Assembly (NCBI RefSeq): GCF_964204865.1
Contig: NC_135251.1
Coordinates: 16,244,001 to 16,308,000, forward strand
Source of the DNA: Styela clava
Lineage: Eukaryota
Length of the DNA stretch: 64,000 bases
Reading direction: 5' to 3'
Part shown: one piece after another, positions 1-64,000 of the stretch
How the letters are laid out: each line of letters starts with the position of its first letter
Position numbering within the stretch: the first letter of the stretch is position 1
Made by a program: the position numbers and the translations under genes
The notes under the pieces: model-generated
What the model saw: only the letters and a program-made list of their open reading frames with translations
The model's database searches: none
What the model was told of the DNA's origin: nothing

Positions 1-2064
1 TTTCATACCAGACGAAGCATACAGTGCGAATGTCGTCTTACCTCAGCCCCAGGGAGGGACCATGTTTGATCGAGATGAAACGTCGACCAATTATCGCTTG
101 TCAGCGCGGCGTCCACTATGCACATTTGGACTTTCTGGATTACGAAATTAAACGTAGTCCACGATAATAATGTAGCCCGAGTTAGCCAATAACGCTGTTA
201 GCCACAAATAATATGGAAATTTTTGTTCGCAATCGTTGTCGGGTGAACAATTGTTTTTCTCGAAATCTATTTAATTTAATCTTGGTTAAATTTATCGTTT
301 TCAAGCATATTTTTGCAAGCATTTCGCATTTATAGTAATTCAGATGCAATTAGAATGTTTTTGTTTTATTACTCTATGCTGCTGGCATAAATGTAAAATA
401 TTGTCCTGAAATTTTGAAGATAAAGAATCGGTAATAAGGCCGGCCTTAATTCAATATAACAAGAAGTGAAATACCAGTCACATATCATACAGGTGTCGGA
501 CTAGGGAAGGCAGTACTGTTTCTGTGTTTATAACATAATAGTAAAACTGTTCCCTGCTTATTTTCTCGTATGAATTCCATCAAATTGCTTCAGTCCTGAT
601 ACAAGTATAACACAATAATAACTCAGTATTGTAAGACTCACAGATAAGTTGCAACAGCAAGTTTTTCATCAATGCTACATCTTTTTTATCATGATGGAAA
701 TAAGTGTGGCTTTTTCACTGAAAACCCCTTATCATCCTTGCTATATAGCTTATTCCATTTCAAAGTTTTTCTCTTCTAGATTTGAGCTTTTTGTGACTTT
801 GAGCAAACATACGCATGCAATAAGAAAAAAAAAAGCTCAATGGAATCAGATTCGGAAAAAGTCGATTTGAAAATTTTTGATTCGAGATTCGATTTGAAAA
901 AAAATGTATACTGCAGTGGCAACCCTATTTGGGAGTACCGAAAATAATAGGATAAATTCATAGGGAGAATGCAACTGATACCAACCTGAAGGCGGAATAT
1001 TCGACTCACGTCACATGTTTTGTACGCAATTACTATACAGTTATTTTTACAAAAGCCTTTCAACCATTTATGAGCGTCGACAAGGAAGTATCCCTCGAGG
1101 ACTGTCGTTCCTGATAAGATTGTCAAATGGCCGGTCACTGTGATCACTATGCTCAACGGCGATGTAAGGCTATCTGGAATAGTCATAAGATTCAGTGTCG
1201 CTGTATTGTGAGTTTTGGAGTTCAATGTGACGGGTTGAAAAACAAGCATCAAGAGTAGCTCGAATTTACTAAATAAAATACTCATATATTCAAATAGGTA
1301 GGTAATTGCATTTTATGCTTATCATAGGGGGTGTGCCGCACTTTCATGTGTTTTAGGCCAGTATGGTCTTGTGTATACATCCAGTCTTCAATGTTGATAT
1401 TTACTAACTCCTGTGTTTTTGCTTTTACGAGACGAATAAACATACATACATACAAATGTGACCTGCGGTTACGTGGTTTGCTATCATCGTGAACAGTAAC
1501 CTATTAATTATTTTTCATTCATTACTTTAATCGTGTTTGATGTATTCAAAAAATATGAAATTCAAATTTTCCCAACGACGAAAATTAGCTTGGTACATTA
1601 CCTTCACTAGTTTTCCATTCTCCCGATTTTGCGCACATAGCATCCCCTGCAAGTGAAATACGCGGGATTAATTACTATGCACCGATTGGCCACAGGGCAG
1701 TTGTCATTTATTTTATGGTTGTGTATTATAAACCCCCGCTTTAGAAAGTTAGCACCGGTATGTGTTGTTGAAACAAATCGTAGAATATTCAGTGATGCCG
1801 TTGGCTAATGATTGTTGTTATTCAATTTTACAGACTACGTAACAATGATCAACTTACCAGTTCCTACAGCTTTCGGCAGAAGTCTGGCATATTTGCTCAG
1901 ACCCCAGGTCCTATTTAGATTGCCTGTCACAGACTCGTTCATGAATATAGTTCTTCGCAAAGCCACCCAAAAAGTAAACCAGCTCCGTGCGTGCTTCCTT
2001 GTTTATTTCCGTAACAATCGCTATCGGCATTAGCTTTACGGTGATGTAACAATTGGTGTCTTCT

Positions 2065-2350
2065 CGACCCTTGACCCCAGAAAAATTCTCCCTGTAAATT
2101 TTTGATGGCCATTATGGGAGCACAAGAGTGTTTTGAAAAGTCGACGCTTACAAACTGTTTTACGTGTGGATCTATTTAAAATACATATATATATATATGA
2201 AAGGAAATTCAATAACTTGCCACTAACAGCTATCGATACCTAATTTTGGCCTAGTCTATCGCATCAACTATCTATCTACGGTAACTATCTATCTATCTTT
2301 CCATGGACTGATTTTTGAATACTGCAACTAAATTAAGGCTCCTTGGAATA
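2065..2350 (+). repeat. Interspersed repeat shared with ~10340-10635
   Basis: Both copies share cccttgaccc...attctccct...taatttt.gcctag...tgcaactaaa.taa.gctc. Confidence 0.6.
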
Positions 2351-2539
2351 CATTAGCCAGATGCGCCACATTGCCAAGTTAGTTGTCAGGTTGTACTGTA
2401 TTGGTTTTCAGATAAGGATATTATTATTGTAGTATTATCACAATTGCAACTCTATACAGCTATACAAAGGCAGAAAGGTGTGATACTATACCTGAGATAT
2501 TCATGTCTGGTATACAGGTATATTTTAGTACCACATGCA

Positions 2540-2887
2540 GATAGGATAGGATTTACATAGGCTATTTATCCAGGGGAGAGGAAAACCGATAGGAGGGCTT
2601 ATCCATATGGCGAACCACGGCCTCTCGCGCGGTTACCATTCCAAGTCGGGTACCGGTATGGGATTAGTTATATTGTTTGTTTTGGGAAGCATGGACTTGG
2701 TGGTGGAGAAAGCCGTACCCGACCAGCGGTTAGGTGAACCACCCAACGACGGCGAGGAGTCCAGCAATCCTCTCGCACATAACCATCCCTGCATGGGATT
2801 CGAACCTGCGAACCCACGCAGAGTAATTAGAGGTGCGGTGGCGAGCGTATTCCTAACGTTTAGCCTGTTAAGCCACACCGCCGCGCC
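2540..2887 (-). mobile_element. tRNA-derived SINE, full-length copy
   Basis: Closely similar reverse complement of 46691-47046, with pol III A box, B box GGTTCGAATCC and (ATCCT)n tail. Confidence 0.85.
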
Positions 2888-2888
2888 A

Positions 2889-3274
2889 CTTCTAGTTGGC
2901 CTGGCTCAACAATTTTTGCATATGTTAATCCTAACCCCCACCTGACTATGTCACCGAAATTGTGTCATTTTGGACGTCACAGTGGCGTAAAAAGACCCTC
3001 CCAAAGTATGAGGATGATCGTCCAAAACGCGCAGACGATCACTCGAAATCGAGCAAGCTAGTTCTCTCGTTTTTTCGTCACAACGATCACCATAGGAGAG
3101 AGATCGTCGGCGTTAGCAAGTTCGTTATCGGCGGCGCAGATGCCATTTCGGGCGATTGTAATTATACTTTGGCAAGCCATATCACGTGATGGTGACATAA
3201 TTTTTGGATGGCATAGTCAGGTGGGGATTAGGGATAACATATGCAAAATTCATTATGTTACACCCACTGGAAGT
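2889..3274. mobile_element. MITE with long imperfect terminal inverted repeats, just upstream of MRPS33
   Basis: Left acttctagttgg...tttgcatatgttaatcctaacccccacctgactatg mirrors right catagtcaggtggggattagggataacatatgcaaaa...ccactggaagt. Confidence 0.65.
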
Positions 3275-3348
3275 ACAAAACTATACTAGACCCAGACACT
3301 CAACCATCACTTCAATGTATTATTCTTATAATTTTCTAAGACTATAAG

Positions 3349-4180
3349 ATGAGTAGAAGTCCGTCTCAATATGCTAAGCACATGAAACATCTGAGTGCCA
3401 GAATATTTGGAGAACCTACTCAACAGCAACAATTTCAAGCACATAGAGTCATCAAGCTTATGTCCAAGCAGCCATTCTATAAAAAAACTGAGTTTGTCAA
3501 TTATTATCCGAAGATTTTTGAGACTGGAAGACTATTCATCAAACTCAGGGATTTGGGACTATATGTGTGAGTAGTAACTTTTCAAATGTAGAGATGATTT
3601 ATGATTCAGATATTTATTTTTGTCATGCAAAACCAGTATACAGATATACAATATGAAATAAATAAAAAGTACATAACAAATTAAAAAAACGTATATCGGC
3701 TTGTTGCAGTGGATTAGGGTTCGCGAAAGACTCAAAGAGTCATAGTCAAGTTTATTTTTTCCAACCAGTAATGTAATAAACAGATACAAAAATATATGCG
3801 AAAAAGTAAAGAACATAATTTTACTGGGGAAGGGAAGCCACCAGTCAACGACACTTTGTAGCTGCATTGAAGCAGCAAATATAGCAACCGAACAACTCAA
3901 TATTACACATTTACTAAATTGGACACAATCGTATAAAAAAGGGCAACAAAAAGAATACCAAATAAACTGCAAATGCCACAATGACTATGAGGTAGTATAT
4001 GTCAGCTTGTGGTCTCTAATTATTGTCAAAATTGACTATTGTTTCATAAATCATCATATATGTTTGTGTGATCTTTCTATTTTTAGAGATGAACATTTGG
4101 ACTTCAATGAAGAATACCAACGCTTGAGAGAAGCCAGAGGGAAAGTATTTGTGAGAAAAGACTGGTCAAAGAAAAATTAA
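3349..4180 (+). CDS. MRPS33: Mitochondrial ribosomal protein S33 (2 exons, ~103 aa)
   Basis: Exons 3349-3566 and 4087-4180 with a GT-AG phase-2 intron. Translation MSRSPSQYAKHMKHLSARIFGE...YYP...LRDLGLYVDEHLDFNEEYQRLREARGK matches the mS33 motifs LSARIFG and LGLYxDEHxDF. Confidence 0.93.
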
Positions 4181-4258
4181 TTTTATATAACAACACTACA
4201 TTTCATATTTGTCTCACCTGCCTCATTTGTCAACAAACTTAACATTTTAATTTAAAAA

Positions 4259-5436
4259 ATGGAGGTTGAGGATCAGAACTCTGCAAAAACACAGGAATTG
4301 TCAACCAACCCAAGTAAAAACGACAATGTTCCCTCACTTCCAAGAGACCCCACATTGGATTGCGCTATATGCTTGCAACGTTTTGTTCAACCTATTCAAC
4401 TTCCATGCAGCCACACATTTTGCTTCTTGTGTGCAAAGGTTAGAATTGACTCATATAATACAATTATCTGGTAGGGATAATTAGAGTAGTGATATCAATC
4501 AGCATGGGGAAAATTTCTCGTTTTGAGCCTTCAAAAAACTGACACAGCAAACCTTACTAGTTCTTGTATATCATCTATTCTTTTTTTTTTCTTATATATT
4601 TTTTTAAATTGACTATAAGTAGTGTGAGATATCGCCTTGTATATATCGCATTTCAAGAAAATTGTTAAACAAAGTATTACACTTACAATATTAACTTTTT
4701 TATCATTGATAGTGCACTCGAAAACTTATGCTGACATTTTTAGAAAATGGTCTCAATTCCAGTCCTTGGGCCTGTTTGTCAGAATTTCACTTTATTAAAT
4801 TCTGTAAGGCCTAGAAATATTATTTTTCATCCAAAAATGGATGAATCAAGTGAGTTTTGAATACATTCCCAGTATACCATATTATATGAATGTTAATTCT
4901 AAACATTTGTGATCTATCTAACATAATGTATATTTGATTAGGGTATTGCACTTCAACGACAGCCTTGTGCTCTCTGCAGGACTGATATTCCCGCTGATTT
5001 CTTAACCAAACCTGGACAATTTCAAGCCAAACATCGTTCGAAACCAGGGACAGAAGATATAGCCACGCATATGTGGTACTATCAAGGTCATAAAGGATGG
5101 TGGCAATATGACATCAGAACGTCTGCTGACATTGAGGATGCATATAATCGCAAAGATAAATCCATTGACATCTTAATAGCTGGAGCCATTTATGTCATAG
5201 ACTTAGAGGAAATGGTACAGTATCGACGAGATATGAACTCCAGGAAAAGAAAAATCAAAAGAGATATAGTGGATGCCCAGAAAAAGGGTGTAGCCGGTAT
5301 GACTGGGTCCACCTCATCTACAGACACATCTACAAGTGCATCAACTTTGGGTGCTAGTGACTCCCAGTTGAGACAAGGTCCAATAGGCGATGGAAATGAT
5401 CCTGTTGTTGGATCCCAAACAGGAGGGTGTAACTGA
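4259..5436 (+). CDS. RNF146: E3 ubiquitin ligase RNF146/Iduna (RING + WWE, ~224 aa)
   Basis: Exons 4259-4438 and 4942-5436, phase 0. C3HC4 RING (CAICLQ...[13 protein letters not shown]|G...CALCR) followed by a WWE domain ([13 protein letters not shown]...[13 protein letters not shown]...KRKIKRD...KKGVAG). Confidence 0.94.
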
Positions 5437-6018
5437 CTCCCAAATACACATTATTAGACTTCAAAGTGCTTAGCCTACCGAAATAGATATCTGCGCATCA
5501 AATATATTATTTCCATGTAAAAACATATGCACTTGTTCAAATCAGAATAGCTGTATTATTGAACTTGCAAATCACGGGTACAATGTGTACAGATTTATTT
5601 TTGCCTCTCATAGTTTATAGTTCACTAATTACTTGTTCAGTTAAGTTATCAATTCCTCTAACACAAAATATATTTAGACACAGTCTCCAACACAATGATG
5701 TAAATATTTAAAACCAAACAGCCCAACATTCCATAGCTAGCTGCTTCTGCAGTAAAATACATTAGATAATGGAACCGCCTGAAAACTAATTCTTCAAGCG
5801 CATCACCTGCTCTAACAAGTAGAATACTGATTTCTGTATTATAGAGAAAATGCTATATTTAATATCATCTGCTGTATTCTGATTGGCAGATGTGAATAAA
5901 TTTTCAAATGTATCCTAAGACTCGGTGGTTAGAAATAATATGCTCTTTGTTGCAGTATTGTTTAGCTTGACCAGCCACCCCCTTTTAAAATTTTCAAAGA
6001 ACGAAATAGTGTCTATAG

Positions 6019-6442
6019 CAGGGGTGGGCAACTTCTCTAGTCGGGGGGCCAGATCAGATGTGGGAAAATGAAGTCCCCGGCGGGCCAGATTATTACAAAA
6101 AATACCTATCTTTGTTAAATGCTCGACACTCTGTCAACTTCACGTTTCTTGGAATATTTCATGGTTAATAAAACTTAATATAAAATCTAATTATAAATAT
6201 ACCTGATAACAGAAGTAGGAATGTATGCGACGCGCACGCGCTCTGCTTTGAACTTATATTGTTAGTTTGAAAAGTGTGCTAACGCAATTGTTTATTTCCC
6301 CAGCTCGCACTAACAGTGCGGTGACAGTAGAGCGATCGGCAACTTTCAGGAATGATGCGTCGGACCACATTAGAGAGTGTGGTTGGATATAGTCAGCAGG
6401 CCGGTCAGAATCTCGTCGCGGGCTGTATGTTGCCCACCCCTG
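6019..6442. mobile_element. hAT-type MITE
   Basis: TIRs CAGGGGTGGGCAAC/GTTGCCCACCCCTG; perfect 8-bp TSD GTCTATAG. Confidence 0.9.
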
Positions 6443-6914
6443 GTCTATAGAATGCACTTTCACATAACCAGTTTCGTCAAAATCAGGGATTCATTTTTAT
6501 CGATATGACGCTCCCGGAATTTGCATTGCCAACATTATGATGAGTTGTACCAGGCAATGCCGCCTGTCTAGCCACTAGCTAAATAATGTAATATGATTAA
6601 TCGACATTTTTCCAACCGTGATATCTTTAAGAGGAAGTCAGTGTCGCAAGATGTGAATCAAAACCAGATATAACCAGGCAGTTTACCCAGATTAGAAGAC
6701 TTTAAAAATGGGTAGTGCAACTTCTTGCGGATGCCATTCCACGACAATTCAGATTTGAGCCCCCCCCCCCCCGTTTTGAAAACGCTGGTTGCACCGTTGC
6801 CTGACAACAACAACCATCGACAAGGAATTTAAAAATACAATTCTGGGTCGATAAGTGGTTGACTGGAGTATCCCCCCAACATTCATTCAATGAAGTAAAT
6901 TTCAAACAAGAGAT

Positions 6915-7698
6915 CTATTTGAAATGATCTAATAAAACATTTAAAAATCTTGCTGCTGAATGATGAGGATGTTTATGCTTCTGAGAATTCCATGAAAACC
7001 TGGACAACAAGTTATTCCATATCATGTTAAAGGTGTATCGCAACTCATCCATTGTCTCAGAGAGTTGAACTTCTATTGAACAACCATGTTTGAACTTTAT
7101 CATGGACATCAACATCAAGCTTTGTGCCACACAGATAGTCATGTGTGTCAAATTGTATTTGTGATAATGTCGCTTATTTTGTAATAACACCATGGCTAAG
7201 CTTGCACCTGGAGATCCTCCAGCTAAACTGAAACTAAAAAAATCAGAATGAGCATAGCGAAAATTTTTTGATAAAAACACCCAGATGGAGCCAAAGCTAG
7301 CAGGAATTCTAGTGCTTCCAGCTCCTATTCCTCTAATTATTAATTCCCATTTATATTTCATAAAAATGATAAACTTCAAGCCAAATTTGTATGAAGTATA
7401 AAATCCATAGTCACACTGCTGATGTAGTGCGCTACGAAAATAAAGCAAAAGGTTTATGAGGATATCCTATCAAAATATAAGAATGTGTTTTTAATTACCC
7501 ATGTAAAATTGGCTCCGGTATATTTGCTGGATTTTCATAAGTCAAGCTAGATATAGTAGCATCAATAGTGTGAACAAAAAAAGTAAGTCCGTTAATTGAA
7601 ACAAAATAATTGAAAGCTAAATCATCATCCAAGTCTTCCAGCAAAATTAATACAGATCTTGCAACACTCCAACCAAACAGCAAACATAATTTGTCCAT
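6915..7698 (-). CDS. DUF1294-like (YsdA-like) small membrane protein, 2 exons, ~172 aa
   Basis: Exon 7698-7499 (donor GG|GTAATT) spliced in phase 2 to exon 7233-6915 (acceptor TTTTTAG) joins two ORF-track fragments. The junction reads INGLTFFVHTID...NIPEPILHGFSLAGGSPGASLAMVLL, resembling from memory the DUF1294 pattern TFxxYGxDK...IPExxLHxxxxxGGxPGAxLAM. Confidence 0.6.
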
Positions 7699-7722
7699 GG
7701 TATGACAGTTTATATCCCGAAC

Positions 7723-8234
7723 TTATTTGACAGCAGGTGCTGGAAGAGATTCAAAAGTCAGGTCTTCAAATGATCCTGTCAATAAAACGCCTGCGCCAAA
7801 AAGTGCGATGTTGATAAGGAATTTCCTGCAATATCAAAACAAAGTAGTTTTTCAATATAAGATCTTATTAACTTTCAAATTAACGAATGCATCTATGTTG
7901 ACTCATTTTTCATTAAAAGAATTTTATGTTTATAGAATTTTCTTGCAAGATGGTCCAAAGTAGCGCTATAATCAAATTTCGCAGCTATGTTGAAGATTTT
8001 TTTGGGTGACCCATCAGCCTTTTCCATGAACAAGGACACTAAAATGTAAGAAACTATGATAGTTTGGAAGGACTGTAATCTACCTACTTGGTTCGGCATT
8101 GCCTACCGAATTTATTACAACCTGGCAGAGATAGAAAATTCACACAAACACATAGCTTACCTCTTCGATGAATTTGTAAACCACTCTTTCACAATGTTCA
8201 TGTATGATTTCTTTGATTTATCTGTAGGAGTCAT
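7723..8234 (-). CDS. TOM6-like mitochondrial outer membrane translocase microprotein (58 aa)
   Basis: Exons 8234-8161 (donor AG|GTAAGC) and 7825-7723 (acceptor TTGCAG) give MTPTDKSKKSYMNIVKEWFTNSSKRKFLINIALFGAGVLLTGSFEDLTFESLPAPAVK. RKFLINIALFGAGVLL resembles vertebrate TOMM6 RRNLILNLGLFAAGVWL (single tail-anchor TM). Confidence 0.6.
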
Positions 8235-8970
8235 TTTCAAGAACTGAGCATTAAGCTAGACTCAATCTAATAATGTTAGTCACTATATAAATCAAAAACA
8301 TCGAATATCGATAATGAAACACAGGCACAATTGATAATATGAAAAGGACAAAATTTATAAAAATATGCAGCATCAACCGGATTCTTCAATTCAGATTGAT
8401 TTCTTACCAACAATTGTACAGTTTGTTATATTGTTAATAGTAAATCCACGTCTCACAGTCACACACACCAAAGGTATGTTGATAAGGTTATTGTAGTACT
8501 ACCGGTACATCTGAGTGGCTTTTACAGAGTTTCAGAAATACCAGGGATGGCCATATTCTAAAATTAACAATTAAAAAAAATATGGCAAATATACATTTGC
8601 AGACTGAAATTTTAATAAGAGCAAAAAGCAATGAATGTGTTTTCTACTTCTATCAGGATAAATTCAATGTAAAATCTGGTATAGTTAAATAGATGGATGC
8701 AAAGTCTTTCTGGACTCATCGATAGAGTTCATGCATCCATACATTGGCTGAGTAGGTTTTCCTCCAACATCCAAGGAAAGATTGATTGGTTGACCCCTGA
8801 CTGACATGGTGACTGGACAAGATAGAGAGAGTTCCTCCCATATGATTAATCACGAAAAATCCTAAATTTTAAATAGTTTTGGCTGGTCGTATTTTCAAAC
8901 TTTTCACAGTCAACAATAAATTCAGGAAATTAAGTCAAATTTATGAACCACAGCAGGCAGCAAAATAATA

Positions 8971-9522
8971 TCAGCTCTCCCCAGAGCGTGATTTTTTACC
9001 ATATTTGTCGACCTTGTTCTGCCGAATCTTACGCTTTTTATCTTTGCTTGCAGATGCAGAGTCTTGGGTACTGACAGAACTATATCCATCTTCCGAGTTA
9101 TTTTTATTTTTAACACTCGATGTGGAAATTTTGCCATTTGAATCTGAACGTTTTAACAGTTTGTTTCCTCCATTTTCTCTAGATTGTTTTTCTTTGCTTG
9201 AACTAGAGTCTCCATCTTTTCGAGAATCCACTCCACTTACAGCCGCCGCAGATGTGATTGAAGATTTACTAAAAAGTCTTTCAGCTTCTTTAAATTTTCT
9301 GTTTCTACGATCTGATTTGCTATTAGTGTTTTTATTATTTGTCAAATATCTGTCCCATCCTCTAATGATGTTTCCATAGAGTTGAGTATCTTCCAAATAG
9401 CTTCCTTCAAAAGCGTAAATTTGGCGCTCAAGATTTGCTAAAGTTTCAGTTATTTCTTCTTTTCGCTTTACTAACTCTGATAGTTCTGCTCTGGTGTTGG
9501 ATCCTTGGTTTTTATTAGACAT
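8971..9522 (-). CDS. MEAF6: Chromatin modification protein MEAF6/Eaf6 (NuA4/HBO1/MOZ subunit), intronless, ~183 aa
   Basis: [12 protein letters not shown]...[33 protein letters not shown]...[17 protein letters not shown] is the Eaf6 signature. Likely ATG at 9522, just after a TTTCAG acceptor. Confidence 0.96.
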
Positions 9523-10719
9523 ATTGAAAACTGAAACAGAAGACATATGACTGTATGACATATTAACTACCATATGAAAATCTTGTTCTTTGGTTTGCAG
9601 GTTTAACCCAAGCTAAAATGAAAATCATTCAGAAATGAAATATCAAATAATTAAAAGTGCAAATGATTAGCCTGCTCCAAATTTTCAGATTTTTGAATCA
9701 ATTATTGAATTAGAAAGACTAAGCACCTAGATTTAGGTTATATTGAAGCAAAAGCTATAATGGCCAAAGAAAATTGGGTGTTATATTGGTATGGGATTTC
9801 AACATATATTATACAGCAAATATTGTTATTTGCTCATGCTTATTGTATTATGTACTTGTATCGGAAATAAATCATTATCTATCTATCAACATTTATGTGA
9901 TCTCAGTGCAGCAGTGATTCTAGTTAGGGTTAAGAGCTGAAATATATGAGAATGTCTGAATGAAGCACCACTTTGGTATACAATTGAGATCACACTGAAC
10001 AAGTGAGGTCGCATACCAAAGTGGCAACCCATTATGCATTATGATTTTTTATAACTTTGTCATATATGTGCCTATGTTTGCCCATTTTGATATCATTCGT
10101 ATTTAAACTATTACTTCGCCAAAAATAAATTACACTTTTATAATACCTAAATACTCATGGACTAAATATATGCGATACACTATTATTCAATGATAGACCT
10201 AAAAAAAAACAGAATTATTGCCCTATATTCTGATACCGTATTATATTTCAAGTAATGAATAAAATTGGTAGGTTGGGTTGAGTCGAGTCAAACTGAAAAT
10301 ACATAGACTATCATAAGCTTCTACGATTGAGGTTTTCCCCTACCCTTGACCCAGTGGCCCCAAAAATATTCTCCCTAATTTTTTGACGCTGAATTGGATT
10401 TTTTTTGAAGAGTTTGCACTTATAAATAAACTTGTTATACTGTTAGACTGGCCTATATGTTCAAAAGCATTATTTTTGTTAAAAACAATTAACCACGTGC
10501 CGCTCACAGATACCGGTATCTAATTTTAGCCTAGCCCTGTCAGCCTGTACGTACCGGTGCCGGTACGGTAGACCATCGCAGCTTTTTCGAGACTAATTTT
10601 TGATTATTGCAACTAAACTAAAGCTCTGTGGAAAGCATAACGACTTTTATACGGTACTATTTGATTTACAACTAATTTTTGGAAACACAACTGAAAACTA
10701 ATACGCAAAATCACAAAAA

Positions 10720-11140
10720 AAGAGGCGCAGTTCTTACCACTTCATGGCAGCTCCTGCCACGAACGAACCGCGGCAGCTCTTGCCATGGTTTTATAGCGCT
10801 ATTCAGTAATCAGTATTAACGGTATATTCACAAATTAATGTACCAGATTTTAATTGATCATGTGGAATTATATCTACTTAAACCCTAACCCTAACCCCAA
10901 ATCAATCAAAACTGTATCCATAAGAAAAACGTTCCAACTTACCCAATATTTGTCACCATAATAGACAGCCCAGTCTTTACGGCCCACCTGCCGCGGTGAC
11001 GGCAGCTCGACATTGGTTTGTGGCAGCTAAAAAGTCAGTTGCCATGAGTTTGGCCGTAGCGGCCATGGTATGAAAATACCGCCATGGTTTTGCGGCAGCT
11101 GCAGATGCCACAGAATACTTGAAACTGCACTTGAAAAAAG
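10720..11140. repeat. Interspersed repeat with GGCAGC-rich inverted motifs and a CCCTAA run
   Basis: Aligns with ~40060-40400. Confidence 0.65.
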
Positions 11141-11884
11141 AGGCATCGTTTTCACCCACGCTGGAATATCTGTCTGGGCGGCCGCAAAAATTCAATTGAT
11201 ACCATTCTGTTGTAAGGAGTCTTGCATAATTACGGTGAGTGCAAGGTGACTATAACACTTATAGACACTTTGGGTAAGTGCAAGGTGCCCCGCCGCCACA
11301 GGATGGCTCGTTTTGCCGAAGATGAAAGCAGATATCTAACAACATAACATATTGAAGAATATCTCCACAAACTTGCTTCGCTGTCTAAGTTTTTTCATTC
11401 ATCCCGGTTGGTTCATTTGAATGAAGGATTATAGATAGTGAGCCTAAGAAAAATGGTGTTGACAAAGAGACATACAAATTTATGCGCCACTTTAGATGCT
11501 GTAAAATAGCTTCTCAAAAAAAAAATGGGGGCCACCGCCCTCCCTGGCCACACCTATGTCTCTCTTTTCCAGAAGAAATTTGAAAATCCTATCCTGCGAG
11601 ATAAAAAAAATGGAGTCGGCAGAACTACATGCGAAAGATTATACAACAAATTGAGAGGAGTTAAACATATTGATTCCATAGTTTTGGATCTCACAGTGCA
11701 ACTCTCTACAAAACGTTCATAACTACCCTGAAGAGATGCAAATAAATAGGGTCTTTTTAGGCCGCGAGCCGAGGCAATTTATCTTTCAGTTTCGTAGCGC
11801 ACATAAGGTAACTACCTGAAAATTATTTTAAAATGTTCCTTAGAAATTTAGTAACAAATATTGCCTTGTTCCCACTTCCAAAAG

Positions 11885-12170
11885 TTGCACGTTTTACAAA
11901 AAAGACGCTTTTACTACAATAAATATGTGTTACCATCTGTCATATTTTCTCTGCTTTCCCGGTATCATGGGCCAATAAACGCAGACTTCTACATGACGTA
12001 ACAATCAAATTAGTCAGCTGTAGGTGGTTGCACGTTTTACAAAAAAGACGCTTTTACTACAATAAATATGTGTTACCATCTGTCCTATTTTCTCTGCTTT
12101 TCCGGTATCATGGGCCAATAAACGCAGACTTCTACATGACGTAACAATCAAATTAGTCAGCTGTAGGTGG
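11885..12170. repeat. 143-bp tandem duplication within the left TIR
   Basis: 11885-12027 is repeated almost exactly at 12028-12170; the right TIR has a single copy. Confidence 0.9.
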
Positions 12171-13331
12171 ATCCCCAGTGGTCGGATGAATATCAGATGT
12201 ACTACTACTGCTCGCTTTTGCGTTCAGTAACCTTTCCATAGTTTTTTTCAGTTATTATTAGTTTAGTTATTCTAAAGAGGTGTTGAAAACTATAAGTACG
12301 GCAAGATATTAAACACTTGTATATCCTTACCATAAATAGCAATTTTAGTTGAGCACTAGCTCATAACACGTTGATAAATTGGTACGGTGCGGTAACTCCA
12401 AGAAAGGCTAGACCTAGAATAATAGGTCACAAACAACGATATTTTCTGGCTTACGTGAAATGTTTATGATTAATTTAATGACTCTTCTTGACTATTCAGC
12501 AGACTTATACTACTACTATATAGGCCACAGCATATTTGGAAATAGAAATTAATGGCTGTTTCTGTAATGCACAGTTGTGTGAAAGAGAAGAAAATAATCA
12601 ATTTTACTAATGTCGGTTGGTTTAAATCTAAATTCATAGAGTCGACAAGAACCTGGGAAGCAATGATAAGTTATGCCGGGAAGGAAAGAAAGAAAGTAGC
12701 ATTGGAAACGATTTAGAGGTGAGAAACCAAGTTGTAGACAGACAGTTGATGTTTTAAAATATAGTCTATAGTCCATACTCATACTGTCATAGGGCATTTC
12801 AGACTGTGATATATCATAATTTAGTGGAGATATAGTCTAGTAATGGTATGCAAACACTGCTGGACTGTAGTACATGCAATGAGCATATATACGCTCATTG
12901 AGTACATCAGATAAAATGCATTATGTATTCAAGGTATTAGTTAGTATTTAGTGGTATTTTTACACTCATGCTGTTCCAAATATGATTTTCTTCCTCATTT
13001 TAGATACTGTACTATAAAAGAAAACGGCAATGTTTCACCAATCCGACCTAACGCAGGCTCTAATCCCTGCTGCTATCAGTGCTATAAAATGGATTAAACA
13101 AGAAGTCTTGAAGAGTATAGATATATGAGAATCATAATAGTTGCAAACAGCTTAGATGGGCTATTCATATTGAAATACTTTAGCACTTTTCTGCAATTGA
13201 AACTGCCCATCAAACTCATGTTGGAGACTTCATTGAGGTTTTCAATTAATTTTTTCTCAACTATGAAGATCTTTTGAGGTTAATGAGGCATTAATAAATA
13301 AAGCTGAGGAATTTGTTTGTTCACTGTAGAC

Positions 13332-14203
13332 CAGGGGTTCCCAAACTTTATTGGACGCGGGCCAAATTTAGAATCGGGAGAATGTTCGCGGGCCGGAAGA
13401 GTTTAGCGCCCGAAAGTTCGCGGCGGTTTAGCTGGGGTTCAGTGGATTCACTTCCATTTGACATTTTTTGCAATCTGTTTGTTTGACTCACAATGGCGCT
13501 TTATGTCGTATTCCTTCAGAACTGGAATATTTCATTGGCAAGAAAGACAAATCGCTGAAGTTTGATTCTTTGCAATACGAAAATATGAAAGCTACCATTT
13601 ATCCCGGAAACGTCTATTTGTAAAGTCTAGTTTTGTTTGTTTCTTTGACATCTGTAAGCTTTCTTATATGGCTGATAACTTAATTACTGCTCTTTGTAAT
13701 CCTACCGTGTTTCCCTGAAAATGAGACCAATCCCGTAAATAAGACCTAGCCTGAATTTTAAGAATGATTATAATATAAGCCTCACCGTAAAATAAGACGT
13801 ATAGTCAGTAGCACCTAGTCGATAGCAGGAAATCTCCCATACACGTTGTAAATGATTAATTTAACAAGTGTGAAAGAGGAATACGTGCCATTTAAGTAAA
13901 TGGATATTGGTTTTCATATTTTTTATATTTGAAAATCTTTGTAATTTTTTTTTGACTCATGAAAATAAAAGACACGCCCCGAAAATAAGCCCTAGGTATA
14001 TTTTTCGAAAGAAAATTGAAATAATCTGTTCTATTTTTGGGGAAACATGGTAATACCGGTACGTATTATTGAGATATCGGCATATTTGAATTGTTACGCG
14101 ATAAACACATGCTTAAACTGTGGTAATGACATAACAACATCGTTTTACTCAAGTTCGGCGGGCCATTTTAAATTGTTACGCGGGCCGGATTTGGGAACCC
14201 CTG
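13332..14203. mobile_element. hAT-type MITE nested in the Academ-like element
   Basis: TIRs CAGGGGTTCCCAAA/TTTGGGAACCCCTG; 8-bp TSD CTGTAGAC. Confidence 0.9.
13705..14050. mobile_element. Tc1/mariner-type MITE nested in the hAT MITE
   Basis: TA|CCGTGTTTCCC...GGGAAACATGG|TA with internal aaataagac repeats; a related copy lies at ~53100-53470. Confidence 0.8.
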
Positions 14204-15337
14204 CTGTAGACTATGGGGATATGAAGAATGTAAATGATACCAGGGGCCAGGGCATGTCTATTTAACACTGACAAACATAAGGATTCACTGAAGAAGCATG
14301 TGGCCCTCAAATCAGTTCTTGAGTTGGCAAACTGCAAGTGTAAGAAAAATAGTCAAAATAATTTATGCAAGTGTGCCAAAATCAACTTAAATTGCACAGA
14401 TTTTTGTTTTTGTACTGCAAAAATCACAGTACACTTATATAGGAAAAGTCGATTTTCGAGAGTGGATTTCGAAAACAATTCAGAGGAAAGTGAATTAGAT
14501 ATTGCAGTTGATTTATTAAGTAGGGCCTATCATTTTTTTTTCGGACATTTGTTAGTGTCGTAGTTCTGTTTCTAGAAATAATATTGCCTTTGTTCAAATA
14601 CATAACCACATAAACTGAAAAAAGACTAATTGTTATATTTCTGTTCACTATGTTATGTACATATTGTACATTCATTTAATTTTCTTGACTTTTCCGTTAA
14701 ATTTCTAAGTGAGAAATAACTGATTTATTTGTGTTTTCGTGCTCACGATGTTAATTTGTGACTTCATTGCTCAAAAATGATTACGTTTGATAGCTTCTAT
14801 AAAAAGGATGTAGCTTTTTATGCTGTTCTTGTTGTAAACTGCTTGTGGTTATTACATAAAATTTATTCGCTAATGTGAATCAGCGTTGTTGGTGTCGCTG
14901 CTTTCGAGGTCACTCGCGACTCCTGTCACACAATTAAAGTATTTTTCGTAATCTACCTATTAAATTATGATTGACTGAGGAAGTCCGATTTTGATAGGAA
15001 AAACATTACTGGAATACATTTGTGTTAGTGTGCTGTAGGGCTCTCGAATTGCATAGTTTTTATGTATGTGTTGTAAACTTATGGTTATTGAATTTCCGGG
15101 AACCTCTTATATTCAATTTTGCATCAGGATTGTGGAACAAGCTGTAATGAGTTCAGTATGTTCATTTTCACACAAAATTGACGAATTTATTTAGTTACCA
15201 GATGTGCGCTACGAAACTCATTTTCTGGGCGTTTTCAAGGCTTCGTCTCACGGCCCATATCGGTGGTAAAGATCTGCAAGTGTTTAATAACTTACTTATA
15301 CATTTTTTAAACAACGTCTCAGGATAACTCAACTAAT

Positions 15338-15752
15338 AACAAGAGAGCTACGCACAAATATATGGACACGTCAGACCAGAGCGAATCAGTCCTTACCGGT
15401 ACCTTTGACGCTACCGGTACCCTCAAAAAAGTTCTGAATTTCCAGTAGCAAGAATTTTGCAGAATCAAAACGTACAGCCAGTCATGACACTGACTAAAAT
15501 CCGTGTTCCCATGGATAAAAAATGATACAGCAAAATTTTAGACGAAATATCAAATTTCATAGAATTCACGCAAAATTTTGAAATAAATAAAAGTAATAGC
15601 CTTCTAGCGAAAAAATTAATCTTTAACCACTGAAAATTTCAAAGCAATTGGTCCAGTATTCGAAGAAAAAAGCGACTTTTTAAAAACGTGTCAAAGAACA
15701 AGAACAACAACATAATATTGAAACGATCGTTATGTCCACTACGTGTCCAATA
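15338..15752 (+). mobile_element. Non-autonomous interspersed repeat with subterminal inverted repeats (possibly Helentron/HINE-like)
   Basis: Starts AACAAGAG, with TGGACACGT near the 5' end and ACGTGTCCA at the 3' end. It interrupts the right Academ-like TIR; a homologous copy lies at ~46220-46593. Confidence 0.55.
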
Positions 15753-16478
15753 ACTAAACAGGGCTATGGAAAGGCTGCCCAACTCAACGCAAGGTCGAGC
15801 AGTAATAACTAATATTCATCCGCTCGCTAACAGCTGATTCGATTCAATTGTGACGTCATGCAGAAGTCATTGCCGAAAATGTAGAGAATATAGGACAGAT
15901 CGTAGCACATATTTCTTGCAGTAAAAGCGTCTTTTCCATAAAACGTGCAACTTTTGGAAGTGGCAAAGCAATATTTGTTACTAAATTTTTAAGGAACATT
16001 TTAAAATCATTTTCAGGTAATTACCTGATGTGCGCTACGAAACTCACTTTCTAGGCGTTTTTCAGGGCCTCGGCTCGCGGCCTATTTGTAGTATTTGACA
16101 ATTGTATTCAGCATTTGAAATATAAAAATTTATAATTGAAAAAAAATCATAAATGTGCGAAGTGTCAGTTGACAACTGTTGAAGATTTCTCTCAAGAAAA
16201 TTATTTTCTGAGCGATCTTTTTATTGGATACTAACATAACAAAGACGGTGTTTTTAAGTTTTATTCAAAAGAAAAGGTAACACTTGAAAAACATGACTAT
16301 CATTAGGTAAGTTAATGTGCAAGTAATAATAGAATGAATTATCTATCAACCTATAGTTAGTATTGGCAGCTGGCAGGGCAATTTATTTAAACACCACAAT
16401 GTTAAATGGCAAAAATTTGTTAATAAGTGCATTTAAAGGGGTAAATTGGTACAAAGGGTAATGCCATTTACATGGTAT

Positions 16479-19400
16479 TTACTGAGAAATGGCCAAAGTA
16501 ACTTCAGTCGACATTGCCTCAGAACTGGAGTCAACCAGCAAAGGCAGTATAGCCTTATAACTGTGCATCTTACAGATGCCAGAGTCATCCTGGCAGTAGT
16601 ATAAAACACTTTCAATGAAAATGTTAAGCTGAATAGAATTAATGCCTTTCGGCAATGGCTCGAGTTTGCTAACATTAAATGAATAAACACCTTTTCCGGA
16701 TATGTTAAAGTTTTCAGACTGAAGAAGATAAATTAAGTTAGGACTTTTGTCAAAACTGTAACTTATTTGACACACAGACGGAGCATCTGGATTCAGATGA
16801 AAACCAGGGCATGTAACACTGATATTGATCGTTCCGTTGTAATTGACAATTCTCTGATCCAATATAATTGCATTGACTTTTTTACTGGTCAACGGTTTCA
16901 CTGACATTTTTATTGGTCCATCAAACTCATCAATTGAAAGGTTTTCAAAATACTTTTCAATATTGAAATCAACCTGAATTGTAGGAAAATTCGTATATTG
17001 AATTGAAACAAAGCCTTGAGGAAATGCAACAATAAATTTTATAGTAGCAATAACTTTGCTATGATTTCACATAAAAAAAGACTGTGAAAAAGTAGCTATT
17101 AAAGTTGAGTACTATGACAGCTATTTTAACAAGATGCATGTATGCAGCTTTACTCATATTTCACTATTACAAAAGGCATATCCTGATAGGCATAAGTTGC
17201 CGCTTTCAAAATGCGCTCATATTAGTAGGATAGGAGTCTTTGCATCGCAGCTGGAATTTGCATTGGTTTAGGTGTTATTAGGGCTAAGCAGAGTGTACCA
17301 ATCTTAGCTAGCCAATACCATACAAATCCTTGAAGTCCTGACAGAACCGGGACCTATTGTTAATTTAAGTGTCAACTAGATTTACTGCTACCATGACAAC
17401 TTACAGAATTTGTTTCTTCACTGCTCAGTGAAATAACTTTAATTTTGTGATTGTTCGTGTCAGCTATATACAAATTCTCACAAGCTGGATCGCATGCAAG
17501 CCCACTTGGCTCATTGAGTATCAAATTTTCCCTTCCATTACCTGCCATGGTTTTACATGTTTTTTCTTTCGGATTGAGAATCTTTATCTGAAAAAAAAAA
17601 TAGGAATTCGGATCTTAAATTTCTTATGCAGGGTGACTGAAAAAACAGGACCCATAAATTTCCTGATTACTGCTATGAAAATGAAGAAAATACAAACTTG
17701 AACTTCTGTTTGTGTATGATTGTATTCCTCTATAATGCTCCAAATGACATGGATTCTGTTTTTCATTTTGGTCTGTATTACACCTATATTTCTTTTTCAA
17801 AACTGTGTTACGTTTGTGATTGATATTAGATATTCAGAAGCAAATTACCATCTAATATAAATTTCAGAGAAAAATGTTGAATATAGTTGATATATTCATG
17901 GCATGACATGATACATTTATAATCCGAGGAAGTAGAGATGAGAAACAACCTCCCTGAATTAAAATTTATCCATGAATTAAAAATATCGTTTATCCCACAT
18001 CAATTTTACAATTTTAGAACATTTTACTCAAAAATGCCTTTTTTTAAAATTTGTACCTTATGATTATATGTATCTGCGATGTATAATAAATCCCGCTTAT
18101 GATCCCATGCTACACCTATAGGATGTTGAAGTTTTGCTTCTCTACCTTTACCATCAGTATCACCATATGAAAAGAGATTCTAAACAACATCAAAAATCAT
18201 TAAAAATGAACAAAATGAATGAATAAAAATGATTCCAAGCACCAGTAGCATTTTTGATATATTTGTACCTCATTATAATTATTTAAATAACATTGATGTA
18301 ACAAAAAGTAAAAATTTCAATTGGCTAACACTAACAGTCGAACTTAGAAAAAAAAATGGCCGTTCATTATATACATATGAACAGGTCTCAGCAAGAGATT
18401 GATAAAAATTGGAAAATGTAAGTTTAGTGCCTTAAACAAGGCCATGCCAATCAAATAATAAGTAAACTAGTTTTACTGCTTATAGATATTTCCAACAAAC
18501 ATACCATGGGGTCGATGTCTCCCCCTACAAGGCCCTGAACAGCTCCATTTGTAAGATTTATTCTTCTGATGGTGCTGCTTTCACTGTCTGCTACATATAA
18601 TGTGTGACATTCTTCATTCAAGGATAACCCACTTGGCTGGGCAAAACCTGCCTGTAAAAATAGTAATTCATTTCATAGCGATATTTTTCTAATAGTTTGC
18701 TCACAACATTATATGTGAAAATGCGTACTTTTTAATAATGGGGTGAATAAGTGTCCATTAATCACATTTAACTAACCCATCTACCATGATACATACGGGT
18801 ATATTATTATATATACCTACTTTGTGTGGATAACTGTTGTTTCTGTTTTCTTCTTTTCCATTCCCGGCATATCTAATACAAGTTCCCATTTCTAGTTCAG
18901 CTCCTGTGATGTATCAAATGAATAGTACTTACATACAAATTCAGCAATTTAAATTATTTTAGAGAAGTCTACAGAACTTTTGGTGATCAGTTAAGCAGAA
19001 GATAATGTCAAAGCAGATTTAACAACACTAAGAAAACAAAAAATAGAGTTTTTGAGTTGACTGTGAATCAAGAAGTTCATACATATAAACAGAGATTCCA
19101 TCGATCTGGAACCCAAAATAAGGCCGAATTTCTGCATTGTGAGCAGAAATATTTGGCTTTACTATGGCCTCCAGGTTAATGTCACAATTACAGACGTCAC
19201 CGTGTGCGAAGCACTCACCCTTCAAGCTTCGTTTAACTTTTAATTCTTTCCCGTACTCATCACAAAAAATGTTCTTACATTTGCTCATTTTTAAATTTAG
19301 GCTAAAATAACCATCACCACGACAAAACCTAAGGATCGCCACACTAACAATGCTTCATGCCTATCTGTGCCTTGCTTCTTTGTGTTTCAAATAAGATTGT

Positions 19401-22400
19401 GCTTTTTTTTTTAATGCCACAATAAAGTTTTGACGATAAAACAAACAACACAAAGCTTTCTTTATGAAGTCAAAATAAGGACACGCAAGCCAAAAATAAG
19501 GAAGCAAGCTAAAAATAAGTCAAAAATGAGGACAAATCTTAGAAATAAGGATGGTATGGAATCCCTGTATATAAATGAAAACAGCGTCACAGCAGTACTG
19601 TTTGGGTGATATCTTGCTAACATTTTGACCCATTTATACTAGACCTGAAACAAGTTTTGAAACTAACTATGTTGAAGTTTTTACATACCTTTTTGATAGT
19701 CTGTTGTTTTTAGACAAAACGCCCAAATTTGATGAGACCCCGACATTGCAATATACAAAATACTTCGTCCATCTGGAAATCGAGGGCTTCCTCCTACAAT
19801 GACATCCCATGGTGAACTGATTGGCTGTTCTAATCCCTGTGCACCTCCTTCTAAATCATGCCCTTGAACACCAGTCCCAGCTACTGTCACAACTCTTTTC
19901 ACTATTAAATCAATCTAAATGTACACAGTGTTCCTATTTGTTGTTGAAAGTAAAAAAAGATATTGATACCGGTATATGTAGGACAGAGACCTGAGTCAAA
20001 ATTATGAAATGCCCAGAGCTTCCAAAGTCGAATTGCTTCAACTGAAGCCTGCTTGCTAATGCCAAATTTCACTAATAATTTGTGATTGGAGCCAGTTGAC
20101 ACTGGAGTCCTGAGCAAGACTACAGATTACCATCTCACAACTTTGAGTCATAGTTGTATGATGCTCAGCTACACATCCATGACAAAATATGGGATTATCA
20201 AGTCAACTAAATATAAAAGTCACAAAACAATTACCGGTACACTTTATATAATGTTGAGTTTAGATATATTGACATTGCATCTAATATTCTTCAAACATAT
20301 TAGCCTTAAAAAGTTGAAATAATAGACCAAGATTATGTACTCTATTCAATTTTGCTATTAAAATAATATCAAATCTAACACAGTGTTTCATAAATATAAG
20401 CATTACCTTTCTGATGCTATGATTGTTGCAATCGGCCACAAACACTGTATTTTTTCCATGCCATGCGATACCTTGAGGTGAATTAAACTTGGCGTTATCA
20501 AAAATTCCATCAACGAAACCAGAACCTTCGCCACCAATAATGTGACAAATTGAACCATTTAATGATGATATGATAATTCTGTTGTTACCACTGTCAGATA
20601 TTGCCATTCTTTCACCTGAGACGAAAATAAAATGGAAATTTTAATTAATTTAATTCCCCTCCTCACCCAAGATATAATATATTGGGTAGGCAATGACAAA
20701 CCGTAAAGATATCAGTCCTTTCAAAATAATAGAAGCTCTATACATATTGTTAGATGTTTGTGGCTGCTTTTATGGGGACTTCTGCAGATTCAAATTACCT
20801 GCATCATCAATCGCAATCTTGCCAGGAAAACGTAGTTTCGTTTTGTCAGTTCCAGTTTGTATGCTACTGTTGTCCAGGTATGTCAACTTTGAAAGTGGGG
20901 ATTTATTAAGAGCATTTCTTAAATTATAAAATGTTAAAGACACGTCAACAAACATTTCTACATAAGATGTATGAGATTCTCCTGGTATAGAGAAAAGCAC
21001 CTGAAATAGGAATAAAAACTAATGGAAGTTGAAGGTGAATAAAAGTGAAGCTGTTGAATTTTATCTAACCTCTTCACAACATCTCTCAAAATAGACCTTA
21101 TTCATTAAAAACCCATCCTACGCGCAAAAAATAAAAGTGATGTAAAAAATTTTTTTTAACATTAGCTCTTATGGGAAATGTGATCACCAGAGCAGAAATT
21201 TGCATTTTTTGTAATTTTCTAGATATCTTTCATTGTATACGTGAGCAGTTTTGAGGATAGGATATTTTTTACATCTTTTTTGATATTTTTATCATGATAA
21301 ACATGGTCAAGATTCTTGATATCGTTCATTAAAATTTTAATGAGCGTGGTGTTTCCGATGACGTCATTATCACTAGACCATGAGATTCTGCCAACGCGCC
21401 GTGCTCTGTGGGATATGCGCTGCAGATGCGGCCCTAATGTCGCTTTGGGTCCGTGTCCGTCCGGTACTGGAAGCGTTTAACATTGACAATCTATAACCCG
21501 TACCATTTCTATCACGTTTGTTTACTGGTTTTACGCATATATACAGCTGTACAGCTAGCAATCATTTACTGAAGGCATGCTGACGTGTTATTTAAACTAC
21601 CGGTACCGTACCAAGGCTGCAAGAGGTGAAAACTAAATTATTTAGTAAATACTGAAATAGGCCTACGAACAAAAATGTTGGCCATCTTGCCAATAGGCAG
21701 GACAAGTTGTACGCTACCGGTATACAAAAAAGATGAATATCTCCAACCTATAATGGTACAATACCGGTCTCGTAACTAGGTTAAAAAAACATGACTGAAT
21801 ACGAGAGGGAGATTTATTTTGTCAACCAGAATACAAGCATTGAATCAATAAAAATCATATACAAAACACAGTTATTCGGTATAGACTGGGGAGCGATACG
21901 ACCATCACAGTCAACTCCCCCCTGCCCACCATGTTTGCTATCAAGATTAACAGTTAATTAAGATGTTTTAACAAAAACTCCTCGGAGGAAGGGTTGACTA
22001 AGTTACGGAATATTTTTGGATTCGGTTAAAAATGTAGTCCATTATTAAACACTGCTTTTTTTGTAGATTTTCACTTAGTGGACACTTAGCAAGTACGACA
22101 GTTAATTTATAAAAAAAAATTGTAAATTAATAACAAGTCAGCTCGGGTATTCAAACATGCGATGATTGAAGTAAGAAAAAAATTTGAAGTCACGTTTAGG
22201 ATATTACATTAAACAACAATGGAAAAGGTACATTGGAAGCAGTCAAGCTTCAAATGCTAATGGCATTAATGAAAAGAATATGCGAAATGAAGACTGAAGT
22301 TTTCATCTGAGACATTGGAAGATGCTAAAACCTTATAGACTTGATAGTGTAGAAAGCCTTCTCACAATGCAGTAATAATGGGACATATATTTATAATATC

Positions 22401-24753
22401 ATTATACAGGCTTTAAGTTGAACTATATGTTTAATTAAAATATCTATCTTTGCTAATAAATGCTGAAAACCATTTATTTCAATCTGCTGAGTGATTAGAG
22501 CCAGAAATTTGCTGTAGGGACCATCACCAGGGCTGAATTTACCAATAGGCTAGGCAGGCTGAAACCTAGAGCCTCGAAATTCGGTTTCAAAGTTTGTAAT
22601 TCTTTTGAAAACTTGACAAGTTTAAACCCTACAAAAAGTATATATATATATCAAGCTTTTCAGAGTAGAAAATTCTGTACACAACTAGTTTCAACCACAT
22701 TGTAAACAGCCATTATTGCGTCGTTTGCATCATAATAAGGGAAATTATTATTATGCGCATTCTGCTGGAAGTTTCTATGTTAACGTATGGCTGTAGCGGT
22801 TGTTTGATCAAAGAAATTGAAAGCAAAACTGCCTCAAGTAAATTATCATCCTTTTAATTAAAAATTCACATCCATGAATGGGGAGAATGAAAAGTTTAAT
22901 ACTTTCATATTTTTGAATTTTAAGCAATTAAATGTGGTGTTGTTTAGAGAGAAATTCTGAGCGCAAAAATATGAAGGGGCCTCTCATGGTCTAAATCCAG
23001 CCCTGAACATCACCAATTTTGGGATAGGTACCGTACATGGTAGGTACCGTCAACATATGAACTGAGTTAGGCTATTGGATTTTGAAAGGTGTACCAGAAA
23101 TGTACATACAGAATTCATGAAATATATAACATCCAATTAAAACCAAAATAGGTCTTTCGTTGAACGCCAGTTGTGGTCCCGGTACCGGTATTCTGGTATC
23201 ACAAGCAGTTGGAGCACATATCCCACAGAGCACGGCGCGTTGGCAGAATCTCATGATCTTGGGAGAATGACGTCATCGGAAACACCGCGCTCATTAAAAT
23301 TTCAATGAACGATTATTAAAAATCTTGACCATGTTTATCATAATAAAAATATCAAAAATGATGTAAAAAATATTCTATCCTCAAAACTGCTCACGTATAC
23401 AATGAAAGATATCTAGAAAATGACATAAAATGCAAATTTCTGCTCTGGTGATCACAGTCCCCATAATAGCTAATGTTGAAAAAAATTTTTCACATCACTT
23501 TTCTTTTTGCGCGTAGGATGGGTTTTCAATGAATAAGGTCTATTCCTTATTTCATATTCATACGACAAACAATGTACCACAAATGAATGCTGTATGTAGC
23601 TCACTGGTATTGCTTTTCCAGCATAAATATATTATTAAAGGGAATGCATATACCTGAATGCTGAATTAACTCTACATTGAAACAAAAATAAAATAAATCA
23701 CATCAAATATAAATTAAAAACATTATGCTTAATTACCTTTCCGCTGGGACTAATAAGTATTAAAGTTGGCCAACATGTCACACCAAATTCTTCCCAGATT
23801 TTAATTTCACAGTCATTGACAACTGGATGTAGAATATCATTTCGAAAAATTGCACTGTTTATGTTTTCATCCATCTAGTGATACAATAATGAAAATTATG
23901 AAGTGAACGTGAATAATGAGTTTCTTCTTCAATAAATTTAATAAGTATCTATCTTATAAATGCTAAAATTATGTTTCTCACAAGTTTTCTTGCTAGTGAG
24001 CTACTGGGTTGACAGAAAAAAGTCATTGAGTAATATTATTACTTACCGTAAGAATGTTTTTTGATATAAATGTAGTAACAATAATACATATTGAGAGATT
24101 TCATTGTACCTTTTCATTTGGAAATTTGGCTGAGTGTATTCCCACTACTAAAAACCCTGAAGTCACTGGATGGCTTTTCTCCAAGTTATGTAAAAATGGC
24201 ATAATGTGCATACAATTTATGCAACAATATGTGAAAAAGTCCATCAAAACTAACTTTCCAGAAAAATCGTCAAGCTCAAGTGAACGATTGGTGTTGATCC
24301 ATTTGCAATCTGCAAGATATTAAAACATTTGCATCGGTTGAATGAAACTGGTTATGGTTTGATTTTTCTGTATTTTTGTACAGAATAAGAAATTTAAAAA
24401 AACAAAACAATGATATTTTACATTAAATCATTTAATTAATTAACAAATATCTTATAAGTTTTTTGAAAGAAAATCAGGAATCAAAAAAGCTAATAATTTT
24501 CTTCCTAACCTATAAATATGAAGAATAAAAAATTGGCATTATGGATTTAGGATAGGAGAGGATTTACATGCTCTCCAATAAAATGAAATTTCTCACCTTT
24601 AAATAAATTAGATGACCTTGATATTTTATGCCATGCAGAATTATTTTCCACTTCGTCTAAGAATTTCTCCAAAGTTAGTTTCTTTATACTTATATCCTTC
24701 TCTTGTTCCACCCGTCCCATAAGAAGCATGCTGGCAGTTTCTATTGACTCCAT
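16479..24753 (-). CDS. NHLRC2: NHL repeat-containing protein 2 (thioredoxin-like + NHL propeller), 11 exons, ~720 aa
   Basis: Exons 24753-24597, 24309-24110, 23874-23737, 21000-20799, 20615-20407, 19914-19689, 18903-18821, 18651-18505, 18179-18057, 17587-17405, 16973-16479; all GT-AG and phase-consistent. Motifs [58 protein letters not shown]. Confidence 0.95.
21090..23544. mobile_element. Foldback-like element with ~340-bp TIRs in NHLRC2 intron 3
   Basis: 21090-~21430 (AATAGACCTTATTCATT...) is the near-perfect reverse complement of ~23215-23544 (...AATGAATAAGGTCTATT). Confidence 0.88.
22528..23005. mobile_element. hAT-type MITE nested in the foldback element
   Basis: TIRs CAGGGCTGAATTTA/TAAATCCAGCCCTG; TSD ACCATCAC/AACATCAC. 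Confidence 0.8.
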
Positions 24754-26462
24754 TTTAATATATAACAACAACTTTATAATAATAAGTACCGGTATATTTT
24801 GATTTTCCGAATGTAAACTGAATGAAAACACCCGCACAGGAAAACAAGTTAGAATATCAGGGTGAAAATTGGTGATTGCTGGAATGCATTGCGAGATTGC
24901 GTGAACATTTCTTAAGTTTTTTCTTAACATTCCGCGATGTTTCTCTCATAACTCTCATTGAGCCAACTCAACTTGCCGCGTATTAGTATTATGTTTAAAA
25001 ACCTTTCTACACCGCGAACAGGTAACATTAAAAAAATGTAGTCTACTGATGGACCGGCAACGAAATATTGACATGAATAGAGCAAAGATGCATTGGTTGA
25101 TAAAATAACGCAGATAAATAAGATTAATTCACAAAAATGTACTAGGTTAGGCAGGTAAAATAAACAATTTTTTCTAATAGTCGAACGGCGAATTTTGTTT
25201 TACCGGATGAGGAAAAGGGGGTTCGCAATATGGCTCTCCTCTGGATAAATCTGTAAATGGGAAAATATTACCATATTTATCAAGTTTTATGCGTTCACCG
25301 CCGGTTTTATCGATGGAAGAAAAGACGCCCAGGTACAGAGAAGTGCGTATTGTTTACCACACGGTCAAAGTTGTTGGTTTCGAGTAGATCAAATTCATAA
25401 ATGTTGCGATATTGTCCCTGTCCAGCCGGAATGAAACAATACAGTATATATTTAATATGTTTCAACGATATACGCGATTACTCAGTAAAGTAATTTTTGA
25501 GCATGGAACGGAAACATGCATTCGTACTTCATTCTAGGATTTTTCGGATTGTTTGTTTACATGCCGCATAACACGCACAGCGGGCATTTAGTTTTGTTTT
25601 TGAAAAAATTGCACACAACCTGATTACAAAGTGAAACGCCTGAGTAATGACGGCCGTGAATATTCATGTTTATTTGTTTGTGTTTGTGACTTGTTTTCTT
25701 CCTTCTTCGGTGAGTGAACGCGTTTAATACGTTTTAAACTTATTTTATTAGGTTTTGTTCACTTTCCAAATTCTTCGTCTTAATCTTTCGTGTATACCGG
25801 TATATGTTTTTGTTTTTTGCGAATATATCGAAATGAAATCTTATCTAAGTTGCTATGCTAATAAACGCTGTTTCGCTGTCAAGAACGGTCATCTTGCCTG
25901 TGCGCTGGCCTCTGCAAGTCGTGCGACACGTTTCACGCAAGGTCAGAAACGCGAAAAGTATAAGCGGAATTTTTAACTGCATTATTTACGGCAATCGTAC
26001 AAATATTTTTCTGAATTTTCAGTCGTGGGGATCGGTACATAAAATAATAATAATAGAGTAAATTTAAAAATAATAGAGACAGAGGGTTAAGATCTACGTT
26101 TCTCATTATTACATTGCTGTATTTCTTTTTTATCGCTGGGTCAGTAGCTTGAGATTGTAGCAGTTATTACCCCTACAGTCCTCATGTAGTAGTACCTAAT
26201 AGTATAGTATAGGATTATCACTTATAGAGACTCTTTGAAATTGTTCTGTTCTTTTTGAACATTCATTCTTTCACTCGATCACGGTGAAAAGTGCCACTCA
26301 TTTTTTCTTGGCTTTATAGGCATTCCTGTTATATGATTTGTTTGTTTCATTGAGTGTTGTGTATTCAGATTGTCGAAATAAATTGTATTAGTGTAGAAGT
26401 ACATCAAATGGATGTTGTATACTGAGCTCAGGAGATATCATGCCAATTACAGAAATTCGAAA
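24754..26462. promoter_or_regulatory. Probable bidirectional promoter region (NHLRC2 / ALKBH4-GCSH-SUCLG2)
   Basis: Head-to-head start codons 1.7 kb apart; locally CpG-richer. No specific element identified. Confidence 0.5.
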
Positions 26463-27320
26463 ATGGAAGAAAACAAAAACGAAGAATGTGCTTGTGTAGG
26501 CATAAGAACTTGCCTCAAATGTGAAATGATTCATAAATCTGAAACTCTTTCACAAAATCAGAGAGAATGTAAACATTATTATTATAATCATGCCACCAAA
26601 AGTGCAGAACTGACGACAATCACCCAAAATGAAATTAACGAACTTCCACATTTTTTCGAATTTCCTGGTGTGATTGTCATTAATGACTTCATATCTCATT
26701 CCGAGGAAATTGCATTGGTGAATGCCATAGATGGTGAAATATGGAAACTGTCGCAATCCGGTAGAAGAAAACAAGACTTTGGTCCAAAAGTTAATTTTAA
26801 AAAACAGAAATGTAAAATTGCTTCGTTTTCTGGACTGCCCTCTTATTGTAAGTTTGCTGTGGATAGATTATCTTCAATCAATGGCTTGAATGACTTTAAG
26901 ACAGTTGAACTCTGTAATCTTGAATACTCTCCTGAAAGAGGTTCGGCAATTGACCCTCATTTTGATGATAGCTGGTTATGGGGTGAAAGACTTGTAACTT
27001 TGAATTTGCTATCTGACTCATGGTTGACAATGACTTGGGGGGGAAGTTCTATCAACTGGAAAAATCTCCCTTGTATTGGTATGATCGATCCAACTGATAT
27101 AAAAGTTAAGATACCACTTCGTGCAAGGTCTCTTGTTGTATTACACGGACCTGCTCGACACTCATGGAAACATGGTATTTTAAGGGAAGATATAAAAAAT
27201 CGCCGGGTTTGTTGTACATTTAGAGAACTTTCATTTGAATTTTTAAATGGGAATCAAAGAAATCAAGGCTGTAATTTATTAAAAATAGCTAATACTTTTT
27301 CTGGAAATGTTGTTTTATAA
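26463..27320 (+). CDS. ALKBH4: Alpha-ketoglutarate-dependent dioxygenase AlkB homolog 4, intronless, ~285 aa
   Basis: CACVGIRTCLKCE, SQSGRRKQDFGPKVNFKK, LEYSPERGSAIDPHFDDSWLWGERLV (HxD), WKHGI, RRVCCTFREL. ATG follows a TTACAG acceptor. Confidence 0.95.
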   Translation: MEENKNEECACVGIRTCLKCEMIHKSETLSQNQRECKHYYYNHATKSAELTTITQNEINELPHFFEFPGVIVINDFISHSEEIALVNAIDGEIWKLSQSGRRKQDFGPKVNFKKQKCKIASFSGLPSYCKFAVDRLSSINGLNDFKTVELCNLEYSPERGSAIDPHFDDSWLWGERLVTLNLLSDSWLTMTWGGSSINWKNLPCIGMIDPTDIKVKIPLRARSLVVLHGPARHSWKHGILREDIKNRRVCCTFRELSFEFLNGNQRNQGCNLLKIANTFSGNVVL

Positions 27321-28661
27321 CTATTGATATTCTTCTCAGGTATGCATTTAAATGTATTTACAAATTGTGTTTGTCAAAACGATAAAAATTGAAAATTTTA
27401 TTAAAAGGAAAATATTCCACCAGGTATTATAAAAGTTGAATGACAGTAATTTCGATAACTTCGACTGTTCTTTCTTGTTAGATCTTCACACTTCTGCGAT
27501 TTTAAACATGCTTTGTTTGACCTGATCCTCCGTGCCTAGGGTAATACTAATTTTTGCACATTTGTAGGCCTATGTACCTGTCTACATTCAACAGGCTGGC
27601 GAGCTTGTTATTTATTTAATAGGCAATAAATTTTCATAAAATGTTTGAAAGAGTAAATCACTATGTTCTGCCCTTGTTTGTTTTGAAAGAGATGCTGTGT
27701 TATATTTTTTTGCATTCTGTGTCTCAAATCCCAAACGCTTTAAATCAAATCTCACTTATTGGATGAATGTCATCATGAATTGTGTAATTCCAGATGTTAT
27801 GAACAGTATTAAAAGACATGAATTCAAAACTGAATACCTTATTATTTGTTGTATTAATGTGTCAAATATTGTTCCGTCTTGCATCAGTTTTAGGACTCAA
27901 AGTAAATCCATGTATTGTTTTCATAAAATGTTGTTTGTCATGATAAATACCAGATTTTTCCCATTATTATACCAATCTGTTACAAATTCGAAATAGCCAA
28001 AGTTGTTTCCTAGAAGACAATTGCATTGACCTGAGTCTTGTAGTCTCACACCAAATTTTGTTGATTTTTTCTTATATTTTTTGTTTCAAATGTGAAAGTA
28101 AATTTATTTCCAATATTTTGTTCATAGCACTTGTTTGATTCTTTAAAATAATTTAACATTATTCCCAAATTTTACATATGTTACAATTTACATGCTCGTT
28201 TTTTTTTGTCCAAATATGTTGTTGGCGTTTTCGGTAACGACCTTAGTCTGTTTTAATATAAACAGATAACCACTGCAGATTATTTTAAGTGATGTTTAAT
28301 ATGAACAAGTGTATGATGTATATTGTGCTTAAGAATAACCACCATTAAGTTCATTCATAGGTAATTAATAATTGGGTACCTATTGCTATTTCCATACATG
28401 GATGGACTGGTAATTGGATGAGAGGCCATGGTTTGCTATATGATTGAGCTGTCTTATTAGCTTTCCTCTTCTCTTTGATAATATAGAAATCCCATCCAGA
28501 AATGTCTTGTTTTTGATAATGTGAGGGTATGCTATATACTTTTCATTGCATAATTATTAATAAAAGAGACTATTTTCAAACATTTTATAGCAAAAGTGTA
28601 ATTAATTTTAGTCCATTAGCCGGTGCCCCCTGGCACAGATTTTTATGCTTGCTTTGAAATT

Positions 28662-29171
28662 ATGGAAAGATTGGTTAGAATTGGTTTATCAAAGCGAGTT
28701 CTGATTGTGAGTAAAAACATATTGCAGAGGAAATTCAATCAGCCATTGACATCCACTTCAGTAGGATTTGTCAAACGCTCTTTACACATTTCATCCAGAA
28801 GTCTTACGACATATTTCACCAAAGAACATGAATGGATAGATGTGAAAGATGGTATAGGAACCATTGGTATCACAGAACATGCTCAAGATCAACTTGGTGA
28901 TCTGGTTTATTGTGAGCTTCCTGCTATCGAAACTGAATTTTCCAAAGGCGATGAGATGGCTGTAATTGAGAGCGTCAAGGCGGCTAGTGATCTATATTCT
29001 CCGGTATCCGGCAAAGTTGTTGAAGTAAATAAGAAGCTGGAGGATGAACCACAATTGATTAACGAATCTGCAAGGGGAGAAGGGTGGATTTTGAAAATGG
29101 AGGTCTTGGATAATGATGAATTGAAGGATCTGTTGAATGAAGATGAATATAAACGTTTTCTAACTGAATAA
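28662..29171 (+). CDS. GCSH: Glycine cleavage system H protein, mitochondrial, intronless, ~169 aa
   Basis: Basic presequence, then YFTKEHEWI...GTIGITEHAQDQLGDLVYCELP and the lipoyl-Lys motif ESVKAASDLYSPVSG. Confidence 0.97.
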   Translation: MERLVRIGLSKRVLIVSKNILQRKFNQPLTSTSVGFVKRSLHISSRSLTTYFTKEHEWIDVKDGIGTIGITEHAQDQLGDLVYCELPAIETEFSKGDEMAVIESVKAASDLYSPVSGKVVEVNKKLEDEPQLINESARGEGWILKMEVLDNDELKDLLNEDEYKRFLTE

Positions 29172-29420
29172 CAAATATATAAATTGTTTGTACATGTCTA
29201 TGGCGTTCTTGACCTTAGACCTTGCTGGACTAACAAGTGGGCTTTTTCGATTTCGTCCGACATATTAATTATTAAAGATCAATGAATTAATAAAGTAGAT
29301 CATCACATACATGTTTGTTGTTCCAAATATTGAGACTTTTATTGCATTTTACATTTCTTGCTTTAGATCTCATCCAATAATTACCGTGTAAATAGTTTAT
29401 ACTGAGTAGTTATTTTTACA

Positions 29421-32400
29421 ATGTCTTCTCTCAGACATGCTCTGAAACGAGCCACCAGATGCGGACAAGTTTTTACTCGAGTGAATTCCCAGGTGAGATA
29501 CTTTTTTACGACGCTTATCCATGCATCTGGCTACGAACAATGCCTTGTAGAATAAATGATATGAAGTGAGCTACAATTATTTGAAAGATTGAAAACTTTC
29601 TGGTCTAACATTTCCTACCCAATTTATTTCACCCTGGTGCTCGAATCGAATGTCCGGAATCAGACACACCCACTTTTTGGACCAGAAAGCCTGTATTACT
29701 CTTCCTTAGATCATGCTCAGCATATTTGTGTAAATTTAATATAACCATTATTATTTCATAATATTTTAAGTAAGTCCTTAAATTTTTAGTTTGAAAGTTT
29801 AAGCTGATTTTGGCTAATTTAGAAGAGTGTTCTTGGTGCTGTGCCAAATTTTGTTGAGTTGTCATAATTATAATTAATAATGAAGCATTCAGATTCTAAT
29901 TTACTAGTTCTAACTAACCCACCGAATAAACTGAATTATACAAAAAGATAGCTATATTACATGTTTGCCATTGAATTACAGCCAGTAATTTATCTTGGCT
30001 TCATTTACATAGGTGTAACATTCTTTTTTCCAAAGATTTATTTTATATACTCTGTGGAGCAATCAAATTGAACTGTATGGAATGTAGCGTGGGCCAAATT
30101 GAACATTGTTTTATCTCAGAATTGGTTAAATTTATCAAAGCAAATATACAAATTTCTTTTCTAATCAACTTATACAATTATTAATCTTAACATAACAAAT
30201 ATTTTACTGTTAAAAAAACTTAGTAAATATACATGTATAGTGTAGTATTGTAATGTTACAATTAAAAATGCAAGTTATTATTTTCGATAGTGTACTCGCA
30301 GGGATGGCCAATACCGAATAGTTCACTATTTCGAATACATTCGAAATTATTTTTTTCGAATATGAAATTTCGAATACTTCGAAAATAAAATCCACCAATT
30401 GAAGCTTATCTAAATGTATGTAGGAATTTCCATACAATAAGCAATGGAATAACTGCTATCTACAAGTTACAACCTAGCTATATTACCAGGCATATCATAT
30501 TTGCAGATTATTGCAGTATATATTTTATATACCATGAGTCATGTTAACAGAAATAAATTAATACGACAATAGTGGTATCGATGATGGATTTGAATATTTG
30601 CGCAACACAAAATCATCCTCTTAAAATGCCCATACTTTTAAATACCAACCATAACCAAATTATTTGTCGAAAAGCGGGATAAAGTATGAGGTATTTTTCC
30701 GGCTTGTGACAATTTTTTCGTGAGTACAAAAATACGAATCAAAAATTAATTATATTCGGGAACTTTACCACACATTTTAAGTCCGCAGATCGCCGTTGTA
30801 TGTTTGAGTAATAATACTTTTAATATTTTATAAATATGAAAATAGGAATCAAAAACTATTTATAATCGGGTAGTTTACCACACATTGTAAGTCCACAGAT
30901 CGCCGTTGTATTTTGTAAATACGAAAATAGGAATCAAAAATTAATATTAATCGCGAGTTTGCCACACAATTTATGTCCACAGATTGTCGTGATATTGTGC
31001 CGAATATAATTAGTTTTAATTCTTATTTTAGTACTCACGAAAAATTGTCACAAGTTTATATTTTATTCCGCTCTTGGGAACTAATTTGGATAATGGTTCC
31101 CATTGGTTTGTATTTAAAAGTATGGACTTTTTACTAGGATGATTTTGTGCTGCGCAAAATATTCGAATCCATGACCGATACCACTACTTAAAATGCCTTA
31201 CCGTGTTAATTTAATTCTATTATCATAACTCAAATGTTGGTAAATCGGGCAGTTTACCACATATTTGAAGGCCACAGATCGCCGTTGCATTTTAAAATTA
31301 TTAGTTTTATTATTTTGAAAACACGAATCTGAAATTAATTATAATTGGGTAGTTTACCACCTATTCCATGTCCACAAATACCCGTTGTATTTGGCATTAA
31401 TACTTTCATTATTTTATCAATATAAAAATAGGAATCAATATTTAATAATATCGGTCAGTTTACTACACATTTTATGTCCACAGATTGTCGATACAACCAT
31501 GAGTTACGTTGAACAGAATTAAATTAATACGGCATGACATTTTAAATGCTGGTACCAGTCATGGATTGGATTATTTTGCGCAACAAAAAATCATCCTGGT
31601 AAAGGATGAATACTTTTAACTATCGTTATCAGAATTATTTGCCAGAAATTATTTTCTAATAAATCGACTTGTTTTTCCAACTTGTGACAATTTATTGGAT
31701 ATCGTAACAATGACGGCTATAAATACCGTATTTCCCGGCTAATAAGTGCACATGGCAAATAGGACGATGTCTATTTTTAGCACTCAAAGAAGGTTTTTTT
31801 CCATATAGGCCTCCAATAAGACGGGTCGAAAAATTCGATAATAATTTTATATGTTCAGAACCAGATCATGTTAGTTTGGTAGAATCATACTCACAGAATT
31901 AACTATTTTTAACAATTGAGCGGTAAATTTAAGTTGTAAAGCGACAATCATTTTGGACAACCTATTAACCCGAATGTTGAAATAATTTTGGAATGTGATG
32001 ATAAGTACTACACTGTACGTCCACAGGTTATTTCACAGCTGTGTTTTCCTGTCCCTGTCCTGTTTTTCTGAATCAGCAAAACGAAAGGGTCACAAATCAC
32101 TTTATCGCGGTGGCCGTGTTTCTCTTTAAAGTAACTATAACCGGCCTGCGAATAAATATCATGATTGGCAGACCCTAGGACCCAAATATAAGGTTACACA
32201 AATCATGCTTGAGAAGACTCATGCGAATAATAATTAGGCCACATAGAAATAAAATAAACATACTTTCTCAATTTTTCGACGTAATGGAAATGAATTTGTA
32301 AATTAAAAGCCTCGTACACGAATGTCGGCAATGTCCACGTGCAAATGTTTCACAACACTATGCGACGTACTGTCGCAAAGAATATAAACAAAGTGCCGAT

Positions 32401-35400
32401 TCTATTTCATCGTCATTACGTGAAACAGCGTAAAAAGTCGTTTAAAGATTCCCGTAAAACGAAACACCACGTTTACGGCGAAAAGTGACAACTATTCGGA
32501 ATTATTCGAAAATCAGCCGAAAAGGTATTCGAATACTTTGATATTCGAATACATTCGAATATTCGATTCGTTTTGGACAACCCTGGCTACTCAGTTACTC
32601 ACAGTACTCCCATCTTATTATGAAAACCCAGGTTTGTTCATACAAAAGTTCATGAACTATTTTTAAACTAACTTTTTCCAATCTCTCTGTTGAGCAAAAG
32701 GCTCCAGGCTAGTAGCAGCCGTTGATACATAGTGGTCAGTGCCTTAATATTTGTTGTGCATCGTAATTAACAGAATTATTTCGCGAGTTCTAATTGAGTG
32801 CCAGTCATTGTACAGCATTCTTTTTTTGACTTTTTGGTTATTGGTACTTACGTTACATCCTCATATAATGAGGATATTTTGATTTATTTTCTTACAGTAT
32901 CCAACGACAACATACATCAGTCGAAGGAATCTTAATCTGCAAGAATATCAAAGTAAAAAGTTGATGGAAAGATTTGGAGTCAACGTTCAAAAATTTGATG
33001 TCACTGATAATGCAGAAGCAGCTGCAGAAATCGGAAAAGGCCTAAGTAGGTTTAAATCCAAGTTAATTTTCTATAGTTATTCCTGGATTTATTTAACATT
33101 TACAGTTTTGTTTGTAAAATCAGCACATTATTTAAGACGTCTGAAAAATATTTATGGAATCTTAATAATCAAATTATATTGCTATTTTTGTAACAAATAA
33201 GTCTCATATTATTATGGTTTATGTTAATTCAGTTCGGGGTTACTCAGACTGGGCCCTCGCCATAGGCTCCCAGGGGGCCACAAGTAAAAAAAGTTTTGAG
33301 TATTGAAACTCAAGTAAATGGATGTTCGCAAAATATATTTATGTATCAATCACTCGAAACAAGTCCTTTGCTAATAGCTATCCTGACATCAAACCCAGCA
33401 AATCACATTTGCCAAGCTCAGACCATGAGTACTCAGCAATATTCTGCATGGATATGCCTTAGTACCTACAAAGCATTCACATCATATGTAGCCTACAGGG
33501 TGACCCAAAAACTGTCAATCATACGCAAACAGGAGTTCAGGTGTTAAATAAATTTTTCTCATTTTCTTATACGTAATTTAAAACGCTGTTTTTAGGGAGG
33601 TCACCCTGTGGGCTGTAGTTAGTACATGGGGTTAGTATGGTACATTATTTAAAATCTCATATCTTTTTATTTAGTGCTGAAAGGTGCTAATGAATTAGTT
33701 CTGAAAGCTCAAATTCTGGCAGGAGGTCGAGGGAAAGGTCAGTTTTCCAGTGGATTAAAAGGAGGAGTTCATTTAACGAAAGATCCTCAAAAAGTCGCAC
33801 AATTATGTAAAGATATGTTGGGGTACAATCTTGTTACAAAACAAACAGCAAAAGATGGTGTAAAAGTGGTGAAGGTAAATATTGGGTATTTTTCAAAACC
33901 AAAATTTTGACTGCTATTATATCTTTCTATAAAATCCATGAATCTATGTCATCTCATGTTTGTATTTCATTTATCAATTAATTTTTATCAATCTTGAATA
34001 TTGTTCTTAGATAATATGGATTCTTATTGAATTTCTATGAAGGTGATGGTGGCAGAGGCTTTGGATATTGAGAGGGAAACCTATTTTGCTATTTTAATGG
34101 ATCGATCTTATAATGGGCCAGTGATGGTTGGCAGTCCACAGGGTGGAATGGATATTGAGGAAGTTGCTGAGAAAACACCAGATTTAATATTCAAGGTATT
34201 GGGATACAAAAAATTTTCAGTATTAATTTTTTTTAACACTTTATGGTAAGAATGTTACAAAACGCGCTTTTTCGCGCCAAAAAATGTACGCACCACGTCT
34301 GCTAAGTAAGAATACCGCTCATAAAAACGACTACGGACTGCCTGCTGTTGTTTGGAATTCTATGAAATTTTGACATAACTTAGATAAAATACACAACTAT
34401 GATTTGGTATTTGAATTTTTTCATTAGCGCATAAATTTCCCAACATTCGGGGCTTTTAAAAATTACGCTAAAGTTATACGTACTGCAAATTAATGATATT
34501 GTCTATGGACACCAATAAAATATATATGGACGCATGTATGTCATTCCTAACTTGATACTTACCAATTTTTATGAAGTTTGTTCAATCAGAACATCGTTAA
34601 TTATTACCCGCAACGAGGCACTGTCAAACCAATATGCACAACTCCAGGGTTGATACGCGACGATCTTCCGACGGCCTCAATGATCGTTGCCAGAATAAAA
34701 TCCTAAAATAATCCCAATTTTTCTTAGATATGACGCACATCGAAAGATTAGTGATTGATATGTGTTCTTTTTTCATATTCATTAAAGTTCTTGTTAAAAA
34801 AAAGTCAATTCGCGTACGTTTACGAAACGGTACAAATTAATTCAAGGCACGGGAAGTATCTTAGCACGCGCATCAGTTATCGATTGAATGCCGACATTTT
34901 TCCTCGCAGCGATTTCTCTCGTTTAGCATTTCACTAAGCGCGGTAATATCTTACGAGTTAAGGAATATCAAATGATAATTAATCGTTCATTAAGGTCGGA
35001 TATGAAAAACGGTAAATCAGTTAATTGCCGCGTAGGCGGGCACTTGCGTAGTGGGAAAGTCGTTGCCGACCAGAGGTTATGTAAAGTTCAGAGACTTTCT
35101 CGTACATAATTAATTGGAAAGCAGCTAATTTCATTGAAAAGAATTTGTAAACTTTTTTGCATTAGGTTCTTCTTCTATTCACAATAACTTTTCGTTTCTA
35201 ATTTTTTTCGATTACCTTCAAAAATAGCCGAGATACATTCTGTTGTTTATCGGTCTGACATTTTCGCGGTTTTTAAGTCTGCGCAATACAATCCTTATGA
35301 AAAAATTGGTCTATCGAGCAGTAGTTAAATGCCGATATCTCCGTTAATTCTCGACCGTTTTTCGCAAACTTGGTATTGTTTTTTTATTTTCACTTAGATC

Positions 35401-38400
35401 TATTCACTGGTGCAGTTTTTATTTAAATCGGATGAACTTTAATTTTTTTGTAACATACCTATTTATAGGCTATTCATCATTTTTATATCATTCCTAAGAA
35501 GCAGAAATTGAATATGACGGCTTATTCAGATGGTACATGTCCTCCTGTATGGCTATCAGTCCAGATTGACTATGTATGGGATTAACTAATCAGCATTTAG
35601 ATCAGTTGTTCTCAAATGGGTGGAGGGGGGTGTAGCCAATATTTTGAGGGGGCGTGAAGCTACGGTAATTAAAAATAAAAATATTTGTTAGATTTGATCT
35701 TGTCCGCTTCATTTTGGATATTTACATTTCAAAACTTTTCATTTATTTCATTATTTACGTTCCATCCTAGAATTTCCAATGTGTTTTTTGAATAAAACAG
35801 CCTTTGGCCTTACTGTCTGTTATTTGTAGCTTATTGTTAGCTACCGGTAGTTATTTTTGAGGTGGGGCACGAGACTCTAAGAATTCTTAAAAAGGGCACG
35901 ACTTAAAAAGTTTGAGAACCACTGATCTAGATTAAGATGCAAAAAAGACTTGGTTGGTTTTGTGATATTGAGCAATCCAGTCCAGCAGCAATCTTACAAT
36001 TCATCAGTCATTCCCGAGGTCTGCTCAGGATAATCATTTATGTCAAGTGACTTATCCTGTTTTGCAGGTATAATCCCTGACAACGAAATGTCCGTATTAG
36101 AATAGTTTTGAATTCTATAATTTTATATTGAATATTCTAAATAGATTTGTTTAAAGCAGAATCTTGACATATGCCTCGTTTTTCTCTGAGAGATTTAACA
36201 GAAACCATGATTGCAATGTATTATAATTTATAGGCGAATAAATAACTGTAATCTTGATGAATTTTTGAAATACGGCTTTTTGACTTAATTGATTTGAAAT
36301 ATTGCTCGTGATTGCCTAGCGATTAGAGCATTAGACTTAACTGTGTTGGCATTGCAGATTACACATTCTTTGTTTAAATCCTTGCCCAGGCTGTAATACA
36401 TTAAGTAGGCAATGCCGAACCGGAAAGATTCTGGTCCTTCCAAAAATAATAGCTTCTTGCATATTGTTGAGATATCAGTAGGTGCTTGAACAGGACGTAT
36501 GGAGGATGAATTGTAAGTGTCATAAAATAAAATCCCATCTATATGCTTTGATCTAATAGTAATATTTTTATCTTAGGAACCAATTGACATTATCTATGGA
36601 ATTCGAGATGAACAAGCGATGGAAATGGCAAAAAATTTAGGATTTACTGGATCTAAACAGGAAGAAGCTGCAAATCAAATCAAATCTTTATATCATTTAT
36701 TTGTTAAAGTTGATGCAACACAAGTCGAAATCAATCCTTTCGGAGAAACTCCTGATGGAAGAGGTTTGTTGCTAGGAGCAACCCTGGTTATTCTATTTTG
36801 AATATTTGAAATTCACTTTGGCAAAATGACTAAAACACTAAGCAAAAGTGCAAATGTTCCCATTGTACAAATATGTAAATTGTATCACAATTTTTGTTTG
36901 ATCATTACCTTGCCTTTTCATGCATGGCAAAATGGTATTGTAAATTGGAGTCTTAGTTATTTATGTATGAATTTAGGACCTAAGCATATTGAATCAAAAA
37001 CTAAAATTTAATTCTGCGAATAAGCTATTTTGAGATGTTATTTCACTTGTCATATGACTGAAATCACATGCCAACTCACAATTGTTGGTAACAAATGGAG
37101 AGATAGAGAGATTTTTATCATCACAAACAGCGTCAGCACTTATAAAACAAAGACATTAAAAAAAAAAAAATTAATCATCATTTTGTGTTGGTCAGTAGCA
37201 AATGGTGAAGGTCATAGAACAGGGGTCGGGAACCTTTTTGGTCAAGAGAGCCATGAAAGGTACATATTTTCAATTTCATTTCGTTGCGAGTCATATAACA
37301 TTTTAAAACACTTAATCTAGTCTCAAATTTCTACTCAACAGTTAAAACATACAATGTCAATATACAATTATTATGACTGATGCTGCATGTTGTCGCCGAG
37401 GGCCTTGAATGACAGCTCACATGCAGCACAAGTTGAAATCCACGATACTCGTTACATTTTTTCTTTTGGGCATCTCCGTAGCACTCTAAAAAGTTATATT
37501 TGCTAGTCCTCTTTATATACTACAAATAAACAGTACAAACGGACGGAATACTTTTATTCCTTTATTGCTCCGCGACTCTTATCGCTTCGTAATATCACAA
37601 AATATGTTCCAAAATCCCATAGTTTTGTACAATGCCTATCTGGCATTTTTCTCGCAGAACATGGACATGCGCTAAGCACTCGTTCTCAAACTTATTGGGA
37701 AATTTTCTGCCAATTTTGACTATAAAAGAGAAATCTGGTAACAATAGTAAGCTTAGCCTTCGAATATTGGATTTTTCTGGGAGCCATATGCCGTCACCAA
37801 AAGAGCCATGAGTTCTTGACCTCTGTCATAGAAGCTCGTGACCAGTGATTGGATTCAAAATTTTAAGAATAGGTTCTCTTTTGAATCAGAAAACCATGCC
37901 GGACGCATAGCTCTATGATAATACAAGAACTTAAAATGAGATTAAATGATAAAAGGAACAAGGTAAAAGTCCATTTTAGCCTACTAATGTTGTCGCTACT
38001 TTTTTGATAGATATCTTTGGAAGCATCAAATATAACGCTGCAATGCACATTACCCATTTTCTTCGGTTATCTAATGTCTAAAACAAGAATGGGTTCGCTG
38101 ATTATCATGACATTCTAAGGATAGGTTTGCACAACTTCAATCCCATCATTGTTCATGAACCATAGGAATATGCTGAATATAATTATTAATATATATTAAT
38201 ATAGTTATATTACAAGCAACCATTAGGGTATAGGGTGCTCCAGAAGTATGTGTACCAAACAGTCCCCGAAATCGTAATAGAGCTAAAATAAGGAAACTGA
38301 ATAAAATTATGGCCTAACCCTAACCTGGTACGCATACCACGAAAGTACTGGGTATAGTATCAGTAATACGGTCAGATATGTTTCTTTTGTCACATATATG

Positions 38401-41400
38401 TTCCAACACAAAAAATAAACAAAGAATAATAATAAATATCATTTCCGAATTGTTGGAAATTTCAATTGTTTTAAATGTACAGTAAAATAAATACTTCATG
38501 TTAGATGTCATCAAATATCTTTCAGTTGTCTGCTTCGATGCCAAAATCAACTTCGATGACAATGCAGAATTTCGTCAAGAAGAAATATTTGGAATGGATG
38601 ATAAAACAGAAACCGATCCTAAGGAAGTAGAAGCTACTAAACATAATTTAAACTACATTGCTATGGATGGAAACATTGCTTGTTTAGGTAGGAACTTTGT
38701 AGTAGAAGGTCCTCCACAAATGAACCTTGTTATTTTTCTAATGAATTTCCATCAGTTATGTATTCACTATTTAATATTATTGAAGTCAACAAACGAAGAA
38801 TGATAAAATAATAAAACAAGAGTCGAAAAATTATAAACAATTCACGGTTAATTAGTTTCAATTATGTAGTTATCGCGAATTTTACCTACTGAATGAAAAT
38901 GTAAAGAGACTTTATGGACACCCTGTTTAATATGTAACTTATATTAATTCATATGCTTGATAGGGAAATAAATTTCCTTTTCGTCAGTCGTTATATTATT
39001 TATATGGAATGAAATCATTTTTGGATGTATTATTTTGGTTCTTGAATGACGTAAAAAATTTTAATTGGTTATAATCCCTAAACTTACTAGCATTTAAACT
39101 GTTCTGCGGCTGTATATTTCATTTATGGGTTATGGGTACATATCGTAAAAGGAGGGCTGTTATGACATTGTCAAGTGATCTAGAGTTAAACCCATTAAGT
39201 TCATTATACTTGTATCTACATCTAATGACAAACTTTCATATTTTTTACAGTCAATGGTGCTGGATTAGCAATGGCAACCATGGACATAATTCAACATCAT
39301 GGTGGAAGTCCTGCTAATTTTCTAGATCTTGGTGGAGGAGTTCAAGAAGATCAAGTTTATCATGCATTCAAAATTGTTACCTCAGATCCAAATGTTAGTT
39401 TAGAATATTTGAGTAAAATATGAATTCCGTCTAGTTTTTCTTAGAAATATTTGTATGACCTATTTTGAAATTACAGAGTGACCCCAAAAACACAACCCAT
39501 ATCATTTAGAACATAATTCAAAGAGAACATTTTGTGCGAAGCGTTCTACATTACTGAAACTTTTGGGTACAATCATATATAAACAACGTTTAAGTGTAAA
39601 ATAAATAAAATAATTGAGAAATTTACGATTTCTGTGTTTTGGGTTTCTTTCATAAGGCCCAATGACGGACAAGCTAATGCATATTGTTTTGAAAGTTAGA
39701 TTTACTCTACCTATGTCAATATGGCTAACTAGTACATTATTATTCCAGGTCCAAGCCATATTAGTCAATATTTTTGCTGGAATTGTTAACTGTGCAACTA
39801 TAGCCAAAGGAATCACAAAAGCTTGTCGAGAACTGCAATTGAAAGTTCCATTAGTTGTCAGGCTTGATGGTAAATTGACTTTTTCTCTCAATCACAAACC
39901 AGAATTCTTTATAATTTCACGGCTCAGAATTCGAATCATAGCTTGTTGGTCTACTGCAGTGGTTCCCAACCTTTTTTGGCTCGCGACCCCCTTTAGTGGT
40001 TTACAAATACCTCGTGACCCCCTGCCTCACTTTCTATACTTATCAGTGAAGTAAGCGGCAAAGAGGAGGCGAGGTTCTTACCGCTTGCTGCTGCCACGAA
40101 CGTACCCATGGCAGCTCTTGCCCTGATTATGGCGCTTTTACGCGGTATATTCACAAAGGCGTTTACCAGATTTTAGTGCATCATGCGGAATTATATCTAC
40201 TTAAACCTGAAACCTAACCCCAAATCCATCAAAACTGTATCCATAAGAAAAATGTTCCGACCCAACCCATATTTATTACAATCAGGGACAGCCCTGCCAT
40301 TACAGCCAACATGCCGTGGATACGGCAGCAAAATTTCAGCCGCCATGGGTTTGGCTATAGCGGCCATGGTTTCAAAATCTCGCCATTGCTTCGAAGCCCG
40401 CATGTTTTCCGCATTGGGACGCGCGGAAATGCAGACGAGTTCGTGTGACGTCACAATGTTTAACATGCCATTAACACCTCGCGCCGCGACATTCTGGGGT
40501 CTCTCGACAGCTAGTGAAAATCTTTCGGAGGCAGACGAGAGTCCATTCCAGACTTCTTCACGTTCTTTTGCCAATATTGAACTTGAAGTTTTGTATTATT
40601 TTCTACTGTTTTGTCAGACCTTCGCGACCCCCCTAGAAACCCGCCGGGTTGGGAACCACTGGTCTACTGGAATATGATTTATAGTTGAGCACAACATGTC
40701 TTATGTTTTTACTACATTTTTTTGAGTAGATTTCGTTGTGAAGCATAATATTTATTATGTTTCTGATTAGCTGCCACAATCTTGCTAAATACAAATCAAT
40801 AGTGATGACTGTTGATATTGAGAAAAAATACATCACTTTTAAAAATATTGCAAAGTGTATCATGTATCCGAAGGCTCTTGAAAATTGGGGTCACAACCCT
40901 TCAGTTGGTCGCGTAATGGCTTTATGGGTGGTTGCGACACCCAGTATTGTCAGAACTGGCCATACCTACTCTTTTTGTTTCGCCTCCACTTATCTGTAAA
41001 AAATCTTTTTCGACACTAACTTATATTAAAACAAAATATCAATCAAATTTGGAACAAGTACTGAGGCCCACCATCACCAAAATAGAGCCAAAATTTGATC
41101 TGTTGTGCGAGAATATGTAAGAAAATCTGTCACATTGAAGTTCCTGAGGGTGGCGAAAAAATTTAGTCGTGCCATGTGGGTCGTGATGAAAGAAAGTTTG
41201 AAGAATACTGTCAGTTGCTGTGTCTCCACTCTCCACCAACCATTCTCATGCTTTGAGGCAATTGCAACAACCCAGCCTGGCAACCAAATGAGAAGCAGTT
41301 AAGATTTTTCTGTCTGATAGAAAGTATCTGAAACAATTTCCTTCTATTTTTGCAGGTAATAATGTTGACGAGGCGTTAAAAATATTAGAAGAAAGTAACC

Positions 41401-41468
41401 TACCAATCAAGACTGCTTCCTCCTTTGATAGTGCTGCAGCGGAAGCAGTAGCTTGTGTTAAATCATAA
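29421..41468 (+). CDS. SUCLG2: Succinate-CoA ligase GDP-forming beta subunit, 9 exons, ~432 aa
   Basis: Exons 29421-29492, 32898-33045, 33675-33874, 34043-34195, 36577-36763, 38526-38687, 39251-39393, 39749-39869, 41356-41468. Motifs [60 protein letters not shown]. Exon 1 ([24 protein letters not shown]) is an Arg-rich presequence and is less certain. Confidence 0.94.
30299..32585. mobile_element. hAT-like non-autonomous element with internal satellite-like repeats (SUCLG2 intron 1)
   Basis: TIRs CAGGGATGGCCA/TGGACAACCCTG, subterminal TTCGAATA repeats, and about six dispersed copies of a ~75-110-bp unit (aataggaatcaaaa...tttaccacacatt.taagtccacagatcgccgttgtat) between 30730 and 31490. Confidence 0.7.
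34252..35456. mobile_element. Putative non-autonomous DNA element (SUCLG2 intron 4)
   Basis: Short TIRs ATGTTACAAAA/TTTTGTAACAT bound a more CpG-rich block. Confidence 0.45.
35603..35924. mobile_element. hAT-type MITE
   Basis: TIRs CAGTTGTTCTCAAA/TTTGAGAACCACTG; TSD ATTTAGAT/ATCTAGAT. Confidence 0.8.
37220..37825. mobile_element. hAT-type MITE
   Basis: Degenerate TIRs CAGGGGTCGGGAAC/GTTCTTGACCTCTG; 8-bp TSD TCATAGAA. Confidence 0.8.
39957..40661. mobile_element. hAT-type MITE containing a segment of another repeat family
   Basis: TIRs CAGTGGTTCCCAACC/GGTTGGGAACCACTG; TSD GTCTACTG. Internal ~40060-40400 is homologous to ~10720-11100. Confidence 0.88.
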
Positions 41469-42057
41469 CCGTAACATCGAGTGGTAGATGCAAAATCTGT
41501 CATAGTGTCAAATAATAACAATGTTCCATAATTCAGTCAGCAATTGAAATTTGTAAAGAAAAGCCCATGCATGATCCAAGTTTTGTGTCATTTCATTTGT
41601 ACTTATATTTACGGTAATTAATTGTAAGATGGAATTGATCGACGTTTGCTGTTGCGCAGTTTCCCCCTCTTAAAGCCCCTCCTAAGAATTGCCTCACACA
41701 CCCTAGTTATCATTTCACATCATGCACTGCAACATAACTTCCAATATATCTTTATGAAATCAAATTTTTTTTCTTGTTACCTTCCACAGAATCCATGATT
41801 ACCGGTATATATGCTAGGCTTGGTGTAAAACAAGTTAAAAAGTTACATATGGTCGACAGAGCATATTACTTTTTGACTTGGTTCATATATTTAATTTCTT
41901 TTTGACAAAATAAAGAATGGTGTAGTCTGTGGATGCAATTATGCGTTAGTTTATCATTATAAAAATAAAATTATGAATAATTTTCTTCGATCTACGTGTG
42001 TTTTTTGCCGAGCTCGGGAATTGAGAAATTCACCTGCGCTAGCTGTGTTTGTATGAT

Positions 42058-42282
42058 GGATCTTTTGGGTTTGTCTCCGTCTTTTTATGAACTCTGAGCT
42101 ATCCAGAATCCAACTTTAAATTGTTGGATGCGCAATTCGCCGTTTATTAAAGACTCTATTTTACTTAATAGGATCTTTTGGGTTTGTCTCCGTCTTTTTA
42201 TGAACTCTGAGCTATCCAGAATCCAACTTTAAATTGTTGGATGCGCAATTCGCCGTTTATTAAAGACTCTATTTTACTTAAT
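42058..42282. repeat. Exact ~113-bp tandem duplication
   Basis: ggatcttttgggtttgtctccg...ttttacttaata occurs twice in succession. Confidence 0.92.
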
Positions 42283-43890
42283 AAAATGACTTGGGACTCT
42301 CACACAACTAACCGCCAGGTAGACTTATCGACTGGAGACTAATTGCTCGTGTGACATACGGTCCAGCAACTCATTTGGATTTTCATCTCGGGGGAGATAA
42401 AAGTCAATAAGACGGCCTAATCATGTGGCGTACCACGGCTAGTTCGTATCTGATATGGCCAGTTATTTGTCCCAGATGCTTGAACTAATGGTGGAGCAAA
42501 CCATAACCACCAGCGGTCACATGAACGGCGGTGGGAAGTAAAGCTATTCCCTCGCACATAGTATTCTCTCCGGGATGCGAACCAAAGCAAGGTCATCAGA
42601 GGTGCGATGGCGAGCGTATTTATAACGCTTGGCATGATGAGCATTCCACCCAATACCGGTGAAATTAACTCCGTACTTTTGCATCTTTTAACACGCTGCT
42701 GTTTATATGAGATTTGTACGCCTTTGGATACGTGCCTGCTGATACATATAATAGAATATCACCACCGAAGGATCGAAATCTTATTGGACTCGGCATTTCT
42801 GGCACAAGGTCATTACACTATGGTTTAGGTGATAGATATGGAATCTTCATTTTTTTTCGACTCGCCGATTTTAAGACCACTAGATCGCTATTTCATAAAA
42901 AAAAATGACTTGAAAAATCAAAAGTATGTAAATGTGATCCACGGTCAATAGACCATCTAACTACCAACCTTCGAGGTCCTGATGTTCGTGCCTCGACGGT
43001 TGGCGCAATGCGCTACGGGTTAGGAACACGAGGTATTGAATTGACTATTCAGAAACAAAAGAGCAATGCTCAAATATATTTTACACCGAGTCGCACACCG
43101 GTGCGGTAGGGTCTAAGAGCACCGCGTTAGGCCTATTTTTGATGGCGGGGCCGGGATTAGTCCCATCAGGCCGCACTTTAACCCAAACTTTTGACTCCCG
43201 TTTATAGGTGGCATTACATGGTTACATTACAAACGAGGTAAAGCTTGGGCTGAACAAATAATGAACAGAGATTTATGTTTGGATTGCAAATGTCGAGTGA
43301 GGATAAACCACCAAGCATGAGGTTCTTTCAAAGTCTATTATGCTTCTGACAAATAATGAGCCGGTTACCACAAGCTCAAGTGAGATAATAAGTCAAACAA
43401 CTGTCTGTTTGTTTTATTAATTGTGATTCGTCTAGAGAAAAAAGCGTTTAGCCAACTTATATATATATATTTATCTCAGATTGAAAGGAGCGGGACATAG
43501 CAAGTACAGCAACCGACAAGTTGTTTATGTGATGAAAATCTGGTATTGCGTGGACAATTATCCACAAAATGAGGAAGTCGTAGGTTGCAAAGCATAAAAC
43601 ACAAAACAATTATTCAGTACCCACACATGAGAAATGCTGTCTTTAAATGAGATCGCAGAAGAGCAAACAGCTATCTAAGTGTGTAACGAAAAGGCGAGAT
43701 ATTGTATTATTGTGGACTATGTCATTAAACCACATTAATTGTAGGTTTTTGTCTATATATATATATAAATTACCTAATTCCACAATTCTTTATTTAAAAT
43801 ATACAACTCGATTTTTATTAATTACAGTATTATTTAGATTGTCTGGTATATATAATATTTGAGACTGGTGTTGTCAACCTAACATAAAAA

Positions 43891-46800
43891 ATGAATGCGA
43901 AAAATACTTCAACCGCAGTAGAAAATGGTAAGAATAGATATACATGCTTCTATGGTACTGCAACACGCATATTGAAAATGGGTCTTAGGTTGGAATAACT
44001 GGTACTCCCGCAGTATGTGAACCAAAATGGCGGACACCGGAACGTAATATGTGTACCAGGTTAAGGTTAGGCCATAATTTTATTCCAATTTTACTTATTA
44101 TTTTAGTTCTATTACGAGGTCGGGGTCTAGCCAAGTGACTCACGTGGTATTTGTACCTGAAATTATGGCCTAACCCTGGTATACATACTACGTTTCGGTA
44201 TCCCATCTTGGTTCACATACTACGGGAAACGGGAGTATCGAATAACTATATTATCGACGCTGCATGCTACACCAAGATAACAATTGGTGTTTGCCGAGAG
44301 GGAACCGGTTTGATGAAAAACTCAAGCTTCAGAGATATAATAAATTGAATATTAGCTAACTTTCATCGATATTTTTTCTAACAAAAAACGCACATTTTTG
44401 AATTCACAAATAAAATGTTTCATATGCCACAAAATTTATCAATTTTAAATATGTGATTCTTTATTTTATTGCAGGAACTACGGAAAATGTGTCAAAAAAG
44501 ATCAAATATCCAAATACTTCTTCCGGTATTTCATTCGGCGACGTTGATCATATCGTTAATGCAGATGGTCAATATTTATTTTGCAGATATTGGAAACCAG
44601 ATACAGAAATCAAGTAAATATTTGATTTGATTGTGCTTTCAATATTAAGATAAAAATTGTCTATAAAAATAAGTTAGTTATATTACCTTCAAGTAATCGA
44701 ACGATCAAACAGTTATGAGTTAATTATCATAAAACATGGCTAATGATGATATTCTTTTAGATGATAATACTACAGTCCTATTCCTGTCATGCTGTGGAAT
44801 CGTTACAAAAATCAGTTCAATTTTTATTATTATATAATTATTAATTATGCTTACTAAAATTTTGTATATATTGGGTTTGGGTAACCCACATTTTTGTAGA
44901 TTAAAATTAAAAAAAAAGATAACGTTTCTTATTGTAGAAAAAGAGATTTGGGGATGATAGCACATATACAAAATGAATTCGGTAAACGAATAAAATCATC
45001 TTTAAATAATTTAAATCAAATCTGTCAAGTATATTTTAGGAGTTGTTTTATATTGTTCACAATATTATATTTTCGCATATCCTAATCCTATCCATTTCCT
45101 AATAAATTACACCCATGGGTTCCCAACACCTCTTTTCGTTCCAAGTCTTTAGTTATTGTATAATATAAATTCAGAGCATTGATGTTCCATGCACACGGAT
45201 TTGCTGAACATTCTGCACCTTCAAAAGTACTAGCAGAAAGAATGATGGAGCTTGGAATTTATTCATTTGCCCATGATGATGGTGATTTGAATTCAACATT
45301 AATAGCAGTGCAGTATGTTGCTGAGTACCAAGGGAACTGTTATGTAAAATGATCGCCACGGCCACTCCATTACTGTTCTATTAATCTGGAGTTGATGCTC
45401 CTGTAACTATCATGTATTTTAACTACAGACAGCAGTAAAATAAAACATTCGTAATCGGTGATTAAATCCGGCATACTACCGTCTAGCTATAGTACTAGAG
45501 GTGGGCAAGGTTTTTGAACTAGGGGCCAACAATTTTGCTCATCTAGACTGTCGGGCCATGTAAGTGTGACGTAAAAAGTCAATCTAAAATGTTACATTTT
45601 ATGAGCAATATTTACAATGTTACAAAAGAAAAAGTGGAAAACAATAAGCCTCGTTCCAAAACTAAATTTAATTGCAATCTTAACACATTCCTTGAGCTAT
45701 TTTTAGCTAAAACATCAAAATTTGGTTTTAGTTTAGTTGTGGCAGCATCAGGCGAGCCAGATTGAATTACCAAACGGGCCGGATTTGGCCCGCGGGCTTG
45801 GCCCGCGTAGTTTGCCCATGTCAGAACTATAGTTAGTACTAGCATCGATTTTTTTCATTTCAGTTTCTATGTGCACAATTTTAAAACTAAAATGCTACTT
45901 TCATTTATTTTAGTTGCTCATGGAGAAAGTCAAGGTCTTCGAGGTCATATATTGGATTATAAAGTTATGGTGCGAGACATATGGCAACACATCGATTTGA
46001 TAAGACCGGAGTATCCGGAGGTTCCCATATTCATATACGCTCATTCCATGGTAAACTACGTTTTCTTATTTTTTGAATATGAAAATTACATATTCGGTTT
46101 TTGTAAACGCATTATAGCATAATGAGGTAGGCTACCTTGCGGGTAGGTACAGACAACAGTCAATGGGCGTGAAGTTTATATGCGTCCTATGTATTTAGGT
46201 AACCACTCGAGAATTTACAATAATAACTAAAGAACGATGCGCAAGTATATGAACACGAAAGCCAAAACAAAGTAGTACGGATATGCAATCTGTCACAGAC
46301 ACAGTAGACACCACCCGCAGTCTCCGCGACCTCGCCTTACCACTAACATGAACGCGGACCCGCCACGAGGTGCGCAATGTTTAATTTTGATGACGTCATC
46401 GTACACAAAAAAACAATCTTATAAAGCCCACAATATTTTTTTAATTAAATAAAAGTAGTAGCCTTCCATCGAAATTTTAGTCTTTAACCGCTGAAAATTT
46501 TAAAGCGATTATTTCAGAGCAACAACAAGAACTCTAACAACATCATACTAATAATTACAACAAAGCGATCTCTTTGTCCACTTCGCGTCCAATAATAATA
46601 ATATGTAAAAGTCCTCTGTTTTTACATATTATAAACTAACTACATAGTGATGGCCTAAAAATTTGAAGTAGTAATTCCGCGGGCGGCCGCGGGCGCGGCG
46701 GTGTGGTTCAACGGGTTAAGCGTTAGGAATACGCTCGCCACCGCTCCTCTAATTACTCTGCGTGGGTTCGCAGGTTCGAATCCCATGCAGGGATGGTTAT

Positions 46801-49383
46801 GTGCGAGAGGATTGCTGGACTCCTCGCCGTCGTTGGGTGGTTCACGTAACCGCTGGTCGGTTACGGCTTCCTCCACCACCAATTCCATGCTTCCGAAAAC
46901 AAACAATACAGTATACCTAACTAATCCCATACCCGACTTGGAATGGTAACCGGACGAGAGGCCGTGGTTCGCCATATGGATAAGCCGTCTTATCGGCTTT
47001 CCTCTCCCCCGGGATAAATATGTAAATCCTATCCTATCCTATCCTAAATGAAGTTTGATCTTTATGTGCAGGGAGGTGCGCTTGCATTGATCGCAGCTCA
47101 CGAAAGGCCGAACTTCTTTCGCGGTATTCTCTTATCAGCTCCCTATATCACACCAAGTGAAGCCACAGCTACTCCAGTGAAGGTAATTTATGAATAATTG
47201 ACTATAGAATACACAACATTCTCAACTCAAGTAGCATCACATGTTACCCCAAGTCAATGAAAGTGGCTTGTTTGTCAACTTTCGTGGTTATCTAATTATG
47301 TTAAAAGCTGATTTTCATTTTACGAAATACTCACGAAATTACAATAATTCTAAAAAATAATTGATCTATAATACACTTTACCACAAAAGCAATATCATGT
47401 ATAATCAAGCAAGAAATATTTCCGAAAACGTAACTTCGTATCTTTTTTTGCCAATCTTTGCAATTTCCACTAAACTAATTTCATCAGTAAGCCTTAAAAA
47501 TTTAATATATACGCATTTTCATAGCAATGCTATGATGGGGCATTGAGAAGTTGTTACATAAATGCAAGTTGATTTGACCTTAATTGCATTTTCTGACAGT
47601 TTTCATCGGATAAATTGATATTTCGAAGTGGATTCTTTGGGGACGCCCAGATATCAATAGCTCACTCAATCGTCACTCATTTATTTATTTGATAAAACAG
47701 GTTATCTTGGCTAAGATTGTTGGGCGTCTTGCACCAAAAATTCGGATAGCACAAATGGAAACAGACTTCCTTTCAAGAGACGAGAAACAGGCAATTTAAA
47801 AAAATATTCTTTGTTATTATGAGCGCCTGTAATAAGCTGTAAGTGAGCAATTGATTCTGTGGGTTTGCCAAAATATAGTAATCGAAATTTGAGAAACATT
47901 TCATTTACCATTCATTTCATGAAGGATATGCACAGAGATCGGTAGGAAACCAATGATAGACAATGATGAAATGTATTCCTTGTGTAGATGAAGTATCCAG
48001 AAAATATGACATTCTGATTCCGAGAATCATTTTAAAATCATAACATTGAAATGCCGAGTGATTTTGGATTTAGTGGAATACTTTCTTCAAATCAAATAGT
48101 GTGATTCAACCTTTATATCTGATAATCTGCGTGGGTTCGCAGGTTCCAATCCCGTGGGGGATAATTATGTGCGAGAGGATTGCCGGACTCCTCGCTACCG
48201 TAGGGGTGGTTCACGTAACCGCTGGTCGGTTACGGCGTCCCCCACCATCAAGTTCATGCTTCTGAAAACAAATAACTGGCTAACTAATCCCATACCCGAT
48301 ATGAACTGCTAAACCATATGAGAGGCCGTGGTTCGCTGTATGATTAAGCCGTCTTCTCGCCATTCCTCTCCCCCAGGATCAATATGTATGTAAATCCATC
48401 TTTTCCTATATAGCGTTATTAAACATTAATAATATCAAATAATGTCACACTTCCTATGAATTCAGTGTACTTGCACCAAACATGGTAGCCAAAAGCAAAC
48501 AAAAAATACATTCCATACTTTGAAAATGAATAGTTTAATTTCGATTGTATTATTGCTATGTTTGTCAATTAGGCTAATAGCTGTTATGTACACTATCATA
48601 ACGAAAGTCGGATCTGTGCAAAATTTTAAGTCTTATAAGCACTGCAATTTTACGTTTGTAGGGCCAACACCATGAAATCATGTATCTATTATGATCATTT
48701 CGCCTATCCTTGTTTAATTAATGTTTCTGATTTTGGTGATATTGAGCGTGAAAAATTCACAAAAACGAATTACGGTTCAACCCTACGAATACGCATTAAA
48801 AACATGTATTTCACAGATGGAGACTTACATGAATGACCCGCTAAACGACAAGTTAGGAATGAGAGCCAGTTTTGCAATTCAGTTTTTGGCTATTGCTAAG
48901 AAGATGAAAGAAATCCTGCCACAAACCACGGGATCGTTCTTTGTCGCACATTCAGAAGATGACAAAATTTGTGACGTCAGTGGGTCAAGGTTCATGGCTG
49001 AAGTATCCAAAAGCGAAGATTTAACTTTGAAGGTATGAACAACTAAGGTCGTTTATCTTTGTAAATCTTCCTCTTTACCGTTACCTGAACGAAATTAATT
49101 GATCAACCAATTCTCGTGATCGTGATGAGGGTAACATATTCTCAATTGTCAGTAGTAATTACATGTGGAAGGATTTTAAGCGAAAGCAATAAAAAAGCCA
49201 TGACAAATTTTATTCTCGTTTATATTTGGTATGTGACCCCTTATTAATTTCAGTTTTAGTAAAAGTTTTATTATTAACACACAGATCTACAATGGTGCAA
49301 TGCATAAGCTCGAACGTGAAACTCCAGAATTTGTCGAGGCCTATTTTGATGAAGTTTTACAATGGATAAAAGAGCGAATGTAG
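43891..49383 (+). CDS. MGLL: Monoglyceride lipase-like alpha/beta hydrolase, 8 exons, ~311 aa
   Basis: Exons 43891-43927, 44475-44613, 45175-45281, 45914-46050, 47072-47182, 47701-47790, 48817-49032, 49285-49383. Motifs [27 protein letters not shown] nucleophile elbow, [16 protein letters not shown]. Intron 6 requires a GC donor. Confidence 0.88.
46691..47046 (+). mobile_element. tRNA-derived SINE, full-length copy in MGLL intron 4
   Basis: A box TGGTTCAACGG, B box GGTTCGAATCC, body, and ATCCT-repeat tail. Partial or diverged copies at ~48125-48400, ~28385-28495, ~42385-42655 (-), ~52895-52918 (-), ~61035-61122, ~62140-62230 (-). Confidence 0.87.
48125..48400 (+). mobile_element. 5'-truncated copy of the same SINE
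   Basis: Aligns with 46757-47030 (ctctgcgtgggttcgcaggttc...gtaaatcc). Confidence 0.8.
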
Positions 49384-51326
49384 AAATACTGCATTTTATT
49401 TTTTAAATTTTATAATTAATTTTACCATCAAGTTCAATCGTGGTTAATCTAACTTTTGTCTCGATGATGACTTACGGCATGGTATGCCTCATAACCTACA
49501 GCCTACATGCTTGTGGCAAATCTGTGAAGTGAAAAAAAAAAATTACACAACAATACTTGAAGTATTCGGAAAATCGAACCCATTTCATGCAGTTCATGTT
49601 TCAATACGATTGCTCGACTTAAAATATGCTCTCAAAAACGCTCCGCAATTTTCCAGGTCCTTGAAGCCATCTATTTCAGCAATCAGATATTGATTCAGAA
49701 ACCTTAACCTATTTTGCTCTATTCGCTTGTAAATGATTTCTGTATAAAATGCCACAACGCCATCTCATTTAGCTATTCAAATAAATACTCACAACCATAT
49801 CAAGATACCATAAATGTATTTTTTCACGTATTATGCAATTCAGTTTTATTCAAATTAGTATACAATATCATTAACAATCTAATTTCAAATAAAATAAATT
49901 TACATAATGAGTTTATATATATATATACATACGGTAAGTTTTTTTCTCTATTTTTTCCTTTCCATTCTCTATAATAAACAGTGAAATAACTTTGCATTGT
50001 CTTTTGTAGGATAATCTCTGGTATACAAAACTTCTTTCAGACTTTAAAACGTGATCATGGTGTCGAGCTTTCTTCAATTGAATATAGGCGCAATCTCAAT
50101 GTATGTTGATGTGTAGAGTATCCTCATAGTCACAACCGATTCCTGTGATGAGCGACAATAAATACCACTCCAGATTAATGAATAATAATAAATAATAACG
50201 AATCTCGTGATTTTTAATTACAAAGCAAATAATGCAATGTATGTTTTTGTGGATCTTTTGCTAAAACGTACACGGAATTAATAGTGCCACTTCGATATGC
50301 GATCCTGGTGATTTTAGTATCAACCAAATCCAACGGTGACAAGGTTAGAGTAAGGAACTAAATTTTATAAGAATGTCTTTATGCAATTGAGATCACGTTA
50401 GGCAAGTGAGATAACGTACGAAAAATGTTTTATAACGCCGAGATCGCATACCAAAGTGGCAGTGGATTAACTACTGTTAGAACGATATTATGAAAACCAT
50501 GCTGATAGCTTCGAATCAAAATCAAAAGTAGGATGGCGTCAAAATCATGTTGCTCCGGGTATATTTATTGTCACCAATACTTTCTGCAGCATGTTATCGT
50601 TGTTTTCAAAACAATTTTAAACATTCCCTTGCAACCTATGTCTTGATTCAATTTCTTTTGTAAGAGTGATCATTACGGTTGAAGCTAGAGAGATAATAAA
50701 AGTAAAGGGAAAGAACGTGCACTTCTCATATAAACGGTTTTGAAGAAAACAATACTAAATTATCTCGATCTTTTCTTCGAAGACTCTTGTTCAGCATATT
50801 AGGAAATTCAAAAATATTGACAAAGTATAGTGAGACGTGAGTGTTGTTTAAATGTGGGGACCGCTGTACTTGAACTACGGTTCTCGTAGCAATCAACCAG
50901 CTGCTCTGTCTCGCGTGTTGTGATTAGGGATGTCGGAATCGACTACGGAATCGATTTCGATGCATTGAAATAGATTCTTAGTGTTAAGAATTTGATTGTA
51001 AACAAGGTTAAACGCACGCTGCTGGTTGCTGCATTCTCCTGCCTCACTCGCTCGTTTGCGCTGGCATGTTTCGTCTCTTGCGAGGACGGCTCGAAGCGTT
51101 GCGCGACGTTTTTCAAAAAAATTCATGTTGTGCGACATGATTTGCTTTTATGATACTACACCGGACTAGTTTATATTCACAAATGCATTCGTTAGGCTGT
51201 TTAGTGTTGTGTCCGTCAAACGCCATTTATTTTGTACATTGTAGCCCACTTCATTTAGTTTTGCGATAAGACATTTTGTAGGCTAGTCTGCTAGTACTGT
51301 GATTTCAGACCTGTATACTGATAGTC

Positions 51327-52889
51327 CAGCGTTTCCCAACCATTGTTGGTCGCGGACTATTTTCTCATCGGTGAAAACCTTTGCGGACACAATGTGCGTT
51401 TATTGCAACCGTAACGAATTTCGAAATCAGAAATTTGCCGCAGTTACGCGTTTGTTAAGAGAGCCGACTTTTTTAGTGTGTAATGGCCTTTTCTGTCGCA
51501 CAATATTCAATCCGTGACAATGACGAGAATTTAAAATGTCTTTCTTTTTTAACTTAATTGTGTTCATGGTAACTCGCGGTTGCGTCGACTTACGATAAGA
51601 TGAAAGCATTACTTCTTTAAAATAGAACGACAATCTGCAAACATAATAATGTGAGAATATATTGCCCGATTGTATTTAGTTTTGATACATACTTTTTGCG
51701 ATCTTGCGAATTTGTTATCGCCGTTAGAAAAATCCTACTATCTGCAATAAGTTTCCAGAAAGTACCACTTGATTTAGTACTTATAAAAAATATTATTTAA
51801 ATTCTATTAGTAAATCAAAAATACATAATCATCGCATTGCTTTATTATTGATTTAATTGGGACCATATTAATCTGCGGTTGTGTTGACGAAATAAAATCA
51901 ATAATACTCAGATAATATCATGGCAATCCGTGGACACAATAATGCGTGGTGAAGTGCCCAATTATATTTTGTTTTGGTTCGTATTTTTGTAAATTCGACA
52001 AATCTGATATGTTCGTACAACGCCTATGGCGCCACTGTACGTACTTATGTACGCTACTATACGTACCAATAGGAAGGCAATAAAGCAAAGAAACTCAAGG
52101 AAAAATGCTCCTATACTACGATCGCACCAGAAATTTTGCGATTTGCAATGTCTAAAAAAGCGATTTAAATTTGGTCGGTTTTATTTTTATTATTGCCGCT
52201 TTTTAAATTGGAAAACTTGGGTTGCCACCATTGACACGTATCAGAAAAATAATTTATTCCTCGTTGTTCGAACTCGCAAGAAACACCACTTGGTAGAAGC
52301 GTGTACAGACTCGTGTTTTCGTCGGAAACTTGCCAGTGAGTTGTGAACTCCGATCGTTTGATTAAGCGACGCGCAAGTGACCTGTTGCTGTCCCTTGTTA
52401 CCAAATTTTCGCATAGTTAATTCTTATTCTAATAGTTGAATATTCGAATATATTACCAGCCCTAATTGACTCGAATAATGATATGCGAATTAACTTGCAT
52501 AAACCAGACATCGCTAGAGGACCTGAACTAAAGGACAAAGTTGAAAACCTAAAAATACGCGCCCGTCCACCAAACACAGTCAAATAACACAATAAAATAA
52601 AAATACGCGATACAGAATCAGGCAATACCTTCAATAAATCTATTCAATTATGCAAATACTGATCAGAATGTGAACAGGGCAACACTTTATAAGAAATAAA
52701 AAATTGATAGTTTTTTTGTTGTCACGGTTGTGACGTTTTATGTAAATTTTAACGTAACTCGACATTTGGCTGATTGTTCAGTTTCGCAAAGACGTTTGCG
52801 GCCCGCAGTGAATTTCTGGCTCGTTGCGGACTCATTCAAATGCTCCGCGGACTCATTTGAGAGCGCGAACTCTGGTTGGGAAACACTGG
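51327..52889. mobile_element. hAT-like non-autonomous element (~1.56 kb)
   Basis: TIRs CAGCGTTTCCCAACCA/TGGTTGGGAAACACTG with subterminal GCGGAC motifs; TSD not preserved. Confidence 0.65.
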
Positions 52890-53099
52890 CTTAGCACGAT
52901 GAGCCACACCGCCGCGCCAGAATAAGAATGAATATATTCTCATTTTTTTATTATTATTAAAAACATTAATTTCTATAGACAAAATACCACATAAATAAAA
53001 TTGCACTTAAAATAAAAATACGAGTTCGTGATAATTTTTTTTTTCCATATAGACTGTCAGTTTACCATTTTGCAATATTTTTTTTGAGTAATAATTAAT

Positions 53100-53470
53100 T
53101 GTTTCCACGAAAAAGATTAGGTCTGATTTCAATTTTCTTCCGAAAAATAAAACTAGGGCTTATTTTTGGGGGATGTCTTTTATTTTAATTTATTAAAAAC
53201 AAAATTACAACGTAGAGAAATACGAAATTTTCAAATATACAAAATATAAAAACCGATATGCATTTACCAATAAATAACACGTTTTTATTAAGAATAACTG
53301 CAAAACATAGATTATTATCAACCATTTAAAACGTGTAGGGGAGATTTTTTGCTATCGACTAGGTAAAAGCAAAAAATTTTGGTTATTGACTAGGTCTTAT
53401 TTTAAGGGGAGGACTCATATTAAAATCATTTTCGGAATTGAGGCTGGGTCTTGTTTTCGGGGAAACACGG
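53100..53470. mobile_element. Second copy of the CCG-terminus Tc1/mariner-type MITE
   Basis: Ends GGGGAAACACGG|TA; body is the reverse complement of 13705-14050. Confidence 0.75.
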
Positions 53471-54767
53471 TAGTTATTTTTTTAGTATTTTTATCATATA
53501 TGAAAATTGAAAAAATTGTGGCCTTCCATTATGTTTTTTTAAATTTAAATTTTCAAATTTTAATTTTTTGAATATCTCGCACGTAATATATTCTTACGGG
53601 TAGTGCGGAAAAATTCCTGATGGGTTATTCCAGTTCAGATGAAAAACATATCTTCGATTTGTAATACTTATATTTATTTATTATTTGCTCTTATCACATT
53701 TATTTTTGTAGATGATCAAATTGAAAGAAAAGTGATGTTCTCATTTGATTCCGGTATTTACAAAAAACTGGAACGGGATCATATAATCAGCAGCTCCGCC
53801 CCCTTTTTTGTTTGGCCATAGCAACTTCTTGGGCAACTTGTTATGATAACGCTTTTTCACTGGAGGCGGCAGAGGGAATCGGCGTTCTGTATTGCTGATT
53901 TATTCCCGTTGCCTGCGTTCAAGGTGTAGGGTAGACTCGAGTCTGTTAGTTTTGCATCCCAGATTTGAAAGCACACGGAAAAGAGAAAGAATATTAGAAT
54001 TAGACTGCTTGAAAAAGCTTCGAATACCATTCACAAAGCTAGAAGGTTTTGTACAATTATGAATGTAGGTGTAAATCGGTCTTTCATAAATATGTAAATC
54101 TTATCCTAACTGCAGAACTGTGCCATACCGTACTGTTATAGCATTCTTATTAAATATATTGCATTGAATAATTTATATTTATCCTTAAATCAAAACTATA
54201 TCAATAAATTCACTGGATTATTTATAACATAGGTATTATTCTCAACAATGCTTTGAGAGGAACTGCTATTATCTCCCTGTTCCTTTTGATTTGTTATTCA
54301 TATTCTGTGGTGTTATTATGGTTCTTAATATAATTTATTGCTTCAATGTTATCAGCAGTCTTCTAAACGTGTTATGGAAGCAATTTGTTTCTTATTCATT
54401 CATGAAATAATACTTTAAATACGTATAGATGGAATTCGTTATTAAACAAATTCAGAAATTGTGCAAAATTCATATGGGAAAAAGTTGTTCCAGTAATGAA
54501 GTTAGAGAATAATAGTTTGTGCCCTTTAACATTGAACGATCAAGGATACAGAATAAGTAATACTTAAATAAAAGTGGTTTCCATCTCACCTGCCTAAGTA
54601 GATACGAATCTGTTAAATGCAAAGAAGAATTGGACACTACTGTGAAATATTAGTTTAAACCAAATGGCTGCTCACTTTTACCTGTGTTATTAAGTTTTTT
54701 TAACCAATTGATACCCATTGTGTTTTTAGCCATGTAAGTAACAAGTAAATTTTATTCATATCTGAAC

Positions 54768-57077
54768 ATGACATCAAGTTCCGAGTCCTCACCTGATGAT
54801 ACACCTCGTCCATCAAAGTTTGAAGACTTTGATTTTTTCGATTCTGACAAAGATGTAGGAGATGAGAAAAAAGTATCTAATACATCAAAATGGAGCGCAA
54901 AAACAGTAAATTCTTCTGAAAGAAATCTGCATGATGAACTTCATGGCAGTGGCATGAAGAATGATCAACTTGGTATGGGTGACCTGCATAAAAGTTATGA
55001 TTTATCTGAATCTGAACATAAAACAAGTAAAACTTATACTTCAAGTACAAAGGTACAGATCAAACAAATTTCTCAAACGACTACCAATTCTAAACGAAAA
55101 CCTAAAGAACAGTTAACCGTCCATGTTCCAGTTCAAGCGTCAATGAATAAGTATAATTCCTCGTCGAGTGACGACGATTCCTCAGGTTCTGTGACAGATG
55201 TTTCTCCCTTGCCATCACCAGATATTACACCGAGACCACGTACAATTCCCCATGATGAAGAAAGTTCACCAAACAAAAGAAACAAAATGAAAAAAGAAAC
55301 TAAAACGAAATTCACAATTAAAGAAAGTGGTATTGAAGATGGGGAACGTCCTCATGCTCGTCGCGCGAATGGAGAAACTTTATCTGTTGAAGATATTTTT
55401 TATTCTAGTGACGGCACCCCTTTAAGCAGTGGTGAAAGAGATACTCAAGCCATAAGAAGAAAACGAGTTCAGCGTAAAAAAAGGAGTCGCTATGAGGAAA
55501 TTCAACAAAGGATGGAGGCGTCATCTCGTCATCATCGGAGGAGATTATTAGATGTCGCAGCAGAAAATTCTATGGATTTAAGTCAATTACTGGAAGTGGT
55601 TTTAGAGATGGAGCAAGAAGAGAAAGCCAGGAGGATGTATCAAAGCCACAAAGCATCTAAAAGTGTTTTACCTCCCCCTTTGAAACCATCTCATAGAAAA
55701 AACATGTCCTTCTCCAATCAACAAGTTCGTGATATCGACTATGAAAATCAAAGATTGCTTCAGCGTTTAGCCCAACTTAACACTCGACAACGGCCATCTA
55801 GTGCTTCTAGTGTGAGATCATCTGCATCTTCTTATAGAAGTAATGCAAGCACAAGTAGAAGCAACAGAAGACCAGCAACAGCAAGGAGGTGGGTATGAGA
55901 AACGATCCATATGATATGGATCTTTCATTGTAATTTAAAGTATTTGTATTAAGCCAACACTGCGGAATATATCTACTTTTTGGGGTTATAAAACTTGGGA
56001 TGGGTGTATCACCTTAACTCATGCCATGTACTCGAAAGAAATTGGATAGTCACCGAATTTGAAAAATTTTGGTATTCCCTGATACCCTAAATTGCAGTAA
56101 CCACCGCTATTGCAGGACCTTGCTTGAAGCAAGGTGTTGGAGCACTCCATGAAGAATAATACCGTCATTATGCATTTCCAATCAGAGATAACCAAAACTG
56201 AATATTTACTATGATGAATACACTGTAAAGTATCATAGTATTTCTGAATAATTTCACTAAAGAACTCATAGAAGTCCATGTAAATTAAACAGTGATTTGA
56301 TTGGTTCACTTTTTTTTTAGTTTTCTAAAATTAAATGAGGGCAATTTTGGTCATAACTTTGAGATTTTGAATTTAATTATATTAGAATATTTCTGCGGTA
56401 TCGATATCAGCATTTCTGAGAGTCCGATATATTACGAGTGTTTTAAATTGATCGAAAATCAATTCAATTGGCGCCCGAATTACGGTGATTTGATATAACA
56501 TTGAAAGGCATCCTCAAATGTCTTTTTTAAAAAATCATTTGCTACTGATGCCTTGAATTATTATGAACTAAATATTGTATATAAAGCCTCGTAATCTGAC
56601 AAATATTATTTTATATATTCATTTGCGGCAGTATAACTCTCTATTGAACGTTCTATTTGAGCAAGTTTGTATCAGCAAACTATCTTACGATTGGATAATT
56701 CAATATCTGTATGATTTTTTTTTTTTTATATAATTTTTTTTGCAATATGTACCTAATACAAATCATGCATTAACAGACCATCCCCGGCACAAGGACCAAG
56801 GGTATATCACTCAGCTACAAACAGGATTCGTGACCAACAAAGGATTGAAAGAGAGAACCTGACAATTCTGAAAAGACTGCAATCAACAAAAGCAACTGGC
56901 ATTCTCAAAAGGGAAAATTTATTACGGGATTATGAGAGACAAACTGGTAGACCGGTTGAACCGGGACGACAGCGCAGAAGACCGAGATCTGGTCAAACAA
57001 GACAAGGGGATTATGAAAATGGGTCTATGCAATTTTCGCAAAGGAAGGCAAAACCAGTTTGGCAAGATTCTTGGTGA
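54768..57077 (+). CDS. CFAP97: Cilia- and flagella-associated protein 97-like (KIAA1430/hemingway family), ~473 aa
   Basis: Exons 54768-55888 and 56777-57077, phase 2. Conserved blocks VTDVSPL, KNMSFSNQQVRDIDYENQRLLQRL and YHSATNRIRDQQRIERENLTILKRL. Confidence 0.85.
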
Positions 57078-58789
57078 ACATTAACTGTTAATCTTGTTGA
57101 ATCGAGCTTTTAAATAGGTATATGTCTAGTAATATGGAAGTTCCCAATTTCTTACAAATCAAATTACTGGTGTTATCATCTCCCGTTTAATGATCATGAT
57201 AGATATTATCATTTTGTATTTTTAACATGCTGTTTTTAAATGGCCTCGTAAACAAACCCTCTCCCAAATGTGAAAAATTTGCTAGAATCAGATTACCTGA
57301 CAAGCATGTGGTGTACAGACAAGAGGATAATAATGTCATTCAAATATATTATGTATAATTTTAAATAAAGAGCATCTTTCACTTAGTTGATAATACCAAT
57401 TCAAAATCATAGGCAGCGATAAGTTTTATCATTTTTTTTGTATAATCAATTGAAAAGTCTTTTTTATTCCAATATTAGAGTAGAATAATAAACTCTGTTT
57501 TCCATTTTTTCACATTTTAATTGCTTTCGCATTGCATTTTTGTTTCTTCCAACTTTTATTTCGGTAACATGCAACACCAAATTAAATGACAAGAAAATGG
57601 AATTTTCTATTCGATGGATTGATATGTGTTTGACAATAGTTAAAAGTGATCTATTTACCTAGCAAAATGTTTTTATACCAATGCACTATGACTATATGAA
57701 TCTGAATATCTACAAAAATGCTACCGGAACAATATGAAAAATTCATGACTACATTTTTTCTATCCTTAATTTTACAAAATTCTATTCAGGCATTCCCCAT
57801 TATACTGAGAGATATTTGGAGCTTTATAATGTTCATAATTTTGGCAGATTCATTGAAATTTTCGAAGCCACCACCAGATAAGGAGTTTACATCCCTGAGA
57901 GCTGTAAATAATTTTCTGCATGCACTGTGTAATGGAGCAAAAGTAATATATTTTATTTGTTATAGTGATCTTCATAAACTAGTTGTTTAAATAAAACAAA
58001 ATCACAGATTGTGAATAGTGGTTATCTCTTCTGCAAAGGAATTAGAATGGTATGATAATTGCTAAGGTTACGACTTCTTCTTCATTTATAAACAGGCTTG
58101 TAGTGCGTTAGAGGTAGCCTCGTCATGACGTTTTTGCTGGTATTTCACTGCAAACTGTTTTCTTAAATGTTTTCTTAAAGAAGTATATGCCAAGTCCACG
58201 GGTCTCGGTATCCTGAATCTCCTTGTTACATATTCACAGGCAACTAAATAGTACAATTGTTGAGATTATATTTATTAGTAGTTCAACATGTATGATAAAA
58301 TAGGCACAATGTATTGTTAAAAAGGTGGCATATTGTTAAAGGAAAACTGCATTCATCACTCTATAAAACCAGACAGTAACTACTGACAAGAAAGAACAAT
58401 AACACAATTTGACGGGAAATTCTATCATTCATTAGTATTCAACACGTTCAGTATCCATATGAAGTCTCAGACGAATTTGAAAGTCAAATTGATATCGTTG
58501 ACCTTGCATATATTGATTTTTTTTAAATTGGTACATTACATGCGGTGCTTCAAAATGGCCACTGCTACCTGTGACAGGTAAATGTTGCTACATATACCAT
58601 TGAATCTGTGTGCAAAATAATTCATAATATTTTGTTTGTGCTAGATATGCCTTTGTTAATTTGGAAAATGAATATAAATATTCAAGCCAAATTGACATAA
58701 TGGGTGTAGGAGTGATGCCACTAAACCCCAGTCAGAATCCAGAAGCATAATATTCAATATAATCTACAAACAAGTTTTATTTATAAACA

Positions 58790-60070
58790 TTAATTCCACC
58801 AGAAACTTACAGAAAAGCTTTTATCTAGCGATCTAACATAATGCCAGTAACCAGGAGGTATATAAAGCATCTGGCCAGGCAGTAAAATACATTCTTCCCT
58901 ATGATTACGATCCATTTCAGTAAAAAGTGGAAAATTTGTATCATCTGGCTTTTCAACATCAACTTTTGATGTGTTGTTTAACATTCCCTCATGGGGGTAG
59001 AGAGCATTCTCATGTGAAGGATGATATAACCGTACATATTTACGTCCCGCAACTTGACATAACAGATTGTGTTTTTTGTCATAATGACATGGTGAAACAG
59101 TGCCACCAGGTCCAAACCAAGCATTTATTTCGGTATCAGTATCAGGGTCCCAATCTGGCATTTTTGAAATACAGCAATAATCTGGAATACATATGTCATT
59201 TCTAAGCAGTGGGATTTGATCAAAAAGTGTATGTTGTGCTAAATACGCTTTTGATGTACAATCATCATTAAATATATATTTTTGAATGAAATTTGAAATA
59301 GTCATTAATTTTTGACCCCAACTTTCATCAGTGTATTTAGCACCAAGTTCTACAGGTACAAGTCGGTGTCCTGCAATATTGTTAAGATACTGAAAATTCC
59401 ATTTAGCCATAGCAGGCCAATGATCAATGCAATCGCTAAGCACCATGGGAAGAGCATGGTTCATAAAATCTTGGAAAGAAATTAAAGATGGATTTGATAA
59501 GACTTTTATTGGATTATGTACTTCTGGATCTAGTTCATAATTTTCAGTGTTTTGGGTCTCAATATATTTCGGTTGGGCAGGTTTAAAAATTTTAATAATT
59601 TTGTGTAATATACCATTCATTACATTATGGCCCATTAGCAAGCCCATGTCAGAGACTCTACAAATTTCTATCAAATCGTCATCTGTTGTGGCATTATAGC
59701 CCAAACACGAAGCTTTGAAGACACAAGCAAATGAATATAGTTTTTGCCACACAAGCGGGACATTTTTCCAATGAAAAGAATTCAACTTTTCCCATGTTAA
59801 GTCTAGTATCATTTCTGCATTGTCAAGACATTTTTCAATATTGTTTTCATATAATAATGTGCAACATTCTTTTAAAATGAATAATGAGACATTGTCAATC
59901 TTATTGCAACATACATGGAGACATTGTACTATTGTATGCTCCATTTCTGAGTCTGTGCTAGGTAATGTTTGCTTAAGTTCAGATTTGCGAGTAGTAAAAT
60001 GTAGTATTGCTTTCGGAGATTCAAGGTTAATACTCTTTTCTGAGGTCAAGAGTTGGTCCACCATCTTCAT
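58790..60070 (-). CDS. KDM8: JmjC protein KDM8/JMJD5, intronless, ~426 aa
   Basis: [89 protein letters not shown]. First in-frame ATG is 60070 (alternatives 60064 and 59944). Confidence 0.95.
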
Positions 60071-60509
60071 AATTCCCTGTGATCTCAGCGTTACTGAAAT
60101 CGAATCCTGGATTTTCGAGTTCAAATCTTTCGAGAGTCAAATTTTTTTGCATTTGATCTTTCGTTAAAGGGTCTACAGCAAATTCTCCACCCTCAAATAA
60201 TGATGGCCAAAAACAATTTTCTTTCTTGCGACTGCGTTTCACAAGCAATATTCGGATTAATTTTTGATCTTCCACACTCCAAGTTGATTCGTCCACCAAT
60301 ATTCCTTGCGGTAGGGGGCTGTTAAATAATTCCTTCCCCCTCACAACGCAAGATAAATGCTGGGGTTCAATCACCACATTTACTTCTTTCCCCCTTGTCC
60401 CTTTCTCAACATCAACAACAACAACCACGTCCTGCACAGTTTGATACCAATTACCCCAGGGAGTCTTGCAACATGCAACACCGCTTCTTTCGTCGAAATC
60501 GCTATTCAT
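60027..60509 (-). CDS. NUDCD2: NudC domain-containing protein 2, intronless, ~160 aa
   Basis: [22 protein letters not shown]/p23 domain, and the conserved C-terminus [33 protein letters not shown]. Confidence 0.94.
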
Positions 60510-62365
60510 TTCAAAATGTAACTCCAAGTAAACGGAAAATTCTACGAGAATAAACCGCTCAACTAGTAGCAATCGCAACCATGTAACAAATGCTTTTCAC
60601 CGAATAGGCTATGATGAACTTATGCTAAAATCATGGTTAATTAACCATGCTAAAATCAATCCTCCACACAAGAGTTCCAGTGGTGGATAAGATTCTATGC
60701 GGAACGTCACCAATCTTCCGTAATTAGTGGGCAAGAATTTCCATTTTTCTAAATGTATTTTACAATCTGAGATTTCATTTTTCTTGTATTAACAATTGTG
60801 TAAATATATTTTTTGGCTACTACACGTTTTCTTGGATTGCATGATGTAACTACGGTATTTATTTCCGCTCAATCAATGACTATTACATGCTACTGAAAAT
60901 TTGCATCGTAATTTCACTGCGACGTGTTAATGTTATCGTCATCTTGAATGTGTTATAAGTTAGATCTAGGCTATATGATATCTCGTTTTCTCTGTTTTAC
61001 TGAAATTGTTTTCGATTTATATTTAGTCTACTGGGTACCGGTAAGCTGGCAAGGGCGACAGGTTCGCCATATGGTTAAGCCGTCTTATCGACTTTCCTCT
61101 TCCCGGGATAAATATGCAAATCTGCTCAGTTCAGCAGTTGGATGGCATTTTAGATTCATATGATAGGCGCTCCATAGTTATGTAATGTACGGTAACTATA
61201 TAATATAAGTAGGCCTACTGTTGTCATGAATCTCATAATTTACTGTGATAAATATTTTTTCAACGTGCAATAGTGAAATAGATGGACAGATTTGACAATT
61301 TTTGATACTCCAAACTCCAAAGTTTACTCTTTGTGCAGTCAATAATTTATTGCTAGAATAGAAATGGTTTCTGGATTATCGTAATTTAGTTCTGTAGTTT
61401 TGTTCCATCTTTGTCAAAAGTTCGTTAATAGGCTAATTCATATCTGCTTTAATTTATATATGTCTATTCCTGTACTGTTGTAGAAATATTTTTGTATAGA
61501 GTTGCAATGCAGTTCTAATTAGTTCTCATTTAAATCCTTGTCCGAATTTATGTTTATATCTCATAAAAGCGCCATGTGTACTCTTCTTTTTCTTCAATCA
61601 AATTAACTTAATAAATAAATTATATTACTGTTGTATCGTTACCTCCCAGTCATACTGTGAACTTTTGTTCCACTTATTTTGTTATTGAAATTTTTTATAT
61701 TATGTGTTTTGTTTGACGAAATAATAAATTCTCTCTTTTTTTATCACTGACTTATACTCCTGTGCTTACTCATCTGTAATTATTTACAGACTTTTTGATC
61801 CACAGACGTTTCGCCCCCTCAGACCATTCCAATCACTAGATGGCATATGGCGATTTGAGTTATGACTTTGACATGGCAGTTTTTTTAAATTATATTAAAT
61901 AAACACTCAAATATTTTAAGATTTAAGTGATTAAGGATATTTATCCACCACATTAGTGCCATATATGGGCAACCTGTGGCTTCTGTACAACCTTAACCCT
62001 GTAACCCCCTACCCATGCCCAAATTTCCTATGAATCCACATGTATTTTTAGGCAACTCCAATGCCAATGTATTATTAACAAAAAGATTAACTCAAACTGT
62101 CTTATTTGGCAGAAAAGTCTGTTGGGTGAAAAGTCTGTTTATCCCCTCACATATAATCACCTCCCATGGGATTTGAACCTGTTCAGGGTAATCAGAGATG
62201 CGATGGCTTACCATGATGCACCGACTGCCGAGCTGATTCTATTTTAATCCTAGTGGATAGGCAGATTTTGCATATGTTAACTATTGCATCGGGAAATCCT
62301 CAAGTCCTACAATTAATTACAACTGATTTCCCAAATTAATATTTGCAGATAATTTGGTTGTAATC
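60510..62365. promoter_or_regulatory. Probable bidirectional promoter region (NUDCD2-KDM8 / GOLGA4)
   Basis: Head-to-head arrangement; includes SINE fragments. Confidence 0.45.
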
Positions 62366-64000
62366 ATGTTTAAAAACTTGAAACAGAAAGTATCTACTGA
62401 TCAAAAAGTTCGAACTCCACAGTCTGCCAATCGGGGTGATGCTTCAAGCACACCCACTGGTCGTACTGGAACATCTAGATTGCCACGACCATCCAATTCA
62501 GCGCCACCCAGGCGATCCAATTCTGAGAGTTTGAATGGTGCCAATGGTGCAGCTACTAAACAAAATAATGAATCCATGGAATCACCAGATATTGTACAAC
62601 AGGTGGGAAATATATCAGGTGATGTTTCTCCCAATCCTTCAAATCATGGAGAAACGGATCAAGCACAAAAAAGTGCTCAGATAGCTACTGAAGCTGAGAA
62701 AAAAGTTCCATTTTTCAAGAGACTAGAATTTTTGACTCCTCTTAAAGATCAAGTTGCAAATAAACTTTCGGAAAGTAAGGAATCAATCAGTTCTCTCGTT
62801 GACGAAGTTCGTGGCAATGTAACAGGTTCTTCCAATGAACGATCTAAACCGGATATTGTTGCACAAACTAACGATCGTCGGCGAAGTGATTCCATTTCAG
62901 ATACAGAAGAAATATCAATGAATCGGAATGCTATTGATGTAAGTGCAATTCCCAAAGAACAACTATTTGCAAAAGTAATGAGACTGGAGAAAACTCTTCT
63001 TAAATATAGAGAAAGATATGCAGAACTTGCTTCTAATTTTCGTGAGGCGAAACAAGAAAGAGAAAAGTTGCAATCAGTTATGCAACAGACCCAAGATAAA
63101 AATCTACGCAGAATTCAGGAACTCAAAGAAGCCGCAGCGTTGGATTTGAAAGCCAAAATGCATCTCGAAGAGGAGTTTCGAGTTTCTCTGGAAGAAAAAG
63201 ATCAAATGATACAAGTGCTTCATACTCAAGTTGCAATTCTTAAAGATGATCCGCAGAAGTCTCCACCACCAGTACAAACTGAAACTGCTCAAGGCCAGGG
63301 AGATGATTCAAAGCTTCAAAAAAGGGTCAAAACCTTAGAAGAACAACTCAAATTTGCTAAAGATACTTGTGAAGGTCTAAGAAGCCAAGGTGATGCTTTA
63401 CAAGAACAACTTAGTGAGCGATTAGAAGAATTAGAAAACCTGAAAGATTCGAACGTTGCGGAAAAGTCGAAACTTATCAAACAATTGCGTGAAGCAAAAA
63501 ACGTTATTGAGAAAATTGAAGAGGACAAAGTCACTGCTGTTGCAGAGGCCAAACGACAAATGCATGAGATTCTTGAAGGTAAAGATATCGAAGTAGAATC
63601 CTTACATCAACAAGTCAAGAAACTGCAAATTGATCTTGATGAATTTAAAATGAAGAAAGAGCAACGGGAAAATTCTTTGTTGGAGGAACTTCAAAAGGCA
63701 GTTACTATTGGTAGAACAGCAGAAGCTCAAAGAGCTGATGCTTTATTGAAAACTGAAACTATACAGAAAGAAATGGAAGGCAGAATTACAAAGATTGAAG
63801 AAGAATTTGATGCGGAAAGAAAAACTTATGTTTCTGAGGTTTCACATGCAAAAGCTGATAATCTTGATATTAATGAGAAACTTGAAAATGTAATGAAAAA
63901 ACACAAAAGTGATTTAGAGGCTCATACAAAAATGCATGAAGTTGCATTGCAAGAACAAGCAAAGAAATATAAACTGGAATTGGATGAAAAAGAGAATCAA
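62366..64000 (+). CDS. GOLGA4: Golgin subfamily A member 4-like coiled-coil protein (5' part; runs off window)
   Basis: Open frame from MFKNLKQKVS (acceptor TTTGCAG ending 62348). Contains KEQLFAKVMRLEKTLLKYRERYAEL...QTQDKNLRRIQELKE...AKMHLEEEFRVSLEEKDQMIQVLHTQV, matching the GOLGA4 N-terminal conserved block. Absent from the ORF track because no stop lies in the window. Confidence 0.85.
   Translation, partial: MFKNLKQKVSTDQKVRTPQSANRGDASSTPTGRTGTSRLPRPSNSAPPRRSNSESLNGANGAATKQNNESMESPDIVQQVGNISGDVSPNPSNHGETDQAQKSAQIATEAEKKVPFFKRLEFLTPLKDQVANKLSESKESISSLVDEVRGNVTGSSNERSKPDIVAQTNDRRRSDSISDTEEISMNRNAIDVSAIPKEQLFAKVMRLEKTLLKYRERYAELASNFREAKQEREKLQSVMQQTQDKNLRRIQELKEAAALDLKAKMHLEEEFRVSLEEKDQMIQVLHTQVAILKDDPQKSPPPVQTETAQGQGDDSKLQKRVKTLEEQLKFAKDTCEGLRSQGDALQEQLSERLEELENLKDSNVAEKSKLIKQLREAKNVIEKIEEDKVTAVAEAKRQMHEILEGKDIEVESLHQQVKKLQIDLDEFKMKKEQRENSLLEELQKAVTIGRTAEAQRADALLKTETIQKEMEGRITKIEEEFDAERKTYVSEVSHAKADNLDINEKLENVMKKHKSDLEAHTKMHEVALQEQAKKYKLELDEKENQ

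What the first reader, a model, noticed from the sequence alone, without database searches (positions are those of the whole stretch)
6915..8234. Hidden TOM6-like microprotein and DUF1294-like gene separated by 24 nt, apparently sharing an exon
Seen: two spliced ORFs that the ORF track misses or fragments. The TOM6-like stop is at 7725-7723 and the next ATG (ACCATGG, strong context) is at 7698, leaving no room for a 3'UTR/polyA site or promoter. From the TOM6 exon-2 acceptor (7826) to 7698 there is no other ATG. Inference: the acceptor is dual-use. Cis-splicing gives a bicistronic mRNA translating TOM6, while trans-splicing or exon-1 skipping turns the same exon into the 5'UTR of the DUF1294-like gene, an either/or switch between two small membrane proteins.
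Basis: partly seen in the sequence, partly recalled or inferred. Interest (0 to 1): 0.75.

Follow-up and report, generated by a model that had tools for sequence, protein, structure and literature searches.

The report
Sea-squirt TOM6 and DUF1294-like two-gene transcript
In the sea squirt Styela clava, the tiny mitochondrial import protein TOM6 and an unrelated small membrane protein are encoded 24 bases apart on one spliced RNA; this looks like an ordinary tunicate two-gene unit, and how the second protein gets translated is still open.

Summary
On the minus strand a two-exon 58-aa ORF (8234-7723) and a two-exon 172-aa ORF (7698-6915) lie 24 nt apart. Both introns are spliced out in 3 of 3 RNA-like runs from three studies and in 0 of 1 DNA-like run. 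Both proteins already exist in RefSeq as "isoforms" X2 and X1 of one uncharacterized Styela clava gene, LOC120336316.

The small ORF is a probable TOM6. Its only Pfam hits are the two Tom6 families, below threshold. A 3-sequence profile hits human TOMM6 first in the PDB (E 0.0095). It has one C-terminal membrane segment and is single copy. The larger ORF is DUF1294-like (23.7 bits, cut-off 25).

In each RNA run one contig runs unbroken from TOM6 exon 1 through the spacer into the downstream ORF. The spacer's only AG is lost (G>C) in all three RNA runs.

Best reading (0.5): one transcription unit whose spliced bicistronic RNA is the TOM6 mRNA and also carries the second ORF.

The scan noted similar tight pairs elsewhere in this genome. 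This is a new member of a known kind, of moderate interest.

The parts
8235..8272 (-). 5' leader of the unit, up to a possible RNA 5' end at about 8272. It holds a 4-codon uORF with its ATG at 8251.
   Evidence: The X6 contig ends at 8272 and runs straight into adapter-like letters. X6 has no cover for 8273-8300. The adapter start is as printed in PMC7986045. ATG list. Weak evidence: X1 and X2 contigs run on upstream.
8161..8234 (-). TOM6-like exon 1, coding part (24 codons plus 2 nt).
   Evidence: Joint seen in X1, X2 and X6. P0005 aligns across the junction.
7826..8160 (-). TOM6-like intron, 335 nt, GT..AG.
   Evidence: Skipped in 3 of 3 RNA-like runs and present in the DNA-like run X11.
7723..7825 (-). 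TOM6-like exon 2 coding part: membrane helix plus C-terminal tail, with the stop TAA at 7725-7723.
   Evidence: Pfam Tom6 families are the only hits. Profile A2 hits human TOMM6 first in the PDB.
7740..7741 (-). Best acceptor-like AG inside the TOM6 coding exon. It is a candidate trans-splice site and its use is untested.
   Evidence: 80% pyrimidines in positions -15 to -1 and a CTGAC branch-like motif upstream. No RNA evidence for or against.
7699..7722 (-). 24-nt spacer, in frame with both ORFs (VRDINCHT, no stop). Its only AG is formed with the last A of the stop codon, and G7722 is C in the RNA runs.
   Evidence: The change at 7722 is seen in X1, X2 and X6 but not X11.
7499..7698 (-). DUF1294-like exon 1, with ATG at 7698 in ACCATGG.
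   Evidence: Identical to P0001 residues 1-66. The N-terminus is conserved in P0002.
7234..7498 (-). DUF1294-like intron, 265 nt, GT..AG, retained in a minority of RNA. Retention ends the ORF at TAA 7497-7495. ATTAAA sits at 7495.
   Evidence: Joint depths are 325.9, 144.5 and 63.4, against intron-bearing contigs at 51.8, 32.5 and 10.1 in X1, X2 and X6. ORF list; hexamer list.
6915..7233 (-). DUF1294-like exon 2 coding part, including the stop.
   Evidence: Two of 2 listed changes here are synonymous.
6391..6914 (-). 3' untranslated region, as far as an RNA contig reaches. No AATAAA is present.
   Evidence: X1 record 4 covers 6391-7234. Hexamer list.

Best explanation
This is one transcription unit of Styela clava (RefSeq gene LOC120336316) that yields a fully spliced RNA carrying two unrelated, conserved ORFs.

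The first ORF is the animal's only recognisable TOM6. TOM6 is a small tail-anchored subunit of the mitochondrial outer-membrane import pore. This ORF is read by ordinary cap-dependent scanning. Because only 24 nt follow its stop codon, the TOM6 mRNA has no 3' end of its own, and the whole downstream gene serves as its 3' UTR.

The second ORF encodes a 172-aa, DUF1294-like small membrane protein. I take it to be translated from the same RNA by ribosomes that skip the TOM6 start (leaky scanning) or resume after the short 58-codon ORF (reinitiation). Only three AUGs precede it, and its own AUG has the optimal ACCATGG context. Retention of the second intron, in roughly 14-18% of RNA by contig depth, gives RNAs that can make TOM6 only.

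Shown: the gene models, the splicing, both ORFs on one contig path, conservation of both proteins, and loss of the spacer AG in three RNA data sets.
Inferred: that single molecules carry both ORFs, and the route of downstream translation.
For: - Both joints appear in 3 of 3 RNA-like runs. In each run one contig covers TOM6 exon 1, exon 2, the spacer and DUF exon 1 without a break: X1 record 6, X2 record 21 and X6 record 26. The same contigs do break at 7499, where a long alternative path (the retained intron) exists.
- RefSeq models both proteins inside one gene.
- The spacer has a single AG (TAA|G). The G is C in X1, X2 and X6, so no acceptor can sit between the ORFs in those animals.
- No AATAAA lies on this strand between 8971 and 6300 except in the TOM6 intron.
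- Only ATGs at 8251, 8234 and 8201 precede 7698, and the downstream start is ACCATGG.
- Both proteins are conserved. P0002 is 72% identical over 172 aa with the same start. P0005 and P0004 are 54% and 50% identical to the 58-aa protein in alignment A2.
- Three of 3 listed coding changes are synonymous.
- Both genes are single copy.
- A second pair in the window, MRPS33 then RNF146, is likewise joined on one spliced contig.
Against: - Contigs are not molecules. The tool states that a contig across two genes shows no single transcript and that contigs drop rare variants and cannot show starts or ends. A few unresolved precursor reads could bridge two separate mRNAs, and a short leader or poly(A) branch would be lost.
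- Tunicates resolve tight same-strand pairs by spliced-leader trans-splicing as a rule (PMC1488885, PMC2760879).
- The TOM6 AUG has A at -3, which does not favour leaky scanning. 24 nt is short for reinitiation after 58 codons (established knowledge, recalled).
- The lack of ATGs is not beyond chance (8.2%).
- The MRPS33 ORF ahead of RNF146 holds several ATGs (read by eye). Leaky scanning therefore cannot be the general rule for such pairs.
Confidence: 0.5

Rival explanations
1. Either/or processing by spliced-leader trans-splicing. Each primary transcript has one of two fates. It stays whole, giving the bicistronic RNA that makes TOM6. Or it is trans-spliced at an AG in or at TOM6 exon 2, giving a monocistronic DUF1294-like mRNA and destroying the TOM6 message. 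Three sites are candidates: most likely 7741/7740; the reader's 7827/7826; or, in the reference allele only, the TAA|G boundary in the Ciona manner, with poly(A) added at that G.
For: - Styela is an ascidian. In Ciona about a fifth of genes sit in operons whose genes abut directly, with poly(A) added at the G of the acceptor AG (PMC1488885 section 14; PMC2760879).
- The AG at 7741 has the best acceptor context in the exon: 80% pyrimidines and CTGAC upstream.
- The reference allele has an AG exactly at the stop codon.
- Generic annotation pipelines are known to fuse operon genes into one gene (PMC2760879 passage), as RefSeq does here.
- For the neighbouring MRPS33-RNF146 pair, leaky scanning looks impossible.
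Against: - No leader-like loose end and no contig break appear at 7825, 7741 or 7722 in 3 RNA runs. This is weak, because contigs lose short tips and 9 loose ends were not shown.
- The AG at the stop codon is absent from the allele seen in all 3 RNA runs.
- An acceptor inside the coding exon would leave the upstream RNA without a stop codon.
- The pyrimidine tract and CTGAC lie in codons for the conserved DLTFE motif, so they may be by-products of coding.
Confidence: 0.3
2. The DUF1294-like gene has its own transcription start inside TOM6 exon 2 or the spacer. The two genes then overlap but are separate mRNAs, and the joined contig comes from read-through.
For: Contigs cannot show starts. A TATAAA lies at 7714 in the spacer.
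Against: - That TATAAA is only 16 nt before the ATG, so a start about 30 nt downstream would fall after it.
- TOM6 would still lack a 3' end of its own.
- No contig break or depth step can be seen.
Confidence: 0.07
3. Stop-codon read-through fusion. The two ORFs are in the same frame, separated by one TAA and eight sense codons. Read-through would therefore give a TOM6-DUF1294-like fusion protein.
For: The spacer translates as VRDINCHT with no further stop. In the RNA-run allele the base after TAA is C. That is the weakest termination context known (recalled).
Against: - Being in frame with no stop over 8 codons is expected in roughly a quarter of cases by chance (my estimate).
- UAA is the least leaky stop (recalled).
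- Homologues P0004 and P0005 end as short proteins.
- P0002 starts at the same Met.
- A tail-anchored protein would lose its free C-terminus.
Confidence: 0.03
4. MEAF6-TOM6-DUF1294-like is a three-gene operon. The intronless MEAF6/Eaf6-like gene (9573-8971) would be the first cistron.
For: RNA contigs cover the whole 736-nt interval. X1 covers 8906 to 8160 joined to TOM6, and X6 covers 9643 to 8301 joined to MEAF6. Single-exon genes are enriched in Ciona operons (PMC2760879).
Against: In X6 the MEAF6 contig stops at 8301, and the TOM6 contig starts at 8272 next to adapter letters, with no cover between them. That fits two units with a long MEAF6 3' UTR.
Confidence: 0.15

Closest known systems
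Ciona-type spliced-leader-resolved operons (Satou et al. 2006, PMC1488885; 2008, PMC2760879)
   Same: Same-strand ascidian gene pair less than 100 nt apart. The functions are unrelated and the upstream gene is small. Generic pipelines fuse such pairs into one gene.
   Different: In Ciona the upstream poly(A) site abuts the downstream acceptor AG, and the downstream mRNA carries the leader. Here only 24 nt separate the two coding regions. The one AG is polymorphic and absent from the expressed alleles seen. No leader could be looked for.
Animal bicistronic mRNAs with an upstream microprotein ORF. An earlier scan note (s1-807952) gives the SMIM4-BRAWNIN pair as a published example; I did not check that.
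   Same: A small mitochondrial membrane protein is encoded ahead of a second conserved ORF on one spliced RNA, with a very short spacer.
   Different: I found no report of TOM6 in this role. The partner is a lineage-restricted DUF1294-like protein. Translation of the second ORF is untested.
Human TOMM6 in the TOM core complex (PDB 7ck6 chain E and 13 further entries)
   Same: Similar size class, one membrane helix near the C-terminus, and a Pro-rich tail. A profile match covers residues 39-72 of 74.
   Different: Similarity is weak (E 0.0095; Pfam 15.4 bits against a cut-off of 27). The N-terminal half is shorter and unrelated in sequence.
DUF1294 (PF06961), e.g. Bacillus subtilis in the tool's control set
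   Same: The motif region IPE..L..LAGG.PGA...M....K.H matches profile positions 21-50. The protein is small and hydrophobic.
   Different: The score is below the family cut-off and the first 20 profile positions do not match. The protein has a roughly 60-residue N-terminal and a roughly 80-residue C-terminal extension, and the gene has an intron and sits in an animal genome.

Membership tests
TOM6 / TOMM6 (Pfam PF15184 TOM6p; fungal PF17112 Tom6) | Score over the family's curated cut-off (27 bits for PF15184) | tested here: not met
   P0003 scores 15.4 bits (E 0.016), P0004 16.3 bits (E 0.0087) and P0005 20.9 bits (E 3.1e-4). Exon 2 alone gives E 0.14 and E 0.066 for the two Tom6 families. The Tom6 families are the only hits for P0003 and P0005. 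TOM6p is the best of three hits for P0004.
TOM6 / TOMM6 | Sequence relation to an experimentally placed TOM6 subunit | tested here: met
   Profile A2 (3 sequences) against 177,635 PDB sequences gave 3 hits at E<=10. The first is human TOMM6 (7ck6_E, E 0.0095, residues 39-72 of 74). The second is a TOM fusion construct holding the same segment. The third is unrelated (E 1.6). The 33-aa piece alone found no TOM6. The relation is weak but specific.
TOM6 / TOMM6 | Protein of about 55-80 aa with one membrane segment close to the C-terminus | tested here: met
   58 aa, with a single hydrophobic stretch at residues 27-45 and a 13-residue tail. P0004 and P0005 show the same pattern.
TOM6 / TOMM6 | Part of the TOM40 complex in the mitochondrial outer membrane | not testable with these tools
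DUF1294 (PF06961) | Score over the curated cut-off (25 bits) across the 55-position domain | tested here: not met
   P0001 scores 23.7 bits (E 6.1e-5), over profile positions 21-50 only. P0002 scores 19.7 bits (E 0.001). It is the only hit for P0001. The genome-wide scan finds only this locus, at 18.8 bits.
Ciona-type SL-resolved operon | Same-strand neighbours less than 100 nt apart | tested here: met
   24 nt lie between the stop and the next start.
Ciona-type SL-resolved operon | An acceptor AG between the cistrons that abuts the upstream poly(A) site | tested here: inconclusive
   There is one AG (TAA|G) in the reference and in X11. The G is C in X1, X2 and X6. Poly(A) sites cannot be seen in contigs.
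Ciona-type SL-resolved operon | Downstream mRNA carries the spliced leader, and separate monocistronic mRNAs exist | not testable with these tools
   All four runs laid were contigs, and read laying is capped at one call. The Styela leader sequence was not established.
True bicistronic mRNA | Both ORFs on one mature spliced RNA | tested here: inconclusive
   There is one unbroken contig path in 3 of 3 RNA runs, with the TOM6 intron removed. Contigs do not prove single molecules.
True bicistronic mRNA | Both ORFs conserved as proteins | tested here: met
   P0002 is 72% identical over 172 aa. P0005 and P0004 are 54% and 50% identical to the 58-aa protein in alignment A2. Three of 3 listed coding changes are synonymous.
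True bicistronic mRNA | Both proteins made from the same mRNA | not testable with these tools
   Needs ribosome profiling or reporter assays.

The most novel reading that the evidence does not exclude
Styela clava has a class of very tight same-strand pairs whose spacers hold no usable AG. This window has two: TOM6 then DUF1294-like, and MRPS33 then RNF146. These would be former operons that lost leader-based resolution. Their downstream proteins would now be made from mature polycistronic mRNAs by a dedicated termination-reinitiation or internal-entry mechanism. At this locus the natural G/C difference right after the TOM6 stop codon would toggle between the two modes.
Probability: 0.12. Interest if true: 0.75.

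Novelty: new member of a known kind. Interest (0 to 1): 0.4.

Why it matters
- Annotation. The only recognisable TOM6 of Styela clava is filed as "uncharacterized protein isoform X2" of a gene whose "isoform X1" is a different protein. Any one-protein-per-gene or longest-isoform data set would drop it and could report TOM6 as lost.
- Mechanism. The pair has a 24-nt spacer, a polymorphic single AG and a spliced joint RNA. That makes it a compact natural test of how ascidian tight pairs are expressed: leader trans-splicing, either/or processing, or true bicistronic translation.
- Evolution. A DUF1294-like gene belongs to a family mostly known from bacteria. Here it rides behind a housekeeping mitochondrial gene, which shows how a lineage-restricted gene can borrow a promoter.

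Tried and rejected
- A PDB search with the 33-aa exon-2 peptide alone gave 2 hits, both unrelated (E 1.4 and 1.5) and no TOM6. Only the 3-sequence profile reached TOMM6.
- An Rfam search of the whole window gave 0 matches.
- NCBIfam gave nothing useful.
- A Pfam TOM6p scan of the own genome gave 0 matches. The 14 control genomes also gave 0, so this says nothing.
- The search for the leader failed. The 16-nt Ciona leader had 0 matches with up to 2 mismatches in the window. With GT added it had 160 matches in the genome against 63 for the control. The excess is one array on C3, which turned out to be a motif about 40 nt upstream of tandem tRNA genes with no leader-gene features. I therefore do not know the Styela leader and rejected that array as leader genes.
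- Linkage in other species could not be tested.
  - Two metagenome scans (P0005, then A2) and one genome-contig scan (A3) confirmed nothing.
- The word search for DUF1294-like relatives found only the protein itself and P0002: 2 of 2 candidates with exon 2 as query, and 2 of 245 with the A3 alignment. The length window and word index limit this.
- Statistics. The ATG-free 127 nt (8.2%) and the AG-free 24 nt (30%) are not beyond chance. I dropped them as arguments.
- I considered and set aside a TATA-driven internal start. The TATAAA at 7714 is too close to the ATG.
- Literature searches:
  - 'TOMM6' + 'bicistronic': 1 paper, unrelated by title, not read.
  - 'spliced leader' + 'Styela': 0 papers.
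  - 'Styela clava' + 'trans-splicing': 3 papers, 2 listed, not read.
  - 'bicistronic' + 'microprotein' + 'Ciona' + 'mitochondrial': 0 papers.
  - The four-term ascidian search listed nothing used.
- Papers read:
  - PMC1488885: passages, and section 14 in full.
  - PMC2760879 and PMC7986045: passages.
  - PMC7642931: one table passage (DUF1294 counts in cnidarians).
- Supplementary operon lists of the Ciona papers were not open. They could show whether a TOM6 pair is already listed.
Full report
**What is there**

On the minus strand of the window lie three genes in a row.
- An intronless MEAF6/Eaf6-like gene at 9573-8971 (Pfam NuA4, E 1.5e-27).
- A two-exon 58-codon ORF. Its ATG is at 8234. 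Exon 1 runs to 8161, the intron is 8160-7826, and exon 2 is 7825-7723 with the TAA at 7725-7723.
- After 24 nt, a two-exon 172-codon ORF. Its ATG is at 7698 in ACCATGG. Exon 1 runs to 7499, the intron is 7498-7234, and exon 2 is 7233-6915.

No ATG lies between 7825 and 7699, but 8.2% of random 127-nt windows here also lack one. 30% of random 24-nt windows lack AG. These two features are real but not beyond chance.

**Organism and annotation**

A word search with exon 2 of the larger ORF returned a 100% identical 172-aa RefSeq protein of Styela clava (P0001) and one 72% identical 172-aa protein from a Logan contig (P0002). These were 2 of 2 candidates.

An exhaustive search with the 33-aa exon-2 peptide of the small ORF returned a 58-aa protein identical to the spliced model (P0003) and a 78-aa relative (P0004). 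These were the 2 hits at E<=0.001.

The cluster look-up names P0003 as XP_039259909.2, "uncharacterized protein LOC120336316 isoform X2". It names P0001 as XP_077976671.1, "isoform X1" of the same gene. RefSeq therefore already holds both ORFs, inside one gene, and neither is named.

All full-length work used these stored proteins by id.

**RNA evidence**

I laid four runs on 4050-9800. X1, X2 and X6 are RNA-like and come from three studies. X11 is DNA-like.
- Both joints are present in 3 of 3 RNA-like runs. They are absent from X11, whose contig covers 6794-8623 without a gap.
- In each RNA run one contig covers TOM6 exon 1, the joint, exon 2, the spacer and the first exon of the downstream gene without a break.
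  - X1 record 6: 7499-7824 plus 8160-8906.
  - X2 record 21: 7499-7824 plus 8160-8450.
  - X6 record 26: 7499-7824 plus 8160-8272.
- These contigs end at 7499, where the graph forks between the spliced and intron-retaining forms.
  - Spliced form depths: 325.9, 144.5 and 63.4.
  - Intron-retaining form depths: 51.8, 32.5 and 10.1, or about 14-18% of the total.
  - Contig depths are only rough figures.
- Retention ends the downstream ORF at TAA 7497-7495.
- The TOM6 intron is almost never retained. Bin 7890-8081 has depth 0, 0 and 1.5.
- No other joint enters exon 2.
- Among the loose ends shown, none lies near 7825, 7741 or 7722. Nine were not shown.

Limits: all four runs were contigs. The tool states that contigs cannot show starts, ends or rare forms, and that a contig across two genes shows no single transcript. 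A short leader or poly(A) branch would not survive assembly (my recollection of how such contigs are simplified). So the RNA data prove the splicing and the existence of a joined path. They do not prove that single mature molecules carry both ORFs, and they do not exclude a spliced leader.

**The spacer**

- Its only AG is made of the last A of the stop codon and G7722.
- That G is C in X1, X2 and X6, and G only in the reference and X11. In the animals behind all three RNA data sets no acceptor can lie between the two ORFs.
- The spacer is in frame with both ORFs and has no stop (VRDINCHT).
- No AATAAA occurs on this strand from 8971 to 6300 except inside the TOM6 intron at 8116. ATTAAA sits at 7495, at the start of the second intron.
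- Inside exon 2 the AG at 7741/7740 has the best acceptor look: 80% pyrimidines and CTGAC upstream. That stretch also encodes the conserved DLTFE motif.

**Identity of the small ORF**

- Pfam finds only the two Tom6 families, all below the cut-off of 27 bits.
  - P0003: E 0.016, 15.4 bits.
  - P0004: E 0.0087.
  - P0005: E 3.1e-4, 20.9 bits. P0005 is a 66-aa homologue found with the alignment (3 of 119 candidates).
- P0005 aligns across the exon junction, which confirms the splice at the protein level.
- The single peptide does not find TOM6 in the PDB. The 3-sequence profile does: human TOMM6 of the TOM complex is the top hit (E 0.0095, residues 39-72 of 74).
- The protein has one hydrophobic segment, at 27-45 of 58.
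- The genome holds no second copy. There were 4 matches: two are the exons of this locus, and the other two have E 1.49 and 5.7.
- I take it as a probable TOM6, with weak but specific support.

**Identity of the larger ORF**

- P0001 scores 23.7 bits on DUF1294 (E 6.1e-5, cut-off 25) over profile positions 21-50 of 55. P0002 scores 19.7 bits.
- The spliced protein scores better than the unspliced reading frame (18.1 bits) or exon 2 alone (11.2 bits). This fits the splice.
- It is single copy.
- Word searches find no further relatives. No exhaustive search was run on it.
- The name "DUF1294-like" is fair. Membership is not shown.
- A table in PMC7642931 counts DUF1294 domains in several medusozoan cnidarians, so the family is not foreign to animals.

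**Selection**

Of the 10 listed differences I classified (6905-8341), 3 fall in coding sequence and all 3 are synonymous. Thirty further differences were not shown.

**How it most likely works**

In Ciona about a fifth of genes lie in operons whose genes abut without any spacer. Poly(A) of the upstream mRNA is added at the G of the acceptor AG, and the leader is joined just after it (PMC1488885 section 14; PMC2760879 passages). The latter paper also notes that generic pipelines fuse such genes, as RefSeq did here.

This pair fits the operon picture in layout. It does not fit in detail. With 24 nt between the coding regions and no AG in the expressed alleles, TOM6 cannot have a 3' end of its own, and the downstream gene cannot get a leader within the spacer.

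I therefore favour (0.5) one unit whose spliced bicistronic RNA is the TOM6 mRNA. The second ORF would be read by leaky scanning or reinitiation. Only three AUGs (8251, 8234, 8201) precede an optimal ACCATGG.

The main rival (0.3) is either/or processing. A share of transcripts would be trans-spliced at an AG in or at exon 2, most plausibly 7741/7740. That would give a monocistronic downstream mRNA at the cost of TOM6. His specific dual-use of the 7826 acceptor has no support here, and I rate it under 0.1.

Minor rivals are an internal start site (0.07) and a read-through fusion (0.03). Whether MEAF6 is a first cistron is open (0.15). Contigs bridge the 736-nt gap in X1. In X6 the MEAF6 contig stops at 8301, and the TOM6 contig starts at 8272 directly beside adapter letters. 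The adapter start is as printed in PMC7986045. This hints at a separate start.

**Context**

In the same window MRPS33 (its exon ends at 3566 and is spliced to 4087) and RNF146 (ATG 4259) are also joined on one spliced contig (X6 record 23). Read by eye, their 78-nt spacer has no AG. MRPS33 holds several ATGs, so leaky scanning cannot explain that pair.

Earlier notes of this scan list more tight pairs in this genome: BRK1-C1orf52, VMA21-SNX25, SMIM4-BRAWNIN and LYRM7-CINP. They also list leader-gene arrays. These are unchecked leads, but they show the scan has met this kind before.

**What could not be done**

- Scans for related loci were blank. Linkage in other species and the fold of either protein are therefore untested.
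- The Styela leader sequence was not established. The only enriched near-match to the Ciona leader is a motif upstream of tandem tRNA genes.
- Supplementary operon tables of the Ciona papers were not open.

**Verdict**

This is a new member of a known kind: an ascidian tight gene pair or bicistronic unit. It has a useful annotation consequence, because Styela's TOM6 is hidden as an "isoform". It also has an unresolved and testable question about how the second ORF is expressed. Interest 0.4.

Noticed in passing
window 3349-5436 (+): MRPS33 (exon to 3566, spliced to 4087, stop about 4178-4180) and RNF146 (ATG 4259) lie on one spliced RNA contig (X6 record 23). The 78-nt spacer shows no AG by eye. 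MRPS33 holds several ATGs, so leaky scanning cannot serve RNF146.
   Followed up: partly
window 8971-9573 (-): Intronless MEAF6/Eaf6-like gene (Pfam NuA4, E 1.5e-27). Its RNA cover runs on for about 670 nt or more after the stop, up to the TOM6 leader. A T-rich AG acceptor-like site lies at 9614-9613, just before its ATG, and the RNA contigs end at 9606-9643.
   Followed up: partly
window 5970-6545: Repeat between the two convergent gene groups. Depth in the DNA-like run X11 is about 2,300-3,400, against about 12-18 elsewhere. Many loose ends and odd joints occur here in all runs.
   Followed up: no
window 8933: Insertion/deletion difference between animals. X6 carries 29 extra letters with a T-run here, and the X1 contig breaks at the same place. 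The locus is highly polymorphic overall: most contigs are 95-99% alike.
   Followed up: no
window 7495-7500 (-): ATTAAA sits at the very start of the retained intron, right at the stop that ends the ORF when the intron is kept. It could end a short TOM6-only RNA, possibly the transcript behind RefSeq 'isoform X2'.
   Followed up: no
L011 (G000:C3:24860000-24864000) and the array C3:24.85-24.96 Mb: Large tandem array of tRNA genes, with about 90 or more copies of one 18-letter motif. The motif lies about 40 nt upstream of a long-arm tRNA gene and contains an octamer-like ATTTGCAT. It resembles the Ciona leader by chance.
   Followed up: partly
window 8237-8251 (-): A four-codon uORF (ATG at 8251, TGA at 8239-8237) ends 2 nt before the TOM6 ATG, if the RNA starts at or above 8272.
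   Followed up: no

Follow-up and report, generated by a model that had tools for sequence, protein, structure and literature searches.

A KDM8 coding sequence that probably begins inside NUDCD2 in the ascidian Styela clava, and a proposed trans-splicing route to its expression

On the minus strand of the Styela clava genome, the genes for NUDCD2 and KDM8/JMJD5 follow one another as two long intronless ORFs, as seen in the ORF listing of the window (the 64,000-nucleotide stretch of contig NC_135251.1 that was analysed, whose own numbering is used here). Our main conclusion is that KDM8 probably starts at ATG 60064 or ATG 60070, that is, inside the last 13–15 codons of NUDCD2, so that the end of one conserved coding sequence is also the beginning of another. 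From comparison at the protein level, this overlap appears to be common to a clade of ascidians. We propose that the two genes form an operon-type unit of the kind known in tunicates, and that the KDM8 mRNA would be released by spliced-leader trans-splicing at an acceptor within the NUDCD2 coding sequence. The explanation taken as a whole, with the operon-type unit, the overlapping KDM8 start and the trans-splicing acceptor in the NUDCD2 coding sequence, has in our judgement about an even chance of being right.

The layout of the two cistrons is as follows.

60027–60509, minus strand: NUDCD2 coding sequence, the upstream cistron, 160 aa plus TAA, single exon (ORF, Pfam, 2rh0 alignment).
58790–60070, minus strand: KDM8/JMJD5 coding sequence in its long form, the downstream cistron, single exon (ORF, Pfam, structures, homologue alignments, AlphaFold2 model).
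60137–60139, minus strand: TGA closing the KDM8 frame upstream (sequence).
60027–60070, minus strand: dual-coding overlap of 44 nt, holding the last 14 NUDCD2 codons plus stop and, in the +1 frame, KDM8 residues 1–14 (sequence).

The NUDCD2 ORF runs from ATG 60509 to the TAA at 60029–60027. It carries a p23-like CS domain (PF04969, E 5.3e-14, residues 18–91 by Pfam), and the solved NUDCD2 structure 2rh0 aligns with residues 5–154 of the 160 at E 4.6e-48. The alignment with 2rh0 takes in the GNYEDGGP stretch, that is, the NUDCD2 tail containing the KDM8 start codons. The database homologues of this ORF carry the NUDCD2 name, and an identical 160-aa NUDCD2-like protein is present in the public S. 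clava annotation.

The KDM8 frame is +1 relative to that of NUDCD2, is open from 60136 and ends with the stop at 58792–58790. Its ATGs are at 60070 and 60064, with no other before 59944. Initiation at ATG 60070 gives a protein of 426 aa and an overlap of 44 nt, counted through to the end of the NUDCD2 TAA, while ATG 60064 gives 424 aa and 38 nt. In Pfam, the ORF matches Cupin_8 (1.8e-42), JmjC_2 (3.6e-12) and ARM_KDM8_N (PF24472, 4.9e-11), and solved JMJD5 structures match it at 7.6e-81. The His-x-Asp...His metal triad of KDM8, consisting of H329, D331 and H410, is invariant in an alignment of 40 sequences. Because the two genes are same-strand neighbours with coding sequences overlapping by 38–44 nt, there is no space for an intergenic promoter. 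An Rfam search of 58200–61500 returned no matches. A repeat is found at 61061–61122, and the candidate operon next to the locus (L015) is multi-exon.

A preliminary description of the window, made from the letters alone, had reported the 44-nt overlap together with a TTTCAG at 60099–60094 and a CACAG at 60081–60077. On re-reading the sequence, all of its coordinates are right, and its remark that overlaps of two conserved animal genes are rare is a fair one.

Three sequencing runs from three studies have a depth pattern like that of RNA, with high depth from about 58270 to 61090–61200 and about zero outside, the RNA label being a guess from this pattern. A fourth run is even at 12–20x and DNA-like. 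Each RNA-like run has both ORFs on a single contig without a joint (58348–61090, 58270–60586 and 58377–60509), which confirms that both genes are intronless. These data are compatible with a common NUDCD2–KDM8 precursor, although a contig over two genes does not prove a single transcript. A scan for AATAAA or ATTAAA found none between 60384 and 59596; over the whole window, AWTAAA occurs at the chance level. The likely end of the unit is marked by the following signal.

58271–58276, minus strand: AATAAA, the likely 3′ end of the unit, with one RNA-like contig ending at 58270 (sequence, contigs).

The position of the KDM8 start is the heart of the matter. The closest database match to KDM8 is an S. 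clava "JMJD5-like" protein of 384 aa, with 99% identity, and 384 aa is the exact product of a start at Met 59944. The public annotation thus lacks the overlap because the downstream Met 59944 was chosen as the start. Three features bear on this choice.

59942–59944, minus strand: Met 59944, start of the public 384-aa model, in a column that is mostly internal Leu/Phe (KDM8 alignment).
59945–60026, minus strand: KDM8 N-terminal extension between the NUDCD2 stop and Met 59944, with helix 19–35 and Leu-Pro (alignments, AlphaFold2 model, profile tests).
59947–59948, minus strand: AG two bases before Met 59944, which would be the acceptor if the cistrons abutted (sequence alone).

If the public start were correct, the locus would be an ordinary abutting operon of the Ciona type, with the NUDCD2 mRNA ending and the KDM8 mRNA trans-spliced at AG 59948–59947, KDM8 translated from Met 59944, and the segment 60026–59947 serving as the NUDCD2 3′ UTR. 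This arrangement is the rule in Ciona (PMC1488885), where the median intercistronic distance is 1 bp (PMC7986045). AGs at 59959–59958, 59954–59953 and 59948–59947 lie directly before ATG 59944, and the start is the one used in the public model. We nevertheless consider an abutting operon unlikely, given what is found upstream of Met 59944, as follows.

In an alignment of the long form with its 120 best homologues (121 KDM8 proteins), the Met 59944 column is filled mostly by Leu (64 proteins) and Phe (39), and Met stands there in just 10. Upstream of it, residues 36–37 (59965–59960) are a hallmark of the family, being Leu in 105 and Pro in 115 of the 121 proteins. Since its column is mostly Leu/Phe and the hallmark Leu-Pro precedes it, Met 59944 is best seen as an internal hydrophobic position. 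The columns of residues 32–43 are occupied in nearly all 121 sequences, and P37 is close to invariant across 40 diverse KDM8 sequences. The AlphaFold2 model of the long form, built on a KDM8 alignment, has a mean pLDDT of 91.5. In the model, residues 1–11 are disordered, helix 19–35 has a pLDDT of 93–98 and is followed by helix 40–57, and the KDM8-type N-terminal domain has six confident helices in residues 19–146. According to this model, a start at residue 43, as in the abutting arrangement, would remove helix 19–35 along with the near-invariant Leu-Pro, and would clip helix 40–57. Because the 28 codons before Met 59944 encode the first helix and the Leu-Pro, the public JMJD5-like model of S. 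clava is probably truncated, short of 40–42 N-terminal residues.

Scored against a profile of four distant clade members, the 28-aa S. clava extension obtained a value reached by 6 of 2000 shuffles. The N-terminus of lemur KDM8, scored against a profile of the six ascidian N-extensions, obtained a value reached by none of 2000 shuffles. Against a profile of 105 non-tunicate KDM8 N-termini, the S. clava extension was not significant (557 of 2000 shuffles), a result that favours the abutting operon. The extension also has a codon with two S. clava polymorphisms, one of which changes Arg to Cys, and this points the same way. To judge from these sequence comparisons, the signal in the extension is a short motif at a fixed position and not a long similarity. 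Over the extension, S. clava and its closest relative are 42% identical, a pair that may be too close to prove constraint.

The preliminary description had favoured the upstream ATGs over Met 59944, citing a likeness of the segment before 59944 to human KDM8. A likeness to vertebrate KDM8 is borne out by the Leu-Pro counts and the lemur score, and the upstream start gains support from the Leu-Pro conservation, from the ascidian profile and from the overlap in relatives, to which we now turn.

Five KDM8 proteins derived from Logan (P0002–P0006, from public run assemblies) have 53–69% identity to the long form and cover 98–100% of it. In the KDM8 tree, S. clava and these five relatives form a clade with support 99/97, outside of which are Ciona, Clavelina and three other tunicate-like sequences. 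The KDM8 frame upstream of Met 59944 is open and alignable in all six members of the clade, and P0003 and P0005 have Leu in the Met 59944 column with no start close by. Both observations speak against an abutting operon with a start at Met 59944.

The NUDCD2 and KDM8 homologues are recorded on equally long contigs (2327, 2846, 10547, 3728, 2243 and 2297). A back-translation test asks whether one DNA sequence could encode a given NUDCD2 tail with its stop and, one base on, a given KDM8 head. Exactly the pairs with equal contig sizes fit in the +1 register, the overlap being 8 codons long for P0004 and 13, 13, 14 and 14 codons long for the others. Cross pairs fail, save where NUDCD2 tails are identical and for the combination of the P0121 tail with the P0005 head. 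The NUDCD2 partner of P0005 itself is not on record. The equal contig sizes and the back-translation fit together suggest that NUDCD2 and KDM8 are linked in the relatives. It appears from the sequences that the relatives, too, start KDM8 within their own NUDCD2 tail and in its +1 frame, their proteins having come from an automatic gene caller that favours upstream starts (P0004 was called from TTG, and an overlap ATG there is only putative).

The way in which the start codon is made differs within the clade. For three species, the KDM8 start ATG arises from GAT-GG (Asp-Gly) and corresponds to that at 60064. P0003 and P0131 have an altered NUDCD2 tail, and there the ATG arises from AAT-GA, at the position of 60070. 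That an ATG is kept, at differing places, despite the changes in the tail is an argument for initiation at these ATGs and against the two proteins being fused by a frameshift. S. clava and its closest relative have the same NUDCD2 tail at the protein level, and each of the five substitutions inferred for the overlap changes KDM8 but leaves NUDCD2 as it is. Since the substitutions are silent in NUDCD2, the overlap seems to evolve as NUDCD2 coding sequence, leaving the KDM8 head free; this fits the disorder of the head in the model.

How much weight can the overlap bear? When synonymous codons were drawn at random with the tail residues fixed, an ATG with an open +1 frame arose in the NUDCD2 tail in 28–51% of trials per lineage. 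Because this chance rate is high, the overlap by itself is weak evidence, and it is the comparative data that carry weight. The preliminary description had named conservation of the overlap in related ascidians as a check; the overlap does appear in relatives, on the grounds of the back-translation fit and the 99/97 clade, in a comparison made at the protein level. In the same back-translation test, P0159/P0012 (Ciona) and P0198/P0008 gave no overlap of at least 5 codons. The more distant tunicate-like pair P0198/P0008 shares the contig size 2297, so that its genes seem linked, and its NUDCD2 is shorter. Because these genes seem linked without an overlap, the linkage of NUDCD2 and KDM8 may predate the overlap.

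For the mechanism, the preliminary description had offered three options, namely SL trans-splicing into the NUDCD2 coding sequence, termination-reinitiation and a +1 frameshift fusion. We propose the following route to KDM8 expression. A tunicate-operon-type unit of two intronless genes would extend from about 61100 to 58260 on the minus strand. The KDM8 mRNA would be formed when a spliced leader is trans-spliced onto an unpaired acceptor that lies within the NUDCD2 coding sequence, at 60094 or 60077, within the interval between 60136 and 60071. A given precursor would yield an intact NUDCD2 message or a KDM8 message, never both. The overlap would encode only the disordered N-terminal tail of KDM8, and the next 28 codons would supply the first helix and the Leu-Pro. 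The two putative acceptors, read from the letters only, are listed here.

60094–60099, minus strand: TTTCAG, lying within the NUDCD2 coding sequence and the best candidate for a trans-splice acceptor.
60077–60081, minus strand: CACAG, another candidate for the acceptor, 6 nt upstream of ATG 60070.

The stretch between TTTCAG and ATG 60070 is free of ATGs. Given the overlapping start, we hold trans-splicing, by analogy with Ciona, to be a reasonably likely route. It is favoured because the locus has the traits of Ciona operons, namely a single-exon first gene and the lack of AATAAA or ATTAAA in the interval given above. The acceptor must be inside the NUDCD2 coding sequence, because the KDM8 coding sequence begins 38–44 nt before the NUDCD2 stop. 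A NUDCD2 mRNA ending at that acceptor would lose its last 22 codons and its stop; it follows that NUDCD2 would have to be made from RNAs that are uncut or differently ended. It is unlikely that an obligatory either-or operon is kept across the ascidian clade, whether through an acceptor inside the NUDCD2 coding sequence or, more exotically, through reinitiation on an uncut bicistronic mRNA.

A search of the S. clava genome for the leader used the leader of Ciona as the query, and the exact Ciona 16-mer has two chance matches, neither followed by GT. Two further candidates for leader genes were rejected. An array on C3 that matches the Ciona leader with two mismatches has interleaved tRNA genes and an unremarkable fold (z -1.4), and would require a donor shifted by one base; a second multi-hit locus proved to be a 66-bp satellite.

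Other routes to a KDM8 start at 60064 or 60070 can be envisaged. Ribosomes terminating at 60029–60027 on an uncut bicistronic mRNA might go back 35–41 nt to ATG 60064 or 60070 and reinitiate. The arrangement here, a +1 frame with an ATG made from a GAT-G Asp codon shortly before the stop, is like that of human cases of coupled termination-reinitiation (PMC3923131). Contigs over both ORFs are abundant in the RNA-like runs, and a canonical poly(A) signal is absent after NUDCD2, both as such a mechanism would have it. The known cellular cases, however, are inefficient, at about 1/82 (PMC3923131), and the Asp-rich GAUGAU repeats that are required are absent, the NUDCD2 tail having a single GAUG and two Asp. 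Furthermore, KDM8 is a conserved enzyme in need of reliable expression, and a general route for downstream cistrons already exists in tunicates (PMC1488885). We regard reinitiation as unlikely.

An internal promoter, in or just upstream of the 3′ part of NUDCD2, would produce a capped monocistronic KDM8 mRNA, making the two genes independent overlapping units. The case for it is an indirect one: no special processing would then be needed, and compact tunicate genomes do contain UTRs that overlap (bioRxiv 10.64898/2025.12.04.692336). Such a promoter would, however, sit within strongly conserved coding sequence, and no separate contig begins there in the three RNA-like runs, which is weak evidence. 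Trans-splicing is the simpler proposal, given that about half of Ciona genes are trans-spliced and about 20% are in operons (PMC1488885, PMC2760879), and an internal promoter seems to us improbable.

A +1 ribosomal frameshift fusing the NUDCD2 CS domain to KDM8, one of the options in the preliminary description, draws support solely from the openness of the KDM8 frame as far up as 60136, and it is very improbable. Of the 4024 KDM8 homologues, none is a NUDCD2–KDM8 fusion, and the two long ones, P0115 and P0066, lack a CS domain. We noticed no slippery motif, and the relatives keep their overlap ATGs, at varying positions (GAT-GG or AAT-GA), although their NUDCD2 tails differ. Leaky scanning was also rejected as unlikely, because on a bicistronic RNA a ribosome would meet five ATGs (60509, 60474, 60412, 60379 and 60152) ahead of 60070.

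Since 2006, tunicates have been known to possess operons that lack intercistronic DNA (PMC1488885), and with them comes the question whether one precursor can give both mRNAs. At the NUDCD2–KDM8 locus, the KDM8 coding sequence begins inside NUDCD2, so that an RNA cannot be processed to free the KDM8 start without NUDCD2 being cut. The locus offers a direct test bed for the "mutually exclusive" model of operon maturation, and a natural case for operon splitting. If the acceptor is indeed in the NUDCD2 coding sequence, each KDM8 mRNA would cost one NUDCD2 mRNA, and the ratio of NUDCD2 to KDM8 would be decided by how 3′ end formation and trans-splicing compete. If instead reinitiation were at work, the locus would provide a conserved cellular termination-reinitiation pair for two housekeeping proteins in a chordate. 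The locus also shows how two unrelated and strongly conserved proteins can share codons cheaply, the NUDCD2 tail being constrained and the KDM8 tail disordered and freely varying. There is a practical side as well: annotation pipelines that bar coding overlap will repeat the error of the truncated KDM8 in other ascidians.

The closest setting for comparison is provided by the operons of Ciona intestinalis (Satou et al. 2006, PMC1488885; Satou et al. 2008, PMC2760879). Most of these have no intercistronic DNA, 60% of the 5′-most genes are single-exon, AATAAA is missing in 16 of 18 upstream cistrons, and mutually exclusive maturation has been proposed (PMC1488885, PMC2760879). Nearer to S. clava, trans-splicing has been reported in the styelid Botryllus, according to a citation in PMC3691228. 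The S. clava locus is likewise a pair of same-strand neighbours in a tunicate, with a single-exon upstream gene not followed by a canonical AATAAA; RNA-like contigs cover both genes, which is compatible with a common precursor. In Ciona, however, the cistrons abut, the upstream poly(A) site coincides with the AG of the downstream acceptor, and no coding sequence is shared, whereas in S. clava the KDM8 coding sequence begins 38–44 nt before the NUDCD2 stop. Thus, unlike a Ciona upstream cistron, the NUDCD2 mRNA cannot end at the acceptor serving a start at 60064 or 60070 and stay intact. The SL1-type operons of Caenorhabditis (PMC1488885) also have no spacer, and in these trans-splicing competes with upstream 3′ end formation on the precursor. 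They differ in belonging to a nematode and in having an upstream cistron with a canonical AATAAA, and coding overlap is not described there.

Cellular and pneumovirus termination-reinitiation (PMC3923131) resembles the S. clava locus in that the second ORF is in the +1 frame and its AUG, made from an Asp codon, is tens of nucleotides before the stop. There, reinitiation depends on Asp-rich GAUGAU repeats or on viral, TURBS-like signals and has an output of about 1%, whereas the S. clava overlap is without these signals. In the open-access texts searched, we found no description of a coding overlap like that of NUDCD2 and KDM8 in tunicate operons, though an earlier description is possible. Among coding overlaps of two conserved animal proteins, human MOCS2 (PMC9607355) is the closest known. 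There, too, two conserved proteins are encoded by overlapping same-strand frames in one exon, and the overlap (77 bp, MOCS2A/MOCS2B) encodes the C-terminal end of one protein together with the N-terminal end of the next. In MOCS2, the first ORF is short and is passed by leaky scanning, and the two products belong to one enzyme as its subunits (PMC9607355); in contrast, five ATGs come before the KDM8 start, and NUDCD2 and KDM8 have no known functional link. In sum, the setting is the known tunicate type of operon, and the variation is an intercistronic distance that is negative at the level of the coding sequences.

The public S. clava JMJD5-like protein (P0001) has 384 amino acids and starts at Met 59944 (window 59942-60070, minus strand). 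It probably falls short of the full KDM8 by 40-42 N-terminal residues, among them the Leu-Pro motif of the KDM8 family and the first helix. The Clavelina model P0007, of 394 amino acids, starts at the same alignment column as Met 59944, and its N-terminus may be truncated like that of P0001. In the relative from which KDM8 P0004 and NUDCD2 P0123 were taken (contig 10547), the gene caller placed the KDM8 start at a TTG that lies eight codons upstream of the NUDCD2 stop. This call suggests an overlap of the two frames without any ATG, so that KDM8 of this relative could start at a non-AUG codon or further downstream.

Compared with the window, the four public S. clava runs show eight silent and four replacement differences in the KDM8 frame and a single difference, Gln26Glu, in NUDCD2. 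One codon of the KDM8 N-extension (59987-59989, minus strand) is changed from Arg to Cys in all four runs, with an additional silent change in one of them; the alignment column of this codon consists mostly of gaps in other KDM8 proteins. An ORF lies on the opposite strand and is convergent with the KDM8 3′ end, as follows.

Window 54768-55898, plus strand: intronless ORF of 376 amino acids, rich in Ser, Arg, and Lys

Between 60509 and 61090 (minus strand), the 5′ ends of the RNA-like contigs vary by study, lying at 60509, 60586, and 61090; the first of these, from one study, is exactly the A of the NUDCD2 ATG. The variation may reflect removal of an outron from NUDCD2 itself, or it may be only polymorphism (a 5-nt indel at 60605). 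All of the RNA-like contigs break at the following element.

Window 61061-61122: dispersed repeat of 62 bp, about 550 nt upstream of NUDCD2

The repeat reaches a depth of ~1e5 in the DNA-like run. Candidate copies that are 93-97% identical number at least 1837 and are spread over many chromosomes, in both orientations. No match to it was found in Rfam.

The following places in the S. clava genome (G000) contain sequence resembling the Ciona spliced leader.

C3:24847563-24961794 (including L013, C3:24870200-24872400): tandem array with a leader-like 16-mer
C2:2827969-2829600 (L014): satellite with a 66-bp unit, at least 25 copies

The satellite is not a leader gene; its unit resembles the Ciona leader by chance, at the unit start. 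The C3 array holds more than 80 copies of a 16-mer, each ~41 nt 5′ of a tRNA gene whose variable arm is long, and the 16-mer can pair with a complementary stretch directly downstream. The array may represent the leader RNA gene of S. clava; a one-base shift would be required for the donor GT, and the fold is unremarkable (z -1.4). Alternatively, the likeness of its 16-mer to the Ciona spliced leader, from which it differs by one base, could be a coincidence.
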